Source: Candidatus Kapaibacterium sp. (GTDB lineage: Bacteria > Bacteroidota > Ignavibacteria > Palsa-1295). Taken from it: a stretch of 64,000 bases of DNA. Position 1 is the stretch's first letter. The number at the start of each line of letters is the position of its first letter. The DNA is taken from positions 43,529-107,528 of the forward strand of contig JADGPZ010000001.1 of NCBI GenBank assembly GCA_017882165.1. Direction: 5' to 3'. Under the pieces are notes generated by a model that did not search any database, had not been told where the DNA came from, and saw only the letters and a list, made by a program, of their open reading frames with translations. A program made the translations under genes and the position numbers. Below, piece by piece: positions 1-64,000 of the stretch.

Positions 1-390
1 CACAAGACCCAGCCGGGTTTTCAGCAGGGTTATCTTATCGTCGCGATTAATCATACGATCGTAACGGAGGAGTGCGTCCTGGAAGTCCAGAGACTTCCTA
101 ATTCGAGCGTGCCGAAATCTCTTTCGACTACACAGACCTTTTGGCTCTACCCCAACCCATCTCACGGTCCGATCACAATCCATTCGGATGGCGTCGTGAA
201 TCCCCATGTGAAGGTGACCGATGTCCTGGGGCGCACCGTGCGCGAGGAGAGGTTCACGCGGGATTGGACATGGGGCGGTGCGTCAGATTACGGCGAGCAG
301 AATGAGCCGGGTACATACTTCATCGAGCTTTCGGGAATCACCGAACAAGGAAGGCTAGTCCACGAAGTGCGGCGCGTGATAATAGAATAA
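1..390 (+). CDS. 3-prime end of a secreted protein carrying a T9SS C-terminal sorting domain (partial, continues upstream of window)
   Basis: Open frame from position 1; C-terminal ~80 aa has the T9SS CTD pattern (LYPNPSHGPITIH...VKVTDVLGRTV...GTYFIEL). Confidence 0.5.
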   Translation, partial: HKTQPGFQQGYLIVAINHTIVTEECVLEVQRLPNSSVPKSLSTTQTFWLYPNPSHGPITIHSDGVVNPHVKVTDVLGRTVREERFTRDWTWGGASDYGEQNEPGTYFIELSGITEQGRLVHEVRRVIIE

Positions 391-419
391 ATCCTTTGAA
401 TCGTCCGCGTAATCCCGGT

Positions 420-1748
420 TCAGGATTTGTATTTCCCCGGCCACAACGATTTCAGCCGTTCGAGGATCGTCTTCTCCCGCCCTTGCTCGGTCGGCTGGTA
501 ATAGACTTTGTCCTCGTAGCCCTCGGGCAAGTACGTCATGCCTCGCGCGAAGTGGCCTTCTTCCGAATGCGCGTAGCGGTAGCCTTGGTGGTAGCCGAGT
601 TCTTTCATCAGCTTTGTCGGGGCATTGCGAAGGTGCAGAGGCACCGGCTGATCGGGATTATTCTTCGCATCTTCCAGTGCGGCGGAAATGCCCATATATG
701 TCGCATTGGACTTAACCGCAGACGCGAGATATGCAACGACATGTCCAAAGATGATTGTCGCCTCGGGAAAGCCGACAGCACGGACGGCATCCCAGCAGGC
801 GACGGCAAGCAGCAGCGCGTTCGGATCGGCATTGCCGATGTCTTCACTGGCAAAGATGATCATGCGGCGCGCAATAAACTCCGGGTCTTCGCCGCTTTCA
901 ATCATGCGGGCAAGCCAGTAGAGTGCGGCGTTCGGGTCGCTTCCGCGCATCGACTTGATGAAGGCGCTGATGATGTTGTAGTGCTCCTCGCCAGCTTTGT
1001 CGTAGCGCGATGCCTTGCGACCGAAGGCGGCTTCGATCGTTTCAGGTGTGATAACCATCCCCCGGCCCCCTCCTTCTTTAGGAGGGGAAGTAAGCTGCAC
1101 CGCCAGCTCAAGCGCATTCAGCGTCTTCCGTGCATCGCCGCCGGAGAGCGCCATGAGCGTGCGGCGGACATCTTCTCCGAGTTCGAGATGCAAATCGCGA
1201 AGTTCTTCGTCTTCGCGCAAAGCACGGTCGAGCAGCGTTTCCAAATCTTGCCGGGAAAGACTTTCGAGTACAAACACCCGCGCCCGGCTGAGCAGAGGCG
1301 AGATCACTTCGAACGACGGATTCTCCGTCGTTGCACCGATGAGTGTGATAACGCCGTGCTCGACAGCGCCCAAAAGCGCGTCCTGCTGTGATTTCGAGAA
1401 GCGGTGGACTTCGTCGATGAAGAGCACGCTTCGTTCTTGTGCCGTTGGGTTCGCCTCGCGTGCCGATTCGATTGCTTCGCGCAAGTCTTTCACGCCAGAG
1501 CTGATTGCGGAAAGAGAAAAGAACGGTGCATTCACCGCGCGAGCAAGAATGTTGGCGATGGTCGTTTTGCCGGAGCCTGGCGGACCCCAGAGGATCATCG
1601 AGTGCAGCTTGCCCCGCTCGGCCATCGCACGCAGCGGTTTGCCGGGACCGAGTAGCGATTGCTGCCCCACCACTTCATCGAGCGTGCGGGGACGCAGCCG
1701 CTCCGCTAACGGCGCGAATCCATCGTGCACACGTGGCTTAGAAGGCAT
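420..1748 (-). CDS. rarA: replication-associated recombination protein A (AAA+ ATPase RarA/MgsA)
   Basis: Walker A GPPGSGKTT, conserved RarA C-terminal region; start chosen at internal ATG (MPSKPRVHDGF) that abuts upstream gene stop. Confidence 0.9.
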   Translation of the reverse strand: MPSKPRVHDGFAPLAERLRPRTLDEVVGQQSLLGPGKPLRAMAERGKLHSMILWGPPGSGKTTIANILARAVNAPFFSLSAISSGVKDLREAIESAREANPTAQERSVLFIDEVHRFSKSQQDALLGAVEHGVITLIGATTENPSFEVISPLLSRARVFVLESLSRQDLETLLDRALREDEELRDLHLELGEDVRRTLMALSGGDARKTLNALELAVQLTSPPKEGGGRGMVITPETIEAAFGRKASRYDKAGEEHYNIISAFIKSMRGSDPNAALYWLARMIESGEDPEFIARRMIIFASEDIGNADPNALLLAVACWDAVRAVGFPEATIIFGHVVAYLASAVKSNATYMGISAALEDAKNNPDQPVPLHLRNAPTKLMKELGYHQGYRYAHSEEGHFARGMTYLPEGYEDKVYYQPTEQGREKTILERLKSLWPGKYKS

Positions 1749-3663
1749 CGCCGCGTAATTTGCGGGCACGCTCGCGGGCGCTCGCAGTAAACGTTGAAGA
1801 CGAGTACCGTGCAAGAAAATCTTCGTAGCGCTTCTGCGCGTGCGCCTTGTCGTGCAAATCATGCTCGGTGATTTCCGCCGCGCGGAATGCTGCCACATCG
1901 AGTAACGGACTCGTCAGCATTGCCTCTTGCATCGTGTCGAGCACGCTGACGGCTTCCTGCGCCCGTCCCAACTTCACGAGCATTTCCGCCGAGCGGATCG
2001 TCGCATCATCAGCGAGCGGTGCGTGCGAGAATACGCGTGCGACTTCCGCGTAACCGGTTTGCGCTGTATCGTAATGCCGGCTGACTTCAGCAAGTGCAGC
2101 CTTCGCAAAGCGCTCGAGCGACGGCCGGTTTGCCAGCGTGAGGTTTTCCTGAATCAATCCCGAAAGCTGGATTGCATCGTTCGCGTAGTCGCTCGATGCA
2201 TCGTTCGCGACGGCTTGTAACTGGACGAGCGCAGTGTCGAAGTTACCCTGATAGTAGTCCGCAAGGGCGCGCTCGTAGAGAATGTGATTGCGTACTTCTT
2301 GCCCTGAAGGTGTTGCGCGTTGGGCAACGGCATACTCGATCGTCTCGATGCGCCGCTCGGCAAGTGGGAAATCCTGACGCGCGAAAGCCACTTCGACAAG
2401 GCCAAACGCCGCGCGTTGCATCGGTTCGCTGACACCGTGGGAGAGCTTGAGCGCCGATTCGTAGTCATTCGTCGCGCGGTCCAGCGCAAAAAGGCTATTG
2501 AATGCAAGTTGCCCCGCGTGCGTCAGTGCGTCGAGCGCCAGCTCACCCATCGGTTGCTTCGCCGCGTAGTCTTCGTACCGTTTGATGAGGGCCGCGACCG
2601 AATCCTTAGCAGCAGCAATCGTCGAGTAGTATGCTTCCGCGGTCTTCAATGCGCCAAGCTCGGCCTGCTGGATGAAATAGTTGTTGCGAGCGCTCGCGCT
2701 GGATTGCAGCCGCTTGAGTGCAGCGTCATACGCGTGAACAGCAACGTCCAACGCCCCCTCATTGCGCGCGCGGTCAGCGAACTGTAACAGTTCGAACCCC
2801 TGCATCGTGTGATCGGTCTGATCGTTCGAAGCAAGATCATCGAGTTGCACGATGGTCTGTAGCGCCCTGGCATAGTCCTTCTTTTCCTGATACAACCATG
2901 CGAGTAACCGCAAATTGGCAACCGATGGCGGCGCGGCATGGATCGCGTGCTCGAGCGATCCCAACACGGCCGAGCGTGACATCGAGTCCGTGATATACTG
3001 CGCGAGCCGTTGCTCGACCATGCCAACGTTTGCTTCGCCGGCTTTCAGAATACCGACAAATTCCGTGGCTGCGCGATCGAAATCACCCAGACGAAGATAG
3101 AGTCCCGCGATCTGGCTCGAACAGACATCGGCGTCGTTCGTCGAGAGTTTGCGCATTCGGTCGAGCACCTCCATCGCTTCCTGATTGTAGGAAACATCCA
3201 TCATCGCATAGACGATGGGAAAGAGCTGGCTGCAGTCGGTGACCTGCATGGCCTGCTCGGCCTTGTGAAATGCATCGAGCGATTCCGGCCGCTTATTCAG
3301 GCGCGCTTCCAAACGGGCCCAGAGCAGCAGCATGTCGGGCGAGTCATCCTTGGCAAGCCGGTACGACACGAGCTTCTCGGCCTCGTCATACCGCTTGAGG
3401 TAGACGAGGCAGCGCGTCAGTCCATCGAATACGATGGGATCTGATGGACTGGTGTGATAAAGCTGCTCGTAGATGCGTGCAGCATTTTGCACATCGTGTG
3501 TCTCTTCGTAGACCTCCGCCAAACGAAGCTTCTGCGAGTATTCTTGCGGACTGAGCGGCGGAGCCTGCTGATCCAAATCCACGCCCTGTGCCCGCAGCGA
3601 GGATGCCGCGAACAGCATTGCCAGGCTACAAAGACAAACGATGATCCGCGACCGAAGTGGCAT
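1738..3663 (-). CDS. TPR-repeat protein with N-terminal signal peptide
   Basis: Multiple 34-aa TPR-like A/Y/L-rich repeats; start set at MPLRSRIIVCLCSLAMLFAASSLRAQ signal peptide rather than longest ORF. Confidence 0.75.
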   Translation of the reverse strand: MPLRSRIIVCLCSLAMLFAASSLRAQGVDLDQQAPPLSPQEYSQKLRLAEVYEETHDVQNAARIYEQLYHTSPSDPIVFDGLTRCLVYLKRYDEAEKLVSYRLAKDDSPDMLLLWARLEARLNKRPESLDAFHKAEQAMQVTDCSQLFPIVYAMMDVSYNQEAMEVLDRMRKLSTNDADVCSSQIAGLYLRLGDFDRAATEFVGILKAGEANVGMVEQRLAQYITDSMSRSAVLGSLEHAIHAAPPSVANLRLLAWLYQEKKDYARALQTIVQLDDLASNDQTDHTMQGFELLQFADRARNEGALDVAVHAYDAALKRLQSSASARNNYFIQQAELGALKTAEAYYSTIAAAKDSVAALIKRYEDYAAKQPMGELALDALTHAGQLAFNSLFALDRATNDYESALKLSHGVSEPMQRAAFGLVEVAFARQDFPLAERRIETIEYAVAQRATPSGQEVRNHILYERALADYYQGNFDTALVQLQAVANDASSDYANDAIQLSGLIQENLTLANRPSLERFAKAALAEVSRHYDTAQTGYAEVARVFSHAPLADDATIRSAEMLVKLGRAQEAVSVLDTMQEAMLTSPLLDVAAFRAAEITEHDLHDKAHAQKRYEDFLARYSSSTFTASARERARKLRGDAF

Positions 3664-3763
3664 GAGTAACAGTAAATGCAAATGATCCGAACGACGAGAG
3701 AGAGTCATCACATTCACCAACTCCGCGCCGGTGTTATCGGTTTCGGATCCGGGTACGAGCCGC

Positions 3764-4882
3764 TCAAGGCAAGACGACCACTTTTCGCACCGACCGATAC
3801 GCACCTGCCTCATAGACACAGGAATAAACCCCTGCCGCAAGCCCGCCGCGTTGCATCGTAACGCTGTGTGTGCCGGCCACCGCATCCTCATCGACCAAAC
3901 GGGCTGCCCGTTGGCCACGCGCATCATAAAGCTGGAGCCGCACGTGTACGGCCTCGCCAGTTGCGCTCGGGCCAACTTGATACGTGAAGACCGTTTCCGA
4001 CTGGAAAGGGTTGGGCATGTTCGGCTCGATCATTGTGCCGAGGGTAACAAGAGTCGTCGCCACCGGCGTGCAGGAGTCAATCACCGTTACCTTTCCGGGA
4101 AGGCTCGACATCAATGGCTCGAAGCCTGTGCCGAAGAGGAAGTTGTCCTGCACGATCGAACTCGATTGAAATACTTGAGCGTAAGGTACAAGCCTGAATA
4201 CGAGAAAGAGGAACGGCCCGGGGCCGGTCATTGCACGGTACGTCGCGGTGCCAAAGATCTGGGGATGACCGAGGACAAGCTCCAATGGTGGCGACGGAAC
4301 ATTCCAACCCTGGAGGCATGGCCCAGGTAAGATGCTCTGCAGCGTCATGATTTGCGGATCATATGTTAGGAACTCGGAAAAGCGTCTGATCGAGTCCAGC
4401 GCCCCGGTGAGAGGGCCATTGAGCCGCTGGGCAATCGTGATGAGCTGCCCGGCATATCCCAGGAATGTGTCGTCGATAGAAACAGAGTCAAGAACTGGGA
4501 CATGATCGAGGCCGATCAATTGCACAACGACGTCCGGGATGCCAGTGAATTTGAAATGAATTGAATCGAGGTGGATGTGCGTGGCCGTGATGCTCTGTGG
4601 CGAGAACGTCACGGTGAACCCGAGCGAACTATCTGGATCCAGCACCGAATTCCCACCCGCGTTCGCGAGTTTATAGTCCGCACTGAACGGTCCTGTCTTT
4701 CCGGTGTAAGTGATCGGAGCATTCCCCGTGTTTGTGATCGAAAGAAAAAGCGACTTCGAATCGCGAAGTACGGCCGTGCCGAAGGAGAGAGGGCTCGGGC
4801 TTGCAACCGGATTCGCTTGCGCGTAGACCTGGCCGATTCCGGCGATGGACAATACGATCAGGAAGACGGAAGTTCGACGCAT
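3764..4882 (-). CDS. secreted hypothetical protein with T9SS C-terminal sorting domain
   Basis: Signal peptide MRRTSVFLIVLSIAGIGQVYAQ; C-terminal NPF...VRLQLYDARGQ...GVYSCVYEAG CTD-like tail. Confidence 0.7.
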   Translation of the reverse strand: MRRTSVFLIVLSIAGIGQVYAQANPVASPSPLSFGTAVLRDSKSLFLSITNTGNAPITYTGKTGPFSADYKLANAGGNSVLDPDSSLGFTVTFSPQSITATHIHLDSIHFKFTGIPDVVVQLIGLDHVPVLDSVSIDDTFLGYAGQLITIAQRLNGPLTGALDSIRRFSEFLTYDPQIMTLQSILPGPCLQGWNVPSPPLELVLGHPQIFGTATYRAMTGPGPFLFLVFRLVPYAQVFQSSSIVQDNFLFGTGFEPLMSSLPGKVTVIDSCTPVATTLVTLGTMIEPNMPNPFQSETVFTYQVGPSATGEAVHVRLQLYDARGQRAARLVDEDAVAGTHSVTMQRGGLAAGVYSCVYEAGAYRSVRKVVVLP

Positions 4883-4984
4883 CGGACCCCTAACAGCGCC
4901 GGAGGGCCTTAGGGTTTAAGGTTCTAACAGTAATCCTGGCCCATACCCTAAACCCTATACCCTATACCCTCTGTTACTACGAGC

Positions 4985-5560
4985 ATGAATATCATTCTCT
5001 TCGGTCCACCCGGCGCCGGCAAAGGCACCCAGGCATCGCGTCTTGCAGCCAGCCACAATCTTGTACACATTTCCACCGGCGATATTCTCCGCAGCGCCAT
5101 CGCCGAAGGCACGCCCCTCGGGCGAACGGCCAAAAGCTACGTCGAGCAAGGCGCCCTTGTGCCGGATGACATCATTATCGGCCTCGTCCGCGAAGTGCTG
5201 GAAGCCACAGGCGACGCCAAAGGCTTTCTGCTCGATGGATTCCCGCGCACAGTCGAGCAGGCCCGCGCGCTCGATGCGCTCTTCACCGAGCTTGGAATTG
5301 CCGATGTCCGCATCGTCATTCTCACCGCGCCGGATCAAGAACTCATCAACCGTATGGTCAACCGCGGACTCGAACAAGGCCGCAAGGACGATGCCCCCCA
5401 GACCATCCGTCACCGCCTCGAAGTCTACAACACCCAGACCGAGCCGGTCAAGGCCTACTATCACGGCAAATCGGGCGCCCACGCTCGCCGCGTCCTTCCG
5501 GTCGATGGTTTGGGATCGGTCGAGGATGTGACGGCGAGAATCGAGAAGGCACTCGGGTAA
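4985..5560 (+). CDS. adk: adenylate kinase (short form, no zinc LID)
   Basis: MNIILFGPPGAGKGTQA P-loop and AK family conservation throughout. Confidence 0.93.
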   Translation: MNIILFGPPGAGKGTQASRLAASHNLVHISTGDILRSAIAEGTPLGRTAKSYVEQGALVPDDIIIGLVREVLEATGDAKGFLLDGFPRTVEQARALDALFTELGIADVRIVILTAPDQELINRMVNRGLEQGRKDDAPQTIRHRLEVYNTQTEPVKAYYHGKSGAHARRVLPVDGLGSVEDVTARIEKALG

Positions 5561-5668
5561 CGTGAGCTTCCCACGAATTGTCGGACGGCAATACGAAATA
5601 GGGTTATCGCAGTCTGCTAAATCGGGGGAAGCTCAGAACTCTCTTCGCTCAGGGCGGCGTTAGTCAGT

Positions 5669-5755
5669 GCCCCTGTTTCGGGGCGGACCCTACGGGTCAA
5701 CCACCCCCGTGGATGATCGGTCATCCACTTAACCCCCTCCTCCTTTAGGAGGGGG
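5669..5755. repeat. cluster of four tandem GC-rich stem-loops in adk-ABC intergenic (includes palindrome GTGGATGATCGGTCATCCAC at 5709..5728 and hairpin CCCCCTCCTCC-TTT-AGGAGGGGG at 5733..5755 overlapping the RBS-like AGGAGG)
   Basis: Inverted repeats read directly: GCCCCtgtttcGGGGC, GACCCtaCGGGTC, GTGGATGAtcggTCATCCAC, CCCCCTCCtcctttaGGAGGGGG. Confidence 0.7.
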
Positions 5756-5768
5756 AATCATCGAAAGC

Positions 5769-6815
5769 ATGAGCGAATATCTATTAGAGGTTAAAGGCTT
5801 ACGGAAGTACTTCCCGATCAAGCGGGGTATTTTTTCGAAGACGGTCGGCCACGTGAAGGCCGTCGATGACGTGTCGTTCTCGATCAAGCCCGGCGAGACG
5901 CTGGGGTTGGTCGGCGAGTCGGGCTGCGGCAAAACGACGACGGGCCGCGCGATCCTGCGGCTCATCGAACCGACGGCCGGCTCGGTCAAGTTCGAAGGCG
6001 AGGAAGTGACGACGATGTCCACTCACCGGCTGCGCGAGATGCGCCGCCAGATGCAGATCATTTTCCAGGACCCGTACAGCTCGCTCAATCCGCGCATCAC
6101 GGTCGGCGGAATGCTCACCGAAATTCTGAAGGTTCACAAGCTGCGCAAGACGGAAGCGGAAATGAAGGACCGCGTCAACGAGTTGCTCGAAACCGTTGGA
6201 CTGAGTCCGCTCCATGCCAGACGATATCCGCACGAGTTTTCGGGCGGTCAGCGGCAGCGCATCGGTATCGCCCGCGCGCTATCGGTCGAGCCGAAGTTTA
6301 TCGTTTGCGACGAGCCCGTCTCGGCGCTCGATGTTTCGATTCAGTCGCAGGTGTTGAATCTTCTCGGTGATCTTCAGCAAAAGCTTGGGCTGACCTATCT
6401 CTTCATCGCGCACGATCTTTCGGTTGTCAAACATATTTCCGATCGCGTCGCGGTGATGTACTTAGGTGAGATCGTTGAGACTGCGCCCTACCGAGAGTTG
6501 TATGTTAGTCCGCGTGCGCCGTACACACAAGCCTTGCTATCGGCGGTGCCGATTGCAAACCCACGGGCCAAGAAAGGCCGCATCGTGCTGACGGGCGATG
6601 TGCCATCACCGGCAAACGTACCGAGTGGCTGCTACTTCCATCCGCGCTGCCCGAAGGTGATGCCGGAGTGCTCAGCGACCCATCCGGAGCTTGCCGAGGA
6701 CTCGGCGGAGCATGCGGTGCGCTGCCTGATCTATCCAGTCTCCTGGCCAGACAAGTCGGAGATTCCGGCCCGTATCGCCAGCGGCAAGCAACGCGAAGTG
6801 ATGGCGGTGGCGTAA
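5769..6815 (+). CDS. ABC transporter ATP-binding protein, oligopeptide/dipeptide (OppF/DppF) type with C-terminal extension
   Basis: Walker [10 protein letters not shown], signature LSGGQRQR, Walker B IVCDEP, C-terminal oligopeptide-transporter-type tail. Confidence 0.85.
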
Positions 6816-6823
6816 ACGAATTT

Positions 6824-7438
6824 ATGACGCGCGATCTAAATCGAACGATGTCCCCCATTGTCCCGGCTGCCGGACCAGTATCGGAGCCGGATCCGATTAA
6901 GAAGTTTCGCGCCAAGGATCTGGTGTTCACGCCATCGAACATCATCAGCGCGATGCGGGCGTTCATGGCGTTTCCGGCCATCTTCGCAATAATGGCGGAG
7001 CTGAATATACTCGCCGCTGCGATCTGTTTCGTCGCCTTCCTTTCGGATATCCTCGATGGCTGGCTCGCGCGGAAGTACGACACGGTCAGCGAGCTTGGCA
7101 AGGTGATCGACCCATTGGCGGACAAGATTTATATTGGCATCGTCGTGATCGCGATGGCGTTCTATGGACTGATCCCCATCTGGTTTCTCTCGGTTATTAT
7201 TGGACGCGATCTCGTCATCTTAGCTGGAGGCATCTGGGCGAAAGGGAAGCTCGGGGTTGTTCTGCCCTCGAATTATCCAGGCAAGGCCGCCGCGCTGACG
7301 ACGGCGATCACAATTTTTCTGATTCTTGGCGGAGTGACTGGGATGGTTATCGTCGGCTTCGTCTATCTGAGCGTCGGGCTGATGGCAGTGTCGGTGTGGG
7401 TTTATGGGAGCAGACTCTGGAGTTTGATCCGCGTATAA
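6824..7438 (+). CDS. CDP-alcohol phosphatidyltransferase family protein
   Basis: DILDGWLAR...G...D...AD motif (D-x2-DG-x2-AR...G-x3-D-x3-D), multi-TM; start moved to ATG after ABC stop. Confidence 0.8.
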   Translation: MTRDLNRTMSPIVPAAGPVSEPDPIKKFRAKDLVFTPSNIISAMRAFMAFPAIFAIMAELNILAAAICFVAFLSDILDGWLARKYDTVSELGKVIDPLADKIYIGIVVIAMAFYGLIPIWFLSVIIGRDLVILAGGIWAKGKLGVVLPSNYPGKAAALTTAITIFLILGGVTGMVIVGFVYLSVGLMAVSVWVYGSRLWSLIRV

Positions 7439-7443
7439 CAGCG

Positions 7444-8244
7444 TTAGTTCACTCCGCTCCGCCGTGGTTTCGAAAGGAGAAAGACAGTCATCCATGCATG
7501 ACGTCGTAGATATGGAACTGTGCGAAAGATGAAGTCATCGACCCGTTCGAGTCCTCTGAGGATTTTCTCAAAGTTCGAAAACGATCGAAACGGGACTGCG
7601 GCGATCGAAATCAAGTTGTGGTAGGTAATATCGTTTGTTTCGAAGTAGCGTTCAACGGCGCGCAACTGATGCAGACGCAATGGGTGGCAGTTCGCAGATC
7701 GCATGTTCGGTGTCATTCGACGGTAAAGATTGATCAACGGATTGTGTGCCAATGGCTCGGTGAAGATAGCAACGCCGGTAGGTTTGAGTACGCGAACAAT
7801 CTCACGACATGAGCGATCGATATTGAGATGATGTAAGACTCCTGCGCCATAGACAACATCGAATGTAGCATCAGGATATGCCAGCGCCTCGGCATCCATG
7901 ACCTGGAACTCCATGTTGTGCATGCCCAGCTCTTCCGCTTTACGCCGCGCCGATTCCACGCCGACATCGGAAACGTCGATGCCGCAAACCCGAGCCGAGG
8001 TCCTTGCAAAGTCAAACATATAGCCGCCATCGCCGCATCCGATCTCAAGAATGCTCTTTCCTGCGCCATGCGCTGCAATCAGATCTCGAAAATACTCCCG
8101 GTTGTGCTTGACGGCCGAATAATACTTGAGTGTCGCACTCCTCGGGCCTTCTTCCCAACTCGCCTGGGAATACAATTCATTGTGAAAGGCGCGCTCTCGC
8201 TCGCCCAGGGCGTCGGTGGTTTGCGGTATTGGATCGTGAGACAT
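7444..8244 (-). CDS. class I SAM-dependent methyltransferase
   Basis: Motif I ILEIGCGDGG, motif post-I VCGIDVS, LKPTGVAIF. Confidence 0.85.
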   Translation of the reverse strand: MSHDPIPQTTDALGERERAFHNELYSQASWEEGPRSATLKYYSAVKHNREYFRDLIAAHGAGKSILEIGCGDGGYMFDFARTSARVCGIDVSDVGVESARRKAEELGMHNMEFQVMDAEALAYPDATFDVVYGAGVLHHLNIDRSCREIVRVLKPTGVAIFTEPLAHNPLINLYRRMTPNMRSANCHPLRLHQLRAVERYFETNDITYHNLISIAAVPFRSFSNFEKILRGLERVDDFIFRTVPYLRRHAWMTVFLLSKPRRSGVN

Positions 8245-8431
8245 TCTTCAAAAGTGTTATTCCATGTTGACACCGGAGCGGGTAAAAGAGTGCCTGTTTG
8301 GATGGATTGGTACTGTGATGACGAGGCACGCTACTTACAGTAAGGCATGGATTCTTGGCAATGTCCGCTCCCGCACTTGCGCGCTTCCTCAACCGGGTGG
8401 GTGTATGGAAATCGGCTAAGCAAACTATCGG

Positions 8432-8740
8432 CTACGGAGTCGGAAAGCCAATGGCAATAATGAGCGAGCCCGCAAGGGATGCCAGTAGGCTTCGAAGAAA
8501 TACCTGTTTCAAAGAGAGTTTGTCGACGTTCAGTGCCATAAACCCAATGCCTATCATCATCGGAGGCATCAGCACCATTGCCTGGATTCTAAAGACTTCG
8601 GCATGGTTCGCAATCTCGGGGTGAATGTAGGGCGCGAGCGACTTGAGGACCACAACCATCGTCAGATAGAACGTGAAGACGCTTGTAAGAACTTTGATTT
8701 GGGGCGGAGGAGGAAGCCAGCGCTCTTTTCGGATAGTCAT
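8432..8740 (-). CDS. hypothetical small membrane protein (possibly a remnant of a permease C-terminus)
   Basis: Only ORF of length in 8245..8834 gap; hydrophobic segments; weak. Confidence 0.25.
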   Translation of the reverse strand: MTIRKERWLPPPPQIKVLTSVFTFYLTMVVVLKSLAPYIHPEIANHAEVFRIQAMVLMPPMMIGIGFMALNVDKLSLKQVFLRSLLASLAGSLIIAIGFPTP

Positions 8741-8834
8741 TCAAGCTCAACCTACGATTCGCGGTATTAAGTCCATCCGTATTCGGCCGATTCTGTCGAA
8801 GCTTTCCCTCGTCTTCTGGTGTTGACCCGATCCC

Positions 8835-9818
8835 ATGGGATTCTTCGATAAATTCAAGCTTACCAAGCTCCGCGAAGGGCTGCAAAAGACGCACGATGAG
8901 TTCGTGCGGAAGATCAACCGCGTCTTTTATCAATCGCGGAAGATCGATGACGAATTGATGCAGCAGATCGAGGAGGCGCTGCTCGCTTCCGATGCCGGCG
9001 TGGCGACGACCGATCGCATCATCGCGCACTTAGTCCACGAGATCCAGTTCAAGAAGTGGTCGGAAGCCTCACAACTTCGGGATGAGCTTCGCGCACAGAT
9101 TTCGAACGCGCTGACGCGCAACGGCGAGCTTCGTCTCGCGGAAGATCCCTTTGCGATCCCATCTGACAAGCGACCCTACGTGCAGCTTATCGTTGGCGTC
9201 AACGGCGTCGGCAAAACGACCACCATTGGGAAGCTCGCCTACAACTATCGCAATGCTGGCAAGCATGTCATCATCGGAGCGGCCGATACATTCCGCGCGG
9301 CGGCCAACCAGCAGCTTGAAATATGGGCGCAGCGCGCCGGTGTTGACATTATTCAGCAGCATGCCGGAGCCGATCCATCGGCGGTGGCATTCGATACGAT
9401 CCAATCCGCGATCAGCAAGGACGCCGATGTCGTGCTGATCGACACCGCCGGACGCCTGCACAACAAGCAACACCTGATGAAGGAGTTGGAGAAAATGACG
9501 CGCGTCATGCGAAAACTCTTGCCGGAGGCGCCGCACGAAGTGTTGCTCGTGCTCGATGCGACGACCGGACAGAACGCCTTGCAGCAAGCGCGCGAGTTCA
9601 CGAAAGTTGCGCCGATCACGGGACTCGTGCTCACAAAACTCGATGGCACCGCAAAAGGCGGAATTGTTATCGCACTCACGAACGAGCTTCGGGTGCCCGT
9701 GCGTTACATCGGAGTCGGCGAGACAATCGAAGATCTTCAGCCATTCGATCCCGCAGAATTTGCGAAAGCGATGTTTGGAGACAGCGCATTCCAGACCGAG
9801 ACCGTCGTCAATGGGTAA
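8835..9818 (+). CDS. ftsY: signal recognition particle receptor FtsY
   Basis: GVNGVGKTTTIGKLA, DTAGRLH, TKLDGTAKGG SRP-GTPase motifs. Confidence 0.92.
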   Translation: MGFFDKFKLTKLREGLQKTHDEFVRKINRVFYQSRKIDDELMQQIEEALLASDAGVATTDRIIAHLVHEIQFKKWSEASQLRDELRAQISNALTRNGELRLAEDPFAIPSDKRPYVQLIVGVNGVGKTTTIGKLAYNYRNAGKHVIIGAADTFRAAANQQLEIWAQRAGVDIIQQHAGADPSAVAFDTIQSAISKDADVVLIDTAGRLHNKQHLMKELEKMTRVMRKLLPEAPHEVLLVLDATTGQNALQQAREFTKVAPITGLVLTKLDGTAKGGIVIALTNELRVPVRYIGVGETIEDLQPFDPAEFAKAMFGDSAFQTETVVNG

Positions 9819-9847
9819 CCCAGCGTTACTCGTTACTGCTTAGCCCC

Positions 9848-11791
9848 ATGCCTATCGTCAAACGGTTACCGGAGTTAATTGCCCAGAAGATCGCGGCCGG
9901 CGAGGTCGTGACCCGGCCGGAATCCGTCGTGAAAGAACTTCTTGAAAATGCGCTCGATGCCAAAGCGCAGAACATCACCATCGTCCTGAAGGACGCGGGC
10001 CGGACGCTGATCCAGGTCATTGATGACGGCAGCGGTATGACGCGCGAAGACGCGCGCACTTCGATCGAACGCCACGCGACAAGCAAGCTCTGGGCGATCG
10101 AGGATTTGGAGCGGCTCTCGACATTCGGTTTTCGTGGCGAGGCGCTGGCGGCGCTGGCGGCGGTCTCGCAATTCGAGATGCGCACCCGACCCGCGAACGA
10201 AGAGCTTGGCACGCTCGTCGAAGTCGAAGGGAGCATTCTTCGCAAGTGCGAGTCCATTGCGTGCGACGAAGGCACTTCCATCTCGGTGCGCAATTTGTTT
10301 TTTAATATCCCGGCTCGGCGCAAGTTTATGAAGTCTGAGGCGACGGAGTTCAAGCATGTCGTCGACACCGTCACGAAAGCCGCGCTCTCAGCGACGCACG
10401 TTCACTTCATCTTCGTTTCGGATGGCGATCTGATATTCGATCTGCCGGCCTTCCGTCCGCTGCCGGAGCGGATCGAACAGATCTTTGGCCCACGTTTGCG
10501 TGGTGCCCTGCTACCAGTCGAAAGTGTTTCACCATCGCTGCATGTCGTCGGTTTTACAAGCGCACCTGGTTTCGTGAAGCGCGTCCGTAGCGAGCAGTTC
10601 TTCTTCATCAACAACCGGCCTGTCACATCGCGGAGTCTTTCGTATGCTGTGGCAAGTGCCTACGAGCACTTGATCGAGAAGGGGGCATTTCCATCGACGT
10701 TTCTTTCAATCGAAATCGATCCATCGCGCATTGATGTCAACGTGCATCCGCAAAAGCTCGAAGTGAAATTCGAGGACGAGCGCGCGGTCACTGATGAAGT
10801 TCGCCGCGCCTTGCAGGAGACTCTCATGCGTGCCAGCACGCAATCGGCATCGGAGGGAGCGATGGCACCGGAGATGACGATGCCAGGAGCGATCAATGCT
10901 GGCGAGGCGAATGCGCGGATGCGATTCCCGGAGTATTCCACAAATCCAGTGAGGAATGAGCCCGCCGCGGCGGAAGGAATGAGGAATGGGGAAACGGGAA
11001 GCAAAGACATTCCTAATTCGGACACCGCCAACGGTCTCGGCACACTCGAACGCCTCTTCGGCGCCAAGCCGGGCGATCTCTTCCGTGGCAAATCGGTCGA
11101 GACAATGGCAACCTTTGGCTCTGCCTCCGCTGCAACTCCACGCCCGGCGATCGAAAGGACGGGCCTTGCCTCGGAAGTATTGCGCGAAAAGCCTGTCCTC
11201 TGGCAGCTTCACAACAAGTACATCTTCTCGCAGATCAAGTCGGGCATGATGATCGTCGATCAGCATGTGGCCCACGAGCGGATTTTGTATGAGCGCGCCT
11301 TGCGCTCGCTCGAAGACAATCATCCAAACTCGCAGCAGCTTCTGTTTCCGCAGCACTTAGACTTGCTTCCGCGCGAGATTGCATTGGTCCGTGATCTGCA
11401 ACCCGAGCTGGAAAAGATCGGCTTCCAAATTCGATTCTTCGGCGGCACGAGCATCATCATCGATGGGATTCCGGCGGATGTCCACGCGGGCCGCGAGGAG
11501 AGCATCCTGCGAGAAGTCCTGGATGGTTACGATGACAACGGCGACACGCGCTCGCAACCGACGCGTGACAAGCTCGCCGCAACGTTCGCCTGCAAGGCCG
11601 CGATCAAAGCCGGCGACAAACTATCGCAAGAGGAGATGCACGTCCTGATCGAGCAACTCTTCGAGACTCAGATGCCGTACGTATGTCCTCATGGCCGGCC
11701 CATCGTTATCAAGCTCGCGATCGATGAGCTCGATCGCCGCTTCGGCCGGTCGCCAGTCGAGAGTTTGGCGAAGACCGAAGCGACCACCTAA
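9848..11791 (+). CDS. mutL: DNA mismatch repair protein MutL
   Basis: N-terminal GHKL ATPase motifs (ELLENALDA, DDGSGM, GFRGEAL) and C-terminal dimerisation region. Confidence 0.93.
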   Translation: MPIVKRLPELIAQKIAAGEVVTRPESVVKELLENALDAKAQNITIVLKDAGRTLIQVIDDGSGMTREDARTSIERHATSKLWAIEDLERLSTFGFRGEALAALAAVSQFEMRTRPANEELGTLVEVEGSILRKCESIACDEGTSISVRNLFFNIPARRKFMKSEATEFKHVVDTVTKAALSATHVHFIFVSDGDLIFDLPAFRPLPERIEQIFGPRLRGALLPVESVSPSLHVVGFTSAPGFVKRVRSEQFFFINNRPVTSRSLSYAVASAYEHLIEKGAFPSTFLSIEIDPSRIDVNVHPQKLEVKFEDERAVTDEVRRALQETLMRASTQSASEGAMAPEMTMPGAINAGEANARMRFPEYSTNPVRNEPAAAEGMRNGETGSKDIPNSDTANGLGTLERLFGAKPGDLFRGKSVETMATFGSASAATPRPAIERTGLASEVLREKPVLWQLHNKYIFSQIKSGMMIVDQHVAHERILYERALRSLEDNHPNSQQLLFPQHLDLLPREIALVRDLQPELEKIGFQIRFFGGTSIIIDGIPADVHAGREESILREVLDGYDDNGDTRSQPTRDKLAATFACKAAIKAGDKLSQEEMHVLIEQLFETQMPYVCPHGRPIVIKLAIDELDRRFGRSPVESLAKTEATT

Positions 11792-11797
11792 GTAAAC

Positions 11798-12577
11798 TTA
11801 TGGGTGACTGACCATCATGGTCTCACTGCCCGAGAGCTGCTGATTAATGTTCAGGTATGGAGGAATACTGATCACCAACGGCATGCTATGCACGACGTTG
11901 CGAATCATCCCAAAGTCCGGGGAGACGTACGTATCGATCGTTCCACTGACTGCTTGACCAACGCCAGGTGCTGACACGATCACGGCATGTGTGACATGTT
12001 TGACTCCGGTGATGGTTGTACCGTTCACCACGATAGATGTATCTGCCTGTTCCGTGGCATTGATCAAGACATCGGCATTGATACCATATCTGGTCGCGAC
12101 GGACATGTTATGGACGGCAACCCACGTATCGCCCTGCTTGGCCCCAAGCTTCGCCTGAAGCACCCAGCCGACTGGCGCAGAGAGTACGCTCGATAGCCCC
12201 TCGAGGCCATAATTAAAGTGCCAGTAGTTTCCATTTTCCTGCGCAATGTAGGTCGAATCCATTAGTGACCCGGTCATGCTTGCCGTATGCATATTTTGGA
12301 TGAACGCCACATCGCTCGTGTCGAGCATGTACGTCATGTTGGTCCCGAAGACCGTGGAGGTAATATTGTCGGTTTTCGTCGGAACGGTCTTATCCATGCC
12401 ATACGTCCCACCGGCAGTATCTCGCCGATTCTGGGTATAGGTATAGTTCGCGTTGGTCAGATAGTTGACATGGGTCGTATTCGGCGGCGTCGGCGGCGGA
12501 GTCGTGCTCGACGCGCATCCCGAGTATACAAAGCCTGCGAAAGAGAACAGAAAAACGATTTTGCTGATGTGCTTCAT
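11798..12577 (-). CDS. hypothetical lipoprotein
   Basis: Signal peptide plus lipobox FVYSGC, Thr/Pro-rich linker. Confidence 0.65.
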   Translation of the reverse strand: MKHISKIVFLFSFAGFVYSGCASSTTPPPTPPNTTHVNYLTNANYTYTQNRRDTAGGTYGMDKTVPTKTDNITSTVFGTNMTYMLDTSDVAFIQNMHTASMTGSLMDSTYIAQENGNYWHFNYGLEGLSSVLSAPVGWVLQAKLGAKQGDTWVAVHNMSVATRYGINADVLINATEQADTSIVVNGTTITGVKHVTHAVIVSAPGVGQAVSGTIDTYVSPDFGMIRNVVHSMPLVISIPPYLNINQQLSGSETMMVSHP

Positions 12578-12738
12578 AAATGATTAGGGTTAAGGCCCGC
12601 CGCAGCGGACTAATTGTACAACCCCGCCCGAAGCCAAAAGTTACAGAATCATTGCGAAAACGGATTCATTTTGCCCACGGAACCCCATGAAACTGTCTTC
12701 ACGCTTCGCCGTAGCTATCAGAAACTTACGCATAACAC

Positions 12739-13461
12739 ATGAACCAACTTCGCTTCGGAGCATTACTTTTTGCACTTATCATAACTGGTTGTTCCCGAGC
12801 CTCAACGGTCTTCGAGACCTACACCGGCGACGGCACGACCACCACCGATGAGCGCCACTTAGACAAATTCCAGTCCATCGATCTCGAAGGGGCGTACGAT
12901 GTTATCCTCTCACAAGGCGATCCCTCCGAAGTCCGCATTGAGACCGACAAGAACCTGCTCGATCACATTACGACCAAAGTCAAAGATGGCAAGCTGACCG
13001 TCAGCTCCGAAGGAAACCTCCGGCCAACGAAGACGATCAAACTCTACATCTCCACGCCGACCTATAGCGCCATCGATCTCGAAGGATCAGGAAGTATCTA
13101 CGCAAAAGCGCCCATCACGTCCGATAAGCTAAGCCTCGGACTTGCCGGCTCGGGCAATTACGATCTTCAGATCAACGCCAAAGATCTGACCTCGAACATT
13201 TCCGGTTCGGGTTCGATCAAACTCGCCGGCTCAGCCGATAACCACATTGCCGAGATCGCCGGCTCCGGCGATCTGCTGGCCGATAGCCTCTACTCCGGCA
13301 CAACCAAAGTGGACGTCATGGGATCCGGCAACGCCAATGTGAACGTGTCACGCCGACTCGATGCATCCATTGCCGGATCCGGGAACGTCCGTTATAGCGG
13401 CGGCGTCAACGAGGTGCATACCAGTATTGCCGGCAGCGGCACCGTCGAGCACACCAAGTAA
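12739..13461 (+). CDS. DUF2807-like (putative adhesin head GIN-domain) lipoprotein
   Basis: Lipobox IITGCS; repeated GSG-containing beta-strand motif (LEGSGSI, LAGSGNY, ISGSGSI, IAGSGD, IAGSGNV, IAGSGTV). Confidence 0.65.
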   Translation: MNQLRFGALLFALIITGCSRASTVFETYTGDGTTTTDERHLDKFQSIDLEGAYDVILSQGDPSEVRIETDKNLLDHITTKVKDGKLTVSSEGNLRPTKTIKLYISTPTYSAIDLEGSGSIYAKAPITSDKLSLGLAGSGNYDLQINAKDLTSNISGSGSIKLAGSADNHIAEIAGSGDLLADSLYSGTTKVDVMGSGNANVNVSRRLDASIAGSGNVRYSGGVNEVHTSIAGSGTVEHTK

Positions 13462-13477
13462 CCTTCGGAAATAACCC

Positions 13478-13582
13478 GTCATTGCGAGGAGCGACGGAGG
13501 AGCGACGAAGCAATCTCCTGAGGAAAGCCTGGACTTCGTGCCAGGGATTGCTTCGTCGTGCTTCGCACTCCTCGCAATGACG
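13478..13582. repeat. MITE/REP-like long-hairpin repeat, copy 1 (~36 bp stem)
   Basis: GTCATTGCGAGGAGCGACG...loop...GATTGCTTCGTCGTGCTTCGCACTCCTCGCAATGAC; near-identical arms to copy at 16631..16736. Confidence 0.85.
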
Positions 13583-13587
13583 ATTGT

Positions 13588-14607
<1,020 letters not shown>

Positions 14608-15339
14608 TTATACTACAAAAATACGAACATGTTGCCCCATTCGCCCAGACATTCACCGATTCGGCTCACTTATGCCATTCCATTTTAGCATTTGAGTTTG
14701 AAATTCATAATTCTCATTCACATAGACAGACCAACCTTCCACACAGACAGAACTTCATTCCGCCGGTCACAAGTTGTGCAGCTACTCGCGCTCTCGCGTC
14801 AATAGACCTGCAGCCCAGTCCACCGAATCGGAATTGAAAAGAACCCCTATATTAGTATAACATCGAAACGATGGCATTCTGTTGCAGACTTACTGGAACA
14901 CTATACCACACAACGACTTACGCGGATTATGCATTAGTCCCCATAGTGCCGACCAAGCACGTCGATCCGGTAATTCCAGCGAAGTGACCCCCTTCCACCT
15001 AATATAACGAGGTTCGACCCCCTCGGTATCGCAAGTTTTCGATGAATTCTGAAAAATTCATTCTCTGACCAGCTTTCCCAGCCACAGCGGGGCGGCGGCT
15101 TCTCAGTCCCGTTAGGGACGAAATATGTGCCTGCCCGCCCTGGCGGGTAGCCCAGTGTGGAGTCCGCCGCGGCGGGCGGAGAAGTTCGTTTATGTCTTCA
15201 TGGAACGGGCAACCGCTTTCCGAAAGCCCGGTGAAACTTTTCACCCCCCTCACGCCACGTTATGCTTGTATGGCGCGCCGACGCGACATGCAACAATTGA
15301 AATCAGTCCACGTCGTTCACACTTTTACGTTATTCGGTT

Positions 15340-16602
15340 ATGAAACGAATCAGTACCATCCTTTCGCTTTTCAGTGCAATTGCACTGCTTGCAATGCCGG
15401 GCGCCACCCGCGCGCAAACGATAACACTCAATTCGGTTTCGGCGACGCATTTCTGCGCAGGCGATCCCCTTTCCGTCACATTCACCGCGACCGGGACGTG
15501 GGGACATAATAATGCATTCACGCTCGAGCTTTCGGACACCAGCGGAAGCTTCTCGATCTCATTTTCCAATATCGGCTCTGTTGCCGACACGGCGCCCGGC
15601 ACCTTTACAAGTGCTTCCACGATTCCATCCTCGGCGTCGGCTTCGACCCATTATCGCATTCGTGTGATTGGAGCTTACCCATATATTGCGAGTAACGACA
15701 ACGGCAGTGATCTCACAATCAACGCATTACCGCCTACTTTAGGGATAAATTTCCCATTTGCGATGTCTGGAACTCCGCTAGAAATCAAATTAGCAACCGG
15801 GTTCCTCGATTCCATCGAAATGGCCGACAGTGTGTTTTGGAATTTCGGGATTGATGCAGCTCCAGCAACAGTAGCCGGTACATTGGGAACCGCATCGAAT
15901 GAGACAATTATCTACGCAACGGGAGGTATGAAGACCATCGAGGTTCGGATACAAAACTCGGCCGGATGTTTTGTAACATCAACGAAATCAGCCAACGTTC
16001 TGGACTGCGATCCGACGATTCCGAAGGATGCTATAGTGATTGCTTCCAGCCAGGAGATCGGCTTTGGATCATCTACGATATGGGTTAATCCGGGAGTGAC
16101 AGTAACACTGGGAGGTGGCAGCAACACCATATTCGCTGAGACTGGAGCTACAGTCGTGAATGGCGGAGGAGGAAGCGAGTTGATTTATCTGAAGCCGGGC
16201 GCTGCATACATGGGAGGCGGTGGTGGTGGCAACACAATCATCTATGCGGCCGGGGCGAGTGTTCAGGGTGGTGGTGGAATTGAATGCCCATCCCTCCAAT
16301 TCGATTATACTGATGCACCGCCGAATGCTGTCATGGCCGCGTTCGAAGGTGTTGCACCAGCCGCTTCTTTGGAAATAATTGAGTTATATCCAAATCCAAC
16401 AAATGGCATCGTCACGCTGCAAAACCTTCCGATGGGTGCGAATGTAATGGTGATGAATGTGCTTGGCGAGACGGTGCAAACCGAAACCGAGCGTGGCGAT
16501 GCGAACCTTACGCTCGATCTTTCGGGAGTTGCAGCCGGAACCTATTACATCCGAATCGCCTCGAACAATGGCGTGATGACGAAGAAGATTGTAAAAGAAT
16601 GA
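15340..16602 (+). CDS. secreted protein with Gly-rich repeats and T9SS C-terminal sorting domain
   Basis: Signal peptide MKRISTILSLFSAIALLAMPGATRAQ; C-terminal ELYPNPTNGIVTLQNLP...GTYYIRIASNNG CTD. Confidence 0.8.
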   Translation: MKRISTILSLFSAIALLAMPGATRAQTITLNSVSATHFCAGDPLSVTFTATGTWGHNNAFTLELSDTSGSFSISFSNIGSVADTAPGTFTSASTIPSSASASTHYRIRVIGAYPYIASNDNGSDLTINALPPTLGINFPFAMSGTPLEIKLATGFLDSIEMADSVFWNFGIDAAPATVAGTLGTASNETIIYATGGMKTIEVRIQNSAGCFVTSTKSANVLDCDPTIPKDAIVIASSQEIGFGSSTIWVNPGVTVTLGGGSNTIFAETGATVVNGGGGSELIYLKPGAAYMGGGGGGNTIIYAAGASVQGGGGIECPSLQFDYTDAPPNAVMAAFEGVAPAASLEIIELYPNPTNGIVTLQNLPMGANVMVMNVLGETVQTETERGDANLTLDLSGVAAGTYYIRIASNNGVMTKKIVKE

Positions 16603-16630
16603 ATGGAGTGGTGATCTGTTTTTCAAGAAC

Positions 16631-16736
16631 GTCATTGCGAGGAGCGACGAAGGAGCGACGAAGCAATCCTTTGCGGGAAGTGCTCGGACTTCGTGGTGGG
16701 GATTGCTTCGTCGTGCTTCGCACTCCTCGCAATGAC
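16631..16736. repeat. MITE/REP-like long-hairpin repeat, copy 2
   Basis: Arms identical (1 mismatch) to 13478..13582; loop diverged. Confidence 0.85.
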
Positions 16737-16767
16737 ACTTAATCAAAGATTCAATTCGGCAAAAGGC

Positions 16768-17694
16768 ATGAAAGGGGTTCGCTACGGCGGACTCCTCTTC
16801 GTGTTCTTTGCCGTGTTTATAGCAAGTTGCACGAACTCTGTCGATCCGCCTGCCCCGACAACCACCGGCGAAAAGCTGACGGGCACCGTCGCGGCGTTTG
16901 GCGCGACATCTCCGACCGCACTTTCTCCCGTTGGCATTCAAGTCACGATACAGGGCACGACGTATCAAGCGACAGCCGATACCGGCGGTCATTTCGAGAT
17001 CGACAACATCCCAGCCGGAGTCTATAACATTATCTTCTCGAAGCCGGGGTTCGATTCGATGGTCTATCCTGTGCATCACTTGATCGGCGTGGGGATCGAT
17101 ATCATCAACGATGCTTATCTCATTCAGGAGTCGAACGACTCGCTCGCGCTCGTCGGCATCTCTTCTGTCTTCACAGTCAGTGTTTCCAAGATCATTCATG
17201 TGATCGACACGATCTTCAAGGACAGTGCCGGTGTGATAGACACAATCGTCCTCGCAAAGGACTCGCTCTCGATCACGTATGACACGGTGACGAATGCAAA
17301 CGCGCTGATCGTGAGCGGAACGCTGCTCGGCAGTCTCGCGCCGGGGAATATTTATGTCTACAGCTCGCTCGACAGCACACTGTTTCCATCGTCCGTTAGC
17401 CCGCAGTCACCGGTGAGCACCGAGGACGCATGGCTCGCTCTTCATTTGACGGACCCCGCTTATCATTTCGCGTTTCAATCACCACGGATTGCGAACGGCG
17501 TGTTCACCGACACGCTTTCGCGTGATGCGGCAAATCTATCGCCCTACTCGTTGCCGGGTGGCCAAGTTGTTTATATTTATGCAGTCGGGCATTCGAACCT
17601 GACGGGTCTCCCGCAAACGGGCGGAGAGTATCAGCATTTCAGCACCACGCCGTTCGGGCCGAAGGCGGTGCGATTCAAGTTTGTCGTTCCGTAG
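16768..17694 (+). CDS. lipoprotein with carboxypeptidase-regulatory-like (CarbopepD_reg) domain
   Basis: Signal plus lipobox FIASCT; GTVAAFGATSPTALSPVGIQVTIQGTTYQATADTGGHFEIDNIPAGVYNIIFSKPGF matches CarbopepD_reg pattern; start set at MKGVRYGG. Confidence 0.6.
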   Translation: MKGVRYGGLLFVFFAVFIASCTNSVDPPAPTTTGEKLTGTVAAFGATSPTALSPVGIQVTIQGTTYQATADTGGHFEIDNIPAGVYNIIFSKPGFDSMVYPVHHLIGVGIDIINDAYLIQESNDSLALVGISSVFTVSVSKIIHVIDTIFKDSAGVIDTIVLAKDSLSITYDTVTNANALIVSGTLLGSLAPGNIYVYSSLDSTLFPSSVSPQSPVSTEDAWLALHLTDPAYHFAFQSPRIANGVFTDTLSRDAANLSPYSLPGGQVVYIYAVGHSNLTGLPQTGGEYQHFSTTPFGPKAVRFKFVVP

Positions 17695-17695
17695 A

Positions 17696-18268
17696 ATGGA
17701 CATCGAGCGCAAGCAACGATTTCTCAAACTGCTCGAGCCGGTCTATCCGAGGCTCTCGCGATACGCGCTCGCCATGACCCGAAATCGTGAGGAAGCAAAA
17801 GATCTCGTCGGCGAGGCCGTGCTCGTTGCGCTCGAACGGTTCGAGTCGATTCGAAGCGAAGAGGGCTTTGCCGGATTTCTCTTTCGGATCGTTTCACGCA
17901 CACACAAGCGGTGGCACTATCGCGAGCGGCTCCGCATCCCCATCAACGCCCACGCTGCCGAATCGATCGAAGACGCCGGAGCACCATCGGATCGAACCGC
18001 GGAAGTGGCCATCGTCATGGCGACGCTCGACCGGCTGCCGCCGAAGACCAAGGAGACGCTGCTGCTCTTCGACATTGCGGACCTCTCGCTTGAAGAGGTT
18101 CGAAGAATCCAGGGCGGGTCGCTCAGCGGTGTGAAGAGCCGTCTCACGCGCGGCCATGATGCGGTCCGGGCCATGCTTGGGATTGTGCCCGCTGCGATCG
18201 AGCAGCCTCCGGAGAGCGCGAACTACACAACAATGTTTTTGGAAAGGGTGGAAACGTATGCGGTTTGA
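17696..18268 (+). CDS. RNA polymerase ECF-type sigma factor (sigma-70 regions 2 and 4)
   Basis: Region 2-like RLSRYALAMTRNREEAKDLVGEAVL and region 4 HTH LLLFDIADLSLEEVRRI. Confidence 0.88.
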   Translation: MDIERKQRFLKLLEPVYPRLSRYALAMTRNREEAKDLVGEAVLVALERFESIRSEEGFAGFLFRIVSRTHKRWHYRERLRIPINAHAAESIEDAGAPSDRTAEVAIVMATLDRLPPKTKETLLLFDIADLSLEEVRRIQGGSLSGVKSRLTRGHDAVRAMLGIVPAAIEQPPESANYTTMFLERVETYAV

Positions 18269-19283
18269 ACGGCCATCATTTATGGAATCGCTTCGGCACG
18301 CCGAAGTGTATCCCTCATTCGCCGTGGTGCGTGAGGGCGTCATGGCACACGACGGAAGGCGGACGAAGTTCTTCGCTCTGCCAGGGAGCGCGAAGCTGGA
18401 AGTCGCCATACTGCTTGCCTTGATGCTCTGCGGGGCATGGCCGGCGGCTCGCACACCGGAATTGCATGAGAGCCGAATGAGCCCGCTTGCCACGACGAGC
18501 ATCGTTTCCATTGGCAGCCCGCCGCAGTGGGCCCAAACCAAAGACGTTGAGCAGGCTGGCCAGCCGCTCGCGGTGAGGGCGAAGCGATCCTCCGCAGTTA
18601 CTCCGGTGGCATGGGACGGTCATGACGAGCGTCGTGCGCCCGAGAGTCCGGCGCCGCCAAGCATTCGGTTTGCCGCCGAACTTGCCACCGAGATTCCTGC
18701 TGCGCCGGCCCGGCCTGCCACCCCAGTTCCGTCGATCACGTCATTAGTCTCGAATGATTGTGCGCCCGCGCAATGGTTGGCATTTGCTTCGGGCGGATAT
18801 AGTATCCCGCCATCGAGTGCATTGCAGAATGCAGCCACTCTCGCCGGTTCCGTTGGGCTTCGGTATCGACTGAGCGGCGGATCGTTTCTTGTTGTGGCTG
18901 CCCGGCAGAGCCCATTCGTCGTCCAGCGATCCGGGCAGGGCATGGCATACCGTGATAGTGCTGCCTCTTTGGACGGCCACACGTACCAAGTGACATTCGG
19001 TGCGATCACGACGAACGCGACGGCTACCGAAAATTCAGTCTCATCACTGAACGCCGGCTACCGATTCGAGACCAGCCCGGACGAACGCTTCTCTCCGTTC
19101 GCGGAGGTATTATTTGGCGGGAGCGCACGGGGAATGCTCGCTTCGGAATCGGCAGGAGTAGGATACCGGCTCTTTGGCCCGCTCCTTTTCGATGTTTCCG
19201 TTCGAGCCGATCAACTCATCGCGCCAAAATCCGCGCCGCAGAAAGCTCTTGGATTCGAGATGGGGTTGGGATACGAGTGGTAA
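18258..19283 (+). CDS. putative anti-sigma factor: short cytoplasmic N-term, one TM helix, Pro-rich linker, C-terminal OMP beta-barrel-like domain
   Basis: 11-nt overlap with sigma gene; TM LEVAILLALMLCGAWPAA; C-terminal alternating-hydrophobic strands ending GYRF...GYRLF...GLGYEW. Confidence 0.5.
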   Translation: MRFERPSFMESLRHAEVYPSFAVVREGVMAHDGRRTKFFALPGSAKLEVAILLALMLCGAWPAARTPELHESRMSPLATTSIVSIGSPPQWAQTKDVEQAGQPLAVRAKRSSAVTPVAWDGHDERRAPESPAPPSIRFAAELATEIPAAPARPATPVPSITSLVSNDCAPAQWLAFASGGYSIPPSSALQNAATLAGSVGLRYRLSGGSFLVVAARQSPFVVQRSGQGMAYRDSAASLDGHTYQVTFGAITTNATATENSVSSLNAGYRFETSPDERFSPFAEVLFGGSARGMLASESAGVGYRLFGPLLFDVSVRADQLIAPKSAPQKALGFEMGLGYEW

Positions 19284-19289
19284 GTTGCC

Positions 19290-20930
19290 CTATCCCCCCA
19301 TCATCTCGGCGATGATCTTGATCGGGACGGAGCCGTAGCTGAGGAATTCGTTGTGGAAATCGAAGAGGGAGAATCCGGGCTGCTTTTCGAGCTTCTCGCG
19401 GAGCTCGCGAATCTGGAATTTGCCGAGCGTGTAGAATAAATAGCCGGGATCGAACACGCCGCGTTCGGCTTCGCGCCGTGCGGCCATCGGACGCATGAGC
19501 GCTTTGTCCTCGAAGAGTTGCTGCGCTTCCGAGAGCGTCATCGTGCCGCGGTGCAGTTCGATCGCCGTGACATACCGCGCCAACCGGATGAGCGCTTCGT
19601 GCAGATAGGCCATGCGAATGCGCGGATCGCCTCCGCCCCAGCCCGCCGCGAGCATCATCTCTTCCGTATAGTGCGCCCAGCCTTCGATGAACGCATAAGA
19701 TTGGAATATCTTGCCGACTTTGCTCTGGATGTTTTGCAGGTGCAGGAAGTGCGTGTAGTGTCCCGGATACGCCTCGTGTATCGAGATCACTTCGAGCACG
19801 GAGCGGTTCAGCGTGTGGAGGAATTCCTTGCGCTTCTCGGCGTCCCACTCGGCCTCCGGCAGTGTGACGTAGTAGAATGCTTCACTCGCGACGCGCTCGA
19901 ACGCGCCGGGAGAGTTCATCGCCGCGAATGCCCAGCGCATGTGCGCCGGAGTCTCTTCGACGCGACAGCGGATTTCGGATGGCATCGCCAGCAAATTGTT
20001 CGCGATCACGAAGCTGCGGATGCGTTCGAGCATCTGCTCGACTTCCTTGAGCAGCGTCTGCTCGTTAAAGTGCTCGGTCTCGACGAATGTGTGGAACACC
20101 TCTCGCGGATTCGCGCTCGGATCAAGTTCGGCGCTCGCTTTGTAAAGCTCGACGGTGAGGCGGTCGATCTCGCGGCGGCCTTTTTCGAGCAGCGTGTCGA
20201 GCGAGTCATCGATGAGTTCGCTCGATTTGATGAAGCGCGACATTAATTTCTCACCCAACCGGAATGAGTCGTACATCGCGTGCGGCAGCACGACGGTGCG
20301 AATGGCCTGAGCGAAACTCGAGATCGCAAGTTTTGCAGTCTGGATGGCCTGCGTGAGATCTTGCACCAGTTCGGCGTCCTGAATTTCGCCAAAAGTGAGG
20401 TCCGGCAGCCGTTCGAGATACCCGAGGCGTCCTTCGAGCGCCATCAGTCCGGTTTCGACGATGGTGCGGTCCATGTATGCACTGAGATTCTGCCGCGCAA
20501 TGGCAAGTACACGCGGATAGGCGCGCAGCCGCGCCAGCACGGCGCGCATCCGTTCGGTGATCGGCGCAAAATTGCGGTCGATCAGGTGCATAATCTCGAG
20601 TTGGTCGCTATAGACCATCGGATTCCACTCGAAATCTTTTAGCTCGGTCAGGCGGAAGATCTCGTCGTTGATCTTCCATTCGAGCGCGCGGCACTCGAAG
20701 TGATTGGTCTTGTCAGCCTTGTCGGAGAAGTGTTTGGTGAGGAGCGTCTCTTTGGCATCGCGGAGCGTCTCGAGATACTCTTCGCGGCGGAGCGGGCTGA
20801 AGTCCTCGACGAGCCGGTCGTATTGGTGCAACCCGAGCCAGGATGCGACCGTCGGATAATAAGAGAGATACGCCGAAAGAACGTGATCGCGGAATTCGGC
20901 AAAATCGTGGAAGTGTCGCGTCTTGTGCAT
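19290..20930 (-). CDS. DUF885 family protein (putative metallopeptidase-like)
   Basis: HEAYPGH zinc-motif-like segment and overall DUF885 length/pattern. Confidence 0.7.
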   Translation of the reverse strand: MHKTRHFHDFAEFRDHVLSAYLSYYPTVASWLGLHQYDRLVEDFSPLRREEYLETLRDAKETLLTKHFSDKADKTNHFECRALEWKINDEIFRLTELKDFEWNPMVYSDQLEIMHLIDRNFAPITERMRAVLARLRAYPRVLAIARQNLSAYMDRTIVETGLMALEGRLGYLERLPDLTFGEIQDAELVQDLTQAIQTAKLAISSFAQAIRTVVLPHAMYDSFRLGEKLMSRFIKSSELIDDSLDTLLEKGRREIDRLTVELYKASAELDPSANPREVFHTFVETEHFNEQTLLKEVEQMLERIRSFVIANNLLAMPSEIRCRVEETPAHMRWAFAAMNSPGAFERVASEAFYYVTLPEAEWDAEKRKEFLHTLNRSVLEVISIHEAYPGHYTHFLHLQNIQSKVGKIFQSYAFIEGWAHYTEEMMLAAGWGGGDPRIRMAYLHEALIRLARYVTAIELHRGTMTLSEAQQLFEDKALMRPMAARREAERGVFDPGYLFYTLGKFQIRELREKLEKQPGFSLFDFHNEFLSYGSVPIKIIAEMMGG

Positions 20931-20947
20931 GTTCAGGTAGCAACAGC

Positions 20948-21949
20948 TTACGGAAGTTCGATCACGGAAGAATCGCCAATATTAATGTGTGATGCAGCTC
21001 GCGTCACAGAGGCATGATCGCCGATCAAGCTCTGCTCGATGAGAACACCATCGACGCACGCACCCTCCCCGACAATGGAATCGCGCACGATGGCATTCAG
21101 AATACGCGCGCCCGATCCGATCGTCGCGAATGGACCGATCACGGAGTCTTCGATCTCGGCATCCTTCCAGATAAACACTGGCTCGATGATGACGGCTCGG
21201 GGATAGCTGCCCACCGCACCCGAGTTTGGGTTCTGTGCCTGCTGCCGCAACAAATGGCGGTTTGTGTCGAGCAGTGTCTCCGGCTTGCCACAATCGTACC
21301 AACCCTGAAGGTCGAACGTGGCAAACTTTTCACCGTGATCGACCATCAGTTGCAGCGCATCCGTAAGCTGATATTCGTTGCGGGTGCGGATGTTTTTAGC
21401 GACAAGTTCTTCCAGACACGCGCGGAGCAGCGGTGGGTTGCGGAAAAAGTAAAGCCCCGCGAGCATAAGATTTGTTGTCGGATTCTCGGGCTTCTCGATC
21501 AACTTTGTGGCAAACCCATCTTTCAACTCGACGATGCCAAATCGCCGTGGGTCGTCCACATAAAACACGCCGAGTGCGCTCGTCTTCATCTGAAACGCGG
21601 CCTTCAGATCGGCATCGAAGATTGTATCGCCAAGCACGATGAAGAGCGGTGAGCCGTCTGACGGGATGTGATCCCGTGCCATCCAAATTGCGTGACCGAG
21701 TCCGTGCAATTCTGTTTGTTCGACAAAGTCGGCTTTGAGATTCGGGTACGCCGTGCGCACGAACGCTTCGATCGCATTGCCCATGTAGCCAACGATGATG
21801 GTGACGCTGGTGACGCCGCTGGCAACGAGGCGGTCCAGGATATGCGCGAGTATCGGCCGTCCGGCGACCTGAAGCAGAACCTTCGGCTGGCTGTATGTGT
21901 GCGGCCTCAGCCGCGTGCCGAACCCGGCAACGGGAATGATCGCGTGCAT
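20948..21949 (-). CDS. sugar-phosphate nucleotidyltransferase with C-terminal left-handed beta-helix (hexapeptide) domain
   Basis: N-terminal IIPVAGFGTRLRP...KVLL nucleotidyltransferase motif; C-terminal hexapeptide repeats (IGDHASV, IGDSSVI). Confidence 0.85.
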   Translation of the reverse strand: MHAIIPVAGFGTRLRPHTYSQPKVLLQVAGRPILAHILDRLVASGVTSVTIIVGYMGNAIEAFVRTAYPNLKADFVEQTELHGLGHAIWMARDHIPSDGSPLFIVLGDTIFDADLKAAFQMKTSALGVFYVDDPRRFGIVELKDGFATKLIEKPENPTTNLMLAGLYFFRNPPLLRACLEELVAKNIRTRNEYQLTDALQLMVDHGEKFATFDLQGWYDCGKPETLLDTNRHLLRQQAQNPNSGAVGSYPRAVIIEPVFIWKDAEIEDSVIGPFATIGSGARILNAIVRDSIVGEGACVDGVLIEQSLIGDHASVTRAASHINIGDSSVIELP

Positions 21950-22086
21950 GACTCTCTGAACCCGGATTTCATCAGATTCATTAGATTGTTTAGATGTTTT
22001 TCACGAAGACTATCGTCAAAATCCCTTAAATCTCCTAAAATCATGGTTCTGACAATTATTTTCGATTCGAGCGGTGTTGCACTGTC

Positions 22087-23121
22087 ATGAAGCGGCCACT
22101 ATTCTATTTCTCGCTGGCATTCAGCGTGGCCGTTGGCCTCGCCGGGTGCGATTCCACGCTCAGTGTTACGACCATGCAGGTCGTAAACGAAGTTGCCTGG
22201 CTGCCGGACGAATCGGGCATGGTTGCCATTGTCCAGCAGCAGACACAAGATGCCACCACGGGCGCGACCACCCTCACAGGAGGACTTTATCGCATCGGCG
22301 CCGATGGATCAATTGGCACGCAGATCAACACGCAGGATAAGCAGATCATAGCAAATCGCTATCCGCCGATCATCTGTGTGTCGAAGGATGGCCGGACGGC
22401 GATCGCACAGGTCGGCATCAACATCTACCGCGTCGATCTCACGACAAATACCGCGACGATTATCGTCGCCAATCAGAATCTGCTCGGCGTTTCGCCGGGG
22501 ATGAAATATCTGATTTCCACGGAAACCCCACCGAATGGATTCGGCACTTCCCAGGGAGGGCCGCGCCTTTGCTTTGTGTATAATCTTTCCGTCAACCCTC
22601 CGCGCGAGGTCTCAGAACCGACGCTCAACGGCGTCTTCGACTCGCGCGCGCTGTGGCTCGATGATGCTACCTTCGCATTCTCGGGCGTGGACTCGCTCCG
22701 GCACTGGCAAGTTCGAATTTACGATACGACCGGCACGGTAAGGCAAATTATCCCGGAGGCGCTCATGGCCTATCATCAGAGCGCGTATGCCCGTCAGGCC
22801 AATGCGCTCTTCGTCTATAACGATTCCTTCGGCATCGACCGGGTCGATCTTACGACCGGCGTCCGGACCACCGCGATCGTGCATGATTCGGTCCAGAGTA
22901 TGGACGTAAGCGCCTCGGGCAATCTTATCGCCTATTGCTCCGGCGGAACAGTCGGGCCATATACACTCTACGCGCTCAATCCCCTGACTGGAAAGACCAA
23001 TGCAATCGCGACCGATGCAATGGTCGTTGTCATGTCCCCCAACGGCGACCGCGTTGCCTATTTACGCAACTCGGGCGGCTACCCGGTGGATATTCACGTC
23101 CTGCCGATTTCGCTGCCATAG
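22087..23121 (+). CDS. lipoprotein with TolB-like/PD40 beta-propeller repeats
   Basis: Lipobox VGLAGCDS; repeated SxDGxxIAY-type blades (SKDGRTAIAQ, SASGNLIAYCS, SPNGDRVAYLRN). Confidence 0.6.
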   Translation: MKRPLFYFSLAFSVAVGLAGCDSTLSVTTMQVVNEVAWLPDESGMVAIVQQQTQDATTGATTLTGGLYRIGADGSIGTQINTQDKQIIANRYPPIICVSKDGRTAIAQVGINIYRVDLTTNTATIIVANQNLLGVSPGMKYLISTETPPNGFGTSQGGPRLCFVYNLSVNPPREVSEPTLNGVFDSRALWLDDATFAFSGVDSLRHWQVRIYDTTGTVRQIIPEALMAYHQSAYARQANALFVYNDSFGIDRVDLTTGVRTTAIVHDSVQSMDVSASGNLIAYCSGGTVGPYTLYALNPLTGKTNAIATDAMVVVMSPNGDRVAYLRNSGGYPVDIHVLPISLP

Positions 23122-23128
23122 CAAAAAA

Positions 23129-23150
23129 GGCCGAACATCGCTGCCCGGCC
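23129..23150. terminator. bidirectional hairpin terminator between convergent genes
   Basis: A6-GGCCGaacatcgctgccCGGCC-ttcatcAAAA; T-run on minus strand side. Confidence 0.45.
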
Positions 23151-23179
23151 TTCATCAAAACCACCAAGAAAACAATCCT

Positions 23180-23713
23180 TTAATTCAGCAACGCCTGGAG
23201 GCGGTAGAACGCGTCCTTGGCGAGCGTATAGCTCGGTTCGAGATCGAGCGAGCTTTTGTACTCGTGCAGCGCTTCGAACCAAAGTCCACGGCGCTCCAGA
23301 ATGCGGCCGTAATTATAGTGCGGAAAGTGCGGCGTCGCGTAGCGGCTCGCTTTCATCGCAAGTTCGAGATACGGAATCGCCTCGTCCAGCTCGCCCTGCT
23401 GGATCATGTATGCGCCAATGTCATTGTATGGATTGCCGAAATCCGGATCGAGCTCGATCGCGTTTTCGCACTCGGCAATCGCCGAATCATAATCGCCTAA
23501 GAAGCTATATGCCCATCCCAAGAACGTGTGCGCCTCGGCGGTCGGCATGACCTCGATCGACTTTTTGTAGCTCTCGATCGCCTCGTTCAGATGCCCCGAC
23601 ATTTGAAGCCGGTAGGCCCGCTGCAAGAATTCCTGCGCGCGCTCCTTCAGTCCTGCATCCCCCGAATCCTCGGGTGTGCGGTCGTCCGGACCAAGTATGT
23701 TTGTCTGTCTCAT
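23180..23713 (-). CDS. TPR-repeat protein
   Basis: Three to four TPR units (AYRLQMSGHLNEAIESYKKSIEV..., FLGWAYSFLGDYDSAIAECENAIELDP...). Confidence 0.7.
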   Translation of the reverse strand: MRQTNILGPDDRTPEDSGDAGLKERAQEFLQRAYRLQMSGHLNEAIESYKKSIEVMPTAEAHTFLGWAYSFLGDYDSAIAECENAIELDPDFGNPYNDIGAYMIQQGELDEAIPYLELAMKASRYATPHFPHYNYGRILERRGLWFEALHEYKSSLDLEPSYTLAKDAFYRLQALLN

Positions 23714-24116
23714 AAGATTGCCTCTTAGTACTCTTCGGTATTCCGGCTTCAATGTTTCGTTTTCCTTCCGGCTGTCAGGATTGTCTCTTCTACTCGTCCA
23801 GACTGCCTTGCGATCCGTACATCCAACGAAAACAATGCCAATCGCTCAAAGTGCTATATTCCGTTCATTCTGGCCGCTTTTGTCCGATTTCTACTTCTGC
23901 CGATGTGTCACAGAGCCTGACGTGATGGATCGCATGCCCGCCACTCCGTGCTCGGCACATGCCTATGGCACATGCCTGTGTTAATAGGACACGCGAAACG
24001 GCGAAAGGTAACAATGAATAATTGATTAGAATAGAGATGATGGTGGGCGCATTCGGGCGCGCAATGGTGTTTAGCAATTCTCATCACGCTTTTTTTCACT
24101 CGTTACTATTGAAATC

Positions 24117-24539
24117 ATGGCAAATCTTAAAGGCAGCAAGACATTCGAAAATTTGAAGGAAGGCTTCGCCGGCGAGTCGCAGGCGAACCGCCGCTATCTC
24201 TATTTCGCGCGGACGGCGGACATCGAAGGACATCCCGATGTCGCCGGTGTATTCCGCGACACCGCCGAAGGCGAGACCGGACATGCATTCGGACACATGG
24301 AATACATCGCCGAAGTCGGTGATCCGGCTACGGGACTTCCGGTTGGTGACACCAAGACGAACCTCATGGCCGCCGTCGCCGGTGAGACCTACGAGTACAC
24401 CGAGATGTATCCCGGCTTCGCCCGCACCGCGCGCGAGGAAGGCTTCGACGAGATCGCTGAGTGGTTCGAGACTCTGGCCCGCGCGGAGAAATCACATGCG
24501 GGGCGGTTCCAGAAGGCGCATGACTCGGTCGGTGCATGA
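24117..24539 (+). CDS. rubrerythrin-family diiron protein (ferritin-like domain only, no rubredoxin domain)
   Basis: Diiron ligands E-x2-H pairs (GESQANRRY..., EGETGHAFGHMEY, AGETYEYTEMYP, EKSHAGRF). Confidence 0.88.
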   Translation: MANLKGSKTFENLKEGFAGESQANRRYLYFARTADIEGHPDVAGVFRDTAEGETGHAFGHMEYIAEVGDPATGLPVGDTKTNLMAAVAGETYEYTEMYPGFARTAREEGFDEIAEWFETLARAEKSHAGRFQKAHDSVGA

Positions 24540-25903
24540 CCTTTGACGTTCAGGATCCACTTTACTGGGACGCCGCAGATCTCCAGCGCGATTTCACTCG
24601 CGTCCTGGAGATCTGCAATGGCTGTCGCTTGTGCGACAACCTCTGTCCCCCCTTCTCGGACATCTTCGACCGCATCGAAGCTGAAGATGACAAGCTCACT
24701 GCGGCGGGTACTGCTTCTGAGAACCCTGTTCTTCACCTCACACAGGCCGACTACGATCACACGGTCGATACTTGCTATCAGTGCAAACTCTGTTATCCGA
24801 AATGCCCCTACACTCCGCCGCACGAGTACCAACTCGATTTTCCGCGCCTGCTCTTGCGAGCTGACGCGATCAAGACGAAGGAGCACGGCAAGTCCTTTAA
24901 GAATAATCTACGCGACTTCGTAACCGGTGATACCGATCGTGCCGGTGCTGTCGGCACGGCTATTCCCAGCGTAATGAATTGGGCCGCGAAGAATTCTCTC
25001 ACGCGCACTGCGATGGAAGTGACGATCGGCATCGACCGGCGCAAGAAACTGCCGGAGTATACGCACGAGACGTTCCGGTCTTGGTGGCACAAACGACAAC
25101 CATCCTCCCGAATCGTGGGCGATGCGCCCCGCCTTGAAAAGGCGGGGGAGCAAGTCGAGAAGGTCGCGCTGTTTTACACCTGCATGCTCGATCAGAACAA
25201 GCCCTGGATCGGCAAGGACTATGTCGAGATACTCGAGAAGTTTGGGATCGAGATCGCGGTGCCGGAGCAAGAGTGTTGCGGTATGCCAGAACTTGGAACG
25301 GGGAATATCCCCAAGGTGACTGAAACGGTTGACCGCAACATCGCGCGGTTGCTGCCGTGGGTGGAGAAAGGTTACAAGATCATTGCGATGAGTCCGAGTT
25401 GCTCGATGATGCTCCGGCTCGAACAGGAGAATTACGCAACCGACAAGGCCGCAGCACGCCGTGTCATGTCCGCGATCCTCGATCCGTGCGAGTACTTGAT
25501 GAAACTGCACCGCGAGAAAAAGATTGTGCTTGAATTCCCGGCAAGCGCCGCGCTGAGCGTTGGGACAAACGTGACGTATCATCTGCCATGTCACCTTCGC
25601 GTGCAGAATATCGGCTATAACTCGCGCGACCTGATGAAGCTGATTCCGGGCGTCACAGTCACGATGGTCCAGCAGTGCTCGGGACACGATGGCTCGTGGT
25701 CGGCCAAGAAAGAGTATTACGAGATTTCACTCGATGTTGGCAAGAAGCTGTTCAAGGCGATCGACAAAGACAAACCGGCGACGGTCGCGAGTGATTGTTC
25801 GCTCGCCCACCTCCACATTGAGGAAGGCACGGGCGAGCACGCCCAGCATCCGATTGAGATCGTCTATCGGGCGATGGGGCTGACAGAACCTGGATTACGC
25901 TGA
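24536..25903 (+). CDS. (Fe-S)-binding protein: two 4Fe-4S ferredoxin motifs plus two CCG cysteine-rich domains (GlpC/HdrD/LutA-like)
   Basis: CNGCRLCDNLCP and CYQCKLCYPKCP motifs; two CCG-type Cys clusters (FYTCM, QECCGMPE; YHLPCH, QQCSGHD); ATGA overlap with rubrerythrin. Confidence 0.85.
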   Translation: MTFDVQDPLYWDAADLQRDFTRVLEICNGCRLCDNLCPPFSDIFDRIEAEDDKLTAAGTASENPVLHLTQADYDHTVDTCYQCKLCYPKCPYTPPHEYQLDFPRLLLRADAIKTKEHGKSFKNNLRDFVTGDTDRAGAVGTAIPSVMNWAAKNSLTRTAMEVTIGIDRRKKLPEYTHETFRSWWHKRQPSSRIVGDAPRLEKAGEQVEKVALFYTCMLDQNKPWIGKDYVEILEKFGIEIAVPEQECCGMPELGTGNIPKVTETVDRNIARLLPWVEKGYKIIAMSPSCSMMLRLEQENYATDKAAARRVMSAILDPCEYLMKLHREKKIVLEFPASAALSVGTNVTYHLPCHLRVQNIGYNSRDLMKLIPGVTVTMVQQCSGHDGSWSAKKEYYEISLDVGKKLFKAIDKDKPATVASDCSLAHLHIEEGTGEHAQHPIEIVYRAMGLTEPGLR

Positions 25904-25945
25904 TTAAGGGGGATTACGCGGATTGATTTTACGGATTGATTCTCA

Positions 25946-27178
25946 TTGAAGCTTTTTCATAATATCCGCAAGCTCTACACCCCGCTCGGCTCCATAGTCC
26001 TGAGCGGCGTGGCGATGGATGGTATGCATGAGATTGAGGATGCCGCAATCCTCGTGCGTGACGACGGTACGATCGAGGAAGTTGGTCCCGCTTCATCCTT
26101 CATCCCTCATCCTTCATCCTTCTCGATAGATTGTCGCGGTCTCGTGGCCCTGCCAGGATTCGTCGATTCGCATACGCATTGTGTGTTCGCCGGAGAGCGC
26201 AGTCAGGAAGCCGCCATGCGCGCCGAAGGGCGCTCGTATCAGGAGATCGCGGCAATGGGCGGAGGGATTCGATCTTCCGTCGAGCAGGTTCGCAGTGCAA
26301 GCGTGGAAGAGATCGTCGCCTATTCCAAACCGTTCGTCAAACGAGCGCTTGACCTTGGGACGACGACGATGGAGGTCAAGTCTGGCTATGGACTTTCAAC
26401 GAGCGACGAGCGGAAACTGCTCGGAGCCGCTGCTCGATTGGGAATCGAGACCGCGATGGAAGTCGTCATCACCTATCTCGGTGCGCACGCGGTCCCAAGG
26501 GGCAAATCACAATCGGAGTATGTGGATGAGATCGTGAACGAGCAGCTTCCGGCATTGCATGGCCTGGCCGAATTCTGCGATGTCTTCATGGACGAAGGTT
26601 ACTTCACCCGCGAAGAAACAATCCGCATTTGCACTCGCGCCAAAGAGCTTGGCATGAAGATCAAGCTTCACGCCGACGAACTGGCCGAGACCGATGGCGC
26701 CCACACCGCCGTCCAACTTGGCACCTACAGCGCGGATCATTTGCTGAAGATAAGCGAGGAAGGTATACGGGCGCTGGCTGCGAGCGAGCGGACTGTGGCG
26801 ACATTGCTGCCGATAACCGCTCTCAGTCTCCGCGCGCCGTATGCTCCGGCCCGCAAACTGATCGATGCCGGATGCGCGGTCGCGATCGCCACCGACTGCA
26901 ATCCCGGCAGTGCAATGAGCGAGAACATGCAGCTTGCCATGTCGCTTGCCGTCTTTGGAATGCAGATGACGCCTGCCGAGGCGCTGACCGCTGCGACGCT
27001 GAATGGCGCCGCTGCGCTGGACCGTGCGAAAACACACGGCTCACTTGAGCGGAATAAACTCGCAGACTTCGTGTTGTATGATATTCCTCGACTGGACTAT
27101 CTTCCGTATCACGTGGGTGTAAGCGACATCGTGAGTGTTGTCAAACGCGGAAAGATCGTATCGGGTGAAAAGCTTTAG
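25946..27178 (+). CDS. hutI: imidazolonepropionase
   Basis: Amidohydrolase metal site FVDSHTHCVF, GGGI...TTTMEVKSGYGL, HADE, ATDCNPGS closely matching HutI. Confidence 0.85.
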   Translation: MKLFHNIRKLYTPLGSIVLSGVAMDGMHEIEDAAILVRDDGTIEEVGPASSFIPHPSSFSIDCRGLVALPGFVDSHTHCVFAGERSQEAAMRAEGRSYQEIAAMGGGIRSSVEQVRSASVEEIVAYSKPFVKRALDLGTTTMEVKSGYGLSTSDERKLLGAAARLGIETAMEVVITYLGAHAVPRGKSQSEYVDEIVNEQLPALHGLAEFCDVFMDEGYFTREETIRICTRAKELGMKIKLHADELAETDGAHTAVQLGTYSADHLLKISEEGIRALAASERTVATLLPITALSLRAPYAPARKLIDAGCAVAIATDCNPGSAMSENMQLAMSLAVFGMQMTPAEALTAATLNGAAALDRAKTHGSLERNKLADFVLYDIPRLDYLPYHVGVSDIVSVVKRGKIVSGEKL

Positions 27179-27184
27179 CAGCGA

Positions 27185-27652
27185 ATGAAGCAAGTCATTT
27201 TCCTTATCGTTATCATTTTGTGGAGCGTCCTGCAGGCGCGGCGCAAGGCGTTGCGCGAGGCGAAACGGCGGCAGCTTGCGAATCTCCCACTTCCAGGCTC
27301 CGATAATTCTTACCGGAGCACTCCACCGGTTGCCGATGAGCCGTATGTGGATTCGGACGAACCGGAACTCCCGCCAGAAATCCAACGGATGCTCCAGTAT
27401 TCGCGCCAGCGGACGCCGGCGCCAATCGAGCGGCAAGCGGAAGAAGTGCAACCGGAAGTGGTCGAGACAATCGTGCCGACGCTCGCGCCGGAATCTCCTC
27501 TCATGGCAGATGCATACGCCATCGCTGGTCCAACGCGCCGTCGCTTCGTGTTCGATCGCGAAGCAGTTCGGACGTTTGTTGTGACGCGGGAGGTGCTTGG
27601 TCCGCCGCGCTCGCGCAAGCCGTTCCGTATTCGTCCGAAAGCTCAGGAGTAA
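27185..27652 (+). CDS. hypothetical membrane-anchored Pro/Glu-rich protein
   Basis: N-terminal TM MKQVIFLIVIILWSVL; no recognised domain. Confidence 0.45.
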   Translation: MKQVIFLIVIILWSVLQARRKALREAKRRQLANLPLPGSDNSYRSTPPVADEPYVDSDEPELPPEIQRMLQYSRQRTPAPIERQAEEVQPEVVETIVPTLAPESPLMADAYAIAGPTRRRFVFDREAVRTFVVTREVLGPPRSRKPFRIRPKAQE

Positions 27653-27655
27653 TTC

Positions 27656-28906
27656 ATGCCCGTCCCGCGCAAGCAACTCGAGCTTCCCGATATGCTCGAT
27701 CGGAAGAACTTCGACATCACGACGTTTTTTTCCGTTCTCCTTCTCGTCACCGCCGGCTTCCTCGCGATCTACAGCGCGACCTACGCGGCCAACATGAACA
27801 ACCGTTTCGGCTCACAGTTGTTGTTCGCCGGGATCGGCATCGCTGGCATGATCGTCATGGCGATGCTGCCGGTTCGCTGGTTTCAGGCCATCGCGTATCC
27901 ACTCTATGGAATCAGCATCGCGCTTCTGATTTTTGTTGCCTTCCAGGGTAAGCTCGTCTATGGTCACCGCAGTTGGATTGCAATCGGCAGCTTCCAGTTT
28001 CAGCCGTCCGAAATCGCAAAGCTCGCGACCATCTTCACTATCGGCGCATTCCTGAACAAAGGCCGCGATTTGAGAGACATCAAGAACATCCTGATCGTCT
28101 GCGGACTGGTCCTGCTCCCCATCGCGCTCATCCTTAAAGAGCCCGATCCTGGCACGGCCGTTATCTTTGCGGGCGTGATGGTTGTGCTTCTGCTCTGGTC
28201 CGGCGTCGATCTCTTTCTCCTCGCGGCGGTCGTCATTCCTGTACTTGTCGCCGTGCTATCACTCTTCGGACAGACGCCGACGATTGTTTCCGTGCTCGCG
28301 GGCGGCATCATCTTCTTCTTTGTCTTCCGGCGCAATCTTGTCCTGACGGTACTCGCCTTCGGAGTTGTGATAGCGATTGCCTTCTCCACGAATTTCATCT
28401 ACGAGCATCTACATCAGTTCCAACGCAATCGCATACAGGTGTTGCTCGATCCAGAACTCGATCCGCTCGGCGCGGGATACAATGTCATTCAGACGCGCAT
28501 GGCGATTGGCTCCGGCGGACTGTTAGGCAAAGGGTATCTGCGCGGCACTCAGACGCAACTCCGCTACGTACCGAAGCAGTGGACCGACTTCATCATCAGC
28601 GTGCCGGCGGAGGAATTCGGATTTGCGGGCGCGGTGGTGATCCTGATGCTCTACCTCTTCGTGATCTTCCGAGGCGTCGCGATTGCATCCAGTGTGCGAA
28701 GTATTTTCTCCAGCGTCGTCGCGATGGGTATCGCCGGCATCTGGTTCTTGCACGTGACCGTCAACATCGGCATGGCGCTCGGACTCATGCCCGTCATCGG
28801 TATCCCGCTGCCGTTCATGTCCTACGGCGGCTCCGCGCTGCTGACCAATCTCCTCATGGCCGGCATCCTGATGAATCTCTACCGCAACCGGAAGGTGCTA
28901 TTTTAA
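27656..28906 (+). CDS. rodA: FtsW/RodA/SpoVE family peptidoglycan glycosyltransferase (likely RodA)
   Basis: 10 TM segments and SEDS family conserved blocks (FQPSEIAKL, PDPGTA, RMAIGSGGLLGKG, DFI). Confidence 0.88.
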   Translation: MPVPRKQLELPDMLDRKNFDITTFFSVLLLVTAGFLAIYSATYAANMNNRFGSQLLFAGIGIAGMIVMAMLPVRWFQAIAYPLYGISIALLIFVAFQGKLVYGHRSWIAIGSFQFQPSEIAKLATIFTIGAFLNKGRDLRDIKNILIVCGLVLLPIALILKEPDPGTAVIFAGVMVVLLLWSGVDLFLLAAVVIPVLVAVLSLFGQTPTIVSVLAGGIIFFFVFRRNLVLTVLAFGVVIAIAFSTNFIYEHLHQFQRNRIQVLLDPELDPLGAGYNVIQTRMAIGSGGLLGKGYLRGTQTQLRYVPKQWTDFIISVPAEEFGFAGAVVILMLYLFVIFRGVAIASSVRSIFSSVVAMGIAGIWFLHVTVNIGMALGLMPVIGIPLPFMSYGGSALLTNLLMAGILMNLYRNRKVLF

Positions 28907-28914
28907 CCGCGAGG

Positions 28915-30963
28915 TTATTCGAACATAGAGACTTTCGCAAATCGCCGTTCTCCGCTCTCGGACTGAAACACGACGAAATACACTCCTGCCGGAAGCGGCC
29001 CCGTGATGTAGTTGGCGATTCCAGCTTGTGCTTGTGAAGAATAGAAGCACCGGCCATCCGAGCGATAGACATAAACGCTTCCCCGCTCCGAAGGCGGAGT
29101 GATGGTGATACGTCCGCGATTGGCATACGCTTTGAGCGGTTCTTCGGAATGCATTGGCCAGGGTTGAACCCCAGCGGAAGCTGCGCTCTTCAAAACAACA
29201 ACGGTTCCATCGTCACATCCTATAGCGACGTTGCCAGTGACGGCATTTAGTGCGGCTGAAGTGATCTTCTCACCTGCATAGTATATCGAGTCTACTATTT
29301 TCCCAGTGTAGCAATCGAAGATTCTTACGATTGAGTCCGTTAGCGGAGGAATTGCCACGTTCCTATCTCCTGGCATGAGTACCATTCCATACAGCCATGG
29401 GTTGCCCGAAACAGTCGCCACTGTCAAGCTGTCATTGTCAAGATTATGAATCTCAAATTGATATGGTGCAGCGCGGCCAAAAACGATTCTCCTGTCATCG
29501 GACGTAAATTCAGCCGACAACAAAAAGCCCGTATAAGGAATGGTCTTCATTCTCTGATGAGTCAACCGATCCCAAATTACAAAATCACTTCCCTCGGGAA
29601 CCCCAATCATTTCACCGGAATGAGAATAACACGCGAAAGTAGCAGCATGGGCGATATCGTAGCGGTGAATGATCTCTAAGCTCTTGGCGCTCCATTCGAA
29701 CATTTCTCCAGATTCCGAAGTCGTTACAAAGGAAGTGTCATCCGGGGAGAATGTTGCAGACCAGATGTTGCCGGTATGACCAAATAACACCTGCGCCGAG
29801 TCTGAGGCTTTCGACCAAAATCTCAAAGTATCGCTGTTTGCGGAGACGATAAAGGAAGCGTCGCGGGAAACCGAGAGGCACGATTGAACGCTATCGCAGG
29901 TGAGCAGCCTCTTTCTGATCCCAGATTGCGCTTCCCACACCATGATGGATTGATCGCGAGAAGAGCTTACGAGCCAATTCCCATCAGGAGAAAATGCAAT
30001 ATTGCGTATAGTCCAATTGTGTGAATTCAGTGACCCAAGGTAAGTCCGCTGCAAGATCGAGTAAAGCGAAACGTCGCTTCCACCCGTGACAACGATTGTG
30101 TCAATGCCAATAAACGAAAGGAGCGTTGCGCCCATCGGAGTTTGAATCAGTGCCACAGAGGAATCCGACGGCTTCATTAATTGGATTCCGCCAATGATGG
30201 CTGCTGCTATAATCTGTCTGCCGGGACTATAGGCAATAGCATTATTATCAGCCTCGGTAGAGAGAGGCCACTGACACGCCACAGTACCCGATGTATCCAG
30301 TACGAACAGGCCATGATCTTCAACGTAAATCTGATCTGATCTCAATGGAGAAAATCCGAGAGCTGACGGAGGATTTAAGAATTGCGCATACCGATGAATG
30401 ATGTGATGAGATGCAACGTCAATGAGTTCAACGCTTCGATTTATCCCGGTGAGAAGAGATCGGCCGTCAGGGCTGAAGCGAACTGGACCCTGCACATTCG
30501 ACCATGTGCCAACCTCTGCGGCATTTCCTCTGTCAAAAAGGTGCAAGATCCAATCATCCGTGATGTAAGCGATGAGGTTGCCGTTAGGAGTTGCATCCAG
30601 AGACAGCACTGTGTTGTTGGCCCAATTGACCACTTGGGCATAGGTGTTCTTGAACGGGTTCCAAGAAACGATCCCTTGACCTCCTGCAAGCAGTTCCGAG
30701 TCGCTTTCGAGAAAAGCCGAACACTTCCCAAGCCCGACAAGCCCATAACGATTTCGCTGCGCCCGCTCACCAGATTTGAGGGACCAATAGCCTCCTTCGC
30801 CATTCAAACTTGCAGTGAAGACACTCTGATCGCGTTCCGATGCGGAAATGCACGTAACAATATCACTCGGCCCAGAGACGCGAGACCACAGAACGTCCCA
30901 GCCGCTCTGAGCGGAGGCGACATCCGCCAAGAATAGTGAAATTATGGCAAGCAGTATCTTCAA
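28915..30963 (-). CDS. WD40/beta-propeller repeat protein with T9SS C-terminal sorting domain
   Basis: Signal peptide; many SxDG/SPDG blade repeats; C-terminal VYVYRSDGRCFYS...GVYFVVFQSESGERRFAKV CTD; visibly lower GC than flanks. Confidence 0.72.
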   Translation of the reverse strand: MKILLAIISLFLADVASAQSGWDVLWSRVSGPSDIVTCISASERDQSVFTASLNGEGGYWSLKSGERAQRNRYGLVGLGKCSAFLESDSELLAGGQGIVSWNPFKNTYAQVVNWANNTVLSLDATPNGNLIAYITDDWILHLFDRGNAAEVGTWSNVQGPVRFSPDGRSLLTGINRSVELIDVASHHIIHRYAQFLNPPSALGFSPLRSDQIYVEDHGLFVLDTSGTVACQWPLSTEADNNAIAYSPGRQIIAAAIIGGIQLMKPSDSSVALIQTPMGATLLSFIGIDTIVVTGGSDVSLYSILQRTYLGSLNSHNWTIRNIAFSPDGNWLVSSSRDQSIMVWEAQSGIRKRLLTCDSVQSCLSVSRDASFIVSANSDTLRFWSKASDSAQVLFGHTGNIWSATFSPDDTSFVTTSESGEMFEWSAKSLEIIHRYDIAHAATFACYSHSGEMIGVPEGSDFVIWDRLTHQRMKTIPYTGFLLSAEFTSDDRRIVFGRAAPYQFEIHNLDNDSLTVATVSGNPWLYGMVLMPGDRNVAIPPLTDSIVRIFDCYTGKIVDSIYYAGEKITSAALNAVTGNVAIGCDDGTVVVLKSAASAGVQPWPMHSEEPLKAYANRGRITITPPSERGSVYVYRSDGRCFYSSQAQAGIANYITGPLPAGVYFVVFQSESGERRFAKVSMFE

Positions 30964-31033
30964 TTCAGTGCTTGATGCAAGCGATTAAGCAATACCGCCC
31001 TACTCGTGTAGAGAGATGCGTTTGAAATTCAAT

Positions 31034-31477
31034 CTACTTCCCCGGCTTCGTGCTCTCGAAGAAGCGGATGTTCGCGTCGATGCGATCATCATTTCCATAT
31101 AACCTCAACCAAACCCGAATCAATAATCTCCTCGTCGGGGTCAGGATTGGGATACCAAGCACGCGCGCGGTCGAGACGATCAGCCGGTCACGGAGCTCGA
31201 GTCCGAGAACATTCTGAGCTTCCAAGATAACCGGGAGATCGATATCTACTAAGCGATAGTTGGTCAGTGCCGAGAGCTTCTCGGTAAATTGGGCAAGGTT
31301 TAGAGGAATCCTACCTTTCTCCGATAGATACAGGATTTCCGCAACGGTCATGATCGATACCGCAATTCTGTTCTTCCCGCGATCCGCCGATTGAAGTAAT
31401 AACTTCGCTCTCTCGGGAATCGACCCTGTTCGAGAGAAGTGGCGAACGATCGTAACAGTATCGGCTAAGAACTCCAC
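31034..31477 (-). CDS. PIN-domain toxin (VapC-like); C-terminal ~25 aa are a diverged duplicate of the MlaD-like C-terminus
   Basis: MEFLADTVTIV (N-terminal Asp), ...VAEIL, LRDRLIVSTARVLGIPILT PIN motifs. Confidence 0.6.
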   Translation of the reverse strand: MEFLADTVTIVRHFSRTGSIPERAKLLLQSADRGKNRIAVSIMTVAEILYLSEKGRIPLNLAQFTEKLSALTNYRLVDIDLPVILEAQNVLGLELRDRLIVSTARVLGIPILTPTRRLLIRVWLRLYGNDDRIDANIRFFESTKPGK

Positions 31478-31725
31478 CGATCACATTTATTAAGAAGGTG
31501 CTCGGATGATTCCTTCCTCAGCTTGCGGACTTCCCCTTCCAGATCGCCAAATTGCTCCCAGCCGAGGCCTTCCCAAATCCCTTCCAACGATTCGACGTTA
31601 CTCGGAGCGGGACGAATGTTCCTAAGGAGCGTTCTGATGAACTCCCGCACTTCCGCAAGCTTGTCGGCCGGGAGGTTCGCGAGATCGCGCTTAATCTCGG
31701 TGAGTTCAATAGCTCTCGGAGTCAT
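31465..31725 (-). CDS. type II antitoxin (DUF2281-like, VapB-type partner)
   Basis: 13-nt overlap with PIN gene; LPADKLAEVREFIRTLL and C-terminal GIWEGLGWEQFGD typical of DUF2281-like antitoxins. Confidence 0.5.
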   Translation of the reverse strand: MTPRAIELTEIKRDLANLPADKLAEVREFIRTLLRNIRPAPSNVESLEGIWEGLGWEQFGDLEGEVRKLRKESSEHLLNKCDRWSS

Positions 31726-31815
31726 ACAATCTAAACGAGCCCTTTGCGGGGAAGTTCGGATACGCGTTTGGACACGAACCGACGAAAGGCGTTAACATAG
31801 GCAGATAAAACGCCG

Positions 31816-32754
31816 CTACTTCACTGGTTTCGAGCTATTGAACAGCCGAACGTTCGCGTCGAGGCCCTGGAGGCGGAGTTGCTCCATGAGTTTGAGGAGG
31901 GAGGCGACGGTGCTGTCCAAACGGTTGGCGAATTGCTCGTCCTTCGTCAGACGGTAGAGCAATGTGTTGGGCTTGTCGGCGCTTGCAAGAAGACTGTCGA
32001 GGCGCACGGCTAACCGGTTCGCACGAATGAGCGCCGTGCGTGCCTCGCCCACGGCCATCGATCCGGTGTCGATCAAAGTCTTGAGACCCGCTCTGTTCTC
32101 CGCAAGCATGTGTGTGAGATCGCGCGTCGCAGTGTCGGCCTGCGCAAATGTGTGCCGGATCGCTGTGCCGTTCTCGTCAAGCAGTGCGGATGCGCGCTTC
32201 GCGATCTGATTGACACTCACCAGCGTGGCGCTCAGTTCGTTCTTGATGGTATCGCCCCTGAACATACTGTTGAGCGCCGTGAACAGCGTGTCCCCTTTGA
32301 CGACGAGCGATTCAAGTGTTGCCGAAAGCGAGTTGACCATCGCGACGAGTGTACTGACATCGCCGGCATAGATCCCGTGCATGATCTTATTGGGCGGCCA
32401 CTTCCCGGTATCCACGCCGGATTTGATCTCGACCTTCTTTCCGCTCATGAGTTCGAGCATGGAAATCTGTATGGATGCATCCTTGCGCAAATCGACCGAC
32501 GAGTCAAAGTCCATCGAGACCATGACGTCCGTATCGCGCGGTGTCACCGCGTGGACGAGGCCACGCTTAATGCCGTTCACCATGACCGGATCGCCGGCCG
32601 CGAGGCCGCCGGCGGTCGGGAAGACCGCCCGGACGACAACCTCATTCGGGCCAAAATGCCAGCTTTTCCCCCACAGAATGCCAAAAAGCATCAGCGCGAC
32701 TGCCACAAGCACCGTCGCGCCTACCTTAATGTCCGTTCGCTCTTCTTTAGTCAC
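31816..32754 (-). CDS. MCE-family protein (MlaD-like outer-membrane lipid asymmetry component)
   Basis: N-terminal TM then MCE domain (VRAVFPTAGGLAAGDPVMVNGIKRGLV...), long helical C-terminus. Confidence 0.82.
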   Translation of the reverse strand: MTKEERTDIKVGATVLVAVALMLFGILWGKSWHFGPNEVVVRAVFPTAGGLAAGDPVMVNGIKRGLVHAVTPRDTDVMVSMDFDSSVDLRKDASIQISMLELMSGKKVEIKSGVDTGKWPPNKIMHGIYAGDVSTLVAMVNSLSATLESLVVKGDTLFTALNSMFRGDTIKNELSATLVSVNQIAKRASALLDENGTAIRHTFAQADTATRDLTHMLAENRAGLKTLIDTGSMAVGEARTALIRANRLAVRLDSLLASADKPNTLLYRLTKDEQFANRLDSTVASLLKLMEQLRLQGLDANVRLFNSSKPVK

Positions 32755-33124
32755 GATACAACTAACGAGATTATCTGAACAATCACTTCACCGGCAATTC
32801 CGCCGAGGCGATCCCGCCGGGCCGAGCAACTCGGTTAGCTGCTCCGCCTGCGCGCGGTTCTTGGAGGAATAGGAGATGAAGATGTCAGACATAGTGCCAG
32901 TGAACCAGCACAAAGTTACGGCAGTCGAATTCTTCCCGCGCAAAAAGCATTTTACCGGGTTCGGGATTACCACCTCACACTTTTCCACCTTTTTCCGCTT
33001 GGCTAAGACCGTTCGTAAGTCGAGATCGAAAGCTGTGGCTCCGCCACCGAATGGAGACGCGGCCAGGACCATCGCCCACGATGGGGCCGCGCCACGCGAT
33101 TCAGGGGTGCCACGCGATCTTGCC

Positions 33125-35956
33125 ATGCCGCGCGTGCTGCCCTCTGCAAAGCGGCCCATCTCCGTCAAGGGCGCACGGCTGCACAACCTGAAGAATCTCT
33201 CGCTCGATTTGGAGCGGAACAAGATGCACGTCTTCACCGGCGTGAGCGGCTCGGGGAAGTCGTCGCTGGCGTTCGATACGCTGTATGCCGAGGGCCAGCG
33301 CCGGTACGTCGAGAGCCTTTCGGTCTATGCGCGGCAGTTCCTGGAGCGGATGCAGAAACCGGAGGTCGATTCGATCACCGGCATCAGTCCGGCGGTGGCA
33401 ATCGAGCAGAAGACGACGACGCGCAATCCGCGCTCGACCGTGGCGACGCAGACCGAGATCTACGATTACCTCCGGCTGCTCTTCGCCCGTGTTGGACACA
33501 CCTATTGCATTCGCTGCGGGCGATTAGTGCGGAAGGACACGCCGCAGTCGGTGATCGAATCGATCCGACAGCGCGCGCGCGAGGGCCAGAAGTTCTATGT
33601 GCTCTTCCCGATGCACCGTCACGAGCAGCATACCCTGGGCGAGGAGTGGGACAATCTCCGGCAGCAAGGATACTTCCGCATCGTGCTGCAAGGCGAAGAG
33701 CGCATACTCGATCTCTCCGAAGAGAATCCAAAGCAGATCGAACCGGGGACCGTGCGCATTCTCATCGACCGGCTCGTCTGGCGTGCCGATGACGAGGGTC
33801 TCGCCTCACGCATTGCGGACTCGATCGAGACTGCCTTCCGTGAGAGTGGCGGCCGCACGATCATCGCGTATCTGGATGGTGATGGCTCGACGCACGAGGA
33901 GTTGTTCTCGGAATTGTTCGAGTGCGCGAACGATGGACTTGCGTACGAAGAGCCGGAGCCACGACTGTTTTCCTTCAACAATCCGTATGGCGCGTGCCCC
34001 GAGTGTCAGGGGTTTGGCCGCGCCATCGGCATCGATCCCGATCTTGTCGTGCCGGATCAAGGCCGTACGATCCGCGGTGGCGCGATCGTCTGCTGGGCTG
34101 GCTCAAAATTTTCCGAATACAATCGCGAACTGATCGCCATTGCGAAGGAGGCGGGTGTGAGAGTCGATGTTCCATTCAGTTCGCTGACGGAGCACGAGCG
34201 CGGAATCGTTTGGGGTGGCTATGGCCGCTACGTCGGCATTACTGGATTCTTCACCGAGCTCGAACAGCAAACGTACAAACTGCACTACCGCGTGATGCTC
34301 TCACGGTTTCGCGGCTATACCACCTGTCCCAAATGCCACGGCTCGCGCCTGCGGCCTGCCTCGATGAATGTGCGCATCGGCAGCACCGATGGGCCATCGG
34401 ACAAAACGATCCACGACATCGTCCGTATGACGACGCGCGAGGCGCGGCGCTTCTTCGAAGAGCTTACACTCCCGGAATACGAGCAGACCATCGCGGCGCG
34501 CATTCTGGACGAACTGCGCAAACGCACGCGATACTTAGATGAAGTGGGCCTCAGCTATCTGACGCTGGAGCGGCTATCGAGCACGCTCTCGGGTGGCGAA
34601 TCGCAACGCATTAATCTTGCCACATCGCTTGGCGGCGCGCTCGTCGGCGCACTCTATGTGCTCGATGAGCCAACAATCGGTCTGCACCAGCGCGACACGG
34701 CCAAGCTGCTTGCAATTCTGCACCGCGTCCGCGATCTCGGCAACACAGTAATCGTTGTCGAGCACGATGAAGAGGTGATTCGCGCTGCCGATCAAGTTGT
34801 CGATTTCGGACCGCTGGCTGGCGAGCTTGGTGGCGAGATTCTATTTCAAGGGCCGGTGGCCAGTCTGCTCGCCGATAAGAAGAGCAGGTCGCTCACGGGA
34901 AAATATCTCCGCCGCGAGCGTGAGATCGCCGTGCCGATTAAGCGGCGGCGCATCGACCCGAGATATGCCATCATTGTACACGACACGAGCGAACATAACC
35001 TGAAGGATCTGACTGTTTCATTTCCATTAGAGTCGTTCGTCGTAGTAACCGGAGTGTCCGGTTCTGGTAAGTCGACACTCGTTCACTCAGTGCTCTATTC
35101 CGGACTGAAGAAGCTGAAGGGCGAAAGCGTCGGACCGGTCGGCTCGCACCGCGAGATTGAAGGCGCCGATTTCGTGAAGCATGTCGAGTTGGTAGATCAA
35201 ACACCAATTGGCCGCACGCCTCGCTCGAATCCGGCAACCTACGTGAAGGTCTTCGATCTGATTCGCGAAGCGTTCAGTCGGACGGTGTATGCGAAGCAGC
35301 GCAACTGGGCGCCGGGATATTTTTCGTTCAACATTCCGGGCGGCCGCTGCGAGGCGTGCCAAGGCGAGGGATTCGTCAAAGTCGAGATGCAATTCCTGGC
35401 AGACATGTATCTGCTTTGCGACTCCTGCGGTGGCAAGCGATACAAACAGGAAGTTCTGGACGCGACGCTGGACGGCAAGAACATAGTTGATGTGCTCGGC
35501 ATGACCATGACCGACGCAATCGTGTTTTTCGAGGAACACGACCGCATCCGCCGACGCCTGCAAGTCCTCGATGATGTTGGACTCGGTTACATGCGCCTCG
35601 GCCAGCCGGCCACGACGCTCTCCGGCGGCGAGGCGCAGCGCGTGAAGCTCGCCGCGCATCTTGTGGACGAAGCCGAGGAGCACACGCTCTTTATCTTCGA
35701 TGAACCAACGACCGGACTCCACTTCGATGACATTGCGAAGCTACTCGCCGCGCTGAATGCCTTGATCGAGCGCGGCCACTCCGTGATCGCCATCGAGCAC
35801 AATCTCGATGTCGTGAAGACCGCCGACTGGGTGATCGATCTCGGTCCCGATGCGGGCGCGGATGGTGGCGAGATCGTCGCGGTAGGAACGCCGGAGACGA
35901 TTGCGAAAGCGGAACGGTCGTATACGGGGAAGTACCTTGCACCCTTGCTTGCATAA
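33125..35956 (+). CDS. uvrA: excinuclease ABC subunit A
   Basis: Two ABC ATPase modules ([28 protein letters not shown]; [11 protein letters not shown]), zinc-finger Cys pairs; start set at [24 protein letters not shown] rather than longest ORF. Confidence 0.95.
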
Positions 35957-35971
35957 TAAATCACCGCAATC

Positions 35972-36310
35972 ATGAAATTCATGTTGTTCATTTTCGTCGG
36001 ATTGATTATCTTATCGATCGTCAATCTGATGTTCCTTCTTAATAACGGTCCAAGTCTCGCTTATTTGCTGGTTTTTTACAATGACATCATTCTGATCGGC
36101 GCGTTTCTCATATTCGCGTTTGTCAAGTCGATGCGTACTTTGCGAAAATACAATTACGGGATTCTGTTGCTCCTGTGCGCTGCAGTTTATTTCCTCGACA
36201 AAGGTTCGAACGACACGATTCAGAAAGCAGCGATTGCATTCTCATTGGCGATCATTGCTCTTCAAATCATAGAAGCCATAGTGTTTCGTAAAGCGAAGAT
36301 TCATATCTAA
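35972..36310 (+). CDS. hypothetical small integral membrane protein (low-GC gene)
   Basis: Three to four hydrophobic helices; ~42% GC versus ~60% flanks; stop overlaps relic lpxB ATG (TAATG). Confidence 0.45.
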   Translation: MKFMLFIFVGLIILSIVNLMFLLNNGPSLAYLLVFYNDIILIGAFLIFAFVKSMRTLRKYNYGILLLLCAAVYFLDKGSNDTIQKAAIAFSLAIIALQIIEAIVFRKAKIHI

Positions 36311-36357
36311 TGACTCGTTCGATCATGCTCATTGCCGGCGAGGCCTCCGGCGACCGG
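36310..36357 (+). pseudogene. relic duplicate of the lpxB 5-prime end (first 16 codons, MTRSIMLIAGEASGDR) followed by frame loss
   Basis: ~85% nt identity to 36922..36969 (true lpxB start MTRNIMLIAGEASGDR). Confidence 0.6.
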
Positions 36358-36395
36358 AATAAGAACGAGATCTGGCCCTTGGATGTTGCCCAGTC

Positions 36396-36614
36396 ATGCT
36401 CCCCTCTATCGAAGCCATCGTCGAAAAAGACGGACGAATTCGTCCCCTCGAACGCGTGAATGTGCGTGAGGGTACGCATGCAATTGTGACGTTCCTATCG
36501 GAGCCGAATGAATTGGTTCGCAACGACACGGCTCTGCTGAGCGAAGCGGCGCTCTCCGATTGGAACAGACCGGAAGAAGACGAAGCATGGGCCTATTTGC
36601 AAAAGGGTCGATAG
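36396..36614 (+). CDS. type II antitoxin, DUF104-like N-terminus
   Basis: IEAIVEKDGRIRPLERVNVREGTHAIV matches DUF104 antitoxin pattern; overlaps downstream toxin gene. Confidence 0.5.
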   Translation: MLPSIEAIVEKDGRIRPLERVNVREGTHAIVTFLSEPNELVRNDTALLSEAALSDWNRPEEDEAWAYLQKGR

Positions 36615-36925
36615 TTCTCGTCCCTTATCCTTTTAGCGATCTTTCTGGAACAAAGCTGAGGCCCGCGCTGGTCTTGGCTGAAGTGTCGTTCAATGATTAT
36701 GTGTTTTGCCAAATAACCACAAAACCGTATGGAGCGAAGCATGTTGTCCCGATTAAACCTGAGCTAAACCCACAATCGGGGCTTCACGCGTTAAGCTACC
36801 TGAGGCCGGAAAAAGTCTTTACTGGCAACGAAAATCTCATTCTCGAACAGATTGGAGTTTTGGAAGAACGTACTGTTGAAGAAGTTGTGGACTCCATTAC
36901 TGCAATTCTTCGCTCTGGGCGATGA
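36587..36925 (+). CDS. MazF/PemK-family endoribonuclease toxin
   Basis: GSIVLVPYPFSDLSGTKLRPALVL hallmark N-terminus; stop overlaps lpxB ATG (ATGA). Confidence 0.72.
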   Translation: MGLFAKGSIVLVPYPFSDLSGTKLRPALVLAEVSFNDYVFCQITTKPYGAKHVVPIKPELNPQSGLHALSYLRPEKVFTGNENLILEQIGVLEERTVEEVVDSITAILRSGR

Positions 36926-38088
36926 CCCGCAACATCATGCTCATTGCCGGGGAAGCATCCGGCGACCGGATTGCGGCGCGGGCCATACGCGCGGTGAATG
37001 CGCTTGCGCGTGAGCGGGGCATTCTGGCGAGCGTATATGGTATTGCGGGGGATGAGTGCGCGGCGGAAGGTGTCGAGTATTTACACACGGCGCGTGAGAT
37101 GTCGGTCGTTGGCTTCGTCGAGGTTGCGCGGCGGTTTCGGTTCTTCCGTAACGTGCTGCGGGAGATGACGGAGTTGCTCGACACTCGGCGGCCCGATGTG
37201 CTCTTGCTCGTCGATTATCCGGGCTTTAACATCCGACTCGCGCGGGAGGCGAAGAAGCGTGGCATCCGGGTCGTCTATTATGTGAGTCCGCAAGTTTGGG
37301 CATGGCATGCCTCGCGCATTGACGTGCTGAGGGAAGTTGTGAATGAGATGCTCGTCGTGTTTCCGTTCGAGGAGTCGTTATACCACGAACATGGACTGAC
37401 AAACGCGCACTTTGTCGGTCATCCGCTCGTCGAGCGCATCGAAGAAGAGCGTTCAGCATTCCGCTCGCGCGAATTATTTGCGAGCGCCTACGGGCTTGAC
37501 GCATCTCGCGAGTGGCTGCTTGTATTTTCCGGCAGCCGGAGAGAGGAAGTGCGAAGATTGCTGCCGGTGATGGCAAACGCGGCTGGTCTCTTTGCGGCAA
37601 AACACTATCTTCAGCCAATCCTGGTAGAATCCGAAGCAATCGAGGAGAATCGATATGACCTATCGGTCGGATCCGACCAATCAGACCGATCCACGGAGAT
37701 TGTACGTTTCCGCGACGCGAAAGCGACCCACGAGCTAATGTCTCACGCCGCACTGGGTCTGCTCAAGAGCGGTACGACTACGCTGGAGGCAGCGCTGCTG
37801 GGGCTGCCCGGCATCATTGTCTACAAAACCCATCCTGTTTCCTTCGCGATTGGCAAGCGGGTTGTGAAATTGCAGTATATTGGGCTGGCTAATATCGTGC
37901 TGGGACAGAAGCTGTATCCTGAGTTATTGCAACATGATGTAACAGTGAACAAGATAGTGGACGAGTTGGACGAAGTATGGAGACGCGCTGACAGCTTTCG
38001 AGAATCGCTTCATGGCCTGGCCGATAGTTTGCGTGGCCCTGCACCCGGACCGTCGCGCCGTGTGGCGGAAACATTACTGGCCGGATGA
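36922..38088 (+). CDS. lpxB: lipid-A-disaccharide synthase
   Basis: N-terminal IMLIAGEASGD and family-wide conservation (LLLVDYPGFN, YYVSPQVWAW). Confidence 0.92.
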   Translation: MTRNIMLIAGEASGDRIAARAIRAVNALARERGILASVYGIAGDECAAEGVEYLHTAREMSVVGFVEVARRFRFFRNVLREMTELLDTRRPDVLLLVDYPGFNIRLAREAKKRGIRVVYYVSPQVWAWHASRIDVLREVVNEMLVVFPFEESLYHEHGLTNAHFVGHPLVERIEEERSAFRSRELFASAYGLDASREWLLVFSGSRREEVRRLLPVMANAAGLFAAKHYLQPILVESEAIEENRYDLSVGSDQSDRSTEIVRFRDAKATHELMSHAALGLLKSGTTTLEAALLGLPGIIVYKTHPVSFAIGKRVVKLQYIGLANIVLGQKLYPELLQHDVTVNKIVDELDEVWRRADSFRESLHGLADSLRGPAPGPSRRVAETLLAG

Positions 38089-38651
38089 TCGAGCGATTGC
38101 TTCCACTCTTCGCAACACTGCTTGCGCGGACACTGCGGATTCGCTGGAGTGGCGAGCGGCTCCCGGCGCGCGCAATCGTTATGTTCTGGCATGGCAAGAT
38201 GTTCGCCGGATGGTATGCTGTTCGCGGGCGATGTCCCGTCGCGCTGGTGAGCCGGAGCAAGGATGGCACGTACTTATCGAGCGTTCTTCAACAGTGGGGA
38301 TACAAACTCTCGCGTGGATCGAGCGGCAAGCGAGGGATGGAAGCACTCGATGAAGCAATCCGAATGCTGAGCGAGAGCGAGGCCGATACCCTTGCGATTA
38401 CGCCTGATGGCCCGCGTGGTCCAAGGCACATCTTCAAGCGAGGCGCATTCATCGCCGCGCGTGAGACGGGACTGCCGCTTTACATGCTCAACGTTCAGTA
38501 TCATCGCAAAGTAGTGTTGAAGAAGAGTTGGGATATGTTTGAAGTGCCGTTGCCATTCTCGAAAGTGGATGTTAGAGTGGACAAAGTGGACTTGATGGAC
38601 CAATTGGACGATCAGACGCTCGAAAGAATTTCTCGTCCCTTTGCCGTATGA
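38085..38651 (+). CDS. DUF374-domain (lysophospholipid acyltransferase-like) protein
   Basis: Pattern typical of DUF374 proteins found beside Kdo transferase/lpx genes; overlaps lpxB and lpxK by 4 nt. Confidence 0.65.
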   Translation: MIERLLPLFATLLARTLRIRWSGERLPARAIVMFWHGKMFAGWYAVRGRCPVALVSRSKDGTYLSSVLQQWGYKLSRGSSGKRGMEALDEAIRMLSESEADTLAITPDGPRGPRHIFKRGAFIAARETGLPLYMLNVQYHRKVVLKKSWDMFEVPLPFSKVDVRVDKVDLMDQLDDQTLERISRPFAV

Positions 38652-39691
38652 CTGCCATCTTCGATTACCTCAATCCTTATGCGTATGCCATGCGTCTGCG
38701 GCGCAAGCTGTATGAGCGCGGCACACTTCGCTCTTCGCATCCCGGCGTTCCGGTGATCAGCATTGGCAATCTCTCGCTCGGCGGGACGGGCAAATCGCCG
38801 ATGGTGCTGTTGGTCGCACGCTACCTTATGAGCCAGCGCGGCAAACGTGTCGCCATCGTCTCGCGCGGATACAAACGACGCTCCAAAGGCTTTGTGCTCG
38901 TCAGCGATGCGCGTCGCGTGTTGGCAACAGTCGATAACTCTGGCGACGAAGCGCAGATGTTCGCACAGAGTCTGCCCGGCGCAATTGTGATCGTCAGCGA
39001 AGACCGGACGCGTGGCGCAAAGGAAGCGAAGCGGCTTGGCGCGGAGGTGATCCTGCTCGACGATGGTTTCCAACATCAACACCTGCAGCGCGATTTGAAT
39101 ATCGTGCTGATCGATGCCGAGCGTCCTCTTTCAGCCGTCATTCCCTTTGGCCGGTTTCGCGAGCCATTCAGCGCAGTGCGCGCGGCGGATGCGATTGTAT
39201 TCACCAATGCCGGCGACAAGTTCGTCATGAGAAATCACTGGGACCGCCTGAAACCGTACCTGCGACCCAACGTGATCGCGGCAGCGGTCTGGTCGACTCC
39301 TCAGTCGCTTCATCACATTGCGAGCGGTGTGCCATTCCCGCTGGATGATTTGAGGGCGAAGCGTGTCATCGCATTTTCGAGTATTGCTTCGCCCGCAAGA
39401 TTCCATCGAATGCTCGAACGCTTGGGCGCGGAAGTCATCGCCCGCGAACTGGGCGATCACGCCGAGTATACACAAGCATTTGCGACGACGCTCATGCGCG
39501 ACGCCGAACGCTCTGGTGCTCAAATCCTTGTGACGACCATGAAGGACGCCGTCAAGTGCCGCGGCCTTTTTGAACGCGTGGGGGGCGCCGTCCCCGGCGC
39601 CCCTCCACTTCCGGTCTTCGTTCTCAAGCAAGAACTCGAATTCTTGAGCGGCGAGCAAAGTTTACATGATGCCATTGATTCCACTCTATGA
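38648..39691 (+). CDS. lpxK: tetraacyldisaccharide 4-prime-kinase
   Basis: P-loop GNLSLGGTGKSP and LpxK family conservation. Confidence 0.9.
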   Translation: MTAIFDYLNPYAYAMRLRRKLYERGTLRSSHPGVPVISIGNLSLGGTGKSPMVLLVARYLMSQRGKRVAIVSRGYKRRSKGFVLVSDARRVLATVDNSGDEAQMFAQSLPGAIVIVSEDRTRGAKEAKRLGAEVILLDDGFQHQHLQRDLNIVLIDAERPLSAVIPFGRFREPFSAVRAADAIVFTNAGDKFVMRNHWDRLKPYLRPNVIAAAVWSTPQSLHHIASGVPFPLDDLRAKRVIAFSSIASPARFHRMLERLGAEVIARELGDHAEYTQAFATTLMRDAERSGAQILVTTMKDAVKCRGLFERVGGAVPGAPPLPVFVLKQELEFLSGEQSLHDAIDSTL

Positions 39692-40410
39692 AGCTTACCA
39701 TCGGCCTTTCGTACGCGCCAGAAGAGAACGAAAAGTATGACCGTTACCGCGAAGCGGTACAACATGCGGCACGGATCTTAGACGAAGAGGTTACGCTCGT
39801 CAATCTTTCGGCCCATCCCAATCAGCTCACCGAGTGCGATGGTGTGATTTTCACCGGCGGCAATGACATCGAGCCATCGCGCTACGGCAAGCAAACAGAA
39901 GAGCGGCTCTGCACGGATATTGATGAGGCACGCGACCAGGTGGAGTTTGAGTTAGCTGCGAAGGCTGACGAGAACCGGATGCCCACGCTCGGTATTTGCC
40001 GCGGTTTGCAGCTATTGAATGTCCATCGCGGCGGCACGCTCGTGACCGACATCCAAACATTTGGTGGCAGAGATCACACGAAGATCGATGGTCACGACCG
40101 GCGGCATCGCGTGAAGATCGAGACGGGATCGTATCTCCGAGGCGTATTCCGGGCGAGTGAAGGCGAGATTAATAGCTCACACCATCAGGCCGCCGAGCGA
40201 CCCGGCGAGGGCCTTATCGTTGTCGCTCGCGCCGAAGAGGACGGCACGATCGAGGCACTCGAATGGGCCGACCCAACCGGCAAACCATTCTTCCTTGCGG
40301 TGCAGTGGCACCCGGAGCGGATGGAATTTGATGAGCCGTTCGCCGGAAGAATTTTCGAATCCTTCTTGTGGGAAGTAGCAGCACATAAGACATTGCGATC
40401 TCGTCTCTAA
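39688..40410 (+). CDS. gamma-glutamyl-gamma-aminobutyrate hydrolase family (class I glutamine amidotransferase-like, peptidase C26)
   Basis: LGICRGLQLLNV nucleophile elbow, HH...AVQWHPE. Confidence 0.82.
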   Translation: MKLTIGLSYAPEENEKYDRYREAVQHAARILDEEVTLVNLSAHPNQLTECDGVIFTGGNDIEPSRYGKQTEERLCTDIDEARDQVEFELAAKADENRMPTLGICRGLQLLNVHRGGTLVTDIQTFGGRDHTKIDGHDRRHRVKIETGSYLRGVFRASEGEINSSHHQAAERPGEGLIVVARAEEDGTIEALEWADPTGKPFFLAVQWHPERMEFDEPFAGRIFESFLWEVAAHKTLRSRL

Positions 40411-40418
40411 CGGAAATC

Positions 40419-41387
40419 ATGACTCGCGATCTCGATAACGCATTTGGCGTGCGGCCGCTCGTGCTCGATGGCGCATTAGGCACGGTGATGGAAGGCCGCG
40501 GCGTGAACACCAGCGGCAAAAGCTGGACCGCGCGCGGACTCGTCTCGCATCCCGATCTCATCTATCGCGTCCACAAGGATTACCTATGGGAGGGCGCGGA
40601 CATTCTCACAGCGAACACATTCCGCACCAATCCACGCGCACTCAAAGATACTGGACTGGACGCTGAAGCGCTGACCAAGAAGGCTGTTCGTATCGCGCGC
40701 AAAGCACGGCGTGAGAAGAATCCGCTCATCCGCGTGGCTGGCTCAATCGCGCCGGTCGAGGATTGCTTCTCACCCGAGTTGGTGCCGGCGAGCGATGCCG
40801 CACTTGTTGAAGAGCACCGCGTCATGGCACGCTGGCTCGATGAGGCCAGAGTCGATATTATTCTGATCGAGACGATGAACACGCTGCGCGAAGCACTCTG
40901 CGCGCTTGCTGCCGCGAAGGCGGAATCGGAAAAATATGTTTGGGTTTCGCTCGTGCCGAAGGACGGCGAGACGATGCTGGACGGCACTCCGCTCGATTAT
41001 GCGGTCAAACGTTTGGCTGAGGGCGGAGCACATTTGGTTGCGCTGAACTGCGCGCCACTCACGACAATCATGGATGCGATGCCGGTATTTTCGAAAGCCG
41101 CGAGACGCGCGATGGTCTGGTTCGGGTGTTATCCGAACGCATCCGAAAAGCTACCGGATGGAACGTGGGACCTCTATGCTTCCAGCAACAAGCAGATCAT
41201 GGAAGGTTGCCTCGCATGGATGCAGGAAGGCGCAGTGATGGTCGGAAGTTGCTGCGGCACGACACCGAGCACGACCGGGCGCATTCGCACGAAGCGCGAT
41301 CTCTTCTACCTCAACATGGAGCACATCGACCTGGGGGGCGACGAGGATGATCGAGCATCCATGGAAGACTCCGAATTGCCGTTTTGA
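40419..41387 (+). CDS. homocysteine S-methyltransferase family protein
   Basis: LDGALGT, ANTF, zinc-binding Cys residues (ALNC..., GSCCGTTP). Confidence 0.82.
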   Translation: MTRDLDNAFGVRPLVLDGALGTVMEGRGVNTSGKSWTARGLVSHPDLIYRVHKDYLWEGADILTANTFRTNPRALKDTGLDAEALTKKAVRIARKARREKNPLIRVAGSIAPVEDCFSPELVPASDAALVEEHRVMARWLDEARVDIILIETMNTLREALCALAAAKAESEKYVWVSLVPKDGETMLDGTPLDYAVKRLAEGGAHLVALNCAPLTTIMDAMPVFSKAARRAMVWFGCYPNASEKLPDGTWDLYASSNKQIMEGCLAWMQEGAVMVGSCCGTTPSTTGRIRTKRDLFYLNMEHIDLGGDEDDRASMEDSELPF

Positions 41388-41492
41388 AGTGCTATGGTGC
41401 TGAAGTGCTTCTTACACTTTGCGTGAGATCTGCTTTAGACCCTTAACGCCTTAGCTAAGCACTTTAGCACTTTTAGCACTTCATTACTTCTC

Positions 41493-41681
41493 TCAGGCCG
41501 CAGGCTCTTCCTTCGTCTTCATCTCCTGGACTTCCTTGCGGATTTCCTGCGCTTTTCGCTTGATTTCATTCATCGCCTTGCGAATGCGCGTGCCAGCGGA
41601 CTTATTGCTCTTATCGTAAAACTTCTCGAAATCCTTCTCGAAGCTGACGAGCAGGTCCTGTAATTCCTTAAAACGGTTCAT
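41493..41681 (-). CDS. histone H1-like small DNA-binding protein (Bacteroidota type)
   Basis: 62 aa, Lys/Glu-rich helical; FEKDFEKFYDKSNKSAGTRIRKAMNEIKRKAQEIR matches the Bacteroidota histone-H1-like family. Confidence 0.6.
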   Translation of the reverse strand: MNRFKELQDLLVSFEKDFEKFYDKSNKSAGTRIRKAMNEIKRKAQEIRKEVQEMKTKEEPAA

Positions 41682-41879
41682 CTTATTGCCTCCTATTTGT
41701 CGTATTTATGCACAAAACTATCTGATGGAAACCCTGCCGGGGCCGGCCGAATTCCCAGTGGATGAGCGATCATCCACCTCAGAACTGTATTCTAATCGCT
41801 AAAATACGAGATTCTTAGAGCAAAAGCAAGTGCCCGGGCCGAAAAATCGCGAATTTCGTGGGATTGATTGCAATCGGAA

Positions 41880-41917
41880 GGGCCGAGCGCGGATGATCGA
41901 TCACCCACGCTCGGCCC
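41880..41917. repeat. compound hairpin: 10-bp perfect stem (GGGCCGAGCG/CGCTCGGCCC) enclosing a GGATGATCGATCACCCAC palindrome
   Basis: Read directly; related palindrome GTGGATGAGCGATCATCCAC at 41758..41777. Confidence 0.75.
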
Positions 41918-41970
41918 TGATTTTGAACTCTCGCTCGTGCGTAGTTCGCGCTACGCAGCTCGCGCGATGA

Positions 41971-44154
41971 TTAGTACTTCCCTACTAATACTTCGATCAC
42001 GCCAGTGCCGGATCCAGAGAAATTCCCGAGTGACTTGCCGAGTGCCTGGCCGATCTGGAGTTTGCTCAGGTCAGCCTTCATCGCATGACCCGGTGTCGAA
42101 GAAGTCACCAGCAGATCGCCGGCGAAAATCGGGCCGTTCTCGGAAGTCACCTTCGTCGGAATGACACCGATGATGCCGAGCGGCACCTTTGCGGAGTGGT
42201 CTCCATCCATCATCACGTTTGTGAGGATCACTCCGGGTTTCGTCGCATAGACACCGGCAACGAGTCGCGAGTATGGCTCGGAGGACTTCTCGACAAGGCG
42301 ATCGCCAGCGCGCGAAATCACGAGCACATCACCTGCCGCGTAACTCGCTCGGTCGCCCGGCACATCGAATTCTTCCGCCACGTCGGCACCGCCGGTCTGC
42401 GTGCCGCCGTTGAAGAAGCCTTTGCCGGTCCGGTCGATCCGCGCGACGTGCGCGCCCGCCGACTCGAAGATCGCGCAGTTGTTACCATTAACGGTCGAGA
42501 TCGTCGAGCCGAGCATGTTTACGATCAATGCGTTGCACGTAGTGCCAACGGATGCTGCTTCAGCCAGAACGCCAGTACCACCCTGCCAGCCGAGACCATG
42601 CACACCATTGCCGGTGCCATCGGCCTCACCGTAGATCGCGTCTCCGTTTCCATTGGTGACACCCTCGATCGCAATCCCGCCCGTCTCCGTTCGGCCATAG
42701 ACGCCGATGCCGTTGCCCATACTGTGTCCATAAACGCCGACGCCATTTCCGTTGGCACCGTGGTTGATGCCACACACACCAGCGGCCAAGAGGGATGGAG
42801 TGGCAGAGGTCACTTCACCCTGGACTCCAACCGCATTGGCAGTAGAGCTGGTCTGCCCAAGAATCGCTGGGTTCGTGCTCGTCGTCGAGCTTGCAACCGC
42901 TTTGATGGCATTGCCCAACCCGGGATTATTGACTTCGACCGCGTTCGCGGTCGAGGCGGAGTTGGTGACCTCGAACAGGCCGGCACGAGCTGTTAGGGCA
43001 CCGGCACCAGTAGTGCCATAAATTCCCACACCACTATTAGACACAGCCCCCTCGACTCCATAACCGGAATTGGTCAATCCCGCGACCCCACGGGCCGTGG
43101 AAGAGCCTCCAAAGACGCCAGAGTTCGTCAGGACTCCGACGCCACTTCCATCGGATGTAAGGCCAAGCACACCGATGCCGGTCGCGCTCGTTGTGCTCCC
43201 GTTCACCCCCGCCATCGCCGCCGCGCTTGCCCCGCCGCTGATGGCCGCGCCAGCCCCAGAATTTGTGATGTCAAATAGTGTTGAACTCGATGACATCGTG
43301 TTCGAGTATGGCAACGAAAAGACGCTCGGCGTGACCCACGTCGCGCCACCCGACCCATTGGCCGCAAGCACCTGACCAATGGTCGCGGAACCCGATCCCA
43401 CCACGGCATTTGTCACAGCGCCGGCTGCGATCTTGGCCGTCGTGACAGCGCCAGCCGCGAGCTTCGCGTTCGTGACAGCATTATCCGCCAAACTAATCGT
43501 CGCCGTCGGTCCCGTCGGTCCGACAATGCTGATCGTCCCATCGATATTCTGGACGCCGAGGATTCCCGTTCCACTGCCGCCGGTGGAGCTGATGGTGACC
43601 GTGTATCCGTTGCTGGAAATTGTGGTCCCGCCAGAGCCGGCAAGAGTCAGGCTACCCGAGAGACCATTAATCGACCGCACGACGCCGGTTGCAAGTGGGG
43701 CAAGGGCGAGTGCGGTCCCAGCCAGGCGCGAGGAGTCCGCAACACGGCTGGTCCACGCTGTCGCGGCGGCGCCGAGTTTAGAACGTGGCGTCAACTCCGC
43801 GCCGCCTTCGATCGCGACGCCGAGGAAATAATCCGCTGCGGGACGCACGACACCGCCGACATCGCCGGCGTCAAACATCGGCAGCGGATTCGCATGGTCC
43901 GCGCCGAGTGTCGCGTTGAATATTCCATTAGTGAAGGTAACGGACTGCGTCTCCGTGTGGAGTGCGGTGCCGCCGGTTGCGGCAGCATAGATCGCAAGCG
44001 TCACGCTGTGCGGTCCCGAGACCGCAGTGCCGCTGCTCGTCACCGATCCCTGATAAGAGATGACTTGCTGTGCGTTAGATGATGATGATTGAAGTGCCTG
44101 GAGTACGAAGGCTCCAAGAACGAACACGAATGCGCGTAGCTGATGTGTTTTCAT
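41971..44154 (-). CDS. large secreted glycine-rich repeat protein (beta-helix/tail-fibre-like repeats, distinct C-terminal domain, no T9SS CTD)
   Basis: Signal peptide; dozens of G-x-G-V/I-x-G repeats (GVGVYGHSMGNGIGVYG...), conserved C-terminal ~150 aa. Confidence 0.65.
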   Translation of the reverse strand: MKTHQLRAFVFVLGAFVLQALQSSSSNAQQVISYQGSVTSSGTAVSGPHSVTLAIYAAATGGTALHTETQSVTFTNGIFNATLGADHANPLPMFDAGDVGGVVRPAADYFLGVAIEGGAELTPRSKLGAAATAWTSRVADSSRLAGTALALAPLATGVVRSINGLSGSLTLAGSGGTTISSNGYTVTISSTGGSGTGILGVQNIDGTISIVGPTGPTATISLADNAVTNAKLAAGAVTTAKIAAGAVTNAVVGSGSATIGQVLAANGSGGATWVTPSVFSLPYSNTMSSSSTLFDITNSGAGAAISGGASAAAMAGVNGSTTSATGIGVLGLTSDGSGVGVLTNSGVFGGSSTARGVAGLTNSGYGVEGAVSNSGVGIYGTTGAGALTARAGLFEVTNSASTANAVEVNNPGLGNAIKAVASSTTSTNPAILGQTSSTANAVGVQGEVTSATPSLLAAGVCGINHGANGNGVGVYGHSMGNGIGVYGRTETGGIAIEGVTNGNGDAIYGEADGTGNGVHGLGWQGGTGVLAEAASVGTTCNALIVNMLGSTISTVNGNNCAIFESAGAHVARIDRTGKGFFNGGTQTGGADVAEEFDVPGDRASYAAGDVLVISRAGDRLVEKSSEPYSRLVAGVYATKPGVILTNVMMDGDHSAKVPLGIIGVIPTKVTSENGPIFAGDLLVTSSTPGHAMKADLSKLQIGQALGKSLGNFSGSGTGVIEVLVGKY

Positions 44155-44571
44155 GGCAAACCGATTAAGTTGTTACCAAATGGTGGAGTACAAATATAGT
44201 CAATCCCGACGCGTTATGCAAGTCCCGCCTCGCGCGGCGGAGATTCCTGGGATGGCGAGGCGCTTACTCTGCGGCTGCTGTTGGAACGGCAGATCATCGA
44301 CACCTCGTTCTGGGATGACGATGAAGACGATTGCACTACTGCGGAGAGGCAAAAAAGTGCCGAAAACCGTGGATGATCGTGAGATCACCCATGATCTCAC
44401 ATCACCCACGAAAGCCCCCAAGCGCCGGAAGGCGAAGGCGGGTATACACAGTCCCGAGCTGACGGCCAAGCTGCGGAAGGCGCTGGAAGATATCGAGCAG
44501 GATCGCGTCCATACCGTCGATCCGAACAATCACCGCGACGGGTTCAAGGAGTTGCTCAAAAAGAAGAAGCC

Positions 44572-45054
44572 CTAAGATCTCGTGTGCGATCCCCGGTGTA
44601 GTTGGGGATTATCGACGTTCGCCCCCGGCACTTCGCTCGCGCGCTTCCGCTTTATCACGTCAATAATTTGACAGCACAGTTTATCCTGCTCGGGTGATAA
44701 GTCCGCCTGGTCGGCTTTGGAGAATCCCATCAGGAAGTAAATCTCGCCGTGGATGTGAGGATAGTAAACGATCCGGTATCCATCGCGCGCGCCCACATTC
44801 TGTCGTGGCAAGTCGATTTTGTGCGCGCCGCACGCATTTCGAAGATTCGCGCCACGTCTCGGCACGGAGATGAATTGCAATCGCTTTTCGAGATCGAGAA
44901 ATCGCTCGATGAGTCGCGTGTCCTCTGCTTCGTATTCTAAGAATGTTTCGAGAAACGACTCGATGTAATAGGGCCGATACGCCAGCGCATAATCGCCGGC
45001 CCGCCGCGCCTTGAACGCCGCGACCGCTTCTTCGAACCGTGCCAGGAAACCCAT
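44572..45054 (-). CDS. HigB-2/Gp49-like toxin-domain protein (RelE/ParE superfamily), apparently orphan
   Basis: Core GARDGYRIVYYPHIHGEIYFLMGFSKADQADLSPEQ resembles HigB-2 (GGSRIIYYF...FYLLTIYGKNEMSDL). Confidence 0.4.
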   Translation of the reverse strand: MGFLARFEEAVAAFKARRAGDYALAYRPYYIESFLETFLEYEAEDTRLIERFLDLEKRLQFISVPRRGANLRNACGAHKIDLPRQNVGARDGYRIVYYPHIHGEIYFLMGFSKADQADLSPEQDKLCCQIIDVIKRKRASEVPGANVDNPQLHRGSHTRS

Positions 45055-45071
45055 AGGCTACAAAGATACGG

Positions 45072-45123
45072 CGTTCTCGCTCTTGCCTGCGCGAGCGCTC
45101 CGGATATTCTTAGGATGGCGAGG
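45072..45123. repeat. ~52-bp direct repeat R1 flanking the rhuM fragment
   Basis: CGTTCTCGCTCTTGCCTGCGCGAGCGCTCCGGATATTCTTAGGATGGCGAGG versus R2 at 45576..45631. Confidence 0.7.
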
Positions 45124-45215
45124 GGCTTGCGCTGCGTCTGATGTTTACTCCGTCGTGCGTTTCCGAGCGATTGCCCGCAAATGTCGTATATTTACATCGA
45201 TAGTAATAGGCACCC

Positions 45216-45575
45216 ATGACACAGAACGAAACCCCCGCAGACGGCCAGCCTTCAGGGCAGCTACTTATTTACGAAGACGGCGGACTGAACATCCAGGTGC
45301 GCCTCGATGGCGACACCGTGTGGCTGACGCAGCGGCTCATCGCGGAGCTGTATCAGGTATCGCTTCCGACCATCAGCGAGCACTTGACGAATATTTATGC
45401 GGAAGGCGAGCTTTTTCCAGAGCCAACTATTCGGAATTTCCGAATAGTTCAAATCGAAGGTGGCCGCAAGGTGGCCCGTGCCCTCGATCACTATAGTCTC
45501 GATGCCGTTCTCGCCGTTGGCTACCGAGTTCGCTCCGAGCATGGGACGAAGTTTCGCCAATGGGCGACCGCACGA
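45216..45575 (+). pseudogene. truncated rhuM-like (virulence RhuM/Fic-associated family) gene, N-terminal ~120 codons only
   Basis: LLIYEDGGLNIQVRLDGDTVWLTQRLIAELYQVSLPTISEHLTNIYAEGEL matches RhuM N-terminal domain; reading frame degenerates inside repeat R2. Confidence 0.55.
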
Positions 45576-45631
45576 CGCTCTCGCTCGTTCTTGTCTGCGC
45601 GAGCGAACCGGATATTCTTGGGATGGGGAGG
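45576..45631. repeat. ~56-bp direct repeat R2
   Basis: CGCTCTCGCTCGTTCTTGTCTGCGCGAGCGAACCGGATATTCTTGGGATGGGGAGG. Confidence 0.7.
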
Positions 45632-45647
45632 TATCTCAAGAGTCAGA

Positions 45648-46397
45648 TCAGTCAGATCCTGGCTTTTGTAGAATCAATCCTGAAAGTATTGACCCGTAAA
45701 GTCCATATTCTGCAAGCATTCTCACATGCTTGCCGCCAAGATCGGAATCGATTGCGCGCGATGCTTTCCGGACCAGTTTCTCAAGCTTCATCGCTTCGCA
45801 CGCTTTGATCGACACGTCCAGAACATGCATCATCGTCACCAATGAATGAATTGGATTCGGATCTGAACCGAGTTCCTCTGAGACGTTCCTCACTAAAATT
45901 GAAAACAGAGAATTCCCTTTGAACGTGATGTCCTCTGCCGACAACAATTCCGTGCATGCTCCATATTCGTGCTCGGCGGAATTAATGTTATTGACGAATT
46001 CAAATCGAACCCCCTCCTTACGCTCTTCGAGCCAATTACCACATGCACTCTCTACGCTTGTGAAGATGATTTCTGGCATGAGAAAATCTTGAAGGCGCTG
46101 TCTGCTCATATCGCCTAACAATCCGAAGCACCTCCTCATAGTAAGGTGCATGAAAAAATAGATGTACTCATACATCAGTTCGAGTTCTCGAAGTTGTCTG
46201 GCTTTGTCGTCCGTTTCGACGATCAAGGATCTTAGCTCCCGTTGGCAAGCTTGTGCGGCTACAAAAATCGCGAGCTCAATATTTTGAAGTGGCCGCAGCT
46301 TTCGACTTTCATGTCGTCCCTTTTGACGCGCCTCATGGAACGTCCTTTTGGTCTCCCGATCTTTCGGGCTTCCGTACAATCTCGATAGTATTCCCAT
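45648..46397 (-). CDS. hypothetical all-alpha protein, co-transcribed partner of the cyclase-like gene (low GC)
   Basis: 249-aa ORF 11 bp downstream of 46408..47178 on the same strand; no TM, no recognisable domain. Confidence 0.5.
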   Translation of the reverse strand: MGILSRLYGSPKDRETKRTFHEARQKGRHESRKLRPLQNIELAIFVAAQACQRELRSLIVETDDKARQLRELELMYEYIYFFMHLTMRRCFGLLGDMSRQRLQDFLMPEIIFTSVESACGNWLEERKEGVRFEFVNNINSAEHEYGACTELLSAEDITFKGNSLFSILVRNVSEELGSDPNPIHSLVTMMHVLDVSIKACEAMKLEKLVRKASRAIDSDLGGKHVRMLAEYGLYGSILSGLILQKPGSD

Positions 46398-46407
46398 CAG
46401 TCTCCCC

Positions 46408-47178
46408 TTAGGCTTTGCCAGTAATAGTGTCTGCGACCCTCATCTGCTGACTCATTTTAGACTGCATCCACATATACTTCGCCATGATTCCTGGGTCGCG
46501 AGATTCGAGGCCTTCCCTAACGACTTCCTGAAGCGCCACTTGGTATTCACCCCATTCTCCACCCTCGAAGACGTTAGGTAGCAACTTGAAATAATTGATG
46601 TAGTGAAGGCCATCCTCATCCACAGCAAGTACGTCTTCTAACCTAAGGCCCTCCATGAGTAAAATGCGTTCTCTTGCATCCTCTAGGAGGGAATGCACAC
46701 TCGGATGAATGACAATTCGTGGATAATTTGCAGCCTTCGATTCAAGTTGATATGCCTGGATTACCGCAGGGCCAAAAAGTACCGACTCCGTGTGGCGTGC
46801 TAAGCCAAATCCAATGCCTCCACGGCACGAAAGCCCAGCAAGCCTCATTAGCTGCACCGGAATCCAATAGATCGATTGAATACTCGCAAAAACCTCTGCG
46901 GGATCATCTGCGCGAATAGAAGCGACGATACTGTCCGAAAACTGAGTTACCACGAGGCTGGGTTCACCCCTGTATCCCTTTATTCTTCTAAACAATTTTT
47001 GACTTGGCTCTAAAAGCTTCGACACCTCAATTAGCGCATCTTCTATTGCGTCAATGCGTCCCTCGTTTTGCACACCATCGTCTCCAATCGTTGCATCGAT
47101 TGCGTGCTCAAACCCAAGTATGTCGATGAAGGCTACAACGCGATTTTCGAATGTCATGATTCTGGTATAACGCATCAT
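46408..47178 (-). CDS. minimal class III nucleotidyl cyclase-like protein (adenylyl/guanylyl-cyclase fold candidate)
   Basis: Motif order VVAFIDILGFEHA (metal Asp), FSDSIVAS (second Asp), RGGIGFGLARHTESVLFGPAVIQAYQLESKA, PRIVIHPSV; start ambiguous (47178 or 47157). Confidence 0.4.
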   Translation of the reverse strand: MMRYTRIMTFENRVVAFIDILGFEHAIDATIGDDGVQNEGRIDAIEDALIEVSKLLEPSQKLFRRIKGYRGEPSLVVTQFSDSIVASIRADDPAEVFASIQSIYWIPVQLMRLAGLSCRGGIGFGLARHTESVLFGPAVIQAYQLESKAANYPRIVIHPSVHSLLEDARERILLMEGLRLEDVLAVDEDGLHYINYFKLLPNVFEGGEWGEYQVALQEVVREGLESRDPGIMAKYMWMQSKMSQQMRVADTITGKA

Positions 47179-47339
47179 TCCATAAAATGATACCCTGCTG
47201 CACCGGCAACGAAGCCACACCTCACACGCCATGCAGGCTCTTCTCGTCATTGAGTTGCGGCGTGGGTTGCTGGTGGTGTGGGGTTCGGTTGGAACCGCTC
47301 TTGCGCAATCTTAATTATCGTGTATGGAGGCACCGAGTC

Positions 47340-47555
47340 ATGCACTTAACATTTTCCGATATAGTCGAAGGCATCCGCGAACTACCGCTTGGTGACAAGA
47401 CCGAGTTGCGGGAGTTGCTGGACCACGAACTGATCGCGGCACGCCGCACGGAGATCGACGCGAGCCACGCCGAGACGATGGCGGAGTGGGAGCGCGGCGA
47501 GCTAACGCCAACGTCCGATGTCAATGAGATCATGCGCCGGTTGAATGCGGCATGA
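47340..47555 (+). CDS. type II antitoxin (addiction-module component, helical)
   Basis: 72 aa, GGAGG 10 bp upstream, 4-nt ATGA overlap with RelE-like gene. Confidence 0.5.
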   Translation: MHLTFSDIVEGIRELPLGDKTELRELLDHELIAARRTEIDASHAETMAEWERGELTPTSDVNEIMRRLNAA

Positions 47556-47821
47556 TTCAGGTCGCTGAGGGTTCGTCGTTTCGAAGAGCGTACAAACGCT
47601 TCATCAAGTCTCATCCTGATCTTGAGGAGAAGCTCCGCGAGCAGTTAGGCCGCTTCATCCAACACCCACACGATCCTCGGCTCCAGACTCATTCCCTCTC
47701 TGGCAAGCTCGATGGCCGGTGGGCCTTCAGCATCACGAAGAAGTATCGAGTCGTGTTCTATTTCGAGCGAGACGATCTGGCCTTCCTCGAAGACATTGGT
47801 ACCCACGACGACGTTTACTAA
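47552..47821 (+). CDS. RelE/StbE/YafQ-family mRNA interferase toxin
   Basis: HSLSGKLDGRWAFSITKKYRVVFYFERDDLAFLEDIGTHDDVY typical RelE C-terminal core. Confidence 0.72.
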   Translation: MIQVAEGSSFRRAYKRFIKSHPDLEEKLREQLGRFIQHPHDPRLQTHSLSGKLDGRWAFSITKKYRVVFYFERDDLAFLEDIGTHDDVY

Positions 47822-48095
47822 TCTTACCTCCCGCAAAGACATCCTTCGGCACGGGCAGGGAGTCCCGGATGTTCTCGGGACGAATTCCTGAGATTTTTGA
47901 AATTTTCGGGAACGCGGGTTTTGGGGGTGTTCATGAACTCCAAACAAAAAAGAGAGATCGAATTATTTTGACTTTTCTTTCCCGCGGAATGAGTTTGATG
48001 AATTTCAAACTCAATTAGTGAAATTCTTGGCTACCTGAAAGCGATCCTTCGTCCGCCGCAGCGGACTCAGGATGACAGTTTGTTTATAGAAAGTT

Positions 48096-49295
48096 ATGAC
48101 AGAAGCTTATATTCTCTCCGCTTGCCGGACACCGTTTGGGAAATATGGTGGCGCACTGAAAGATGTCCGTCCGGACGACATGGCTGCCTTAGTGATGAAG
48201 GAGGCCGTTCGACGCGCCGGAATCGATGCGGCTGAAATCGACGACGTGATGTTCGGCTGCGCCAATCAGGCCGGGGAGGACAACCGCAACGTGGCGCGGA
48301 TGGGTGCTCTGCTGGCGGGTTTCCCGGAGCGCGTGCCGGCCGTGACGCTGAACCGGCTGTGCGGCTCGTCGATGGACGCGGTGATTCAGGCGGCGCGGGC
48401 GATCCGCGCGGGCGAGGCGGAGATCGTCGTGGCCGGTGGGGTCGAGAGCATGACGCGCGCGCCCTACTCGCTGCCGAAGAATGTGTCGGGTGCGGCGCTT
48501 TTCGGGAATATCCAGGCGTATGATACGGCGCTCGGCTGGCGCTATCCGAATCCGAAGATGGAGGCGATGTTCCCGCTGGAATCGATGGGCGAGACCGCCG
48601 AGAATGTCGCCGAGCAGTGGAAGGTCTCGCGTGAGGATCAGGATGCGTTTGCCTACGAGTCGCACCAGCGCGCGATCGCGGCACAGAAGCGCGGCGACTA
48701 TGCGGAGGAGATCGTGCCGGTCGAGATCGCGTCGAAGAAGGGGACGACCGTCGTCGCGCAGGACGAGCAGCCGCGCGCCGATACAACCATTGAGAAGCTG
48801 GCGACGCTGAAGGCCGCCTTCCGCAAAGGCGGGTCGGTGACGGCGGGGAATTCGAGCAGCTTGAACGATGGCGCGAGCGCGGTCGTCGTCGTGAGTGGAT
48901 CAGTTCTGAAACGACTCGGCGTCGAACCGCTCGGACGGTATGTATCGAGTGGTGTCGAAGGACTTTCGCCGCGCTGCATGGGCGTGGGACCCATATACGC
49001 GACACGGAGGGCCTTGGCACTGGCGAAGTTGGATGTGAAGGACATCGATCTTTGGGAGTTGAACGAGGCATTCGCGGCTCAGAGCTTGCCGGTGATCCGT
49101 GAGTTGGGAATCGATCCGGCGCGAGTGAATCCGAACGGTGGCGCGATTGCGATCGGGCATCCGCTTGGCGCAAGCGGTGGTCGGTTGGTCGGCGCGTTGC
49201 TTTATGAGATGCGTCGTAAGAAGCTGAAGCGCGGCGTGGCGACGATGTGCATCGGTGTGGGACAAGGAATCGCGGCCATTTTCGAGCGAGATTAG
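48096..49295 (+). CDS. acetyl-CoA C-acyltransferase (thiolase)
   Basis: Active-site Cys LNRLCGSSM, C-terminal NPNGGAIAIGHPLGASG and CIGVGQG thiolase signatures. Confidence 0.92.
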   Translation: MTEAYILSACRTPFGKYGGALKDVRPDDMAALVMKEAVRRAGIDAAEIDDVMFGCANQAGEDNRNVARMGALLAGFPERVPAVTLNRLCGSSMDAVIQAARAIRAGEAEIVVAGGVESMTRAPYSLPKNVSGAALFGNIQAYDTALGWRYPNPKMEAMFPLESMGETAENVAEQWKVSREDQDAFAYESHQRAIAAQKRGDYAEEIVPVEIASKKGTTVVAQDEQPRADTTIEKLATLKAAFRKGGSVTAGNSSSLNDGASAVVVVSGSVLKRLGVEPLGRYVSSGVEGLSPRCMGVGPIYATRRALALAKLDVKDIDLWELNEAFAAQSLPVIRELGIDPARVNPNGGAIAIGHPLGASGGRLVGALLYEMRRKKLKRGVATMCIGVGQGIAAIFERD

Positions 49296-49298
49296 ATT

Positions 49299-49652
49299 AT
49301 GTGGATCCGGCTGAAGAACATTCAGGTCTATGCGTATCACGGCGCGCACGCGCACGAGCGCGAGCATGGCGGGCGATTCGAGATCGACGTTGAACTGCGA
49401 GCCGATCTGGAGCGCGCGGCGAAGAGCGATGATCTTGTCGACACGATCGACTACGTGAAGCTGCAGCGATTGGTGCTCGAAGTCAGCTCGACGAAACGCC
49501 GATTGTTGGAATCACTGGCCGATGCGATTGCAGCGAAACTGCTGGCGGAGTTTCCTGCGGAGGAAGTGATCATCAGGGTTCGCAAGCCCGGCGCGGCGAT
49601 TGGTGGTGTGCTCGATAGCGTGGAAGTAGAATGCCGGAAGAGCCGATCGTAG
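49299..49652 (+). CDS. folB: dihydroneopterin aldolase
   Basis: Length ~117 aa, YAYHGAHAHEREHGGRFEIDVEL pattern. Confidence 0.82.
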   Translation: MWIRLKNIQVYAYHGAHAHEREHGGRFEIDVELRADLERAAKSDDLVDTIDYVKLQRLVLEVSSTKRRLLESLADAIAAKLLAEFPAEEVIIRVRKPGAAIGGVLDSVEVECRKSRS

Positions 49653-50143
49653 AGTTAGCGAGAGTGTTCATCGGTCTTGGTTCGAATATCGAGCCGATTG
49701 AGCAGCACATGAGAGATGCTGTGAAGTTGCTGCGGAGTGTTGGTGAGGTGGTGAGGGTTAGTCCGGTGTATGAGACGGAGCCGGTCGGCGAGCATCCGCA
49801 GCCAATGTATCTAAATGCTGTCGTCGAATTGCTGACGCAGGAAGGCCCGCTCGATCTGCTTCAGAAGCTGCAAGGATTCGAGCATGGAATGGGCCGGAAG
49901 TCGAGGCCGAGATGGCACGAGCGGGAAATTGATTTTGATATTCTGTTCTATGAGGATCTGATTTTGGAGAGTCCGGAACTCGTGATTCCGCATCCGGAAA
50001 TTTCGCGGCGTGCATTCGTTCTCGCGCCGCTCGCCGATTTAGATGCTAATTTTGTGCATTCGGTTTTGCACAAGGCGGTTTGGGAGTTACTGAAAGAGGT
50101 TGACACGAGTGGTGTTCGAAGAACGGAACTTGAACTCAGCTAA
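49631..50143 (+). CDS. folK: 2-amino-4-hydroxy-6-hydroxymethyldihydropteridine pyrophosphokinase
   Basis: VFIGLGSN, SPVYETEPVG, REIDFDIL, PHPE motifs. Confidence 0.85.
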   Translation: MPEEPIVELARVFIGLGSNIEPIEQHMRDAVKLLRSVGEVVRVSPVYETEPVGEHPQPMYLNAVVELLTQEGPLDLLQKLQGFEHGMGRKSRPRWHEREIDFDILFYEDLILESPELVIPHPEISRRAFVLAPLADLDANFVHSVLHKAVWELLKEVDTSGVRRTELELS

Positions 50144-50146
50144 CGA

Positions 50147-50812
50147 ATGACGGAAGACAACACGCCGCGCTACATTGCGGTCGAAGGAGCGATCGGCGCC
50201 GGCAAGACGACGTTGGCCGTAGAAATCGCCACGCGCATCGGCGCGCAGGCGGTGCTCGAAGAGTTTGAAGAAAATCCGTTCCTCGCTCATTTCTATCAGG
50301 ACCAGAAGCAACTCGCGTTTCAGACGCAAATCTTTTTCCTGCTATCCCGCTATCGGCAACAGCGAGAGATCTTGCAGCCCGACCTCTTTTACGAGCGCTG
50401 GACGAGTGACTACATCTTTGCCCGGGACCGCATCTTTGCTTCGATCAATCTGTCGGAGGCGGAGATGAAACTTTACGACGAGATCGAGCAAACGCTGAAC
50501 CGCGAGATCCCGCTGCCGGATGTCGTAATATATTTGCAGGCTGGTGTTCCGGCGCTGCTCGAAAATATCCAGAAGCGCGGCCGCCCGTTCGAGAAGCAAA
50601 TCTCACGCGAGTATCTGCATGACGTGGTTGAGGCTTACAACCATTACTTCTATCATTACCGTGCGACGCGGCTGATCGTCGTGGACGCCAACCGCATCGA
50701 CTTCGTCGAGCATCCCGAGTATGTCGATCTCGTACTTGCGGCGATCTACCGCGAGCCGCATCCGCCGGTGGAATATATTTCCGTTGTTCCGCCGCCGTTC
50801 TTTTCTGTTTAG
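50147..50812 (+). CDS. deoxynucleoside kinase
   Basis: P-loop VEGAIGAGKTT, dNK family blocks (ERW, DRIFA, LQA). Confidence 0.82.
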   Translation: MTEDNTPRYIAVEGAIGAGKTTLAVEIATRIGAQAVLEEFEENPFLAHFYQDQKQLAFQTQIFFLLSRYRQQREILQPDLFYERWTSDYIFARDRIFASINLSEAEMKLYDEIEQTLNREIPLPDVVIYLQAGVPALLENIQKRGRPFEKQISREYLHDVVEAYNHYFYHYRATRLIVVDANRIDFVEHPEYVDLVLAAIYREPHPPVEYISVVPPPFFSV

Positions 50813-50851
50813 CACGCAGACAAATTCGCCGCTTGCGGTGTTGAACTCCTA

Positions 50852-51049
50852 ATGGCACGGCTCATCGAGTTACTCTTCTTCGCATTCGTCTTCTACATGT
50901 TGATCCGGCGGATCGCCGCGCCCTTCCGGAAAGGCTATGCGGAACGCGAGCGGGAGCGTGCCCAGGATCGGGCGATTCGCCAGCAAAAGAAGGACGCGCC
51001 CAAAATCGACCGCTCGGGTGTGAAGGACGCGGAATTTAAGGATCTATAG
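50852..51049 (+). CDS. small membrane protein (DUF4834-like: one TM then charged tail)
   Basis: LIELLFFAFVFYMLI TM followed by Arg/Glu-rich tail. Confidence 0.35.
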   Translation: MARLIELLFFAFVFYMLIRRIAAPFRKGYAERERERAQDRAIRQQKKDAPKIDRSGVKDAEFKDL

Positions 51050-51073
51050 GGACACGCCGCTGGCGTGTCCTTA

Positions 51074-51316
51074 CTAAAACGGACATGCTTCCAGCGGCGA
51101 GGACTGATTCCACATCGAGTCTGGCGCGGAGTTGACTTTGCCTCCGGCCAGCGGGCGGCCCATGCCGTCCGTGTTTGCGGGCGTCGTGTCTTTTATATAG
51201 GTAACACCCTGGCGGCCACCGACCATTGCGCTATGGCGGTCGGTCATTTTGTCGGCACAGGATGCGAGTGCTGTCAGAACTAAAGCGAGAAGAATAAGGC
51301 GGCTTGTGTTTCTCAT
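51074..51316 (-). CDS. small hypothetical lipoprotein
   Basis: Signal peptide plus lipobox LTALASCAD. Confidence 0.35.
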   Translation of the reverse strand: MRNTSRLILLALVLTALASCADKMTDRHSAMVGGRQGVTYIKDTTPANTDGMGRPLAGGKVNSAPDSMWNQSSPLEACPF

Positions 51317-51484
51317 GGTGCAAATTTAGTGATGAAATCGTGAGACGGCACGATCGTGTCTCACGGCAACCCATCAATTGGCCAGTCCTAACTTTTTTGA
51401 GATTTCGGGATACTTTTTTGCCAAAAAGGTGTATAATACCTCGAACTCTCTCTCGACGAAAACAATCGAAGGGATCAAACTAAC

Positions 51485-52030
51485 ATGAACATTCGCGCAT
51501 TAGTCATCGCAGGGTTGGTTTTTCTGGGTACGAGCTTGATCGGCAACGATCCGGCAAGCGCTCAGAATTACACAATCGTGAGAAGCGTAATCGCGGCGGG
51601 AGCGACCCCGATGTCGAATGGTACGTATACCGTAGATGGTACAATCGGCCAGGCAGTTATCGGGATCGCGTCAAACGGGGTCTTCACGAACGAACAGGGG
51701 TTCTGGTACACACTGGCACCTTTCAGACAGGGCGTGACGAACATTAACGTTGGCAACGCCGAGGGATTCGCGCTCGATCAGAACTATCCGAATCCATTCA
51801 ATCCATCAACGACGATCAAGTTCTCCGTTCCGGAGCGCACGAAGGTAACAATTCGTGTCATGAACCTCCTGGGCGAAGAAGTACACGCGCCGTTAGTGGA
51901 TGAAGTGAAGGAGCCGGGGACGTGGCAGATCGATTTCCAGGACGCGGATAATCTACCCTCAGGGACATACATTTATCGCATGGATGCTGGTAGCTTTACC
52001 GCCTCCAAGCGGATGGTGCTCCTGAAGTGA
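51485..52030 (+). CDS. small secreted protein with T9SS C-terminal sorting domain
   Basis: Signal peptide; LDQNYPNPFNPSTTIKFSV...GTYIYRMDAGSFTASKRMVLLK. Confidence 0.75.
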   Translation: MNIRALVIAGLVFLGTSLIGNDPASAQNYTIVRSVIAAGATPMSNGTYTVDGTIGQAVIGIASNGVFTNEQGFWYTLAPFRQGVTNINVGNAEGFALDQNYPNPFNPSTTIKFSVPERTKVTIRVMNLLGEEVHAPLVDEVKEPGTWQIDFQDADNLPSGTYIYRMDAGSFTASKRMVLLK

Positions 52031-52078
52031 TTACCGAGAATAATTCGTAGAGAGAAGGATGAATTCATCCTTATAAGG

Positions 52079-52102
52079 CCCCTCAATTCGAGGGGTTTTT
52101 TA
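52079..52102 (+). terminator. rho-independent terminator (CCCCTC-aattc-GAGGGG plus T7), preceded by perfect 18-bp palindrome AAGGATGAATTCATCCTT at 52056..52073
   Basis: GC stem plus T-run read directly downstream of T9SS cargo gene. Confidence 0.6.
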
Positions 52103-52622
52103 TTTGACCGAGCCATTCTCTCGCCTCGCGCGGATGCTGAAATCGCAGGTGTGGAGTCTCGCAGTAGCCAAGCATGACCGGCATCTCGCGACGGCGTTTC
52201 CAATACGTTTGAAAGACCCATACCACGATGCTCTCTCGCGAGAATGTTTTTCTGAGCGTCTCGCGGTTGCCGTTCCACAATTCTTCATGGATGAACACAC
52301 GCCTCAGCGTTCGACGCAACACACGAAAGAGGACAATTCGGAACGGGTAGTCGAGCCAGACAATGAGATCGGCCTTCTCGAACTGGCGAGCGCGGTTGGC
52401 GTAATATCCATCGCAGACCCAGCGCTCGCCGGCAAGCTTCGCCTCGGCGCGATTGCAGAACTCGTTCCAGGAGACGGCAGTCCAGTTTGGATCGTGGTAG
52501 AGCGCGTCGAGCTCAATGTGCTCGCAGCGTATCCGCTCTGCCAACGAGCGGGCAAAGCGTGTTTTGCCAGAGGCAGTGGTGCCGATTACGCAAACACGAT
52601 TATATCGAATCTCGTGAGACAT
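52083..52622 (-). CDS. P-loop NTPase, adenylate-kinase-like (topology-modulation FlaR-like family)
   Basis: RVCVIGTTASGKTRFARSLAERI P-loop, small size, WLDYP. Confidence 0.7.
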   Translation of the reverse strand: MSHEIRYNRVCVIGTTASGKTRFARSLAERIRCEHIELDALYHDPNWTAVSWNEFCNRAEAKLAGERWVCDGYYANRARQFEKADLIVWLDYPFRIVLFRVLRRTLRRVFIHEELWNGNRETLRKTFSRESIVVWVFQTYWKRRREMPVMLGYCETPHLRFQHPREAREWLGQIKNPSN

Positions 52623-52654
52623 TCCGCAAAGTTACGTAAATTTCGGCCAGTACA

Positions 52655-54034
52655 ATGACCACACTGGCCGAAGTCTTCCTCGTTCTCATCCTCGTTTTGC
52701 TGAACGGCTTCTTCGTCACGGCGGAGTATGCCGCCGTCAAGCTGCGGGTGTCTCAGCTCGACGATCTGCTCGCGCTGGGCGATAAGCGCGCGCTGGCCGC
52801 CAAGCACGTCCGCGATCACATCGACACGTTCCTCTCGGCGACACAGGTCGGCATCACGCTTGCCAGCCTCGCGCTGGGCTGGATCGGCGAGCCGCTGATG
52901 TCCAGCCTGCTCGAACCAGTGTTCGGCCTTTTCAACATTTCCGCCGGGGTAGTACATGCGATCAGCTTTGGCATCGGCTTTCTGATCCTGACCTCCATCC
53001 ACATCGTCTTTGGCGAGCAAATCGCGAAAGTGTTGGCGATCAACTTCGAAGTTGAAGTGTCACTTGCGGCGGCGCGGCCACTGATGCTTTACTACCGGAT
53101 CTTCCGGCCGCTCATTTGGTCGCTGAACAAGTTGGTCAATCTCGCGCTTCGCATCTTCGGATTGCCGAAAGCATCCGAAGAAGGCGGACACACCCGCGAA
53201 GAATTGCGGAACGTGATCCTCGAATCGGCACGGCGTGGTGTCGTCGAGCGGCAGGAATCGACGATCATCGAATCGCTCTTTGAGTTCGGCGAGATGACCG
53301 TGCGGGAGATCATGGTCCATCGCTCGGAGGCCGTCGCGATCGATCTCGATATGGAACCGCGAGAGATACTGCAGATCGTCGAAGACGAAGGCTATTCGCG
53401 CTTGCCGGTTTTTCGCGGTTCGTTCGACAGCATCGTGGGAGTGCTTCATGTGAAGGATCTCTTCCCCGTCATCGGCCAACTTGAGCGGCTGAGCGTGCCA
53501 AGCCATGCGACAGACAAAGACTTCCAGGCTCTACTGGAACGCTCGATTCGTCCGGCCTTCTTTGTGAGCGAGACGCAGCCGATCTCGCAGCTTTTACGCG
53601 AATTCCAAAAGCGACGCGTCCACATGGGTATCGTCGTGAGCGAGCACGGCGGCGTCGAGGGCATCGTCACGCTCGAAGATATTTTGGAGGAGTTGGTCGG
53701 TGAGATTCGCGATGAGTCCGACACTGCGGAAACGCCGGATGTGATTGAGAAGGACGGCGCGATCTATGTCGATCCGACGATGACCGTCGCCGACTTCAAT
53801 CAACAATTTGAAGACCGTTTGCCGAAGCTTGAAGAGAGCGGCGACTACCAGACGCTCTCCGGCTACGTGCAGAAGCACGCGGGTCGCATCCCTTCGATCG
53901 GTGACGCGATCGCCGTGAATGGCCTCCGCTTCACAGTTACTCGCAAAATCCGGCACAAACTGGAGCAGATCAAGATCGAGCGGATGGAAGCAGCGGACAC
54001 CGCTCATGATGATAAGACAACACCAGCAGCCTGA
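52655..54034 (+). CDS. CNNM/HlyC/CorC-family transporter-associated protein (DUF21 TM domain, CBS pair, CorC_HlyC)
   Basis: N-terminal DUF21 TM block, two CBS domains, C-terminal transporter-associated domain. Confidence 0.88.
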   Translation: MTTLAEVFLVLILVLLNGFFVTAEYAAVKLRVSQLDDLLALGDKRALAAKHVRDHIDTFLSATQVGITLASLALGWIGEPLMSSLLEPVFGLFNISAGVVHAISFGIGFLILTSIHIVFGEQIAKVLAINFEVEVSLAAARPLMLYYRIFRPLIWSLNKLVNLALRIFGLPKASEEGGHTREELRNVILESARRGVVERQESTIIESLFEFGEMTVREIMVHRSEAVAIDLDMEPREILQIVEDEGYSRLPVFRGSFDSIVGVLHVKDLFPVIGQLERLSVPSHATDKDFQALLERSIRPAFFVSETQPISQLLREFQKRRVHMGIVVSEHGGVEGIVTLEDILEELVGEIRDESDTAETPDVIEKDGAIYVDPTMTVADFNQQFEDRLPKLEESGDYQTLSGYVQKHAGRIPSIGDAIAVNGLRFTVTRKIRHKLEQIKIERMEAADTAHDDKTTPAA

Positions 54035-54072
54035 AGTCGGAATTACTTTCTGCGAGTTTCCATTTTGAATCT

Positions 54073-54762
54073 ATGAATCTCAGCCGACTGATTAAACACG
54101 AATGGCTTCAGATTATCATTCTGGTTGCACCGTTCGTTATCATCCCGTTCATTTGGGATCAACTGCCAGACAACGTCCCGACGCACTGGGGTTGGCACGG
54201 CAAAGCCAATGGCTGGATGCCGAGAGGCATTGGGACGTTTCTCATTCCCGTCCTCAACATCGCAATTGCGCTTCTGCTTGGCTTAATTTCGAAAGTTGAT
54301 CCCAAAGTTGCCAAGGCCAACGTTTCAGCGACCGCAATCTACAAGCTGCGACTTATCATCACGAGTTTTCTGCTACTGTTCTTCTTCATCAATATGAAGA
54401 TCGCGCTCGGTATGGAGACACCGTCCGGCACTCCACTCGATACGGAGCACATTCCCATCTATGCCATCGCGGTCTTTCTCCTTCTCGTCGGACATAACCT
54501 GCCCGGCATTCAGCCGAATTACTTCATTGGTGTCCGCACACCGTGGACGCTGGAAGACCCCGAGAACTGGCGGCTGACACACAAGATGACTGGACATCTC
54601 TGGGTGATCGCGTCGATTGCATTCTTGCCAATTTATCTTGTGCTACCCCCGGATGAAGCGCATGATGCTTTCATTATCTATCTCGTAACCGTTATCGTCC
54701 CACCGATTGCTTACTCGTTTTGGCTTTTTCAGCGTACGAAGAAGGCAATGTCCCAAAGCTAA
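54073..54762 (+). CDS. DUF1648/SdpI-YhfL family membrane protein
   Basis: WGWHGKANGWMPRGIGTFLIP DUF1648 plus SdpI-like C-terminal TM helices. Confidence 0.65.
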   Translation: MNLSRLIKHEWLQIIILVAPFVIIPFIWDQLPDNVPTHWGWHGKANGWMPRGIGTFLIPVLNIAIALLLGLISKVDPKVAKANVSATAIYKLRLIITSFLLLFFFINMKIALGMETPSGTPLDTEHIPIYAIAVFLLLVGHNLPGIQPNYFIGVRTPWTLEDPENWRLTHKMTGHLWVIASIAFLPIYLVLPPDEAHDAFIIYLVTVIVPPIAYSFWLFQRTKKAMSQS

Positions 54763-54782
54763 GCGCTATTACTACCCGCAAC

Positions 54783-55220
54783 TCAGTTGCGATCTTTAAG
54801 GCGATAGACGAACTTCAGGCCGCTCCAGGTCTCGTCGATCGCAGCGACCTTGACATCAACCAGACCATTGGCGAGACCAATCTCTCGCACTAAATTCTCA
54901 CTCACATCCGTCTCTACATTCGATGACCTCTTCGGCCAGGAGATCCAGAGCACTCCCGCGGGCTTCAAGCGCTTCGCAAGGACCGGGAATACATGACCGA
55001 GTCCAAGCGCGCTCGAAGTAAAGAAGTGGAGAAAGTCGTAGGAATCGAGATCGAGTTCGGTATCGAAATTCTCGATGCCGACGAGTGATGCATAGTACGG
55101 CGGCCCTTCCAGGATTGCGACCGACGTGCCGTCTTTAATACCAAGCTTATCCTTCAGCGGACGCTTGGAATATCCTGCAGGGTTGGGCTTTGCTTTGAGT
55201 GACTTACGCTTGGATGGCAT
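54783..55220 (-). CDS. DUF3052-family protein
   Basis: AGYSKRPLKDKLGIKDGTSVAILEGP typical DUF3052 N-terminus. Confidence 0.55.
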   Translation of the reverse strand: MPSKRKSLKAKPNPAGYSKRPLKDKLGIKDGTSVAILEGPPYYASLVGIENFDTELDLDSYDFLHFFTSSALGLGHVFPVLAKRLKPAGVLWISWPKRSSNVETDVSENLVREIGLANGLVDVKVAAIDETWSGLKFVYRLKDRN

Positions 55221-55225
55221 AACGT

Positions 55226-55936
55226 TCAGTCCAAAAGCAACAACCGAAGGATAGCATCTGAATCCTCTAACGACTGAATTTCTGGGACACTGTCATCCGG
55301 CCGCGTGCTCGCGTAGCAGTTGTACCACACGCCGCGAATGCCTGCGCCCCGCGCACCGAGAATGTCGTTCTCCCACGCATCGCCCAGCATGATGGCCTCG
55401 TCTGCGGTACATTCGAGGCGATTAAGGGCAGCTTGGAATATTCGCGCATCCGGCTTTGAGTATCCGGCTTCTTCGGAGATCGTCGTGGAGTCGATGAGGT
55501 GCAACAACCCGCAATGTTGAAGTTTGTCCATCTGCTCCTCGACGAGATTGTTCGTAACGATTGCCGTCTTGAGACCCCGGCTTCGAACAGCTCGAAGCAG
55601 AGCATGCGCTCCGGGCGTTGCACGCCTCGATTCTTGATACCGTGCTCGGTACCGATCCGCCACGTCCTGAAGACTCTCTGGAGAAGGCAGCAGACCGTAT
55701 CGACCAAGCATCATTCCAAATCGCTTCACGCGCGCTTCGTCAGCATTGAGTGCTCCCGCAAGAACCTCGATATGGACCTCGTTCAGGATTACAAGATTGA
55801 TCGCCTCAAGTTCGTCAAGCGAAATACTCCCGAGTCCATCTGCATAGTGTTGCTGCAGCACTCGAAGTGCGGCACGCGAGCTATGCCGATGATCGAACAG
55901 CGTATCATCGAGATCGAACAAGATAGCCTTTAACAC
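55226..55936 (-). CDS. HAD-superfamily hydrolase (subfamily IA)
   Basis: ILFDLDDTL motif I, TNN motif II, K...GDAWENDILGARGAG motifs III/IV. Confidence 0.85.
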   Translation of the reverse strand: MLKAILFDLDDTLFDHRHSSRAALRVLQQHYADGLGSISLDELEAINLVILNEVHIEVLAGALNADEARVKRFGMMLGRYGLLPSPESLQDVADRYRARYQESRRATPGAHALLRAVRSRGLKTAIVTNNLVEEQMDKLQHCGLLHLIDSTTISEEAGYSKPDARIFQAALNRLECTADEAIMLGDAWENDILGARGAGIRGVWYNCYASTRPDDSVPEIQSLEDSDAILRLLLLD

Positions 55937-55939
55937 CCG

Positions 55940-56665
55940 TCAAACACTCCCCTTCATGCTGGCCGAAGGACATAACTCATCAACGACACAGTGTGAACAC
56001 TTCGGCTTGCGCGCATCGCAGATGGCACGCCCGTGCAGGATCAGCACGTGCGATGTGAGTGTCCACTGTGCCGGTTTGGCGAGCTTCATCAGGTCTTGCT
56101 CGATCTTTGTGGGATCGGTCTCTTTCGAGAGTCCCAACCGCCCCGAGAGTCGCGTTACATGCGTATCGACCGCAATGCCTTCGGACTTTCCGAAGGCATC
56201 GCCGAGCACCACATTTGCTGTCTTGCGGCCCACGCCACGTAACGTTACTAATTGCTCCATGGTATCAGGCACACTGCCGCCAAACTTCTCGACGATGTCC
56301 GTCGCCATGGATTTCAGCGACTTGGCCTTCTGATGGAAGAAGCCGGTCGATCTGATTACGTCTTCGATGTCGGCAATCTCAGCATTAGCCAGCCTTTTCG
56401 GATTCGGGAATGCCTTGCTAAAATCCGGCATCACCATATTCACGCGTTTATCGGTACACTGTGCTGAGAGAATGGTCGCGGCGAGAAGTTCATACGCATT
56501 CGTAAACTCCAGCGCGCATTTCGCATCGGGATATGCCTTGTGAAGGAGCGCAAAGATTTTTTGGAATCGCGCTTTGCGATCCTCGACAGACTCTCCGCTC
56601 GGCAACCTTCTCGGCTCCAACGCACCGTCCTTCGGAACTGCTATTTCTCGATTTCCACTCATCAC
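55940..56665 (-). CDS. nth: endonuclease III
   Basis: HhH-GPD LVTLRGVGRKTANVVL, catalytic K and D, C-terminal 4Fe-4S Cys cluster CDARKPKCSHCVVDELCP. Confidence 0.92.
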   Translation of the reverse strand: MMSGNREIAVPKDGALEPRRLPSGESVEDRKARFQKIFALLHKAYPDAKCALEFTNAYELLAATILSAQCTDKRVNMVMPDFSKAFPNPKRLANAEIADIEDVIRSTGFFHQKAKSLKSMATDIVEKFGGSVPDTMEQLVTLRGVGRKTANVVLGDAFGKSEGIAVDTHVTRLSGRLGLSKETDPTKIEQDLMKLAKPAQWTLTSHVLILHGRAICDARKPKCSHCVVDELCPSASMKGSV

Positions 56666-57351
56666 TTTATACCTCGGTATGCTTTAATTCCACTCAAGCC
56701 TTCGCGCTCGACGATCGCGCACAGCGAATCCGCTTCCATACGGTTGTACCGATACGTCGGCGATTCCATCTTGTGAATGATCGCACCCGCTGCGCCAGCG
56801 CGCTCGAAGAAGTCGTTATCATCCCCATAGAGAACATCGCGGAAGCCGTGCAAGCGTTCCGCCAGATCGCGGCGAATGACGAACGTCCCACCGACGACGC
56901 ATTCCGAAATTGGGATTTGCCGCGAAGGATCGTGCTTATCGGCAACCGTCGCGGGGCCAATGACTTCCAAACCGCCATGCAACAACGCAACTTCCGGATG
57001 AGCTTGAAGATATTCGGCACGAAGCGCGAGATGCTCTGGCAAGTACTCGTCGTCGGAATCGAGGAAGGTGAAGTATCGTCCTTGCCCGAGTGTCAATCCG
57101 ATATTCCTCGCTAGGGCAAGGCCACGATTCGATGCGTAGTGATATCGGATTCGCTTCTCAAACAGTGGGTCAGGCCGCAGGGCGTCGTAGGTAGAGTCCG
57201 TCGAGCCGTCGTCGATAATTAGCAACTCCCAATCTTGGAATAACTGGTTGCGGACAGTTACGACGGCCCTGCGTGACAAGGCGTCTCGGTTGTATGTCGG
57301 CAGAATGACAGAGAAGAAGGGTGTCGAGCCACCTCCAATATCGAGAATCAT
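56662..57351 (-). CDS. family 2 glycosyltransferase
   Basis: FSVILPTYNR, LIIDDGSTD, FLDSDDE motifs. Confidence 0.85.
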   Translation of the reverse strand: MILDIGGGSTPFFSVILPTYNRDALSRRAVVTVRNQLFQDWELLIIDDGSTDSTYDALRPDPLFEKRIRYHYASNRGLALARNIGLTLGQGRYFTFLDSDDEYLPEHLALRAEYLQAHPEVALLHGGLEVIGPATVADKHDPSRQIPISECVVGGTFVIRRDLAERLHGFRDVLYGDDNDFFERAGAAGAIIHKMESPTYRYNRMEADSLCAIVEREGLSGIKAYRGIK

Positions 57352-58223
57352 TGCTCGCTCAGCAATCCCATGCGAATCAGCTTCTGGCGGAATTCCTCCG
57401 ACTCGCGCTTTGTGAAGCTTGGTCCTGGGGCGGGCTGCGCTTTCGTAAAGTTGTCGGACGAAATCGCAGCGCCAAGCATCTGCCGGAGCAAATCTGCTTC
57501 CCGCTTTGAGAGTGAAACAGCCTCAAGCCAGTAATCATTGAACGCTTCAAACGAGCGTGGGAAATACTGTTTTGCCAATTCGCGAATCGCATTCGCATAC
57601 ATCCGGATTTCGTACTGCGCGTTCTGGTCCATGCGGAGTTGCAGGAAGCGAAACCAGTTGAGCAGATTGCCGGTCGCGACGAACGTCGAGTAATGCGAGA
57701 CCGGCATGTTCAACCGCGCCAGCTCGCGAGCGACGTTATGCGTCTGGATCAGTTCAGTGTAGCCGGCTTCGAACTCCTGCTGCTCCTCGCTCCACTCGCG
57801 AATAAATCGCTCGGCATCGGGATGTTGCTCGCCTGAGCCTTGATGATTGCTCTTCGCTTGATAGGCGACGCGCTCGGGAGTGGGTGTGTAATAGAGTGGA
57901 TCGAGCTGCTTGTAGCGGCCGGACTCCTCGTTGTAGCTGAAGGTCCGGTGCCGATGCCACTCGCGGATGACCATGATGGGCGCGCGAATCTCGAACTTCA
58001 GCACGGAGCCTTCGAAGGGCGTCGTGTGCTTGTGCCTTAGCAGGAAACGGACGAGCGTCGTCTGCGCGTCTTCGCTGCGCGCGGCCACGCCGGTCGAGAT
58101 GCGCGCATCGGAGTCCGGCGAGGAGTCGTCCCCCATCACGTCGAGCAGACGGACATAGCCGTGATCGAGGACGGGCTTTTCAGATTCTAACTTTGGATTA
58201 AGCGGCATGATCTGACTCAACAC
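57348..58223 (-). CDS. thyX: FAD-dependent thymidylate synthase
   Basis: ThyX signature REWHRHRTFSYNEESGRY (RHRxxSxxxxSxR). Confidence 0.9.
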   Translation of the reverse strand: MLSQIMPLNPKLESEKPVLDHGYVRLLDVMGDDSSPDSDARISTGVAARSEDAQTTLVRFLLRHKHTTPFEGSVLKFEIRAPIMVIREWHRHRTFSYNEESGRYKQLDPLYYTPTPERVAYQAKSNHQGSGEQHPDAERFIREWSEEQQEFEAGYTELIQTHNVARELARLNMPVSHYSTFVATGNLLNWFRFLQLRMDQNAQYEIRMYANAIRELAKQYFPRSFEAFNDYWLEAVSLSKREADLLRQMLGAAISSDNFTKAQPAPGPSFTKRESEEFRQKLIRMGLLSEQ

Positions 58224-58322
58224 GTCGGGAAAAAGAATAATTAGTCAGAGTTCTCCGCCAGTCACTATCCTCGTCACGTTGCCGATCACGGTTTCGATTC
58301 GTAACGCGCAAGTTCGTGAGCG

Positions 58323-58772
58323 TCAGATCTTAAACCGCTTCCGAACATCCTCGATTGTATCTTTGGTCAGATCGAGCGGCAGAACCTTCGTTATTTTCGC
58401 GCGAACGCCCTTGCTAAGCTCCTCCGTCACAGCATTGTGGATCGCCTTCGGAAGCGAGAGATAATACTCGTCCGCAGGAGTATGCGCGACGATGCCCTCA
58501 ATATCATGCGCGATGGCGCGGAGCGCCGATTTCAGCAGTTCACTCTTCAGCTGATGTGCCTCTCCGCTCCCGCGCCGCGCGCTCCTCGCATCTCCCGAGC
58601 CTCGGAATGAACCCTTGCCGTCGCTCAACTGGTCGCTCAGCTTGGTGTGGGCCTTCGTATAAGTGATCTTCTTGATGAGGTCGGCTTTTCGGCGATGCTC
58701 TAACGAACGTTCGTGTGTAAAGTAAGCTTTCAATCCGCCGGTATCGGCAACGATGATGAGATAGGATTTCAT
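58323..58772 (-). CDS. host-attachment-protein family (eRF1-like fold) protein
   Basis: MKSYLIIVADTGGLKAYF N-terminus and size typical of PF10116-like proteins. Confidence 0.45.
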   Translation of the reverse strand: MKSYLIIVADTGGLKAYFTHERSLEHRRKADLIKKITYTKAHTKLSDQLSDGKGSFRGSGDARSARRGSGEAHQLKSELLKSALRAIAHDIEGIVAHTPADEYYLSLPKAIHNAVTEELSKGVRAKITKVLPLDLTKDTIEDVRKRFKI

Positions 58773-58821
58773 ACGAGTTAGATTTGGTATTTAAAGATGG
58801 CGTGTAATGCGTATTACTGCA

Positions 58822-59400
58822 TTACGATGCGACGATCATATTGTTCGGCTTTTTCTCGAAATATATGAAGAGCGATGCGATGGCTAATCCGAGGAACGCG
58901 CCCATTAGTGCCCCACCCGCCACATCGCTCGGATAGTGCAGCCCCTCATAGATGCGGCCGAGACTGATGAGTAACGCCGCGACGAATAGCCAATAAGTGC
59001 TCCGCTTCCTGGGCCAGAGCGTTACGAAGAACGCGGCAATCGCGAAATTATTCAGCGCGTGACTCGATGGGAAGCTTTCGTCCCATCGTTCGCCCTCCGG
59101 CAGACGAATCCACGAAACTACGTGCTGGCCATCCAGCGCGGTGGCACAGGGGCGCGGACGATTCACACTGGGCTTGATAATGTAATGTGCCAGTGAATCT
59201 GTAGCAGCAATGAGGAGCAGAGCCGCAATGAGCATTCGCACCCCACGCCATTTATAGCGACAGATGAGAAATATTCCTCCAATTACGTAGACGGGAAACC
59301 AATAGCGAACGGTGGTCAGCACATGCGTCAGTATGTCGAGCGCCGGCGAGGCAAGCGTCTGATTGAAGAAGTGCAGGATGGCGAGGTCGAGCTCGTGCAT
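58822..59400 (-). CDS. PAP2-family phosphatase
   Basis: KPSVNRPRP, PSSH, GRIYEGLHYPSDV PAP2 motifs; multi-TM. Confidence 0.85.
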   Translation of the reverse strand: MHELDLAILHFFNQTLASPALDILTHVLTTVRYWFPVYVIGGIFLICRYKWRGVRMLIAALLLIAATDSLAHYIIKPSVNRPRPCATALDGQHVVSWIRLPEGERWDESFPSSHALNNFAIAAFFVTLWPRKRSTYWLFVAALLISLGRIYEGLHYPSDVAGGALMGAFLGLAIASLFIYFEKKPNNMIVAS

Positions 59401-60147
59401 CTACCGGGCGAGCGTGAGTGGTGAGCGATACCGTTCGAGAAAAAGCGAGATGATCGGATTACGCGACGCATTCAATTCAGCGGGAGGGCCATCGAAATGG
59501 ACTTTACCCTCGTGCAAGAAGACCATCCGCTTTGCAATCCGCTCGACTGTGAACATATCGTGCGTGACGATCACGCTGGTGGCACGGAGCTTCGCCGTAA
59601 GGCCTTCGATCAGGCCATCAATTTGGTCGCTGGTGATCGGGTCGAGTCCGGTGGTCGGCTCGTCGTAGAACATGTACTTCGGATTGGTGGCAAGCGCCCG
59701 CGCAAGCGCGACTCGCTTCTTCATGCCGCCGGAGAGATTCGAAGGCATTCGCTCTTCAATACCATGAAGTCCGACCAGCGCCAACTTCTCCTTGGTGATG
59801 CGTGCAAGTTCTTTCTCATCTCTCAAACCATGTTCGCGAAGCCCGAGCGTAACATTCTCCAGGACGGTCATCGAATCGAACAGCGCCGAACCTTGAAAGA
59901 GAAAGCCGAGCTCTTGCCGGATTTTTTCAATGACCCGTGGCTTGGCCGTGCTCATGTTCACGCCATCCACGATGACCTCGCCCGAATCCGGCTGCATGAG
60001 TCCGATGATATGCTTGAGCAATACGCTCTTGCCGCAACCGCTTTGGCCGATGATCGCGACCGTATCACCATCGTTGATGCGTAAGTCGATGCCGCGCAGG
60101 ACTTCCTGCTCGCCAAACGACTTGTGGAGATTACGAATCTCGATCAT
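59401..60147 (-). CDS. mlaF: ABC transporter ATP-binding protein, MlaF-like
   Basis: GQSGCGKS, LSGGMKKRVALARAL, FYDEPTTGLD; adjacent MlaE permease. Confidence 0.85.
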   Translation of the reverse strand: MIEIRNLHKSFGEQEVLRGIDLRINDGDTVAIIGQSGCGKSVLLKHIIGLMQPDSGEVIVDGVNMSTAKPRVIEKIRQELGFLFQGSALFDSMTVLENVTLGLREHGLRDEKELARITKEKLALVGLHGIEERMPSNLSGGMKKRVALARALATNPKYMFYDEPTTGLDPITSDQIDGLIEGLTAKLRATSVIVTHDMFTVERIAKRMVFLHEGKVHFDGPPAELNASRNPIISLFLERYRSPLTLAR

Positions 60148-60156
60148 GGCACTGTG

Positions 60157-60942
60157 TTAGAAAAAAATCTTCCAGAGCATAACGTCCAGCACGAGGATCA
60201 TCGCGCTCGAGAGCACAAACGAGCGGATCGTCGCATTCCCGACGCCCTCCGCGCCGCCCGAGGCGTTCATCCCGACGTGCACGCCGATGAACGCCGTCGC
60301 ACCGCCAAAGAACAGCGCCTTGACGAGGCCGATCACAATATCCTTGACCTGAAAGAACCGCTGGACCGATTCGAAAAACATTTTCGAAGAAATATCGAGG
60401 AATAGGTTGCTGACGATGTAGGCACCGCCGAGCGCGATCGCGTTCGCGAAGATGACGAGCAGGGGCATCATGATGACCGCCGCGACGATGCGCGGCAGCG
60501 CCAGATAGCGCGCGGGACTGATCGCCAAGCTTTCGAGCGCGTCGATCTGCTCGGTCACGCGCATCGTGCCGATTTCGGCCGCGATCGATGCGCCCACGCG
60601 GCCCGCGATGACGATCGCCGTCAGCACCGGACCAAGCTCGAGGAAGATCGCGCGGCTAACCGCAGCGCCGAGCAAGCTATACGGAATCAGCCCTTTGAAT
60701 TGATACGCGGCTTGCCACGCGCTGACCATCCCCGTGAAAAATCCGATGACGAAGACGAGCGGCAGCGAGTCCGCGCCGATGTGCGCCATCTGATCGAGCA
60801 GCAGGCGCCGGTCGCGCGGAATCCGGCGCGTGTAGCTGGCCGCGCGCCAGAGCAGCATCGCGGCCTGCCCGAACTCCGCCACAAAGCGGCGTATCAAGCC
60901 ACCGAGGCGGCCAACGGTTCGGAGGGTGAAAGAGCGTGACAT
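60157..60942 (-). CDS. mlaE: ABC transporter permease MlaE
   Basis: MlaE family conservation (TEQIDALESLAISP...). Confidence 0.88.
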   Translation of the reverse strand: MSRSFTLRTVGRLGGLIRRFVAEFGQAAMLLWRAASYTRRIPRDRRLLLDQMAHIGADSLPLVFVIGFFTGMVSAWQAAYQFKGLIPYSLLGAAVSRAIFLELGPVLTAIVIAGRVGASIAAEIGTMRVTEQIDALESLAISPARYLALPRIVAAVIMMPLLVIFANAIALGGAYIVSNLFLDISSKMFFESVQRFFQVKDIVIGLVKALFFGGATAFIGVHVGMNASGGAEGVGNATIRSFVLSSAMILVLDVMLWKIFF

Positions 60943-60980
60943 AGCAACCTATCTAACGAACGCCGGGCGAAAGAGGTTGT

Positions 60981-60990
60981 GGGGGGGGGG
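60981..60990. repeat. G10 homopolymeric tract in divergent intergenic region
   Basis: Ten consecutive G read directly. Confidence 0.9.
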
Positions 60991-61059
60991 CGACAGCCCC
61001 AGAGCGGTGAACATCCCCCGAATGAGTGGACGGTTATAACCGCTCGTAGATTTGCAGGG

Positions 61060-61355
61060 AAAATGATTATGACAATGAAGAGATCAGCGATGGATCATTC
61101 GACCGGAGTTGCTTCTGGATGGCTCGGAGAGTTCGTCGTCAGTTCGATGAGCCATTTAAACGGGCGGTGGTCGAGCAGGTGGAATGTCTGGGTCGCAGCC
61201 GGTCATCGGTTGCCCGGAATTTCGAGTTAGACCCGAAGGTGCTTCGCCGATGGCTCCGGGAGTATGCGAATCCGCAGCATATCCACTCGGCGCTGAACTA
61301 TCAAACGCCCATCGAGTGGGAATGGCACCGAACACGAAACAGCAATTCGAAATAG
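61060..61355 (+). mobile_element. degenerate IS3-family remnant (frameshifted OrfA HTH fused to the extreme C-terminus of OrfB)
   Basis: MKRS... then frameshift to RRQFDEPFKRAVVEQVECLGRSRSSVARNFELDPKVLRRWLREY (IS3 OrfA) followed directly by HSALNYQTPIEWEW (IS3 integrase C-terminus). Confidence 0.55.
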
Positions 61356-61530
61356 GGTTACCGCTGCCCGCCAAATCAGGGGAAGGTCCGCGCCGAAGAT
61401 GCCGGAGCAGTGGATGCCCCCTTTCCTCGTGTGGCGAGTCCGGCAGGTTGTTTCCGGGCTGGAGATGGTGGGCACAGAATTTGCATGATGCGAACGCAGT
61501 GTACTTTGTAATTAACTCAAAGGCCAAATT

Positions 61531-61917
61531 ATGGGATCACACGCAAACCTGTTGGTCGGGTGTCTTTGGATTTTGTTATCCTTTGTTTCGGGCTTGTTTT
61601 TGGGCCTGAACTTCCACAAGGAGGATTGGCTCGGGGGCTATGGAAGTTTCCGGCGGCGGCTTTACCGGCTGGCCCACATTTCGTTTTTTGGGCTTGGCAC
61701 CGTTAATTGCCTTTATTACCTCATTGCTGAGCGCATCCCGTTCGGTGTGGTGAGCGCTCAGATCGCAAGCTGGGGCTTCATCGTGGGCGCGGTAACGATG
61801 CCAATTTGCTGTTATGCCATGGCGCATAACCGGAAGCTCACTGGGATTTTCGCAGTGCCAGTGCTCAGTCTCGTCACTGCCGGTATCGTTACACTCGTGG
61901 AGGTAAGCGCATTATGA
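61531..61917 (+). CDS. hypothetical 4-TM membrane protein, translationally coupled to radical SAM gene
   Basis: Four hydrophobic helices; 4-nt overlap with downstream gene. Confidence 0.5.
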   Translation: MGSHANLLVGCLWILLSFVSGLFLGLNFHKEDWLGGYGSFRRRLYRLAHISFFGLGTVNCLYYLIAERIPFGVVSAQIASWGFIVGAVTMPICCYAMAHNRKLTGIFAVPVLSLVTAGIVTLVEVSAL

Positions 61918-63242
61918 AAATTGGAATGATCGCCATGAGCGGCGTCCGCGCTCATAACGAAGAACTGACGAAGCTTGGACTCACGCTTCCGGGATTCGTG
62001 GACCGGAATAAGATCATCGCGTCGATGCCGAGCCTCTCGCTGCTCACGCTGGCAGCCTTGACGCCCAAGCCGCATGTATCCGATTATCAGGAGATTGCAG
62101 ATCTGAAGCTGCTTCCGGAATTGCCGGTGGATTACGATCTTGTCGCGATCACGACATTCTCGGCACAGATCTTCGAAGCGTACGAAGTCGCCGATTATTA
62201 TCGCGCGCGAAATATTCCGGTCGTGATGGGCGGCCTGCATGTGACGTCAGTCCCTGAAGAAGCGAAAGCGCATTGCGACGCTGTGGTGATCGGCGAGGGT
62301 GAATTGGTGTGGCCCATGCTCGTCCGTGATTTCGAGCGAGGACACTTGCAGCCATACTATCGCAGCACTACGGAGTTCGACCTCAAGGATGCACCGGTTC
62401 CGCGATACGAATTATTAGATCCAAGTAAGTACAATCGGCTGACCGTCCAGACGAGTCGTGGTTGTCCGCACAAATGTGAGTTCTGTGCGAGTTCAATTCT
62501 GCTGACGAAGAAGTATAAGGTCAAACCGGTGCAGAACGTGATGGATGAGATTCATGCGATCAAAGCAGTCTGGCCGCGCCCGTTCATTGAATTCGCTGAC
62601 GACAACAGCTTCGTGAAGAAGGATCACTATAAACAGCTCCTCCGAGCGATGGTCCCTGAGAAGCTCCACTGGTTTACCGAAGCAGATGTCAGTGTGGCAG
62701 AGGATGCCGAGTTGCTTGGTCTTCTGCGCGACTCCGGTTGCCAGCAAGTTCTCATCGGACTCGAAAGTCCGCGACAAGCCAGCATCACCGGACTCGAACT
62801 GAACGCCGATTGGAAAGCAAAGCGGCAGGACACGTATCGTGCGGCGATCGAGAAGATCCAGTCATACGGCGTGACCGTCAATGGCTGCTTTATTTTGGGA
62901 CTCGATGGCGATACTCCGGAAGTCTTTGATGAAGTCATACACTTCGTGAAGGACTCTGGCCTCTATGAGGTGCAGATTACCTTTATGACCGCCTTCCCCA
63001 ACACTCCGCTGTACCACCGATTGAAGCAGGAGGGTCGCGTGATCAAAGAGAACGCATGGGACATGTGTACGCTGTTCGATATCAATCTTGTGCCCCAGAA
63101 CATGAGCGTTTCAGAGCTTCAACAAGGCTTCCTCCGGCTCGCGCACGAACTCTACTCCAGTGAGGAGACCACGCGACGCCGGAGCGGCTTCAAGGCGATG
63201 TTGCGCGACTCACCGAATTTTGGATGGCATGCGAATGCCTAA
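61914..63242 (+). CDS. B12-binding-domain radical SAM protein (class B rSAM)
   Basis: N-terminal cobalamin-binding-like domain, rSAM cluster motif CPHKCEFC. Confidence 0.85.
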   Translation: MKIGMIAMSGVRAHNEELTKLGLTLPGFVDRNKIIASMPSLSLLTLAALTPKPHVSDYQEIADLKLLPELPVDYDLVAITTFSAQIFEAYEVADYYRARNIPVVMGGLHVTSVPEEAKAHCDAVVIGEGELVWPMLVRDFERGHLQPYYRSTTEFDLKDAPVPRYELLDPSKYNRLTVQTSRGCPHKCEFCASSILLTKKYKVKPVQNVMDEIHAIKAVWPRPFIEFADDNSFVKKDHYKQLLRAMVPEKLHWFTEADVSVAEDAELLGLLRDSGCQQVLIGLESPRQASITGLELNADWKAKRQDTYRAAIEKIQSYGVTVNGCFILGLDGDTPEVFDEVIHFVKDSGLYEVQITFMTAFPNTPLYHRLKQEGRVIKENAWDMCTLFDINLVPQNMSVSELQQGFLRLAHELYSSEETTRRRSGFKAMLRDSPNFGWHANA

Positions 63243-63910
63243 CTTCCGCTCCCTGCAACGCGCCGCATTTCCCGGATCGTCCCGACCGGATCGTCCGAGC
63301 CGAAGATGCCGGAGCCGGAGACGATGACATCCACCCCGGCGGCGTGGACGCGCGCGATGTTGTCCAGCTTGATGCCGCCATCGGCTTCGATGAGGCACTC
63401 AAGATTATCGCGGCGAATCCAGGAGCGGAGCGTTTCGGCGCGGCGGTAGAGCGTCGGGATAAACGACTGTCCGCCAAAGCCGGGGTTCACGCTCATGAGC
63501 AGGACCATATCGAGTTCCGGCAGAATTTCTTCGATGGCCCCGAGCGTCGTCGCGGGATTCAGCGCAACGCCGGCTTTCACGCCGAGCGACTTGATATGCT
63601 GGATGGTGCGGTTCAGGTGCGGGCACGTCTCGACATGCACCGTGACAACATCCGCGCCGGCGTTCACGAATTGCGGAATGTACTGATCGGGGTTCTCGAT
63701 CATCAGATGACAATCAAGCACGAGCCGTGTGAGCGGACGCAACGCTTCGACGATCAGCGGACCGACTGTGATATTTGGCACGAAGTGGCCGTCCATCACA
63801 TCAACATGCAGCCACTCGGCTCCGCCCTCTTCCGCGATGCGGACGGCCGACTCCAGACGCGCGAAGTCGGCACTGAGCAGCGAGGGGGCGATGATGGCGG
63901 TGCGAGCCAA
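63239..63910 (-). CDS. rpe: ribulose-phosphate 3-epimerase
   Basis: IAPSLLSADF, HVDVMDGHFVPN, MSVNPGFGGQ, GIFGSDDP motifs. Confidence 0.93.
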   Translation of the reverse strand: MARTAIIAPSLLSADFARLESAVRIAEEGGAEWLHVDVMDGHFVPNITVGPLIVEALRPLTRLVLDCHLMIENPDQYIPQFVNAGADVVTVHVETCPHLNRTIQHIKSLGVKAGVALNPATTLGAIEEILPELDMVLLMSVNPGFGGQSFIPTLYRRAETLRSWIRRDNLECLIEADGGIKLDNIARVHAAGVDVIVSGSGIFGSDDPVGTIREMRRVAGSGS

Positions 63911-64000
63911 ATTAGTGCGCTTTTGCCGGAGCGGCCGGTCTAGCCTGCGAGTCGTCCTCTGATAAGTCGATCATCGTGCCATCGAATTTGGCCTTTTGCA

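Follow-up and report, generated by a model that had tools for sequence, protein, structure and literature searches.

A putative PanT-family cyclase-fold toxin gene and its helical neighbor in a low-GC island of Candidatus Kapaibacterium sp.

Gene A of the locus described here encodes a divergent class III nucleotidyl-cyclase (palm) core, and the protein family to which it belongs includes a validated toxin, PanT of a Burkholderia prophage. The explanation that we favor, with rather more confidence than doubt, is that gene A is a PanT-family gene of the cyclase-fold toxin or abortive-infection type, situated in a small acquired island, and that the adjoining gene B is an unrelated, mobile gene for a helical protein. 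The juxtaposition of the two genes is specific to the lineage of the window (that is, the whole 64,000-nucleotide stretch of DNA that was analyzed), and they do not constitute a new Pycsar-like signaling pair, as a preliminary description of the locus had suggested. By analogy with PanT, we infer that A would itself be toxic, and its chemistry is conceived on the same basis; the putative role in defense is drawn from genomic context only.

Organization of the Locus

Both of the ORFs in question, together with all the motifs that the preliminary description had quoted for gene A, are present on the minus strand (Table 1), and the gap between them, previously given as 11 bp, is 10 nt. The start of gene A is ambiguous and lies somewhere in 47157–47250, with candidates at 47157, 47175, 47178, 47232, and 47250. 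The longest frame (46408..47250) would encode 280 aa, the NCBI call for the gene (P0001) begins at 47232 and gives 274 aa, and the ATG at 47157, giving 249 aa, best matches the N-terminal consensus of the A family, MxYExR.

Table 1. Features of the locus, with positions numbered from the first nucleotide of the window.
Feature	Position	Strand	Description
Gene A, member of the PanT-T47 toxin family with a cyclase fold	46408..47178	-	With the ATG at 47178 as start, 256 aa
Gene B, from an uncharacterized family distinct from that of A; 249 aa, all-helical	45648..46397	-	Motif YEFxYFFxHxTxR; invariant H84 and Y145
A–B junction, 10 nt	46398..46407	-	GGGGAG Shine-Dalgarno/ribosome-binding site for B, read from the sequence
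Sigma-70-like promoter match	47314..47341	-	ATGACT-16-GATAAT; between A and the divergently oriented YafQ-type TA module
Low-GC block coinciding with A and B	45600..47250		GC 0.44–0.50 versus 0.54–0.68 in the flanks
Truncated rhuM	45216..45671	+	Only ~110 N-terminal residues remain; runs toward B and overlaps the 3′ end of that gene
Divergent YafQ-type toxin (47552–47821) with a small upstream antitoxin-like ORF	47343..47821	+	PF15738 YafQ_toxin, E 5.3e-07
Weak RelE-like protein	44572–45054	-	

The ribosome-binding site within the A–B junction suggests, as far as sequence can tell, that the two genes are co-transcribed and translated from one mRNA, and no promoter-like site was found between them. 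A single terminator-like match was detected inside gene A (46834–46816), where 1.9 such matches would be expected by chance. The sigma-70-like match is the only one upstream of A (1 site versus 2.3 expected by chance) and is a plausible promoter for the gene by its position only. The arrangement of A and B, co-oriented and 10 nt apart, also falls within the generic spacing of type II toxin-antitoxin (TA) genes, for which a gap of no more than 100 nt is used (PMC8832971).

The low-GC block was measured in 300-nt windows covering 45600–47249, and its coincidence with A and B is consistent with their joint acquisition by horizontal transfer. The first portrayal of the setting, a low-GC island containing a rhuM fragment and TA genes, was borne out by these GC values and by Pfam matches. 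The rhuM fragment matches PF13310 (E 5.5e-17) over profile positions 2–51 of 252 only, and the antitoxin-like ORF on the YafQ side probably begins at 47343. No remnants of hsdM, hsdS, or hsdR were found in the window. A tRNA-linked island was also considered and ruled out, as there is no tRNA gene within 38–52 kb.

The Cyclase Fold and Active Site of Gene A

The product of gene A possesses the beta-alpha-alpha-beta-beta-alpha-beta palm core of the cyclase homology domain, and its motifs include VVAFIDILGFEHA, FSDSIVAS, RGGIGFG...GPAVIQAYQLESKA, and PRIVIHPSV. Comparison of the A-family profile with mammalian AC C1/C2 was in register with the fold but statistically weak (E 0.005, probability 7%). 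The profile alignment places D19 (in FIDILGF) and D82 (in FSDS) on the two metal-binding aspartates of class III enzymes, situated in beta1 and the beta2–beta3 turn, respectively. It also equates the RGG of A with RiGihtG, and GPAVIQAYQLES (GPxxxxAYxLES) with GDtVNlAsRmES. Among 130 distinct members of the family, D19 is conserved in 128 and D82 in 129, so that the two residues originally picked out as metal ligands are near-invariant. Conservation is comparable for R119 (128/130), G120 (130/130), E146 (128/130), and K234 (128/130), and R154 is likewise conserved almost absolutely. K234 belongs to a C-terminal extension of two helices that is specific to the A family.

Two other positions depart from the class III pattern. 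At that of the transition-state Asn in helix alpha4 (VN.A.R.E), the 130 members carry V in 70 cases, I in 30, and N in 20, and gene A has I140. At that of the transition-state Arg, the six commonest residues are E, T, L, K, Q, and D, with Arg not among them, and gene A has Q144. Because the canonical Arg is absent and the Asn mostly replaced, cyclase chemistry is not assured for A. On the other hand, the near-absolute conservation of residues elsewhere in the family argues for catalysis. Taken by its residues, A is therefore best described as a divergent class III-like enzyme, probably catalytic, whose active-site complement is not that of a canonical cyclase.

Searches with A against Pfam (at E≤10), NCBIfam, and PADLOC produced no meaningful match, with neither PycC nor any other PADLOC model recognizing it apart from PDC-S02 at E 0.05. 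When 45 family members were scanned singly against Pfam and PADLOC, nothing consistent emerged, and PF00211 was matched by one of the 45 at E 0.072. A search of the PDB with the family profile gave noise, plus only 1yk9 at E 1.8. The original assignment of A to the class III cyclases thus stands as regards the fold and not as regards the matches to the PF00211 HMM or to PycC. Finally, no TM-like segment was found in either A or B, for which the maximal 19-residue Kyte-Doolittle means are 1.37 and 1.18, respectively.

Distribution and Neighborhoods of the A Family

Members of the A family are typically ~250–290 aa in length, widespread, and mobile. At least 429 GTDB species genomes, from many phyla, contain relatives, a word-index search returned 177 matches, and further relatives were found on 53 IMG/VR viral contigs, 71 plasmids, and 6 Burkholderia phage records. 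Two PHROGs without an assigned function are matched by gene A as well (E 1.6e-29 and 1.5e-11), and family members often reside within prophage hotspots.

Neighboring ORFs were clustered across ~79 non-redundant genome loci, and only R-M subunits and integrases recur: type I R-M genes in 13 of the loci and integrases in 5. Some A-family genes are wedged between hsdM and hsdS with start/stop overlaps. In one locus (L015), a type I R-M operon contains an A-family gene with an intact RhuM beside it, and the rhuM fragment of the window aligns to residues 17–111 of this RhuM (tblastn). The window, with its rhuM fragment, is reminiscent of the L015 arrangement.

Pfam scans were also made of the same-strand ORFs closest to A-family genes, at distances of up to 150 nt (77 upstream and 57 downstream). 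Among these were N6_Mtase, Methylase_S, ORF6N, PglZ, HEPN_AbiV, and PIN_12, as well as AAA ATPases, kinases, HTH proteins, an integrase, and SocA_Panacea, the last accounting for 3 of the 77 upstream ORFs. None of the 77 upstream and 57 downstream ORFs was listed as a cNMP-binding, TIR, SAVED, or CARF protein. At 20 of the 113 loci with adequate flanks, neither side of the A-family gene has a co-oriented ORF of 70 aa or more within a distance of 150 nt. The closest homologs of A (54–55% identity) share a conserved upstream gene for a 213-aa single-TM protein and lack B. This TM protein was ruled out as a conserved partner of the family, since neither the window nor other loci contain it.

Relationship to PanT

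Gp8 of phi52237 (YP_293707.1), a Burkholderia prophage, is a clear member of the A family and the only one that has been studied experimentally. Against the family HMM built around the gene A protein, it scores 125.8 bits over profile positions 3–238 of 269, and it carries all of the core motifs of the family. Direct comparison of A with gp8 yields ~32% identity over residues 4–197 (tblastn, E 9e-10). In phi52237, gp8 occupies a position between int and the portal gene Q, with a DUF4065/Panacea gene immediately upstream of it. Among the A-family loci, those that combine an A protein resembling gp8 with a comparable ORF upstream are L191, L119, and L120.

YP_293707.1 is the validated toxin PanT(Bur. 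phage) of cluster T47, with PanA as its partner (Table 1 and dataset of Kurata 2022, PMC8832971). There it was described as a "putative nucleotide cyclase", with an HHpred probability of 97% to adenylate/guanylate cyclases, and on its own it was found to arrest the growth of E. coli, with PanA binding and neutralizing it (PMC8832971). Transcription is inhibited most strongly, followed by translation, and RelA-dependent ppGpp accumulation is triggered, while ATP is unchanged and GTP is lowered only slightly (PMC8832971). We found no later study of a PanT cyclase toxin in the literature, no entry for the T47 accessions in the NetFlax supplements, and nothing specific on a cyclase-like single-gene defense system or an R-M-embedded cyclase. 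Moreover, a search for a Panacea (PF13274) partner gave no match in B or in any other neighbor within the window. Inclusion of PanT in the A family runs counter to the earlier suggestion that the locus represents an undescribed system.

By analogy with PanT, it is conceivable that A binds an NTP by way of two metal ions coordinated by D19 and D82, performing a nucleotidyl transfer or cyclization. Its product or target would then shut down transcription first and translation second, and A would serve mobile elements and defense islands as a toxin or as a module of the abortive-infection type. Such a design would involve no dedicated cyclic-nucleotide receptor, since PanT is toxic alone in E. 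coli and the A family has no conserved neighbor.

Gene B and Its Pairing with Gene A

Gene B is predicted to encode an all-helical protein (pLDDT 90.3). A word-index search returned just three relatives, and a full HMMER scan identified 506 cluster representatives, typically 190–230 aa in length, with the core YEFxYFFxHxTxR...EF..LN.AE.EY and with H84 and Y145 invariant. B belongs to no Pfam family, and the same was true of 50 B-family members that were scanned; NCBIfam and PADLOC gave nothing usable for B. No cNMP-binding, TIR, TM, or HEPN features were found in it, and the earlier portrayal of the partner as all-helical and devoid of TM, TIR, and cNMP-binding features was confirmed by structure prediction, hydropathy, and domain scans. 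A HEPN fold had also been entertained on the basis of the string RQKGRH. The string is indeed present in B, but it is replaced by RQKAEQ in a 61%-identical homolog, and R-x4-6-H is not conserved, ruling out this assignment. B was likewise ruled out as a membrane protein, as it has no TM segment, and as a phage protein or anti-defense gene, as it has neither a PHROG match nor a BFVD structural match.

The neighborhoods of B-family genes are heterogeneous, including resolvases, transposases, an integrase, and housekeeping genes, and most members are solo. The closest homolog (61% identity) lies in a polysaccharide-synthesis cluster behind two small ORFs. At 15 of 33 distinct loci, B follows a variable co-oriented ORF at a distance of no more than 80 nt. 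Of the 15, several encode a PD-(D/E)xK-like protein or membrane proteins that are small or multi-TM, and several others look spurious or are housekeeping genes.

Conservation of the pair was assessed from both directions. None of 140 A loci, comprising 3,780 ORFs, was found to possess a B-family ORF by BLASTP and profile HMM at E≤10. Conversely, none of 52 B loci, collected with a narrower B alignment, was found to possess an A-family gene by tblastn and HMM, and no second A–B pair appeared in any of the collections searched. Conservation of the neighborhood, on which the preliminary description had staked its proposal of a functional pair, was therefore contradicted by the outcome. Since A and B co-occur in none of the other 192 loci, both the Pycsar reading and that of an undescribed two-gene system fail on the very ground that the preliminary description had named.

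Alternative Explanations

The explanation preferred here is not free of difficulties. Identity between A and PanT is only ~32%, and toxicity may not transfer across such a distance; furthermore, stand-alone members of the family, if constitutively toxic, would need some other means of control. Nor does chance adjacency explain the tight coupling of A and B seen in their 10-nt gap, ribosome-binding site, and shared low GC. It is thus worth considering that the two genes form a genuine toxin-antitoxin or toxin-immunity module in which B, produced from the same mRNA, would bind and neutralize A, acting as a non-Panacea antitoxin from a partner-swapping family. We regard this as a real possibility toward which the evidence leans somewhat less than evenly. 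It draws on the same gap and GGGGAG site, the common strand, the shared low-GC block, and the lack of an intervening promoter-like site; PanT, moreover, needs an adjacent neutralizer (PMC8832971), and the window offers no candidate besides B. Partner swapping, with the toxin-first order included, has been documented in TA networks (PMC10440598), and several of the close upstream ORFs at 15 of the 33 B loci are of typical toxin types. Weighing against the module are the lack of B at all 140 A loci and of A at all 52 B loci, and the different company kept by the closest homologs, those of A at 55% identity having the 213-aa TM protein and that of B at 61% lying in a polysaccharide cluster. Several of the 15 upstream ORFs are also spurious-looking or housekeeping genes, and solo genes make up most of the B family and are numerous in the A family. 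It is a tentative and rather doubtful suggestion that B is the first recognized member of a Panacea-like, partner-swapping family of antitoxins or immunity proteins, comprising ~500 clusters, which would neutralize A here and membrane or nuclease-like toxins elsewhere.

Two further accounts fare poorly. That A is a catalytically inactive or purely NTP-binding protein, and that A and B are unrelated, possibly decaying cargo with no toxin or defense activity, is improbable: both frames are intact and retain every family-invariant residue, the pair of metal-binding aspartates, R119, E146, R154, and K234 are near-absolute over 130 diverse members, and PanT, a member of the family, has a strong phenotype. 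Highly improbable is the account in which A is a signal-making cyclase and B a new effector or receptor for its cyclic nucleotide, as either a Pycsar variant or a new two-gene defense system. Against it stand the lack of any PycC or other PADLOC match in A or in the 45 family members, the lack in B of the effector domains that define Pycsar (PMC11224242), the non-conservation of the pair (0/140 and 0/52), and the absence of cNMP-binding, TIR, SAVED, or CARF proteins from the nearest same-strand ORFs listed for the A family. In addition, PanT is toxic without any cognate effector, which argues against a design of cyclase plus dedicated receptor. B is not a Pycsar-type effector, and the proposal of a Pycsar variant with a new effector falls with it.

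Implications

If A is active, the poorly understood cyclase-fold PanT class, so far three examples linked to Panacea, would expand into a very large family of broad phylogenetic range. Most of the wider family lacks a Panacea antitoxin, and its members are found on plasmids, in prophage hotspots, and inside type I R-M operons. This raises the question of which nucleotide reaction is carried out by a class III-like site that lacks the canonical Arg and mostly lacks the Asn, and the question of how stand-alone members stay silent. B, for its part, is a candidate, not yet a convincing one, for a new family of promiscuous neutralizers, and were it indeed an antitoxin, A–B would be a previously unseen toxin-antitoxin or abortive-infection combination. 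No new class of cyclic-nucleotide signaling immunity is opened by the locus, and the main question is the chemistry of the widespread A family, not the gene pair.

Comparison with Known Systems

What defines a Pycsar effector is the fusion of a cNMP-binding domain to TM or TIR (PMC11224242). The locus differs from such systems in that A has no PycC HMM match, the neighboring B has no cNMP-binding domain, TM, or TIR, the pair is not conserved, and the characterized homolog of A is toxic without an effector. Relative to the class III cyclases of PF00211, A lies below Pfam detection, with the catalytic Arg absent and the Asn mostly V or I, and its family adds the C-terminal two-helix extension with K234.

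PrrC and RloC are accessory abortive-infection or toxin genes embedded in type I R-M operons. Genes of the A family resemble them in lying repeatedly between hsdM and hsdS, sometimes beside RhuM/ORF6N. They differ in that the fold of A is unrelated and bears no anticodon-nuclease feature, and the window holds only a rhuM fragment and no hsd genes.

The nearest likeness is to PanAT of phi52237. PanT and A share FIDILGF, FSD, RGG, FGP...AY.ES, PR, and the conserved Lys of the C-terminal helix, and the two loci are alike in their cyclase-like fold, their setting in a mobile element or island, and the tight link to a second gene. PanT differs from the A family in its length of 314 aa, its N-terminal extension, and its lack of the family Trp at position 237, and the A–B locus differs in that its partner lies downstream and is not a Panacea/DUF4065 protein, with identity between the toxins at only ~32%. 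A cyclase-fold TA toxin is thus an already known kind of protein, and the locus described here presents the same family without the Panacea antitoxin and in the company of a different neighbor.

The low-GC island and its flanks

Beside the island that holds gene A (a cyclase-fold protein of the PanT-T47 toxin family) and gene B (all-helical) lies a gene for a 727-aa protein with a signal-like segment at its N-terminus and no Pfam match at E ≤ 0.01. On the other side, the small ORF preceding the YafQ-type toxin gene probably starts at 47343 and overlaps the latter by 4 nt; a Pfam scan of its product was without match. The two likely constitute a type II toxin–antitoxin pair, divergent from gene A.

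The truncated rhuM fragment is flanked by the two main copies of a direct repeat of ~48–55 nt with the core GCGCGAGCGnnCCGGATATTCTTnGGATGG (2 matches observed vs. 0 expected). RhuM homology ends exactly at the position of the right-hand copy, a short way ahead of where gene B has its 3′ end. The repeat may mark the scar of a recombination or insertion behind the rhuM truncation.

Coordinates of neighboring genes and repeats
Feature	Sequence	Position	Strand	Remark
Gene for Gly/Ala/Ser/Thr-rich 727-aa protein	window	41971-44154	-	directly adjoins island
YafQ-type toxin gene and small ORF 5′ of it	window	47187-47821	+	toxin, 47552-47821
Direct repeat, left-hand main copy	window	45076-45123		88% identical to right-hand copy
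Direct repeat, right-hand main copy	window	45584-45631		
Direct repeat, third copy	window	44213-44260		weaker
Serine recombinase gene	L173	1473-2069	opposite to B	

Homologues in other genomes

In four B-family loci (L173, L174, L189, and L190), the upstream gene overlaps the B homologue by 4 to 50 nt and encodes a protein of 200–290 aa with a PD-(D/E)xK-like motif (GPDFLI...IGIEIGR). This pairing may represent another B-containing two-gene module, borne by mobile elements. At its other end (3′), the B-family gene of L173 and L174 is overlapped by a gene for a serine recombinase, which lies on the opposite strand.

Upstream of the closest A homologues (L007–L011), at a distance of 21–65 nt, is a conserved gene for a 213-aa protein with a single N-terminal TM helix followed by a long helical C-terminal region; it has no counterpart in the window. 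Gp49/HigB-like genes also occur near these homologues.

Elsewhere (L012, L036, L091, and L020), the A-family gene adjoins a Ser/Thr protein kinase gene whose product has a multi-TM C-terminus, and three of these loci also encode a PP2C-like phosphatase together with an FHA/trypsin-like protein. Such neighborhoods may provide a separate regulatory context for the cyclase-fold protein.

Finally, in type I restriction-modification operons, the order hsdM, A-family gene, hsdS was found (L042, L049, L015, and L030), with 4-nt start/stop overlaps at both ends in some. So tightly wedged, these stand-alone toxin homologues, which if toxic would have to be silenced by other means, leave no space for an antitoxin.
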